Source of the DNA: a virus
Taxonomy: Duplodnaviria > Heunggongvirae > Uroviricota > Caudoviricetes
Direction: 5' to 3' (one strand)
DNA length: 18,860 nt
IMG/VR virus record: IMGVR_UViG_2526164632_000035
In this document: in pieces, positions 1-18,860 of the stretch
How the letters are laid out: each line of letters opens with the position of its first letter
How positions within the stretch are numbered: position 1 is the first letter of the stretch
Position numbers and translations under genes: made by a program
The notes under the pieces: model-generated
Seen by the model: only the letters and a program-made list of their open reading frames with translations
Told to the model about the DNA's origin: nothing
Database searches by the model: none

Positions 1-8632: not shown

Positions 8633-9077
8633 ATCTCACACCTCCGGAAATCCCCGCTGAAGCCATCATTAATGCGACATCATCCTCGCTGACATCCGCC
8701 ACATCCGCAGACGATAAAATCTCACGCCCTCCGTCCCCACCAAACCGGACGCCTCCGGCAAGTCCTGCCGCTTTCTGCATCAGCATTTTTTCCTCATCCG
8801 GCATCTCCGTCTGCGCTTCCTCACGCCGGGGGGCAAGCAGACTGAAATCAGAGGGATGCATATCCGGATCGCAAAAAAACAGGCTGAGTACGGCGTACGT
8901 CAGCCCGGAAAAATGCATATCCAGTTGGGTATCGAGAAAATAATGCGTACGGTAAAAATGTCGCCAGTCGGCATATTCGGTGGATGTCATCCCGGCAAGC
9001 ATGGCGCGCCAGTCAGGCCTCCCCATCTCACGCGCCAGTCTGAGGGCAAAATTCAGCTCGCCGTCGAAGACTTTCCC
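8613..9077 (-). CDS. T: T-frame segment of the tail assembly chaperone GT, reached by programmed -1 frameshift from G
   Basis: The -1 frame is open from the slippery site to the stop at 8613..8615 and encodes …GKVFDGELNFALRLAREMGRPDWRAMLAGMTSTEYADW…, matching lambda gpT as recalled. Confidence 0.8.
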   Translation of the reverse strand, partial: GKVFDGELNFALRLAREMGRPDWRAMLAGMTSTEYADWRHFYRTHYFLDTQLDMHFSGLTYAVLSLFFCDPDMHPSDFSLLAPRREEAQTEMPDEEKMLMQKAAGLAGGVRFGGDGGREILSSADVADVSEDDVALMMASAGISGGVRYVPAGW

Positions 9078-9484
9078 GCAGAAAAATCATCATCAGTCAG
9101 CGCGTTATTTTTCGCCACTTCGGTGCTGTCAGTATCCGCATGAACAGCCCCGCTCATCCCGGACAGACGCAACACCACATCTTCCGCCCGGGCAATGGCA
9201 TCCGCAGGCCAGGTGGTGAGCACCTCCTGTTCGATCTGCATCACAGCCTCATTCATTGACGGTGATGCCGTTTTCTGCGGATGGTTATGCCACAGGGACA
9301 TCGCCACCAGAAACGCGCCGGTTCTGACGAGATCTTCCACGCTTACCTGCAGGTTGCCGCTGGATTCTGCCTGTTCTGCACGCCGTTTCAGGAGGGCAAG
9401 ATGCTCAATACGCTGCAGCGCAGACAATTCGGAAAGCGTGACGGACACACCGTTATATTCAAATTGTTCTGTTTTCAGAAACAT
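9053..9484 (-). CDS. G: Tail assembly chaperone (lambda gpG-like)
   Basis: Start chosen at the internal ATG (MFLKTEQFEYNGVSVTLSELSALQRIEHLAL…) with GGAGG 9 nt upstream. The track ORF's 24-aa N-terminal extension overlaps V and is rejected. Confidence 0.85.
   Translation of the reverse strand: MFLKTEQFEYNGVSVTLSELSALQRIEHLALLKRRAEQAESSGNLQVSVEDLVRTGAFLVAMSLWHNHPQKTASPSMNEAVMQIEQEVLTTWPADAIARAEDVVLRLSGMSGAVHADTDSTEVAKNNALTDDDFSAGKSSTAS
9071..9077 (-). promoter_or_regulatory. Programmed -1 ribosomal frameshift slippery heptamer G GGA AAG (G to GT)
   Basis: Minus-strand gcGGGAAAGtc lies 6 codons before the G stop. This is the same heptamer used at the lambda G-T frameshift site. Confidence 0.8.
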
Positions 9485-9497
9485 GTATGACCTCCGT

Positions 9498-10250
9498 TTA
9501 CCCTGCAGCGCCCGCTTCAGTAACGGTGACTTCAGCCACTGCGGCGAACTGACCATTTCCGCTCACCACAGGGATCTGCACCTTACCTGTCGCCACGCCG
9601 TTTACCGTAATTGTCATATCTTTCACACTAATGGTGGCTTTCGACGGATCGGCGGAAACCGCTCTGAACGTCTTGTCTGTTGCACTTTCCGGCTCAAAAG
9701 AAACCGTCAGGGTGGTTGTTTTCCCTTTTGCCACCGTACCGGATGTCGGCGTCACCTTAATCGCACTGACCGGCGTAATTTTGCTGCGTTCTTCCGCTAC
9801 AGAAGGTTTACCCACGTTAGTGACTTTCACCGTGCGGGTGATCACTTCTTTCGCCGTCACGGCCTTACCGATACTGCTGACCCAGCCACGAAACACATCC
9901 ACCGTGCCATTCGGGAAACGGATTTTATAGGCCCGGACATCGCCGCTTTCAAACCAGCCTATAAGCCCTTTCTGACCTTCTTCTCCCGGTTTCCAGGCCA
10001 GCGTAAAACTGGTATCTCCTGCAGACTTCTGCCCCTGCCCGGTCGCGGTCCAGTCCGCGTCTTCATCATCCAGGTAGTTATCATCGTAGGGTTCTGCCGT
10101 CATCTCGCCCGGCGTCAGATCCTTCACCTTAGCCAGTCGCAGCCAGTCATCGTCTGACAACGGGTTTGCATAGGCGTCACCCTGACCGTTATAAACCCAC
10201 AGGGTGGTACCGGCACCTTTTACCGGCTCAAGGGGATTTGGTGTTGACAT
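9498..10250 (-). CDS. V: Major tail tube protein (lambda gpV-like, with C-terminal Ig-like domain)
   Basis: 250 aa with similarity throughout ([79 protein letters not shown]). Confidence 0.9.
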
Positions 10251-10257
10251 ATCGTCC

Positions 10258-10653
10258 TCACATCTCGTATGTAATGGAATAAGTCAGATCCGCAGAACTC
10301 CATAACGCCATATCGTCATCACGACGATACTCATAGCCCTGCGTAACCATCGTGGTAATCAGGTCTGCCAGTGCCGGGATCGCAGTCATCGCCGGATAAA
10401 TCCGGCTTTCCATCCACGAATCCAGCTCCGAATCCGGTACCTGTGCTGGTAAAAACACCTCAATATGCAGTGTGGCCCGCCAGGTATCTGCATCCAGCTC
10501 TTCACCGGTATACTCTGCATCCGTCAGATAAACCGCGACCGCGGGAAAATCCTCTTCGTCAAAAACAACGGGGCGACCATCAAACAGCGTCGCCCCGTGT
10601 TCATGCAGCTCCAGTGCATCCAGCACTGCAGCACGGATATCAGTATGTTTCAT
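10258..10653 (-). CDS. U: Tail terminator protein (lambda gpU-like)
   Basis: 131 aa, [15 protein letters not shown]…[18 protein letters not shown]…[25 protein letters not shown]…YRRDDD…[13 protein letters not shown]. Start overlaps the Z stop. Confidence 0.9.
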
Positions 10654-11183
10654 CGTTTTATCGCAATCCTCAGTTGTTGTTTCAGCGCGTATGCCAGTTC
10701 TCCGGGCAGACGTTCACGCCGGATACGGTCAACATTCTCATCAAACGCCTGTTTCAGTGGGGCCGCCATCGGGATTTTCACCACATCAATGGGGTAACGG
10801 TTTTTCCCGACCACACGCTGCATGACATGCCAGCGACCATTTTTTAATCGCTGAATAAATGCCCGCTGATAACGATGCTGACCGGCTTTGAGTATGCTGT
10901 CCGGACGACGCCCCGGCATCCTGATCCCCAGCTTAATCACCGGGAGATCACCGCGGTTAACGATAATTCTGGCATTCGGATTTCTGACCGTGGCCCGTTT
11001 CAGTCTGGACCGTTCCTTAACCAGTTTCCGTCTCACCCTGGTTTCCCGGGCAACCTGTGATGAAGACTGATTAATCGCCGTTGTGGCCACGCGGTTAATG
11101 GTCATTGCAGAAGCCGCCGGAATGGCGTTTTTACGAACCCGGCTCAGATTATCAATCGCCTGCTCAAGCCCTTTTATCGCCAT
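10650..11183 (-). CDS. Z: Tail completion protein (lambda gpZ-like)
   Basis: 177 aa, MAIKGLEQA..NLSR…INRVA..AI.QS.SQVARET.VRRKLVKER.RLKRATV.NP.ARI.VNRGDLPVIKLG…AFIQ.LKNGRWHVMQRV.GKNRYPIDVVKIPMA.PL…RIRRERLP.EL.YAL. The central region appears shorter than I recall for lambda gpZ; not resolved. Confidence 0.8.
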   Translation of the reverse strand: MAIKGLEQAIDNLSRVRKNAIPAASAMTINRVATTAINQSSSQVARETRVRRKLVKERSRLKRATVRNPNARIIVNRGDLPVIKLGIRMPGRRPDSILKAGQHRYQRAFIQRLKNGRWHVMQRVVGKNRYPIDVVKIPMAAPLKQAFDENVDRIRRERLPGELAYALKQQLRIAIKR

Positions 11184-11198
11184 AATTTCACCCTGCGT

Positions 11199-11552
11199 TT
11201 ATCGTCGCCGGTTAACGGCGGGTGGTTGCCCACGGTTGAGCCAGAGATAACAGCTGCCCCCGTCATCCGGAGAAACACGATCCACCCAGAATATCTCACC
11301 ATTAATGGTCAGCGTGTCACCACGCCGCACAGCACGAACCGTATCCGTCCGCACAAATAATGACGGGCTGCTTCCTTCAATACGGACCCCGCTACCGGCA
11401 AATCCCAGCGACTCCGGATCGTCAAAAACCCCCTGAACTTCTCCGCCACACTGTGCCCCCGAGGTGAACTGTGCACAGAGCCCCATCACTTCAACAATCG
11501 TACTGTCCACCCCGGCAAGGGCAGCATCAAAGGCATTCTGAAAATCACGCAT
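11199..11552 (-). CDS. FII: Head-tail joining protein (lambda gpFII-like)
   Basis: Start chosen at the ATG giving MRDFQNAFDAALAGVDSTI…, which aligns with the lambda FII N-terminus. C-terminus FWVDRVSPDDGGSCYLWLNRGQPPAVNRRR. Start overlaps the FI stop (ATGCGTGA). Confidence 0.8.
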   Translation of the reverse strand: MRDFQNAFDAALAGVDSTIVEVMGLCAQFTSGAQCGGEVQGVFDDPESLGFAGSGVRIEGSSPSLFVRTDTVRAVRRGDTLTINGEIFWVDRVSPDDGGSCYLWLNRGQPPAVNRRR

Positions 11553-11919
11553 AAACAGCCATTCCGCCATCAACGTGTGTTTTTGCATCTGAGGACATAA
11601 TCAGAATCACCCGACCAACATCCGCAATCTCAACGGATTCCCCTGTTTCACCATCAATGCTACAGAGATGGAGGCAGGTCAGAACTCTGATGCGCGTTAA
11701 CGCACCGGATGTATCCTCACGAACATCATGAGCCGCGGTTTCCCGCTCCCGGATCACCGTATCCCCAACCTGAACATCCTCGCCGGATGACTGTATTTCC
11801 TCTTCCCATTCCGCCACCCGCTGCGCTATCTCTGCGGCACTCCCGGATATATCCGGCTCACGCCCCAGAATCAGGGCCAGTTCATCAAGCCGTTTCAGAT
11901 TTTGCTCTTTCGTTGCCAT
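11545..11919 (-). CDS. FI: DNA packaging protein (lambda gpFI-like)
   Basis: Start chosen at the internal ATG (MATKEQNLKRLDELALILGRE…AEIAQRVAEWEEEI…). Acidic mid-region. Position between E and FII. Confidence 0.7.
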   Translation of the reverse strand: MATKEQNLKRLDELALILGREPDISGSAAEIAQRVAEWEEEIQSSGEDVQVGDTVIRERETAAHDVREDTSGALTRIRVLTCLHLCSIDGETGESVEIADVGRVILIMSSDAKTHVDGGMAVYA

Positions 11920-11970
11920 ATCAGCCCCCTGTGAAAAAAGACACGGGGGCATTTCGCCCCCGCTCACGGA

Positions 11971-12998
11971 TTATTTCACCTGTACCACCACAAACTCATC
12001 CGGGTCCGGCAACACCATCAGCGGCGCAGACTGCGTCATGGTAAATTCACGGGCGGGATCCCCCACCGTCAGCCAGTGTTTCGGATAACGGGAAGAGGCC
12101 ACCACACCTTCGGACAACGCCTGCGCATCCTGAATGGCACCGTAACAACGGATCCCATCTGCAGCAGTATTCCCCAGAACCAGCATGCCCTCCGGCAGAT
12201 AACGTTTTTCGATACCGTCTTCTGCTATATAAGACGTTTTCGCCACCACAATGGCCAGATCGCCGTAATACCCCTTGAAGGACACCACTGCGCCCAGATC
12301 TTTCACTGCCGTTTCGAGTTGAGAATTTGAACCGCGACGGGTATCCAGTTTTTCGCGGAACAGCTTAAAACCATTCAGAAGACGCCAGACGGTACCGTCC
12401 ATAATGGCAATATTCACAAGACCGCTGGCCTGGTCGCAGTAGAGGTCAAGATCATGTGTAGGATCGAACGTGTCACGATCCTGTTTTGACCACTCCTTAC
12501 CACTACCCTGAGTGATGTTATTCTTCGTCGACCTGCCAAAATCGACCTCAATTTTCTCGAACTGGTCTCCTTCCATCGTGTATTTGCCATACAGCACGGC
12601 ATTCACCGCCTGCATTTCTTCCACCTGGACAATGGCGTGCTCTTCCTGTTTGAGGTTATCAGTGATGATACGCAGACGACGGTAGGCCGGGTCGTTCAGC
12701 TGAGCCGGATCTTCACCGGGAAGACGCTCAACCGCCTGCTGGTAATTAAATTCGTGTTTCGGCTTGACGTAGCCCGGACGTAACACGCGGGTTTCACCAC
12801 CACGATGACGCAGCACTTTTCCTTCAACAACCGGGGAGACATAGGCCGCCACCGGCGTTTTCCAGTAATTTTGTCCAGCATCACCTCTTCGGTATGGAAA
12901 TTCACCGTACGGCGGAAAAACAGCTCCAGAAACAGCGCACGAAATTTCACTTTTTGTTCGGTATAACCGAGTAACTGGCGGGTCGTAAACAATCCCAT
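11971..12998 (-). pseudogene. E: Major capsid protein (lambda gpE-like), split by a frameshift at the homopolymer 12858..12861
   Basis: N-terminal frame from ATG 12998 (MGLFTTRQLLGYTEQKVKFRALFLELFFRRTVNFHTEEVMLDKITG) and C-terminal frame (…VAAYVSPVVEGKVLRHRGGE…PGYVKPKHE…VQVEEMQAV…KLDTRRGSNSQLETAVKDLG…GDPAREFTMTQSAPLMVLPDPDEFVVVQVK) both match consecutive parts of lambda gpE but sit in different frames. The junction is at minus-strand ggAAAAcg. Confidence 0.8.
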
Positions 12999-13055
12999 AA
13001 ATCAGTTCCTTTCATTCAGAAATCAGTCAGGCCACCGCGGTGGCCTGATAACGTG

Positions 13056-13403
13056 TTACGGCAGCGCCGCGTGACTCAGGGCACTGCCGGCAAAGGCATT
13101 TGCCTTTTTGTGTTCATCCACACTTTCAGGCCAGCGGATTGCCTCCGTCGCAAAGGTCCCCGACTTGTAATAGGTCAGTACCGTCTCTGTGCCTTCAAGC
13201 GGCAGTACCAGTATGCCAACTGCACTACCGGCTTTCTGTCCGTCCCAGACCACCAGTTTCCCGCTGGCTTCATCCAGCATCAGGGGCGTCAGTGCCGGTG
13301 TTGCCGAGGAAATCCCGCTGCTGCCTGTGGCGGTATGAGCCGGATCATTACCGGCAAAAATACGTACTTCCGCACGCTGTTCAGTGATGGTTTTCGTTAC
13401 CAT
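13056..13403 (-). CDS. D: Head decoration protein (lambda gpD-like)
   Basis: Start at ATG 13403 (MVTKTITEQ…) with AGGAGG 8 nt upstream. NDPAHTATG…TPLMLD…KLV.WDG…AVGIL…TYYKSGTF…WPE…AFAG. Confidence 0.85.
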   Translation of the reverse strand: MVTKTITEQRAEVRIFAGNDPAHTATGSSGISSATPALTPLMLDEASGKLVVWDGQKAGSAVGILVLPLEGTETVLTYYKSGTFATEAIRWPESVDEHKKANAFAGSALSHAALP

Positions 13404-13438
13404 ATTGTAAAACCTCCTGTTGATGATCAGCACTGACT

Positions 13439-14945
13439 TCATGGCATGGCCATGAGCATTTTCACGTCCGCATCACCGTCTGCTGACGTCTGTGGCACGC
13501 CACCCTGTACCGCTGCCGGTGAATGGTTCGCCATGATGCGTTCAAACAGGGCGGTTGTGGATGCAGAGACCGGTTCTGCCTTACCTGATCCCGCAGCCAG
13601 CACAGCCCGGGCGCTCTCCACAGTCATTCCCGGGCAGGCAGCCAGCTGTTCAGCCTGCGCCTCAGCCCCTTTTGCCTCATCCAGTGCCATGATCTGATCA
13701 CGGAGTGAGGGTCCGGCATCCGCCTGCGGTGAAGCAGCCAGGATCGGGCGGGCTTTTTCCACCGTCATCTCCGGCATCGCCGCCAGCGTTGCCGCCAGTT
13801 GTTCACGACCGTTCGCTTCTTCACACGCCATAATGCGATCGGCTTCACTCTGCGTGGATGCCACCGGCTGCTGCGGTGCCGCCGCGGCCAGAATCGCCCG
13901 GGCCTGTTCAACGCTCATGCCCTGTTGTCCTGCCAGCATCGTGGCAAGCTGTTCACGTCCTTTCGCTTCCTGGCATGTCAGGATCCCCATCACTCGCTGG
14001 TTCTCCTGCGCGGCGGCTTCCGTTGCAGTTAATTGCGGCATAGTGCCTCCTCTGACATTACTGTTCAGCGCCGTGGCCATCACACTGATGGCATCCGACG
14101 CATTGACTAATTCATCCGCCAGCCCGGCATCAATGCCGGACTGACCTTCAAAAACGGCGGCCTCTGTTCCCGTGACGGCATCAACAGACAGACCGGTAAA
14201 CATGGCCACTTTTTCGGCAAACATCCGGCGCGCCGCATCAATGCGCTGCTGCATGTCCTGGCGAACCTCTGCCGGTAAGGCTTCAAACTGATTGCCATCC
14301 ACCTTGTGCGCCCCTGAGTAAATCAGCGTGATATCCACACCGGCCTGCGCCAGATGACCGGCATAGCTGACATGGCTCATCATCACGCCAATGGAGCCGA
14401 TACGGGATGTCTGGGTAACCAGCCGTCGGGAGCAGGCCGATGCCAGCAGCATGGCTGCAGAACAGGCCGTGTCATTGCACAGTGCCCAGACCGGCTTCTG
14501 CTGACGGAGGCGGTAAATCATGTCAGCGCAGTCAAACGCGCCGGCGGCCTGCCCGCCCGGACTGTCAATGTCCAGCAGTACGCCCCGCACCTGGCTATCC
14601 GCCATTGCCTGCTGAAGACAGGCGACAATGCCGTCATAGCCAGTCATTCCGGAAAATGGCCGCATCCCCCCCAGCCGGTGCACCAGCGTGCCGGTCACCG
14701 GCAGTACCGCAATACCGTTCACCACCCGGTAAACACGGGCCGGTCGTTTACCTCCGGCCATGTACTCGTCCGTTTCAGCCAGCATTCCGGGAGCATCAAG
14801 CTGTACCTGCTGCTTGTGGTACCGAAAGACTTGCTGCCCCCATCTCGCGCCCGAGCGCGCAAAAGAAAACCCGCGCATAGGCGGGCTCCAGAAGCAGCGG
14901 TTCATTGAATGCTGCGGCAATAATGTGTGAAAGATTACGTCTCAC
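13439..14945 (-). pseudogene. C: Head maturation protease and scaffold (lambda gpC/Nu3-like), with a frameshift near 14796..14825
   Basis: The true N-terminus is in another frame: GTG at 14943..14945 with AGGAGA 9 nt upstream gives VRRNLSHIIAAAFNEPLLLEPAYARVFFCALGREMGAASLSVPQAAGTA*, matching the lambda gpC N-terminus, with a stop at 14796..14798. The rest (…GKRPARVYRVVNGIAVLPVTGTLV…GMTGYDGI…LLDIDSPGG…KPVWALCND…LVTQTSRIGSIGVMM…) is in the track ORF frame 13439..14920. Confidence 0.75.
13537..13996 (-). repeat. Three tandem, diverged copies of an approximately 150-bp unit encoding an approximately 50-aa motif in the Nu3/scaffold part of C
   Basis: Protein copies: RVMGILTCQEAKGREQLATMLAGQQGMSVEQARAILAAA…; RIMACEEANGREQLAATLAAMPEMTVEKARPILAAS…; QIMALDEAKGAEAQAEQLAACPGMTVESARAVLAAG…; followed by a partial RIMANH…. 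Lambda as recalled has one copy. Confidence 0.7.
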
Positions 14946-16528
14946 GTGGTGTTGTCTCCTCTTCCGGCCTGCGACTCTCCGCTATCTGCTGCTGATACGC
15001 CTGCGCTATCCACACCGGACGTGAGAGTCCGGCTTTTTCCCGCTCTGCAGATTCCCTGACCTGCTGGCGGAAAATGTCCTGATAATCCTCGCCCATCAGC
15101 GCCAGCTCTTTCTCATACGTGCTCAGTCCGGCCTCAATGCGCATCACTGATTCCTGAACCTCCTTGAGCCCGTCAATGGCCATTCTTCCGGCTCCAATCC
15201 ACTCAGCCCGTGACCAGGCTGATCGCGCCTGATAAAAATCAAAACGTGCCCGTGGCGGACGAATAATCCCCCGAAGAAGTGCCTCTTCCAGCCAGCAGGA
15301 AAACATCTGCGTGGCCAGCCGGGACGCAATAAATTTTCGCCGCCCCATAAAATAGCGCCACGACTCATTGGCGGATGCGCGGGCACTTGAATAACTGACC
15401 TTCGAGTAATCACGGGACAACTGTTCGTAGGAAACGCCAAGACCGGCGGCGATATACCGCAGCAGCGCCTGTTCAAGCGCCGAAAATCCATTGTCTGAAT
15501 CCTGCGCGGTCTGAAGTTTCAGATCATCACCGGGGAAAAGGTGCGGAATTTTGACACCGCCCAGCGTCACGCTATTCGTGTCATACCAGGTGGAGAACTT
15601 ATCCAGAATATTAATAAGCGGATTATCCTTCTGCCCCTGCGGCGCACCGGCGATATATTCAAAGGCCTTTTCGGTATCAAGGTCACTTTCAATCGTCGCT
15701 GCATACATCGCCTTCACTATGGCCGACTGAAGCTGTGTTGCCTGCAGGGAATCGAGCATCTTCAGCCGTTCCATTACGCTGTAAAACTGATTGGCCCCAC
15801 GGGTCTGCCCGTCCTCCACCGGCTCGAAAATATGCAGCATGGCCGGACGCCCGGTGGGAAGTTCACGCGGGATCCGTTCCCATCGTCCACTCCCAGAGAA
15901 CGGAAAATCATCCTCACAGATATGGTACGCAACGGCACGACCATATCGATCGACCTCCACACCGGCCCGCAGAAAACGGTTCCCCATACCGTGTCCTGGC
16001 GTGTCCACCCGTTTCGGACTCACGGCTTTAAAACGCGTACGAAACAGTTGCGTGCTCTCCGTATCCCAGACCGGCTGCACAAAGATTTTCGCCGTTAAAC
16101 GCATGAACGCCCACACCTTCACGAATAAATTCCGTAAACGTGCGTTTCTCTTCCACGTCGATCTCGCCAGACATCCCTTCGGCGTATTCCGACCAGGCCG
16201 CCTCCACCTCATCGACAAAACTTTTTGCCGCAGTCTCCCGCATCCCCAGCCAGCGCCAGTTCGGACGGTAGCTGATCAGAAACATATGCCCGACAATATG
16301 ATCCTTATGCAGGGCCACCGCATTGGCCGCTATCCCGTTATTGCGCACCAGATCATCTGCCCGGGCATTCCCCAGACGCAACGCAGGCAGCAGGGCTGCA
16401 TCGGCACTCTGCGCCGGTGGCAACCACTCCGCCATTTGCCCGCCAAATCCTGCACCGCCACCGTTGTAGCTGAGGCTCTCCCGAAGCGGAACGCCGTTCA
16501 CATCAATCAGGACAGGCGTTCGTTTCAT
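14935..16528 (-). pseudogene. B: Portal protein (lambda gpB-like), split by a frameshift at the homopolymer 16086..16089
   Basis: N-terminal frame from ATG 16528 (MKRTPVLIDVNGVPL…GGGAGFGGQ…NARADDLVRNNGIAANAVALHKDHIVG…HAFNGEN) stops at 16028. C-terminal frame (…IFVQPVWDTESTQLFRTRFKAVSPKR…FEPVEDGQTRGAN.FYSVME…QSAIVKAMYAATIES…GLGVSYEQLSR…) runs to the stop at 14935. Both match lambda gpB. The junction is at minus-strand gAAAAtc. Confidence 0.8.
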
Positions 16529-16731
16529 AACCTCACTCCCAGCGGACGACGGCGACGTCGGGTTGTCCCCAGTACCGACTCCGCATCATTGATCGCCCGG
16601 TTAAGCTCATCCAGAGAAGCCGCCGTATATTCAATTCTGCGACCATCTTTCTGGACAGACACCACCCGTTTACCGGTTAATAAATCAAGGCGCGCCTGAC
16701 GCAGCGCCTGCAGTTCAGCGACTGTAACCAT
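16525..16731 (-). CDS. W: Head-tail connector protein (lambda gpW-like)
   Basis: 68 aa, same length as lambda gpW (…LTGKRVVSVQKDGRRIEYTAASLDEL…RRRR). Stop overlaps the B start (ATGA). Start overlaps the A 3' end. Confidence 0.85.
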   Translation of the reverse strand: MVTVAELQALRQARLDLLTGKRVVSVQKDGRRIEYTAASLDELNRAINDAESVLGTTRRRRRPLGVRL

Positions 16732-18643
16732 TCACTCCTCCGGACAGCTTCGCTGCCAGTTCTTTCAGGGTTGGCCGGGTCGTCTCTTCTTCCCGGGATT
16801 TTGCCAGTACAGCCAGATCAAGCTGCCAGCGTTGCACGGACACACGTAATGCCGCGTAGGCATACACCAGGCAGTCCAGCGCTTCGTTACGCCGCTTTTT
16901 GTTATCCCACAGCAGACGCATCTTTCCTTTTTCCCACTTCTCCACCAGCTCTTCCGCCACCAGTTGCTGCGCCTCTGTCTGCGAAAAAATCTCCGGATCA
17001 TCAGGAAAACGGATGGCATACGACGTGGCTTCATCCGCAGGCGTGGGATCGGCTTTCATACGGGCATAGAGAATTTCTTTTGCGGTGTCCGTCCCCACTT
17101 CGCACAGATACACGCCCCGCTGATTGCGGGTTTTTGGCATGGTGATCACCGGCTTGCCATAAACAGATGCACCTTTTACCGGCAGCACCCGGAAAACACC
17201 GTGTTTTTTTGACCTCTGATAGACAATTTCGCCATCGATCCCCCCGGTGTCCCAGCAGACACGGGAAATGGTCATTTCGGTTCCGTCTGCATGGCGGTAT
17301 TTTTTGTTGATCGCCACATCCACACGTAACAGCGTCTCTTCCTCATCGGGACGCCCCATAATGATGATTTTATCCACCAGAAAGGCTTCCTCTCCCGGAG
17401 CCCATCCCCAGACATACATCTCAAAACGGTTTCGCTGCGAGTCAATGCCCGCCGTCAGATAAACCACCCGGGAAGGCACCGCAGCCGTGTAACGCACAAC
17501 CTTATCCATCAGCACCTGGTGATCGAGTTTTTCGCCCACGGCCTCTTCCCAGGTCTCGCCCAGCGTGGTGTTCACAAAGGTTTTCAGGCCGTTGGGATCT
17601 TTCAGTGCATCCAGCCAGTCATAGACAATCTGTACCCAGGTGGTGAACGGACTGTACGCCGTCCAGATATGAAATGTGATGGAGCGCGGCGGCGGAATTT
17701 CATTATCCGCGGCGCTGAAAAACGTCAGACCGTCGCGGGTCCACATGCCCGTGTTTTCGCAGATCCACCGCCCGTTGCTCTGGTCAAGCTCAGACTGATG
17801 GATCACGCAGCCATGATGTTCACAGAGGTAGAAAACGCTTTCGGGGCTGTCCTTCTCCCATTTAAGGCCAAAAGGCGTGGACTCATCGCCAAATTTCAGA
17901 TACTGCGCCTCCCCACAGTGCGGGCAGGACACATAAAAACGCATGAAATGCGCCGACTCGTTGGCCGCTTTTTCGATCTGGCAGGAGCCTTTTATTTTAG
18001 GCGTCGAGCCGCGAATGGATTTTGGCCATACCGAGCCCTCAATACGCTTATCCCCCAGCAGGGTTGGCGAGCCCTCTTTTTCGACATCCGGCTCGAACGA
18101 GGAAAGTTCGTCATAGCAGACCACGTCCACGGATTTTTCACGGTAGTTTTTTGCTGCCGCACCACCCAGGCACCAGAAGCCCACCCCCGATGAAAAGCGT
18201 TTCAGCGTGAGAGTATTGTCACGATGTTTACGACCCAGCCACGGGGAAAGATCTTTCAGGCATGGCACGTCCCGAATCGTCGCCTCCACGTGAGACTTCA
18301 TAAAATCTTCAGCGGCAGAATCCGTGGGCTGAAAAAGCAGACTGTTTCGGGATTTATGCTCAATAAAATACCCGGCGACTCCCAGCAACATCTTTGTATA
18401 GCCAACACGGGCAGATTTAATCAGATTAACAGTGCGGATCTGATCATTCCCCATACTGTTCATGATGGCGATCTGGAACGGCAGCGTTTTCCATTCGCCG
18501 TCACCGTATGAGGATTCTTTCGGCAGATAATAATACTGGTCAGCCCATTCAACTGCCGTCATCGGTACAACCCTGACCAGAGGCTGCAGCGCAACCGAAA
18601 CGGCGGCCACCATATTATTCAGTTGTTGCTCTGATATATTCAT
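16715..18643 (-). CDS. A: Terminase large subunit (lambda gpA-like)
   Basis: Start chosen at the internal ATG 18641..18643 (MNISEQQLNN…), aligning with lambda MNIS…; about 643 codons. Similarity throughout (TAVEWAD.YYYLPKES, KSARVGY.KMLLGV, KRFSSGVGFWCLGGAAAKNYREKSVDV, GDKRIEGSVWPKSIRGSTPK, HFMRFYVSCPHCGE.QYLKFGD, FHIWTAYSPFTTWVQIV, LTAGIDSQ, CWDTGGID, KGASVYGKPV, WDNKKRRNEALDC). Confidence 0.92.
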   Translation of the reverse strand: MNISEQQLNNMVAAVSVALQPLVRVVPMTAVEWADQYYYLPKESSYGDGEWKTLPFQIAIMNSMGNDQIRTVNLIKSARVGYTKMLLGVAGYFIEHKSRNSLLFQPTDSAAEDFMKSHVEATIRDVPCLKDLSPWLGRKHRDNTLTLKRFSSGVGFWCLGGAAAKNYREKSVDVVCYDELSSFEPDVEKEGSPTLLGDKRIEGSVWPKSIRGSTPKIKGSCQIEKAANESAHFMRFYVSCPHCGEAQYLKFGDESTPFGLKWEKDSPESVFYLCEHHGCVIHQSELDQSNGRWICENTGMWTRDGLTFFSAADNEIPPPRSITFHIWTAYSPFTTWVQIVYDWLDALKDPNGLKTFVNTTLGETWEEAVGEKLDHQVLMDKVVRYTAAVPSRVVYLTAGIDSQRNRFEMYVWGWAPGEEAFLVDKIIIMGRPDEEETLLRVDVAINKKYRHADGTEMTISRVCWDTGGIDGEIVYQRSKKHGVFRVLPVKGASVYGKPVITMPKTRNQRGVYLCEVGTDTAKEILYARMKADPTPADEATSYAIRFPDDPEIFSQTEAQQLVAEELVEKWEKGKMRLLWDNKKRRNEALDCLVYAYAALRVSVQRWQLDLAVLAKSREEETTRPTLKELAAKLSGGVNGYSR

Positions 18644-18860
18644 CGAGTAAATCCGGTAATTTATCCCCTGCCCGCGCACACTGATTTGCCCCCTTCGCAA
18701 TAAGGGTTTTCAGATGGTCAAGATGGCGCGGTGTTAAATCAGGAAACTGTCGCTGCATGGATAAAGGGATGGAATCAAGCGTACTGGATAACGCCATTGC
18801 CAGCTTACTGAGGGCAAAAATACAGAACCCGGTGTCAATAAGTTTTCCTTTGACTACCTC
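18615..18860 (-). CDS. nu1: Terminase small subunit (lambda Nu1-like), 3' part only; the gene continues beyond the right edge
   Basis: The minus-strand frame is open from the window edge (…EVVKGKLIDTGFCIFALSKLAMALSSTLDSIPLSMQRQFPDLTPRHLDHLKTLIAKGANQCARAGDKLPDLLDEYIRATTE*) and matches the lambda Nu1 C-terminal third. Its 3' end overlaps the A start by 29 nt. Confidence 0.8.
   Translation of the reverse strand, partial: EVVKGKLIDTGFCIFALSKLAMALSSTLDSIPLSMQRQFPDLTPRHLDHLKTLIAKGANQCARAGDKLPDLLDEYIRATTE

Follow-up and report, generated by a model that had tools for sequence, protein, structure and literature searches.

How does the capsid gene of a lambdoid prophage come to be deposited in two reading frames: as a lesion in the bacterial DNA, as a recoding signal, or as a fault of the assembly? 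The question arises at gene E in the window, by which we mean the whole stretch of 18,860 nt analysed here. On the minus strand, E occupies its usual place in a lambda-type head module, with the decoration gene D on one side and FI on the other, and one continuous open reading frame of ~340 codons is absent from the sequence as deposited. Instead, a first open reading frame (12998-12696, 100 aa) starts with MGLFTT (MGLFTTRQLLGYTEQKVKF), runs through LDKITGK, after which it is out of frame up to a stop at 12696, and a second (12852-11971, 293 aa, GTG start) reads MAAYVSPVVEGK... up to the normal C-terminus of E. With the intact 342-aa E of the closest relative as query, tblastn returned two HSPs, both at 100% identity, one covering residues 1-47 in frame -1 (12998-12858) and the other residues 47-342 in frame -3 (12861-11974). 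Pfam family PF03864 (Phage_cap_E) matches the first piece over profile positions 1-54 with 24 bits (cut-off 22.9) and the second over positions 46-329 with 181.5 bits; combined, the two pieces cover the whole profile length, which the intact relative matches over positions 1-329 with 216 bits.

The frames meet at GGAAAACG, within the minus-strand stretch 12870-12850 (AATTACTGGAAAACGCCGGTG), and the run of four A occupies exactly 12858-12861. Relatives carry ACCGGAAAAACG at this site, with five A, and encode a protein with ...LDKITGKTPVAAYVSP... in one 342-aa open reading frame. The earlier note on this DNA, made from the sequence alone, had called the gene a homologue of gpE, broken by a change of -1 nt in the A run, and had held that a fifth A would restore a continuous protein. 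The Pfam matches and the identity to the 342-aa protein bear out the first point, the sequence and the two-frame tblastn result the second, and relatives with five A read exactly as the restored protein was written. The alignment to intact homologues that the note had proposed as a check agrees: all of them have A5 and a single open reading frame, the window alone has A4, and no single-frame solution exists at the site in the sequence as given. The sizes of the pieces need amending, since the junction follows codon 47 and not codon 45, and the figure of 293 is the length of the open reading frame counted from an internal GTG, while the second frame holds 295-296 codons of E. The coordinates of the features are collected in the table.

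Table. Features of the capsid gene, of the other altered head genes and of the prophage end carrying the insertion sequence, in window coordinates.
Feature	Position	Strand	Evidence
E, N-terminal frame, codons 1-47	12858..12998	-	tblastn 100% to WP_000522628.1 residues 1-47; PF03864 positions 1-54
E, frameshift site, A4 versus A5 in all relatives	12858..12861	-	sequence comparison
Private C>T, synonymous, ACC>ACT, Thr45, 3 nt upstream of the deletion	12864	-	comparison with relatives
E, C-terminal frame, codons 47-342 and stop; GenBank EHX32459.1 (293 aa)	11971..12861	-	tblastn, PF03864
T5>T4 in the Shine-Dalgarno (GGAGG)-to-ATG spacer of head-decoration gene D	13409..13412	-	relatives T5
S49 protease/scaffold gene (14945-13439) split by 'AG' insertion	14813..14814	-	12A copy A has A, copy B has G
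Portal gene B (16528-14935) split by A3>A4	16086..16089	-	comparison with relatives
IS679 (IS66 family; tnpA, tnpB, tnpC), ends GTAAGCG; abuts truncated tail gene I	1234..3937	+	
Truncated tail-assembly gene I beside IS679	3828-4382		

The products specific to the frameshifts (the 293-aa E, 166-aa portal and 49-aa protease pieces) each occur on exactly one contig among ~15 billion proteins. This contig is AIHC01000061.1 (75,063 bp) from the 2012 draft assembly of E. coli DEC12C (O111:H2 group; GCA_000250255.2), and GenBank annotates the split products as EHX32459.1 (capsid, 293 aa), EHX32464.1 (portal, 166 aa) and EHX32462.1 (49 aa). The contig breaks off inside terS, and the window is its final 18,860 nt. 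Among complete genomes, the nearest are E. coli O111:H2 strain 12A, at 99.4% across the entire window, and FDAARGOS_1059; both carry the same prophage in the same gene order with everything from terS to I intact, E included. An inactivating E allele common to related strains or independent assemblies was not found, with 12A and FDAARGOS_1059 intact and the 293-aa product confined to its one contig.

The rarity of the allele extends well beyond these two genomes. A search of 5,426 complete E. coli genomes with the 76-nt E site yielded 1,863 matching records, none of which carries the A4 allele; the best identity was 97.4%, equivalent to a gap plus a C/T mismatch, which leaves no place among those 1,863 records for either private change, the A4 or the T at 12864. 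Thirty records sampled evenly along the identity ranking are all 77 nt long across the site, and the diverse E. coli variants sampled all read ACCGGAAAAACG. The exact A4 pattern, with C or T permitted at 12864, had no match in the three large collections scanned for it, of genomes, metagenomes and viral contigs. The A5 pattern had at least 120 matches in each of the two collections scanned for it, viral and metagenome, and at least 240 in total; among the 240 A5 matches listed, all have ACC followed by A5 and none has ACT. Judged by these searches, the A4 and the C>T at 12864 are private to the DEC12C assembly. The E change, set in a mononucleotide run and peculiar to one assembly, thus has what would be looked for in an artefact.

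E is not the only gene on the contig to differ in this way. Compared over 28.9 kb with the closest complete genome, that of O111:H2 strain 12A, the contig has six private one-base indels in its body and two more in its last 20 nt, versus ~6 substitutions left unexplained by the paralogous copy. Three of the body indels lie in the head region beside that of E (Table); relative to 12A, the four fall at 16089, 14813, 13413 and, in E, 12862. At the portal site, none of 152 related loci has A4: 151 read GGCGAAAT and the remaining one reads GGTGAAAT, which is A3 too. At the protease site, the 9-nt form occurs in none of 141 related loci, and both 8-nt alleles are present and common. The spacer upstream of D is one T longer (T5) in all 10 of the related loci that match the flanks. 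In the 10-kb flank beyond the window there are no substitutions relative to 12A and two homopolymer deletions, both just outside the window: a T8>T7 change that truncates NleF to 119 aa, and, in hprR, which encodes a core response regulator, an A7>A6 change at the 3' end that takes HprR from 223 to 253 aa. An IS3-family element lies between hiuH and hprR in DEC12C and is absent there in 12A. The rate of change grows with the length of the run, with 1/1 runs of 8 altered, 1/6 of 7, 0/22 of 6 and 2/114 of 5. The excess of similar indels relative to substitutions, with hits in hprR and nleF, and the stacked allele described below are again what an artefact would leave behind.

Some of these variants recur in other assemblies. 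The 253-aa HprR variant (A7>A6) is also found in EHV72541, EHV73787 and EHW90710, which, to judge from accession ranges, belong to the same sequencing project's accession block as EHX32459, and the nleF T8>T7 product is also found in DEC11C. The recurrence of the hprR and nleF changes in these assemblies suggests a site-specific platform error.

The head region is, moreover, a mosaic of two prophage copies. The two 12A prophages concerned lie at 1.918 and 2.155 Mb, and positions 13450-18860 of the window, the terminase-portal-protease region, find their best match in the second prophage at 1.918 Mb and not in the syntenic one. In a three-way alignment the tracts are long and alternate: the window goes with copy B over 18840-16454, then with copy A over 15775-14642 apart from a two-site B patch, returns to copy B over 14462-13591 and stays with copy A from 13450 on. 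This B/A/B/A pattern reflects either real recombination between prophages or a chimeric contig. No more than six differences in the alignment set the window apart from both copies: four indels and the substitutions at 12864 and 15895. The T at 15895 is a common natural allele, present at 67 loci. Each of the four indels falls inside the 3.3 kb of highest similarity between the copies; the E site itself lies inside a 320-nt stretch (12803-13124) that is identical in copies A and B. The 9 kb of tail genes from Z to K have 100% protein identity to 12A and no indel. At 14813-14814 the window holds the alleles of both copies, A and G, next to each other, and by this comparison the protease 'AG' is demonstrably a stacked-allele consensus artefact, in which reads of the two copies would have been merged and their alternative bases set in neighbouring columns. 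The earlier note, which stands as far as the broken gpE in the A run is concerned, had not noticed this context, that is, the other private indels, an allele found nowhere else and the two-copy mosaic.

In our view E was most likely split by an error in the draft assembly of DEC12C and not in the bacterium itself, with a probability of about 65% on the sequence comparisons made here. The frameshift appears to be a property of this draft because the contig carries other private indels, because the allele occurs in no other genome or metagenome searched and because the head region is a two-copy mosaic with at least one stacked-allele 'frameshift'; we infer that the E change arose as the other private indels did. 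The DEC genomes were reportedly made largely by pyrosequencing (454), and pyrosequencing miscounts homopolymers. A run of five A would have been under-called as four where reads from at least two near-identical lambdoid prophages overlie one another and are partly collapsed, and the real genome would have E as a normal single 342-aa open reading frame, as in every relative. The reads of the E site are accordingly expected to show five A. Several observations sit less easily with an assembly error. Five A is short for a homopolymer error at the consensus level. The C>T at 12864 is atypical of a homopolymer miscall, and among viral contigs and sampled E. coli variants no paralogue form was found that would explain it by stacking. 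The T8 and A7 runs are natural slippage hot spots too, and the nleF variant also occurs in O145:H28 drafts of another laboratory. Finally, the prophage is already defective, and real frameshifts in head genes no longer under selection would be no surprise.

More specific origins for the private changes were considered and rejected. If a paralogue with ACT GGB AAA ACG had been mixed with ACC GGA AAA ACG, allele stacking could have produced both the C>T and the lost A of E, but no such variant occurs in the viral contigs or in the sampled E. coli. The corresponding paralogue for the portal (GGCAAAATC) had no match, and all 152 related loci have A3. A shared CCGG>CTGG signature of 5-methylcytosine deamination at 12864 and 15895 was discarded in view of the 67 loci at which the T at 15895 is a natural polymorphism.

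The assembly-error reading has one substantial rival, in which a real, recent and private 1-bp deletion, with the neighbouring C>T, has pseudogenised E in a non-productive, unselected prophage that carries effector genes. We regard it as possible, though doubtful. It draws on the state of the prophage, which lacks gene J and the tail fibres, and in which IS679 adjoins or interrupts gene I, in DEC12C as well as in 12A. In 12A and FDAARGOS_1059, IS679 is followed by remnants of tail-fibre genes and then by nleB2 (internal stop), nleC (partial), nleH (frameshifted) and nleF, and nleB2, nleC and nleH are annotated pseudogenes in 12A. Because J and the fibres are missing, the prophage is defective in DEC12C, 12A and FDAARGOS_1059 whatever the head genes do. 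DEC12C also shows lineage-specific structural changes of other kinds, namely the IS3-family insertion upstream of hprR and the loss of 354 bp adjoining IS679 that are present in 12A, which in this comparison is an IS-adjacent deletion. The adjacent C>T, too, looks more like mutation than like a miscall. Against a real deletion, the A4 allele is in no other genome searched, and indels are about as frequent as substitutions on the contig, far above the ratio expected of natural divergence. The indels reach the core gene hprR, are nearly all changes of homopolymer length and cluster where the paralogues are most similar, and one neighbouring 'frameshift' is a stacked-allele artefact.

The minus-strand interval 1-732 of the window holds the C-terminal 243 codons of NleB2, a type III effector arginine glycosyltransferase (Pfam SseK_NleB, E = 4e-137), and the window starts exactly at the nleB2 stop codon.

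Functional recoding, in which E would be made through a -1 slip of tRNA-Lys on GGA-AAA-C to give ...GKTPV..., or use of the run as a phase-variable on/off switch, is very improbable and was rejected for want of conservation, length polymorphism and structure. The geometry does fit: the downstream frame is -1, and a Lys-tRNA in the P site that slipped from 12860-12858 to 12861-12859 would keep perfect pairing and yield the wild-type protein. The split frame, however, is not conserved, with no instance in the 1,863 E. coli records and no A4 match versus at least 240 A5 matches. The site has no slippery heptamer of the form X XXY YYZ (it reads T GGA AAA, in the zero frame ACT GGA AAA CGC) and offers only a single-tRNA slip from AAA to AAA. 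The downstream RNA is no more structured than shuffled sequence (MFE -21.1 kcal/mol; mean of the shuffles -22.7 kcal/mol; z = 0.57). None of the marks of a programmed -1 site (conserved split frame, heptamer, stimulatory structure) is therefore present at E. Phase-variable homopolymers usually comprise 7 nt or more and show length polymorphism in the population. The run of 4-5 nt at E is far below the length for phase variation or transcriptional slippage and shows no length polymorphism, all other sequences having exactly five, so it does not qualify as a contingency homopolymer. If the A4 allele is real, spontaneous slippage could still give traces of full-length gpE. It is less probable still, and we give it almost no credence, that A4 is real and that tRNA-Lys, slipping spontaneously by -1 on GGA-AAA-C, still provides DEC12C with small amounts of wild-type gpE. 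In that case a domesticated prophage would hold a leaky capsid gene, and nothing suggests that the prophage has slippage at E in use.

The split of E is either not a real feature or an ordinary lesion in a dead prophage. Should the deletion be real, it would add an ordinary further lesion to a prophage already out of function, with no J, no tail fibres and IS679 in place, and the knowledge of lambdoid capsid genes is unchanged whether the frameshift is artefact or real. The practical lesson is one of caution, as the broken capsid, portal and protease genes of this prophage are not to be taken for evidence of decay or of recoding without confirmation at the level of reads.

Among known systems, the nearest to the window gene are lambda gpE and the PF03864 proteins of EPEC/EHEC lambdoid prophages, such as WP_000522628.1 of O111:H2 strain 12A, and the two window pieces match successive parts of that 342-aa protein at 100% identity. 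The window and those prophages have the gene order terS-terL-W-portal-protease-D-E-FI-FII-Z-U-V-G-T-H-M-L-K-I in common. Relative to the 12A gene, the window E lacks one A (A4, not A5) and has the synonymous C>T 3 nt upstream, and so has no single open reading frame. A further known system is the programmed -1 frameshift of lambda gpG/gpGT, which resembles the E site in that E would need a -1 shift too. There, a conserved heptamer G GGA AAG serves, and in the window this canonical -1 heptamer is intact in G/T at 9071-9077 on the minus strand, five codons before the stop of the tail chaperone gene G, and leads into T; the E site, in contrast, is without heptamer, conservation or stimulatory structure.

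The errors of early next-generation draft assemblies, in homopolymers and collapsed repeats, offer another likeness. The contig shares with them private indels that lie nearly all in mononucleotide runs and rise in frequency with run length, as well as the involvement of conserved genes, recurrence in assemblies of the same project, a stacked-allele insertion and a contig end in a repeat. It differs from typical homopolymer errors in that the E run is short (5 nt) and has a substitution alongside; the likeness is drawn from the assembled sequence.

Attaching-effacing E. coli retain defective lambdoid prophages of the Sp/CP-933 type, which carry type III effector genes. The prophage studied here resembles these prophages in its IS insertion, in the loss of J and the fibres, and in a cargo of nleB2, nleC, nleH and nleF near the tail region. 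In the complete genomes that share it, 12A and FDAARGOS_1059, the head genes are nevertheless all intact, and the head frameshifts are confined to the DEC12C draft.

Follow-up and report, generated by a model that had tools for sequence, protein, structure and literature searches.

The frameshifts that split the portal (B), protease/scaffold (C) and major capsid (E) genes of this lambda-like prophage are very probably consensus errors of a draft assembly and not mutations, as are a further single-nucleotide indel at 13408 and an indel pair at the contig end. The window (the whole 18,860-nt stretch of DNA analysed here) is the terminal part of contig AIHC01000061.1 from the 2012 draft genome of E. 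coli DEC12C (GCA_000250255.2), and the end of the contig coincides with the end of the window (18860). The reading as assembly errors is carried by variants that occur in one assembly, by errors of the same assembly in unique DNA, by the position of the lesions in a multi-copy repeat with a contig break and by the same pattern in a sibling draft. Judging from sequence comparison, the actual DEC12C prophage most likely has B, C and E intact, like the finished genome of the sister strain 12A.

Broken head genes in the deposited sequence

As the preliminary description had reported, B, C and E are each broken in the given sequence, and tblastn searches with the intact proteins of the sister prophage place each gene in two frames (Table 1). 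The portal pieces correspond to aa 1-147 (16528-16088) and aa 139-530 (16122-14938), with a 1-nt insertion at 16086 (TTT to TTTT on the plus strand, A3 to A4 on the coding strand). For C, aa 1-44 (14945-14814) and aa 7-501 (14911-13442) were recovered; a 1-nt insertion at 14813/14814 splits the frame past codon 44. At this site the window reads CT where two of the four copies of the head region in finished 12A read T (copy A) and C (copy B), so that the bases of both copies adjoin. E is represented by aa 1-47 (12998-12858) and aa 47-342 (12861-11974); loss of one nucleotide at 12857 (T5 to T4 on the plus strand) breaks its frame at codon 47. Two of the three lesion sites had been called homopolymers, which is correct for 12857 and 16086, while 14813/14814 is a non-homopolymer site. 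Pfam matches above the gathering score were obtained on the fragments for PF05136 (both portal pieces), PF01343 (C) and PF03864 (both E pieces), and the three genes lie between W and FI in lambda order. Each gene carries one lesion and no further decay: the E protein is otherwise 100% identical, the other two proteins resemble those of copy A or B, and a private substitution at 12864, 7 nt from the E deletion, leaves the aligned protein unaltered. Among ca. 15 billion proteins, the DEC12C contig is the sole carrier of the 166-aa portal, 293-aa capsid and 49-aa C fragments; the 100-aa N-terminal capsid ORF is absent from the record as a called gene.

Table 1. Features of the window, with positions counted from its first letter.
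Feature	Position	Strand	Remarks
nleB2 pseudogene	1..981	-	Stop at codon 53, also in finished 12A
IS679 (IS66 family: tnpA, tnpB, tnpC)	1235..3938	+	Replaces J and the 3' end of I
Major capsid gene E	11971..12998	-	342 codons if repaired; tblastn, PF03864
Near-identical interval of copies A and B	12600..17000		12A copies A and B differ at 0-13 sites per 400 nt; three-way alignment
Head decoration gene D	13056..13403	-	Intact, 115 codons; 100% identical to 12A protein; PF02924
Fourth private 1-nt deletion	13404..13412	-	Plus strand A5 to A4 at 13408
C gene, S49 peptidase and scaffold	13439..14945	-	501 codons if repaired; tblastn, PF01343
Portal gene, lambda gpB family	14935..16528	-	530 codons if repaired; tblastn, PF05136
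gpW	16525..16731	-	Intact, 68 codons
Terminase large subunit	16715..18643	-	Intact, 642 codons
Nu1, 3' part	18615..18860	-	Cut by contig end

Apart from these lesions, the region resembles the E. coli lambdoid head module (Nu1-A-W-B-C/Nu3-D-E-FI-FII) in gene order, gene lengths and the families PF05136, PF01343, PF02924 and PF03864, with 97-100% protein identity to annotated intact modules in ca. 1,850 complete E. coli genomes. It differs from such modules in private changes of the draft contig that amount to only four 1-nt indels and one substitution. A, W, D, FI, FII, Z, U, V, G, T, H, M, L and K had been described as single ORFs and are so, with 97-100% identity to annotated proteins. The statement that the lesions are confined to B, C and E holds in that these three genes are broken but is too narrow, given the 13408 deletion, a -1/+1 indel pair that lies in Nu1 6-13 nt before the contig ends (18848/18855) and gene I, which is truncated at the IS679 terminus with ca. 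115 of 193 codons left. The 13408 deletion lies in the C–D spacer, between an AGGAGG (Shine-Dalgarno) motif and the D ATG, and disrupts no frame; a 128-aa ORF starting at 13442 is an upstream extension of D.

Comparison with finished genomes

The finished genome of O111:H2 strain 12A contains the matching prophage, in which nleB2 has the same stop codon and the left junction of IS679 is identical. All its head genes are intact, among them those for the portal protein (530 aa), the S49 peptidase (501 aa) and the capsid protein (342 aa), and the head genes of the corresponding prophage in FDAARGOS_1059 are intact as well. 12A is a sister strain of DEC12C and not DEC12C itself; from its name, its serotype and 7,092 of 7,092 identical nucleotides of unique DNA we infer that it is DEC12A. 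Window positions 1-12856 differ from 12A by four substitutions and zero small indels, and about 8.7-10 kb of flanking unique chromosome on the DEC12C contig by 0 substitutions, which gives 4 substitutions in ca. 21 kb of comparable unique DNA. The two strains also differ by an IS3-family insertion and by a deletion of 353 nt next to an IS.

All six small indels (four in the head region and the contig-end pair) are missing from six related prophage haplotypes. Among complete E. coli genomes containing the respective site, exact matches were found in 0 of 1,833 for the portal insertion at 16086, 0 of 1,331 for the C insertion at 14813/14814, 0 of 1,630 for the E deletion at 12857 and 0 of 292 for the 13408 deletion. 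The three frameshift alleles likewise had no match in IMG/VR, where the intact portal allele has at least 120.

The preliminary description had taken the B, C and E lesions as part of real prophage decay, with indel-prone sequencing as the alternative. Recent pseudogenisation, in which removal of J by IS679 freed the head genes and DEC12C then gained three inactivating indels and one intergenic indel, is unlikely. Since J is truly lost, the head genes would be free to decay and real lesions are plausible a priori. The lesions do exist in the deposited sequence, the prophage is truly defective (finished 12A shares its IS679 insertion, its nleB2 stop and its nleH frameshift), and broken copies are not rare: among the matches listed, ca. 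8 of 120 IMG/VR loci with this head module have at least one split head gene. Against this stands the close relationship of the two strains, with only four substitutions in ca. 21 kb of unique DNA. Such a divergence does not match several inactivating events, and four indels against a single substitution (12864) unshared by the six related haplotypes in 3.2 kb of head genes are no credible mutational spectrum. No lesion was reproduced in independent related sequence, be it 12A, FDAARGOS_1059, the complete genomes or the viral contigs of IMG/VR, and exactly one lesion per gene with nothing further decayed also argues against this explanation, as do the coincidence of the lesions with a mosaic of paralog alleles at the contig end and a similar pattern in the DEC12A draft at genes that are intact in the finished genome. 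It is quite unlikely that DEC12C independently lost portal, protease/scaffold and capsid very soon after its split from 12A. If it did, this would imply either that selection acted against making capsids in a tail-less prophage or that local hypermutation was tied to gene conversion between prophages.

Allele mosaic between prophage copies

In finished 12A (CP077479), copy A lies at 2.157-2.174 Mb, copy B at 1.906-1.932 Mb and a third copy, C, at 3.143-3.160 Mb. In the 3' half of E and in FI (window 11800-12580), the sequence is specific to copy A and diverges from copy B by about 12%. Within the near-identical interval, the alleles of the window alternate between copies A, B, A and B: copy-A alleles are found up to 13450, copy-B alleles at 13591-14462, copy-A alleles at 14642-15775 and copy-B alleles from 16454. 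Every private change, except for the contig-end cluster, falls inside this interval. The terminase of the window is about 99.9-100% identical at the nucleotide level to copy B, which belongs to a different prophage ca. 240 kb away in 12A, and the best match for 11800-16800 in complete genomes is no higher than 99.5%. An apparent copy-B patch at 15340/15343 and a variant at 15895 were initially considered mosaic noise but dropped as such; these alleles are probably real strain variation, because FDAARGOS_1059 has them too.

In the DEC12C lineage there are several lambda-like prophages, and their W-B-C-D-E modules are 97-100% identical. Presumably, reads of near-identical prophage copies were merged across the interval, and such mixing of paralogous reads would yield a contig whose alleles change from copy A to copy B and back, which acquires spurious 1-nt indels and which stops inside the repeat. 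The same assembly in addition undercalls long homopolymers in unique DNA. Real recombination could account for part of this mosaic. The join of A-type tail and B-type terminase could also go back to genuine loss of the 237 kb that separate copies A and B, but this is unlikely.

Errors in unique DNA and in sibling drafts

Unique DNA of the DEC12C contig contains five homopolymer runs of at least 7 nt, and two of them are miscalled, namely those in hprR (A7 to A6) and nleF (T8 to T7); both lie in the 10 kb compared beyond the window. The preliminary description had named homopolymer frameshifts in housekeeping genes as a sign of sequencing error if they recur in the assembly; such frameshifts are present in kind (hprR, with nleF in addition) but amount to just two instances in 10 kb. 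The A6 allele of hprR was found in 0 of 5,113 complete genomes. The resulting 253-aa HprR variant occurs on 29 contigs, several of them with EHV or EHW accessions, which fall in the range of the project's EHX series; these contigs we take to be DEC drafts. We also assume that the DEC genomes are largely 454-based. The head indels lie at runs of 3-5 nt or at a non-homopolymer site, and the clear errors in unique DNA at runs of 7-8 nt.

Uniform homopolymer noise was rejected as the sole cause, given these short runs and an indel density in the head region ca. 13 times that of unique DNA (P = 2.8e-4 for at least four indels at the indel rate of the unique region). In this respect the case differs from the simple homopolymer noise of early drafts: with head indels at short runs or outside homopolymers, a second error mechanism is needed, namely the mixing of paralogous copies. 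It otherwise resembles known consensus errors of early drafts: the +/-1 indels are private, runs of 7-8 nt are undercalled, prophage alleles are mixed and the contig ends in a repeat.

If DEC12C were a mutator deficient in mismatch repair, genuine slippage at homopolymers would make the hprR, nleF and head indels all real. With the contig end set aside, five of the six indels add or remove one base in an A/T run, and transitions form the majority of the substitutions between DEC12C and 12A, but this explanation is very unlikely. A mutator would yield far more transitions in 21 kb and would not cluster indels at short runs in a multi-copy repeat, and the 14813/14814 insertion is outside any homopolymer. 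The identical HprR variant on 29 contigs, with a similar one in Shigella drafts, recurs in drafts and is absent from complete genomes, and therefore points to a platform-specific miscall. Lambda genes G and T, which adjoin the head genes, are expressed via a programmed -1 frameshift, but programmed frameshifting or other recoding of the head genes is extremely unlikely and was rejected, as B, C and E are single ORFs without indels in all relatives and contain no conserved recoding site.

Consensus errors in the DEC12C draft are further suggested by the DEC12A draft, for which the finished 12A genome provides a comparison. Over 7,092 nt of unique DNA, its contig AIHA01000079.1 agrees with finished 12A at every position, and it terminates inside E of another prophage. 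In the W-portal-C-D-E region of that prophage, W, portal and C are broken by five private 1-nt indels, which occur together with 12 substitutions, of which 12 of 12 are copy-A or copy-B alleles; all genes broken in the draft are intact in the finished genome. Portal, C and L are broken in the DEC11C draft, too. Taken with the private indels and the hprR and nleF miscalls, the sibling draft backs the artefact alternative raised in the preliminary description, whereas the private indels, the paralog mosaic and the intact genes in 12A leave the attribution of the B, C and E lesions to real decay unsupported. A more extreme, genome-wide version is seen in NCTC assembly UARW01000010.1, in which almost all phage genes are fragmented.

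The main value of these results is a caution: where early drafts, here those of the DEC collection, show frameshifts in the head genes of multi-copy lambdoid prophages, these should not be taken as evidence that a prophage is decaying or non-inducible. Such drafts give inflated numbers of pseudogenes, and inflated calls of intact versus defective prophages, exactly at near-identical prophage copies.

Genuine defects of the effector-carrying prophage

The broader description of a decaying effector-carrying prophage finds support in defects that recur in finished 12A: the nleB2 nonsense codon, the loss of J to IS679 and the nleH frameshift. On these grounds and with I truncated, the prophage is truly defective irrespective of the head lesions, and it would still be so with B, C and E intact, because IS679 took J and part of I. 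These reproducible defects (J lost and I truncated by IS679; nleB2 and nleH pseudogenes) suffice to call the element defective. It resembles the defective effector-carrying lambdoid prophages of EPEC and EHEC ('exchangeable effector locus') in that nleB2, nleC, nleH and nleF lie beside the tail region, and in the IS insertion, the loss of J and several effector pseudogenes present in both assemblies. It differs from them in that real decay here would spare the head genes, going by the finished sister genome. The right terminus of IS679 lies exactly at 3938.

Results and discussion

The three large head genes, B (portal), C (S49 protease/scaffold) and E (major capsid), had been read from the sequence alone as broken, and our alignments bear this out. 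Using intact proteins from the closest finished prophage as tblastn queries, changes of frame were observed near codon 147 of the portal, after codon 44 of C and at codon 47 of E. Base-level alignment against relatives showed that a single 1-nt indel accounts for each of the three breaks, with the affected genes carrying one lesion apiece and being otherwise undecayed. As had been stated, the remaining A-to-K genes were single ORFs; their protein identity was 97–100%. The phage genes all lie on the minus strand in the order known from lambda, and the identities of portal, S49 peptidase, head decoration protein D and capsid E were confirmed by Pfam. The further claim that lesions are confined to B, C and E was only partly correct: all three are hit, but the spacer upstream of D and Nu1 are changed as well. 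The D spacer indel (A5 to A4, plus strand, 13404-13412) is private, that is, carried by the DEC12C draft contig and absent from the relatives compared, and shortens the distance from AGGAGG to the D start from 10 to 9 nt without affecting the frame. The Nu1 pair (18848-18855) lies 6-13 nt from the contig end, neither indel occurs in any relative, and low-quality contig ends typically show such pairs.

Features, indels and allele blocks of the window (copies A and B, lambda-like prophages of strain 12A)
Feature	Position	Strand	Remarks
nleB2 pseudogene	1–981
IS679, IS66 family	about 1235–3938
I	about 3939–4283	-	truncated
FI, FII, Z, U, V, G, T, H, M, L, K	below 11971	-	intact
E (capsid)	11971–12998	-	split; PF03864
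D	13056–13403	-	intact; PF02924
C (S49 peptidase)	13439–14945	-	split; PF01343
B (portal)	14935–16528	-	split; PF05136
W	16525–16731	-	intact
A (terminase)	16715–18643	-	intact
Nu1	18615–18860	-	partial, cut by window end
E lesion	12857	+	T5→T4
D spacer indel	13408	+	A5→A4, between AGGAGG motif and ATG of D
C lesion	14813/14814	+	one extra base
B lesion	16086	+	T3→T4
Nu1 indel pair	18848 / 18855		−1 / +1, adjoins window end
Allele block, copy A	up to 13450		three-way alignment
Allele block, copy B	13591–14462		three-way alignment
Allele block, copy A	14642–15775		three-way alignment
Allele block, copy B	16454 onward		three-way alignment

Among about 15 billion proteins, the 166-aa portal, 293-aa capsid and 49-aa C fragments were found on one contig each. 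The portal fragment is encoded solely by AIHC01000061.1 (75,063 nt; GCA_000250255.2, E. coli DEC12C), which terminates at window position 18860. DEC12C reportedly belongs to the DEC draft-genome collection of Hazen and colleagues (2012, J Bacteriol 194:3026). None of the six small indels is present in any of six related haplotypes (12A copies A and B, FDAARGOS_1059, O145 RM12581 and contigs L128 and L129). When 61–64 nt spanning each indel were searched against complete genomes, no exact match was obtained among those having the site (E: 1,630; C: 1,331; B: 1,833; D spacer: 292), the best match always being 1 or 2 differences off. Exact-pattern scans of IMG/VR likewise returned none of the three frameshift alleles and at least 120 hits for the intact portal allele.

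Outside the head region, DEC12C is nearly identical to E. coli O111:H2 strain 12A (NZ_CP077479.1, complete). Three substitutions were found in window 1–3938 and one (9915) in 3938–12856, giving 4 substitutions and zero small indels over 1–12856, while 8.7 kb of flanking chromosome contained 0 substitutions. The head-gene lesions are not reproduced in finished 12A, whose prophage encodes intact portal (530 aa), S49 peptidase (501 aa) and capsid (342 aa). The two prophages share the left junction of IS679 as well as the stop at codon 53 of nleB2. Because the same defects recur in a finished genome, the nleB2 stop and the IS-mediated loss of J, both noted in the preliminary description, as well as the nleH frameshift, are reproducible and real; the prophage is truly defective for these other reasons. 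Within the nleB2 pseudogene, two substitutions relative to 12A (411, 423), one of them D to N, are separated by 12 nt. The right terminus of IS679 (…CGCTTAC) directly adjoins gene I (3938-4283), and 353 nt kept beside the same IS in 12A (the 3' part of I and a J remnant) are missing from DEC12C. The missing stretch has the look of a real deletion next to the IS, through which gene I is truncated too.

The tail genes of the window correspond to copy A, whereas the terminase region (16400–18860) shows 99.9% identity to copy B (1,918,064–1,920,524), located about 240 kb away in 12A. It follows that the contig is either a chimera or a recombinant; were the join real, gene conversion or a deletion of 237 kb would be implied. 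No complete genome exceeds 99.5% identity over 11800–16800. Between copies A and B, just 0–13 differing sites occur in every 400 nt of 12600–17000, the head module is present in four copies in 12A, and all private changes fall inside 12600–17000 or at the contig end. Copy A has T and copy B has C at 14813/14814, and the window carries the two alleles next to each other as CT, the outcome that a mis-registered mixed-read consensus would give. Variants at 15340, 15343 and 15895 are common to the window and FDAARGOS_1059 and probably represent genuine strain variation.

We consider it very probable that the three head-gene frameshifts are draft consensus errors resulting from the merging of near-identical prophage copies, on a platform that in addition undercalls long homopolymers. 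Merging of such copies during assembly would generate spurious consensus indels. Past the window start, 10 kb of the same contig (compared as stretch L006) were identical to 12A except for two 1-nt homopolymer undercalls and one IS insertion. The effector gene nleF is broken by T8 to T7 (L006 12679; T8 in 12A), probably an undercall, and A7 to A6 in hprR (L006 20325; A7 in 12A) changes its product, a response regulator of 223 aa, into one of 253 aa. The A6 allele occurs in 0 of 5,113 complete genomes. An identical 253-aa HprR was found on 29 contigs; several of these have EHV/EHW accessions, which belong to the same range as the EHX series of the DEC12C project, and are taken to be DEC drafts. 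A similar variant is seen in Shigella drafts; this recurrence fits a site-specific platform miscall. Of the 5 homopolymers at least 7 nt long within the unique DNA compared, 2 were miscalled. Many homopolymer frameshifts in housekeeping genes of the assembly had been proposed as a sign of artefact, and nleF and hprR, the two cases sampled, agree with this in kind. Between hiuH and hprR, DEC12C also carries an IS3-family element (HTH_Tnp_1 and rve ORFs; L006 18294-19522) at a site that is empty in 12A.

The same pattern is found in the sibling DEC12A draft, set against intact genes in finished 12A, and the artefact alternative of the preliminary description is the best explanation. DEC12A contig AIHA01000079.1, whose identity was confirmed, covers a third prophage of 12A, copy C, and agrees with 12A at every position of 7,092 nt of unique DNA upstream; from this match, the name and the serotype we infer that strain 12A is DEC12A. 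Across W–portal–C–D–E, W, portal and C of the draft contig are disrupted by five private 1-nt indels, and 12 of its 12 substitutions are the allele of copy A and/or B. It terminates inside E. In finished 12A, all five of these copy C genes are annotated intact.

Recent real decay of the head genes, the reading initially preferred, is unlikely. It keeps a small probability because our verdict draws on assembled sequences and 12A is not DEC12C itself. Against it stand the absence of the lesions from finished 12A, their privacy, the single lesion in each otherwise undecayed gene and a mutational spectrum that is wrong for real decay. Four indels fall within 3.2 kb (12857 to 16086), where 12864 is the sole substitution found in none of the six haplotypes; at the rate taken from unique DNA, P = 2.8e-4 for at least 4 indels in 3.2 kb. 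Indels arising in a mutator lineage would be a poorly supported and very improbable source, and programmed frameshifting, equally poorly supported, can practically be dismissed. As a biological finding, the head-gene frameshifts are not a real feature; their use is to caution against trusting pseudogene calls within prophage repeats in early drafts.

Other assemblies also contain disrupted relatives. In DEC11C (AIGX01000083.1, L143) portal, C and L are broken and the D ORF is lengthened (125 aa). Almost all genes of a related prophage are fragmented in the NCTC assembly contig UARW01000010.1 (L134, GCA_900448305.1), with the portal as 460+69 aa, C in four pieces and E, Z and U split. Such fragmentation suggests indel error throughout the genome, a further trap for pseudogene counts. 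JBFOBC010000002.1 carries a related prophage with an identical terminase protein and an IS66-family element between E and FI (L128 14850-17438). In the 2013 draft scaffold KE702270.1 (L133 11698-13114), C is split into 43 + 396 aa and the locus is ~89 nt shorter than in relatives, possibly reflecting a real internal deletion.

Follow-up and report, generated by a model that had tools for sequence, protein, structure and literature searches.

The split prohead protease gene of an Escherichia coli DEC12C prophage is most likely a draft-assembly consensus error

The closest described counterpart of the gene analyzed here is gene 5 of phage 21 (UMO75420.1; CPT_21_05, capsid protease/scaffolding protein), which shows 98% DNA identity with our sequence and has the same GTG start codon, the same ribosome-binding site (RBS), the same 11-nt overlap with the portal stop codon and the same nested scaffold ORF of 603 nt. 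In phage 21 this gene is one ORF of 1,506 nt. Also near are the proteins annotated by PGAP as 'S49 family peptidase' in lambdoid prophages of E. coli (WP_112081588.1, WP_096944793.1). With gpC and Nu3 of phage lambda (NP_040584.1, NP_040585.1) the gene has in common the Peptidase_S49 domain, the position between B and D and the nested scaffold ORF. The window, by which we mean the whole stretch of 18,860 nt that was analyzed, differs from phage 21 and from the prophage relatives in that an extra base at position 14813 splits the ORF, whereas the relatives are unsplit; once this base is removed, the gene equals that of phage 21 in length.

Gene C in its prophage

The window is the terminal part of contig AIHC01000061.1 (75,063 bp), which belongs to the draft assembly GCA_000250255.2 of E. 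coli DEC12C, and the contig stops at window position 18860, within the head-module repeat. The DEC12C draft was probably made by 454 pyrosequencing, and the drafts of the DEC collection would date from the pyrosequencing era. On the minus strand of the window lies the late region of a prophage of the lambda/phage-21 type, whose effector cargo is nleB2/nleC/nleH/nleF (T3SS). Around the head genes treated further below, the following features were located:

1-981: nleB2 pseudogene, interrupted by an internal stop (ORF 1-732 and, upstream of it, a short piece)
1319-3907, plus strand: IS679 (IS66 family) in the place of J (tnpA 1319-1969, tnpB 1969-2316, transposase 2336-3907)
after E in gene order, minus strand: FI, FII, Z, U, V, G, T, H, M, L, K and a truncated I
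13056-13403, minus strand: decoration gene D
16525-16731, minus strand: W
16715-18700, minus strand: terminase A

The closest genome is the complete one of E. coli O111:H2 strain 12A (NZ_CP077479.1), whose syntenic prophage has the same IS679 for J and the same internal stop in nleB2, and in which B, C and E are intact. As IS679 replaces the tail-tip gene J, the prophage was already defective, and since this replacement and the nleB2 stop are common to DEC12C and 12A, the defect is genuine.

At window position 3938, 353/354 nt of 12A (locus 4939-5291 of its syntenic copy) are missing. IS679 thereby loses its right end and the tail-assembly gene I its 3' part, with the result that ORF 3828-4382 continues from I into IS sequence. 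No obvious microhomology was seen at this junction, and the gap could be either a real deletion or a mis-join.

Gene C itself is placed between portal B and the decoration gene D, and consists of the following parts:

14955..14960, minus strand: RBS, AGGAGA, matching the annotated RBS of phage 21 CPT_21_05
14796..14945, minus strand: N-terminal frame of gene C, with GTG at 14945-14943, 45 correct codons, 5 wrong ones (AAGTA) and TGA at 14798-14796
14813..14814, minus strand: lesion, reading CAAG, with an A/G polymorphic position at 14814 and the extra G at 14813
13439..14812, minus strand: body of gene C (S49 prohead protease and C-terminal scaffold part), in frame with ORF 13439-14920
13439..14041, minus strand: nested Nu3-like scaffold ORF in the frame of the C body, with ATG at 14041-14039 behind GGAGG, 200 aa

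The frame that opens at GTG 14945-14943, 11 nt before the stop of portal B at 14935 (a start/stop overlap), translates as VRRNLSHIIAAAFNEPLLLEPAYARVFFCALGREMGAASLSVPQ, then AAGTA, and then reaches the TGA. ORF 13439-14920, by comparison, encodes 493 aa from a TTG, and its first ~35 residues (LPQHSMNRCFWSPPMRGFSFARSGARWGQQVFRYHK) come from translating that DNA in the wrong frame. An earlier sequence-only reading of this DNA had called the W/R/C-rich N-terminus of the TTG-started ORF implausible, and had proposed instead the GTG at 14943..14945, with its AGGAGA, a gpC-like N-terminus and a stop at 14796..14798. Both points are borne out: the first stretch is an out-of-frame reading, and the second frame was confirmed by translation and by BLASTP homology that begins at residue 3.

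Deletion of base 14813 yields an ORF of 501 aa, equal in length to gp5 of phage 21. In this corrected product Peptidase_S49 (PF01343) was found at residues 146-293 with an E value of 7.2e-35, and BLASTP against lambda gpC gave 54% identity over 412 aa (E 5e-143; query 3-372, lambda 6-414), a homology that includes the 45 N-terminal residues lying in the separate frame. The Ser of its CSA motif aligns with lambda Ser166, which is presumably the catalytic residue of gpC, and the corrected protein is 62 aa longer than gpC by way of a repeated C-terminal scaffold segment. It lies 1 aa from copy c2 and 5 aa from copy c1 of the corresponding gene in 12A. The nested Nu3-like ORF is intact, untouched by the lesion at 14813; its 603 nt are the length of the phage 21 scaffolding CDS (5309-5911), and the layout is that of lambda nu3. 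As regards the uninterrupted ORF expected of the gpC family, the gene is split at 14813 here and unsplit in all relatives. On this sequence evidence, the true gene C is very probably a single ORF of 501 codons, encoding an S49 prohead protease with a nested Nu3-like scaffold.

The extra base and other private indels

The indel was placed by aligning the region to gene 5 of phage 21, to PhiR57_1 and to copies c1 and c2 of the 12A prophage gene. Where the relatives read CCACAA-CAGCAGG, the window reads CCACAAGCAGCAGG; the single additional base, at 14813, is G when read on the minus strand and C on the plus strand. The sequence-only reading had expected a +1 change near gcagcagg, within 14796-14825, and had proposed pairwise alignment to related C genes as the means of placing it; that alignment puts the base inside this interval and fixes its position at 14813 exactly. 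At the neighboring position 14814, copy c1 of 12A has A (CAA) and copy c2 has G (CAG), and the window has A and then G. Its CAAG thus consists of the c1 and c2 alleles in tandem. Gene C, 1.5 kb long, contains ~20 differences between c1 and c2, and on this basis we put at ~0.007 the probability of such a tandem arising at one of these sites from a random 1-nt insertion in C. Compared with c2 the insertion amounts to A1>A2, and compared with c1 it changes no homopolymer. Inspection of CCACAAGCAGCAGG by eye revealed neither a slippery X XXY YYZ heptamer nor a known +1 site.

Occurrence of the insertion was then compared with that of the uninterrupted sequence. Of 5,426 complete E. coli genomes, 1,689 matched an 81-nt query centered on 14813, at 2,622 places in all, and the best places all matched at 80/81, so that the extra base is missing from each. 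In an exact-pattern scan of IMG/VR the insertion allele was found in 0 contigs and the in-frame sequence in at least 120, with CAA in 98 and CAG in 22 of the C sites among the matches listed; the same kind of scan in the GTDB species representatives gave no match to the insertion allele. A 601-nt query around the site was matched at full length by 18 phage records, phage 21, ev017, PhiR57_1 and Lambda_4C10 included, of which 17 span 600 bases and one 596. The two-frame arrangement was sought in intact relatives, where its presence would have spoken for a genuine feature, and it was absent from all of them; it is therefore not conserved or programmed.

The proteins deposited from this region point the same way in their distribution. 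The 49-aa N-terminus of C (EHX32462.1) is deposited on one contig only, that of DEC12C, and the same contig is the only one with the 166-aa piece of portal B (EHX32464.1) and, for capsid E, the piece of 293 aa (EHX32459.1). A 448-aa C body, present on 13 contigs, was considered as a marker of the same +1 and rejected, 11 of these 13 contigs being cut near the start of the gene. One complete E. coli genome, CP028590.1, has a lesion of its own in C, a G5>G4 change at ATGGGGGCA, at about codon 36. This deletion lies ~25 nt upstream of the window's 14813 site, and it accounts for the 448-aa 'S49 family peptidase' that was deposited for that genome from an internal Met.

Gene C is not the only head gene affected. 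Three of them (B, C and E) are broken, the lesions in B and E having been absent from the earlier reading, and in comparison with phage 21, PhiR57_1 and 12A there are four private one-base indels within 3.3 kb. Besides the one in C, they are located as follows:

14935..16528, minus strand: portal B, split into ORFs of 166 aa and 427 aa; one A added in the run 16086-16089 (A3>A4)
13409..13412, minus strand: T-run between the RBS and the ATG of gene D, non-coding; T4 here, T5 in relatives
11971..12998, minus strand: major capsid E, split into ORFs of 100 aa and 293 aa; one A lost in the run 12858-12861 (A5>A4)

Among the IMG/VR matches listed, the portal run is A3 in 99/99, the D spacer is T5 in 61 and T6 in 1, and the capsid site has C plus A5 in 88/88. 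This C refers to position 12864, 2 nt from the A-run, where the window carries a private synonymous C>T in E; the best match to the capsid site is 80/82 among 2,899 places in complete E. coli genomes. Correction gives a portal B of 530 aa and a capsid E of 342 aa, each 100% identical to c1 of 12A, and none of the corrected B, C and E proteins shows further decay, that is, extra missense changes or stops with respect to c1 and c2.

Allele mosaic and indel background relative to strain 12A

The head module has four matching places in 12A, two of which, the syntenic copy c1 and copy c2, were included in a three-way alignment with window positions 11900-18860. Copy c1 corresponds to 2155003-2174216 of NZ_CP077479.1 and c2 to 1912064-1929523, and the two differ by ~8% in the tail region around gene Z/FII (window ~11000-11900). 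The alignment contains 223 variable columns, in 213 of which the window matches one of the two copies (c1 in 117, c2 in 96). The other 10 are private and comprise 4 columns of alignment-end noise (18852-18855), 4 indels and 2 substitutions (15895 and 12864). The T at 15895 is a natural allele, found in phage 21 and PhiR57_1, and we infer that it came from another copy of the head module. The matches fall into blocks: c2 from 18840 to 16454, c1 from 15775 to 14642, c2 from 14462 to 13591, and c1 from 13450 onward. The first c1 block contains c2 alleles at 15343 and 15340; elsewhere, 16558 is a further isolated single-site switch. Next to the lesion, 14708 G, 14666 G and 14642 T (minus strand) are c1-specific. 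Such a block mosaic, ending at a contig end, suggests a chimeric consensus of collapsed copies.

Window positions 1-12,800 differ from c1 by six substitutions (private 12864 included) and by no single-base indels. The four private indels are thus clustered in 3.3 kb, with 0 in the neighboring 12.8 kb. In the region of the major tail gene, the window has GGGAAA at 9915 where 12A has GGAAAA, a difference which may be a miscall of the run-length type or the allele of another copy.

A unique flank of 8.9 kb on the same contig, outside the window (nleH, nleF, yodB, zinT, msrPQ, hiuH and hprRS), was compared with 12A, giving 0 substitutions and 2 one-base deletions. One of these is a T8>T7 change in nleF (L016 12679), and the other an A7>A6 change ten bases before the stop of hprR, a conserved regulator (L016 20325), the called product of which has 253 aa in DEC12C vs 223 aa in 12A. 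Two deletions with 0 substitutions point to a general indel-error problem in the draft. The two assemblies agree exactly in the internal stop of nleB2, the frameshift of nleH and IS679 for J; hence real lesions recur across independent assemblies, whereas the six one-base indels do not.

Between hiuH and hprR (L016 18283-19613), an IS3-family element with rve/HTH_Tnp_1 ORFs is inserted in DEC12C but not in 12A. This extra IS, together with the 353/354-nt difference beside IS679, means that DEC12C and 12A are not strictly the same strain.

Origin of the two-frame arrangement

In all likelihood, as far as these alignments can tell, the two-frame start of C is a consensus error of the draft assembly and a property of neither the phage nor the bacterium. 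What marks an artefact of this kind is, as judged from sequence, present at the locus: a multi-copy repeat with mixed alleles, an error that can be derived from those alleles, and similar errors in the background. DEC12C would carry several near-identical copies of the head module, and reads of at least two of them (c1 and c2) would have been merged into one consensus, so that, between genes A and E, the contig would alternate c2, c1, c2, c1. In codon 45 of C, where c1 has CAA and c2 CAG, the consensus would have kept the second A plus the G, giving CAAG and a spurious +1. The step behind this may have been a mismatch between the piled-up copies that was aligned as two adjacent gapped columns, or else per-flow averaging. 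The private indels found in B and E, in the C-D spacer and in nleF and hprR would then be ordinary miscalls of homopolymer length in the same assembly.

The sequence-only reading had leaned toward a real mutation on the grounds that no long homopolymer is involved. Its frames, its GTG start, its gpC-like N-terminus and its +1 site all stood, but this lean did not: the base sits on an A/G difference between co-resident copies, with both alleles in tandem, in a patchwork region at the end of a draft contig that has five more private one-base indels.

A real frameshift private to the DEC12C lineage would consist of a G (or A) inserted at codon 45/46, cutting the protease to a 49-aa peptide and leaving Nu3 intact, as part of the decay of a defective, effector-carrying prophage. 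Reinitiation at the ATG that encodes M46 of ORF 13439-14920, 11 nt past the stop, could at most give an N-terminally truncated protease. Several observations agree with such a mutation. With J lost to IS679 and with nleB2 and nleH as pseudogenes, the head genes are not selected for virion production, and inactivating head-gene mutations would be cost-free in a defective prophage; moreover, the site is outside a long homopolymer, and CP028590 provides an independent frameshift in C (G5>G4). Nevertheless, we regard this explanation as unlikely. The syntenic B, C and E genes of 12A are intact, with 0 substitutions in the 8.9-kb flank, and the C, B and E lesions were not reproduced in that independent assembly. 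Six indels vs 0-6 substitutions make an unnatural mutation spectrum, and one of these indels affects the conserved hprR on the same contig. The inserted base copies the allele of a second prophage copy, the change is unseen in >2,700 other copies (complete E. coli genomes plus IMG/VR), and the corrected proteins are without further decay. That the +1 in C and the frameshifts in B and E are all real and private to DEC12C appears about as unlikely. If they were, there would be three independent head-gene knock-outs within 3.3 kb while the sister strain keeps the genes intact, which could mean that capsid production of a domesticated prophage was silenced quickly, perhaps under selection.

Lambdoid prophages within one genome recombine, and the c1/c2 block structure resembles conversion tracts. 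The mosaic could on these grounds be genuine, a product of gene conversion between co-resident prophage copies, with the indels as by-products of recombination or repair. Gene conversion, however, transfers alleles that already exist instead of joining two of them end to end; it leaves unexplained both the homopolymer indels in unique DNA and the isolated single-site switches (16558; 15343/15340), and the contig terminates within the repeat. We consider it very improbable. Programmed frameshifting, which lambda-like phages use elsewhere (G/GT), or a separately expressed N-terminal peptide has nothing in its favor except the two overlapping frames, and can be excluded in practice, as there is no slippery site and no conservation in relatives: the ORF is continuous in phage 21, ev017, PhiR57_1, 12A c1/c2 and at least 120 viral contigs, and the arrangement is confined to one draft contig.

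A consensus error has its main bearing on annotation hygiene. The deposited annotation of DEC12C splits C, B and E (EHX32462.1, EHX32464.1, EHX32459.1 and others), and these fragment proteins are no evidence for prophage decay, for a novel small ORF or for recoding. A single-nucleotide difference between collapsed repeat copies would show up as a one-base insertion, an error mode that does not depend on homopolymers and is recognizable by checking a suspect site against the paralogous copies in a finished sister genome. Were the mutation real instead, it would add a further frameshift to a defective prophage, a commonplace event.

In its kind, the lesion resembles known consensus errors of draft genomes, among which are private one-base indels in A/T runs and single-nucleotide differences between copies rendered as insertions. 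It also resembles the consensus of a collapsed repeat, with chimeric alleles where a multi-copy prophage module meets the end of a contig. The nleH and nleB2 pseudogenes of the same prophage have, on paper, the same type of lesion; theirs, however, are reproduced in 12A, and those of C, B and E are not. The frameshift at 14813 occurs in this assembly only, and gene C otherwise fits the lambda gpC / phage 21 gp5 family as one of its ordinary members, with no new biology.

Follow-up and report, generated by a model that had tools for sequence, protein, structure and literature searches.

The window analysed here, an 18,860-nucleotide stretch of DNA assigned to the Caudoviricetes, very probably encodes a scaffolding protein of the phage 21 gp6 type, nested in an S49 protease gene and built on three ancient modules that have been kept by selection and that coincide with the annotated Tri boxes of phage 21; the module would be the part of the scaffold through which it interacts with its partners. 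The three tandem, diverged copies are real and stem from an old duplication. As a discovery the triplication matters little, since it has been publicly annotated since GenBank record M81255.1 and is present in about a third of complete E. coli genomes. New here are the survey of copy number, the analysis of selection, the rejection of a supposed fourth copy and a structural model of the unit, all of them refinements of a known feature.

The protease gene and its nested scaffold frame

The repeats lie in a minus-strand gene (13439..14945) homologous to phage 21 gene 5 and lambda C, which encodes an S49 prohead protease with a C-terminal scaffold domain. By megablast, the gene is 98.4% identical in nucleotide sequence to phage 21 genes 5/6 in both M81255.1 (head operon) and OL657228.1 (complete genome), and other lambdoid E. 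coli phages match it at 94–98% identity. The initial annotation had placed the repeat in the Nu3 part of gene C, and profile searches bear out a lambda-C-type S49 protease gene: the N-terminal two thirds of the protease match Pfam Peptidase_S49 (SppA-like; PF01343; E 7e-35, 120.7 bits against a cutoff of 24.9), and the whole protein falls into PHROG 53, head maturation protease (E 1e-206). In phage 21 and the closest E. coli prophages the annotated genes run from portal through protease and decoration protein to major capsid protein, an order with which the open reading frames (ORFs) of the window agree.

An intact in-frame ORF of 200 codons plus stop is nested in the 3′ part of this gene (13439..14041, minus strand). 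Its counterpart is phage 21 gene 6, analogous to lambda Nu3, which M81255.1 lists as CDS "6"; OL657228.1 has it as a nested "scaffolding protein" alongside a capsid protease/scaffolding protein. Because the scaffold start is internal and in frame, protease and scaffold have the C-terminal domain in common. The strand had been missing from the initial annotation; ORF and repeats are both on the minus strand. A Shine-Dalgarno-like GAGGAGG, read directly from the sequence (14046..14052, minus strand), stands 4 nt upstream of the internal ATG (14039–14041), both phage 21 records (M81255.1 and OL657228.1) mark a putative ribosome-binding site at the corresponding position, and the initiator Met of the scaffold is invariant across 18 homologues. 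Translation from the internal start is putative, following the phage 21 annotation, and both the Shine-Dalgarno sequence and the ATG that it would use are present in the window.

By alignment with phage 21, the protease gene begins with a GTG at 14945, and the long ORF of the window that holds the repeats runs from 13439 to 14920 (minus strand). The protease frame is broken in the window by a 1-nt insertion at about 14813–14814, near codon 44 of gene 5, called relative to phage 21 and to the prophage of E. coli FDAARGOS_1059; the first ~44 codons are shifted, and the scaffold ORF and the repeats are left untouched. The extra base could be a sign of decay or a homopolymer sequencing error. The FDAARGOS_1059 prophage is the closest intact E. 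coli prophage (99.5% identity over 4.9 kb), and relative to it single-base length changes occur in short T or A runs at 12857, 13408, 14814 and 16086. Three of these four break head genes: the major capsid ORF (11971–12852 / 12696–12998) and the portal ORF (14935–16218 / 16028–16528) are each split in two, and the N-terminal part of gene C no longer reads in frame. All four may reflect either prophage decay or homopolymer sequencing error. A comparison of the head region (11900–16800) with complete RefSeq E. coli genomes returned no match above 99.5%.

Elsewhere in the window, an IS66-family insertion element with three ORFs (HTH_Tnp_1, TnpB_IS66 and DDE_Tnp_IS66, the last with E 1e-103) occupies 1319–3907 on the plus strand. 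It is directly downstream of tail gene I (3828–4382, minus strand), in the place expected for gene J and the tail-fibre genes. An ORF for a type III secretion effector of the SseK/NleB family (1–732, minus strand; Pfam E 4e-137) runs off the end of the window, and this effector leads us to assign the window to a lambdoid prophage with an effector cargo, from an E. coli of the attaching/effacing type or a relative.

Three diverged units and a conserved tail

The scaffold opens with a leader of 12 residues (aa 1–12; 14006–14041), followed by unit 1 (aa 13–65, 53 aa; 13847..14005), the orthologue of lambda's single unit, unit 2 (aa 66–112, 47 aa; 13706..13846) and unit 3 (aa 113–163, 51 aa; 13553..13705), the most diverged of the three, all on the minus strand. 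The span first given for the repeat, 13537–13996, was right within about 10–15 bases. In unit 3 of the 21-type proteins the near-invariant GRE is replaced by GAE, and this unit, having lost the near-invariant Arg, may be partly degenerate.

Pairwise Smith-Waterman scores between the units range from 87 to 101, against a mean of ~26 ± 5 for composition-preserving shuffles (z 11.5–15.7). A unit hidden Markov model (HMM) finds three domains in the window-type protein (E ~1e-25 to 1e-27), and PHROG families 8399 and 8940, which are single-unit scaffolds of the lambda Nu3 type, each match three separate stretches of the scaffold. The repeat region is Ala-rich, and the four homopolymer indels elsewhere in the window indicate that the quality or integrity of the sequence is imperfect, both of which would suit chance similarity in an Ala/Gln/Glu-rich low-complexity tail or an artefact of assembly or slippage. 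We give such an explanation practically no weight, however, as the observed unit scores were reached by none of 2000 shuffles, the same three units recur in Gifsy-1, in 1864 complete E. coli genomes and in phage 21 as sequenced twice independently, and 0 of the 4 indels fall within the repeat.

The three units were in effect already marked in the 1993 phage 21 record, M81255.1, the paper behind which is presumably Smith and Feiss (Gene 126:1–7, 1993). That record contains three repeat_region features in gene 6, named "Tri1 box," "Tri box" and "Tri3 box," with the note "function unknown; putative." Mapped onto the minus strand of the window, the Tri1 box (13871–13974) lies inside unit 1, the Tri box (13724–13834) inside unit 2 and the Tri3 box (13580–13693) inside unit 3. 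By this correspondence of sequence, the triplication is a known feature, identical to the Tri1/Tri/Tri3 boxes of phage 21. No discussion of the Tri boxes was found in the set of papers searched, and it is the GenBank annotation of M81255.1 that shows the feature to have been known before.

The filing of the boxes as repeat_region features of unknown function, together with two CII-consensus pattern matches marked in the same gene in OL657228.1, might suggest that they are DNA-level elements, protein-binding or regulatory repeats that happen to fall in coding sequence. This is very improbable. Between units, 43–53% of amino acids and 52–63% of bases are identical, but more than half of the common residues are written in differing codons; the window and the Salmonella prophage Gifsy-1 keep a conserved protein despite saturation at synonymous sites (dS ~2.2); and Tandem Repeats Finder (TRF) detects no periodicity in the DNA. 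The codon differences, the saturated dS and the lack of a TRF period together place the conservation in the protein. TRF reported no repeat on the window because the unit copies are just 52–63% identical in DNA, and the recurring DNA seeds in the repeat region are only 12–15 nt long, spaced 141–156 nt apart. The same degree of divergence argues against both slippage and an assembly artefact. The view of the repeat as an old expansion and no artefact, put forward in the initial annotation, was thus upheld by the blank TRF result, the low nucleotide identity between units and the presence of three units in Gifsy-1 as well.

Three copies and a partial fourth had originally been described. The three are borne out by the alignment scores and the HMM domains above, but the fourth is not. 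The segment concerned is the conserved C-terminal tail (ALFERIMANHSP...MLMAMP, aa 164–200; 13442..13552, minus strand). As a partial fourth unit it was rejected, since it scores below the shuffle mean against every unit (z −0.2 to −0.7), and a profile-profile comparison of tail and unit by hhalign gave a probability of 0.1%. The tail has its own consensus, LDxAMxxxxP, in 105 homologues including lambda, in which the single unit is followed by ALDRLMQGAP, the tail motif. On this conservation we regard the segment as a C-terminal tail common to the whole family, present in single-copy homologues too.

An AlphaFold2 model of the whole 200-aa scaffold with 18 homologues reached a pLDDT of 56, too poor for a fold search, and a single unit was therefore modelled. 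Lambda Nu3 is reportedly largely disordered, which would fit the poor whole-scaffold model. With an alignment of 26 units, the single-unit prediction, which had been proposed as a check at the outset, attained a pLDDT of 83 (~90 over residues 1–42) and consists of three short helices (residues 2–9, 18–25 and 32–41) and, after them, a linker of low confidence. Between units, the linkers are rich in Pro, Ala and Gln and predicted to be disordered. Foldseek comparison of this unit model with the PDB gave no match (best E 6.2) and no scaffold protein, and a helix-turn-helix coat-binding domain of the P22 type is accordingly not supported. Among predicted viral structures, the Foldseek matches to the unit were confined to the C-termini of other S49 prohead proteases (TMq 0.75–0.83, probability 0.99–1.00), namely those of Salmonella phage 37, Synechococcus virus S-ESS1 and an uncultured siphovirus. 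Judged from these models, the module is a predicted widespread element of the S49 protease/scaffold family, with no solved structural relative found in the PDB. Sequence hits in the PDB, to designed repeat proteins through a short "GVSLEQA..IL" and weakly to Arl3, were rejected as spurious, and a Pfam HHH (helix-hairpin-helix) match in unit 3 only was rejected for falling short of the gathering threshold (13.1 bits against a cutoff of 24, E 0.093).

Copy number, origin and selection

In lambda C and Nu3, translated from NC_001416, the unit HMM finds exactly one domain, in agreement with the single copy that the initial annotation had given for lambda and had offered as a point on which its claim could fail. 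Unit 1 of the window aligns with the lambda unit with the highest score among the three (128, z 21.7, 29/53 identical). The full three-unit domain is found in 20 sequenced-phage records, including phage 21, ev017, 4A7, 1W/3W, the PhiR series and Gifsy-1; for lambda, 434, HK629/630, phi80, mEp237, HK225 and N15, the match spans one unit only.

A word-indexed homologue search gave mostly fragments, and we therefore took copy number from HMMER run exhaustively against 1.84 billion representatives of 50%-identity clusters, which yielded 31,135 protease-scaffold relatives. Units were counted in the 127 full-length proteins among the best 150 of these. This comparison of repeat number across C/Nu3 homologues, likewise suggested at the start, found one unit in 101 of the 127 representatives, none detected in 24, two in a single protein (a deletion variant of the 21 type) and three in one other. 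C homologues thus normally have a single copy, and triplication marks the phage 21/Gifsy-1 clade. Three metagenomic proteins of 130–132 aa (P0089–P0091) lack a protease domain and are made up of a low-complexity N-terminal stretch, a single unit and the tail motif, and from this layout they look like separate Nu3-like scaffold genes.

Among 5426 complete E. coli genomes, 1864 contain the three-unit scaffold (coverage ≥80%), at up to five places per genome. Copy number is polymorphic, with 1, 2, about 2.5, 3 or 4 units, the called proteins with 2 or about 2.5 units being mostly partial. Two-unit database proteins (P0020 and P0021) look like recombinants between unit 1 and unit 2, and in P0009, P0011 and P0016 unit 2 is partly deleted. 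A four-unit form (P0027) also exists, and its allele is annotated as an ordinary intact S49 peptidase in 104 complete E. coli genomes. In one such allele (E. coli GCA_032727965.1 contig, L007 410–918), TRF reports a period of 138 nt with 3.7 copies and 77% matches, covering units 2–4; that these units are visible to TRF points to an independent expansion, either younger or homogenised. The intact four-unit alleles and the proteins with 2 or about 2.5 units indicate that three copies are not strictly needed.

In every lineage, the best-scoring partners of unit 1 are other units 1 and the single unit of lambda. Three residues of helix 1 (VMG) are missing from units 2 and 3. The resemblance of unit 1 to lambda and the missing VMG in units 2 and 3 argue that the lambda-type unit is ancestral and that units 2 and 3 were added. 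Since Gifsy-1 has three units, the triplication is older than the split between phage 21 and Gifsy-1; units 2 and 3 would thus have come from an ancient tandem duplication before these two lineages parted. Between the window and Gifsy-1, the units have a dN/dS of 0.13 and the protease part one of 0.14, synonymous divergence being saturated (dS ~2.2). The value for the units indicates that they are kept by purifying selection on the protein.

Proposed role and comparison with known systems

On the reading that we favor, the scaffold gp6 would be translated from the internal Shine-Dalgarno sequence and ATG within the 3′ third of the protease gene, and its domain would consist of the 12 leading residues, three modules of ~45 aa, each with three helices and a flexible linker, and the conserved tail. 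The module would be the scaffold's interaction unit, serving in self-association and/or in attachment to the portal or the interior surface of the major capsid protein. Such binding would bring scaffold and protease into the prohead, where the protease would then digest the scaffold, and three copies would make the scaffold multivalent and longer. That copy number might bear on capsid assembly had been suggested in the initial annotation. A helical C-terminal coat-binding element is the usual design of phage scaffolds, as in P22 gp8. The interactions listed for the lambda proteins are Nu3–Nu3, Nu3–C, Nu3–B (portal) and Nu3–E (major capsid protein) (PMC3224144).

It has to be weighed whether the two extra units act mainly as filler, holding the scaffold at ~200 residues where the 21-type start is just before unit 1. 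The annotated lengths of 200 aa for phage 21 gp6 and 201 aa for lambda Nu3, both of which take their starts from annotation, would fit such compensation, as would the predicted disorder of the linkers between units. Against it, the dN/dS of 0.13 in the units equals that of the protease domain, so that sequence and not length alone is conserved, and the four-unit alleles annotated as intact in 104 genomes show that length is not tightly fixed. We consider compensation of length unlikely as the main role of the extra units, and prefer to see in the module an interaction unit.

We are doubtful about a broader proposal, in which the number of modules (1, 2, about 2.5, 3 or 4 among natural prophages of E. 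coli and Salmonella) might be a tunable setting of valency or length in lambda-type scaffolds, changing the number of capsid or portal subunits engaged by each scaffold or protease molecule, and might also compensate for the different internal start of the phage 21 lineage; the module would then be a widely distributed prohead-targeting domain of S49 proteases, occurring even in a cyanophage. With a single copy of the module in lambda, three in phage 21 and Gifsy-1 and four in a further E. coli prophage lineage, these phages provide a natural experiment of modest value. Their capsids are probably alike, and deletion or addition of units in the tractable lambda/21 system could reveal the role of the conserved core of the lambda-type scaffold.

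Scaffolds of the P22 gp8 type are similar in outline, in that a protein that later leaves the prohead is flexible apart from a small helical C-terminal element; the element in the window differs in being repeated and in being also fused to a protease, and no relationship of sequence or fold to P22 gp8 was found. Lambda gpC and gpNu3 share with the window an S49 protease, a C-terminal scaffold domain common to an in-frame nested gene, and the same module and tail motif. Lambda has one unit and the window three, however, and a low-complexity linker of ~55 aa precedes the unit in lambda, unlike in the window. The annotated Nu3 start is 118 aa upstream of the unit, whereas the start in the window is 12 aa upstream. 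The annotated scaffolds are nearly equal in length, with 12 aa, three units and the tail making up 200 aa in the phage 21 type, and 118 aa, one unit and the tail making up the 201 aa of lambda Nu3 (L003 2633–3238). A lambda Met (GGRMTKETQ) sits where the 21-type start (GGTMPQLTA) is.

The lambda gpC homologue of Gifsy-1, STM2605, resembles the window in having three units and the tail and in keeping the internal Met, with 53.5% identity over the whole scaffold domain; the canonical GRE motif, no longer present in unit 3 of the 21 type, is intact in its unit 3, and its tail is longer than that of the window. Phage 21 gp5/gp6 is closest, with three units at the same places, a nested start with a Shine-Dalgarno sequence, and as neighbours a portal, a decoration protein of the shp type and a major capsid protein. 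In the scaffold of the window, 6 of the 200 residues are not those of phage 21 gp6 (97.5% identity in one search). The window departs from phage 21 in the 1-nt insertion near codon 44 of gene 5, by which the full-length protease frame is broken, and in its setting, an effector-carrying prophage interrupted by an IS66-family element, whereas phage 21 is a free phage.

Follow-up and report, generated by a model that had tools for sequence, protein, structure and literature searches.

The DNA analysed here (the window, 18,860 nt) is the terminal part of draft contig AIHC01000061.1 from Escherichia coli DEC12C (assembly GCA_000250255.2), which it matches at 100 %. Position 18860 is the physical end of this 75,063-bp contig, which breaks just upstream of the terminase A gene, near the Nu1 gene. 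Its open reading frames and the annotation of relatives identify the window as the late-gene arm of a lambdoid prophage, situated on the minus strand, with an insertion sequence and an effector gene remnant at its left end:

about 16715-18640, minus strand: terminase A
16525-16731, minus strand: W
14935-16528, minus strand: portal gene B
about 13439-14945, minus strand: protease/scaffold gene C
13056-13403, minus strand: head-decoration gene D
11971-12998, minus strand: major capsid gene E
beyond E, minus strand: tail genes FI, FII, Z, U, V, G, T, H, M, L, K and a truncated I
1234-3938, plus strand: IS679 (IS66 family; tnpA, tnpB and transposase), in place of gene J and the tail-fibre genes
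1-732 and 823-981 (ORFs), minus strand: remnant of the type III effector gene nleB2, adjoining the IS
12800-18860, minus strand: head-gene patchwork (5′ end of E, D, C, B, W and terminase A), delimited by comparison with the copies in strain 12A (see below)

Within the tail genes, the motif GGGAAAG (9071-9077, minus strand) lies near the 3′ end of the tail chaperone gene G, at the G/T overlap, and is recognised by comparison as a genuine lambda-type slippery heptamer, predicted to direct the programmed -1 G/T frameshift. At the opposite end, the last 10 nt of the contig hold a 4-nt scramble (18852-18855), with TTT-GACTACC in the window and TTTTGAC-ACC in all relatives; this scramble, at 18851-18855, contains an offsetting pair of indels and was kept apart from the one-base indels described below.

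IS679 is bounded by imperfect terminal inverted repeats (1232-1258 and 3913-3939), and the lesion that it causes, with loss of J and the tail fibres, is common to the window and to complete genomes such as that of E. coli O111:H2 12A (CP077479). Directly at the right end of the IS (junction at 3938), another 353 bp are absent from the window; gene I has thereby lost its 3′ end, in what resembles an IS-adjacent deletion. In 12A, nleB2 is listed as a pseudogene and contains an internal stop, and nleC, nleH and nleF come next past the point corresponding to the left edge of the window; the prophage is thus a defective one that carries effectors. IS679, the nleB2 stop and the truncated I are independent lesions of the same prophage and, because J and the tail fibres were lost at IS679, it is non-infectious whatever the state of its portal gene.

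The portal gene is split in the deposited sequence:

16028-16528, minus strand: 5′ part of portal gene B as deposited, 166 aa, GenBank EHX32464.1
14935-16085, minus strand: 3′ part of portal gene B, in another frame, native residues 148-530 plus the stop
16086-16089, minus strand: run of four A (A4) with the extra base; three A (A3) in relatives, codons GAA ATC for E147-I148

The first of these ORFs, whose record is titled 'phage portal protein, lambda family [Escherichia coli DEC12C]', starts at the portal ATG at 16528 and codes for 147 native residues (...HAFNGE), followed by 19 out-of-frame residues (NLCAAGLGYGEHATVSYAF) and a stop. The frame of the second, open over 14935-16218, reads ...IFVQPVWDT... 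on to the portal C-terminus and the usual stop at 14935. The plus strand from 16080 to 16095 is CAAAGATTTTCGCCGT, giving G-AAAA-TC on the minus strand with the A run exactly at 16086-16089 (TTTT on the plus strand). The gene strand is deposited here as GGC GAA AAT CTT TGT and reads GGC GAA ATC, with three A, in phage 21, in PhiR12_1 and in two prophages of 12A; because these relatives all read GAAATC at this point, the window carries one extra A. A preliminary description of the window had placed the junction of the two portal frames at gAAAAtc in 16086-16089, which is exact in the deposit, and had predicted that three A would restore a continuous portal of about 530 codons. Deleting one A in silico indeed produces a single 1593-nt ORF of 530 aa, and the comparison that it had proposed with portal genes of closely related prophages returned A3 in the relatives and an uninterrupted 530-aa B product in 12A.

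The repaired protein is 100 % identical to WP_000831765.1, the portal of the syntenic 12A prophage. It matches Pfam family PF05136 (Phage_portal_2) with E = 3.5e-100 over profile positions 2-354 of 354, and lambda gpB chains (structures such as PDB 8K38) with E = 1.2e-214, while the deposited 166-aa fragment reaches PF05136 positions 2-118 of 354 only. An uninterrupted ORF of about 530 codons, as expected for a PF05136 portal, is thus absent from the deposit and present once a single A is removed. The position of the gene, between W and the protease/scaffold gene C and downstream of terminase A, is also that expected for the lambda family. From these comparisons we infer that the real DEC12C gene codes for an intact 530-aa portal of the lambda/phage-21 type.

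We then looked for the A4 allele in other sequences. Among 5,426 complete E. coli genomes, searched with 801-nt and 76-nt queries, the 76-nt junction query found 2,886 places in 1,833 genomes and not one match at 100 %, the best (75/76) corresponding to the A3 form; likewise, every match among phage records was one base shorter than the query. A pattern search for A3, or A3 plus any base, over GTDB species genomes and metagenome contigs recovered 122 loci (two in species-representative genomes and 120 in metagenome contigs), with A3 in 122/122 and A4 in 0/122. At the protein level, an exact look-up found the 166-aa product on record from exactly one contig, AIHC01000061.1, and its out-of-frame tail was not shared by those members that were read of the 649-member cluster to which the truncated protein belongs. 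The lesion does not recur in the closest material either: 12A, the long-read assembly UGFE01000002 and the draft of the sister strain DEC12A all have A3 at this site. The A4 allele is therefore private to one draft contig among all the sequences searched.

The two portal frames could in principle be rejoined during expression, by a +1 ribosomal slip at CUU-U (AAU CUU UGU to AAU CUU (U) GUG) or by transcriptional slippage in the A run. The zero-frame sequence GAA AAT CTT TGT does contain CUU-U, the same slippery tetranucleotide as in prfB, and the predicted product of the slip is a 530-aa portal with ENL replacing EIF, then continuing as ...VQPVWDT.... However, the codon after CUU-U is UGU, neither a stop nor rare, and in GAA AAT CTT TGT GCA we found only 4 A, where at least 8-9 A are needed, and no stop or hungry codon next to the slip site; four A are far too few for efficient transcriptional slippage, and we know of no stimulatory element at the portal A4 site. 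Moreover, programmed frameshift sites are conserved, but the shifted arrangement was present in 0/2,886 and 0/122 of the homologous sites, all homologues being single-frame with A3. Programmed frameshifting and transcriptional slippage were rejected on these grounds (an arrangement that is not conserved, a short run and no evident stimulator), and we give recoding practically no credence as the origin of the split. It is also very improbable that A4 is real and that in DEC12C a +1 slip at CUU-U, just past the insertion, still yields traces of the complete portal; if it did, this would be a case of spontaneous, unselected frameshift suppression in a prophage structural gene.

As a reference for the rest of the window we used, base by base, the syntenic prophage in the complete genome of 12A, a strain that may not be identical to DEC12A. 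This prophage and that in UGFE01000002 have the same IS679 insertion as the window and the same flank toward zinT and yodB, and both have uninterrupted genes B, C and E, coding for 530, 501 and 342 aa. These two independent assemblies agree over 22.5 kb except for one G-run indel in the IS transposase: UGFE01000002 has G3 in the IS679 transposase gene (L010, position 16296), where 12A and DEC12C have G4, and its call is shortened to 379 aa, which is probably a long-read homopolymer error. Positions 1-12,850 of the window differ from 12A by 4 substitutions, no one-base indel and the clean 353-bp deletion flush with the IS end, whereas, the contig-end scramble apart, positions 12,857-18,860 show about 100 substitutions relative to the syntenic copy, together with four one-base indels.

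One of these four indels is the extra A in the portal gene. The other three lie in the same head module and did not figure in the preliminary description of the portal site:

12857-12860, minus strand: one-base deletion in capsid gene E, a 5-base run reduced to 4; private SNP at 12864
13408-13411, minus strand: one-base deletion in the spacer before D, a 5-base run reduced to 4; non-coding, between the GGAGG ribosome-binding site and the D start
14813, minus strand: one extra base in protease/scaffold gene C, outside any homopolymer; the frame breaks at codon 45

The four indels, all private to the window, recur whether it is compared with the syntenic 12A copy, with the second 12A prophage (L005) or with UGFE01000002. 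They all fall within 12,857-16,089 (3.3 kb), and none occurs in the unique tail and IS sequence (12.8 kb); with uniform placement, the probability that all four would lie in the last 6 kb is about 0.01. The deletion at 12857-12860 splits E into ORFs 12696-12998 and 11971-12852, with the break after about 47 residues, and the E entry, EHX32459.1, is recorded on one contig only; this deletion is situated no more than about 60 nt from where the sequences of the two prophage copies become near-identical. That at 13408-13411 is probably another consensus error. At position 14813, the gene strand is CAC-AAC-AGC in the syntenic copy, CAC-AGC-AGC in the second copy and CAC-AAG-CAG in the window, that is, with the A and the G in tandem. 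Such tandem alleles are the signature expected of a consensus built from the reads of two collapsed paralogues. Altogether, the private differences in 11,900-18,860 are the 4 indels, 2 SNPs (12864 and 15895) and the 4-nt contig-end scramble, with a ratio of indels to substitutions of 2:1. The two SNPs, private with respect to the two 12A copies aligned, might stem from another 12A paralogue, such as the third or fourth portal copy of this genome.

A three-way alignment of window positions 11,900-18,860 with both 12A prophage copies (head modules at 2157335-2158927 and 1920396-1921988 of CP077479) revealed that the substitutions were not private in the same way. Of 238 sites that differ among the three sequences, the window has the allele of one or the other 12A copy at 228, with 7 switches between them:

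11900-13450: as in the syntenic copy, 103 distinguishing sites
13591-14462: as in the second copy, 14 distinguishing sites
14642-15324: as in the syntenic copy, 12 distinguishing sites
15340-15343: as in the second copy, 2 distinguishing sites
15373-15775: as in the syntenic copy, 16 distinguishing sites
16454-16481: as in the second copy, 4 distinguishing sites
16558: as in the syntenic copy, 1 distinguishing site
16702-18840: as in the second copy, 76 distinguishing sites

Up to about 12,800 the two 12A copies are easily told apart, differing at 95 sites in 11,900-12,802, and from there on they are 98-100 % identical. The portal indel falls in a 680-nt gap between a block like the syntenic copy and a block like the second copy. 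We also considered that the head region might derive from another, better-matching prophage, but this was rejected: the best match for 12700-16700 reached 99.6 %, in O145:H28 strains, and did not contain the indels. None of the complete genomes reproduced the mosaic of the window; part of this mosaic may be due to real gene conversion.

The draft of DEC12A (AIHA01000023.1) contains the same prophage, and its contig likewise ends inside the terminase gene. Over 21.3 kb, its alignment with 12A shows 13 one-base indels, mostly at short homopolymers; seven of the 13 are inside the portal gene, which is called as fragments of 289, 48 and 69 aa, and none is at 16086. Its substitutions correspond to alleles of the second 12A prophage, arranged as a patchwork of short blocks. 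In the two drafts of this project, the same multi-copy gene is thus broken at different positions, whereas long-read assemblies of the same lineage have it unbroken. Outside the window, toward yodB (L009, position 20579; L012, position 19692), both DEC12 drafts have T7 where 12A and UGFE01000002 have T8, a discrepancy with three possible sources: the drafts may systematically under-call the homopolymer, the long-read assemblies may over-call it, or the lineages may really differ.

The split portal could alternatively be a genuine mutation, a slipped-strand +1 event in the A run that cut the protein at 166 aa in a decaying prophage already disrupted by IS679 and that, together with the frameshifts in C and E, abolished procapsid assembly. 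Short homopolymers are natural slippage sites, and the deposit annotates the gene fragments as separate proteins. Since the prophage already carries the lesions of IS679, nleB2 and gene I (loss of J and the fibres, the internal stop in nleB2 and the additional 353-bp IS-adjacent deletion truncating I), selection on the head genes would be relaxed. Real decay, however, should not be limited to the multi-copy stretch at the contig end, sparing 12.8 kb of equally dispensable unique sequence (the probability of about 0.01 given above), nor should private indels outnumber private substitutions by 2:1. Furthermore, the frameshift was found in no relative, near-identical syntenic prophages included, and both the tandem alleles at 14813 and the fact that DEC12A has another set of indels point to an artefact of the process. 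We therefore consider genuine decay unlikely. A more modest alternative to the trace synthesis considered above, also very improbable, would be that DEC12C gained frameshifts in three head genes in the very recent past, once IS679 had inserted; if true, these would offer a snapshot of unusually fast prophage decay. Even if the portal frameshift were real it would be unremarkable, J and the tail fibres being already lost.

The preliminary description had left the choice between an inactivated portal and a homopolymer error. The comparisons favour the latter, and we estimate, with a probability of roughly 85 %, that the extra A is a sequencing or assembly consensus error in the 2012 draft of DEC12C and not a mutation of the bacterium, a conclusion drawn from assembled sequences alone. 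This reading is favoured because the allele is private, the indels are clustered, the sequence is a patchwork at a contig end and the sister draft behaves alike, and because, with one A removed, the product is 100 % identical to that of 12A. The variant is found in a single assembly and is missing from its close relatives, and it is embedded in multi-copy sequence at the end of a contig, with chimeric alleles and more indels than substitutions. The most likely course of events would start from the presence in DEC12-type O111:H2 genomes of at least two lambdoid prophages with head genes 98-100 % identical. The assembler, unable to separate these copies, would have produced one chimeric consensus from about 12,800 to the contig end with reads from both, and the one-base indels would have arisen in this consensus at short homopolymers (A3 to A4, and twice from 5 bases to 4) and at one SNP between the copies.

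Two considerations speak against a consensus error: a run of 3 to 4 bases is short for a classic homopolymer miscall, and genuine frameshifts would be tolerated in a prophage that is defective anyway. As to the sequencing itself, the announcement of the DEC drafts is, according to its citation in PMC5592225, that of Hazen et al. (2012). In a contemporaneous paper from the same institute, other E. coli strains were sequenced by 454 Titanium FLX and assembled with Celera; this combination would fit indels biased to homopolymers but, since it concerns other strains, it is only a lead.

We conclude that, with high probability, the portal frameshift is not a real biological feature. The earlier statement that no capsid can assemble adds little in any case, since E and C are also frameshifted in the deposit and J and the fibres are gone. 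More generally, drafts from around 2012 of pathogenic E. coli with multiple prophages can hold chimeric head genes and spurious frameshifts, and a 'pseudogenised' portal, protease or capsid gene in such drafts should not be taken as evidence of decay, or of the absence of particles, without confirmation at the level of reads or by long-read assemblies.

The locus can be compared with three known systems. With respect to the portal of phage 21 and lambda gpB, the window shows the canonical order A-W-B-C-D-E, DNA that in the portal region is 96.6-97.8 % identical to phage 21 and PhiR12-type phages and, once repaired, a full-length match to PF05136; it differs in that the deposited gene is split by a +1 insertion at codon 148, a split that was absent from the phages and complete genomes searched. 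With the syntenic prophage of 12A and UGFE01000002 it shares the IS679 insertion, the tail genes (4 substitutions in 12.8 kb), the flank and the repaired portal, whereas in the window B, C and E are broken, the head region alternates with that of the second copy (L005) and 353 bp are missing. Finally, while the DEC12C case differs from the collapsed-repeat and homopolymer errors of multi-prophage E. coli drafts in being known from the consensus sequence alone, it resembles them in its private one-base indels, mostly at short homopolymers, in their confinement to near-identical paralogous prophage sequence at a contig end, in its chimeric SNPs and in the occurrence of the same pattern in DEC12A.
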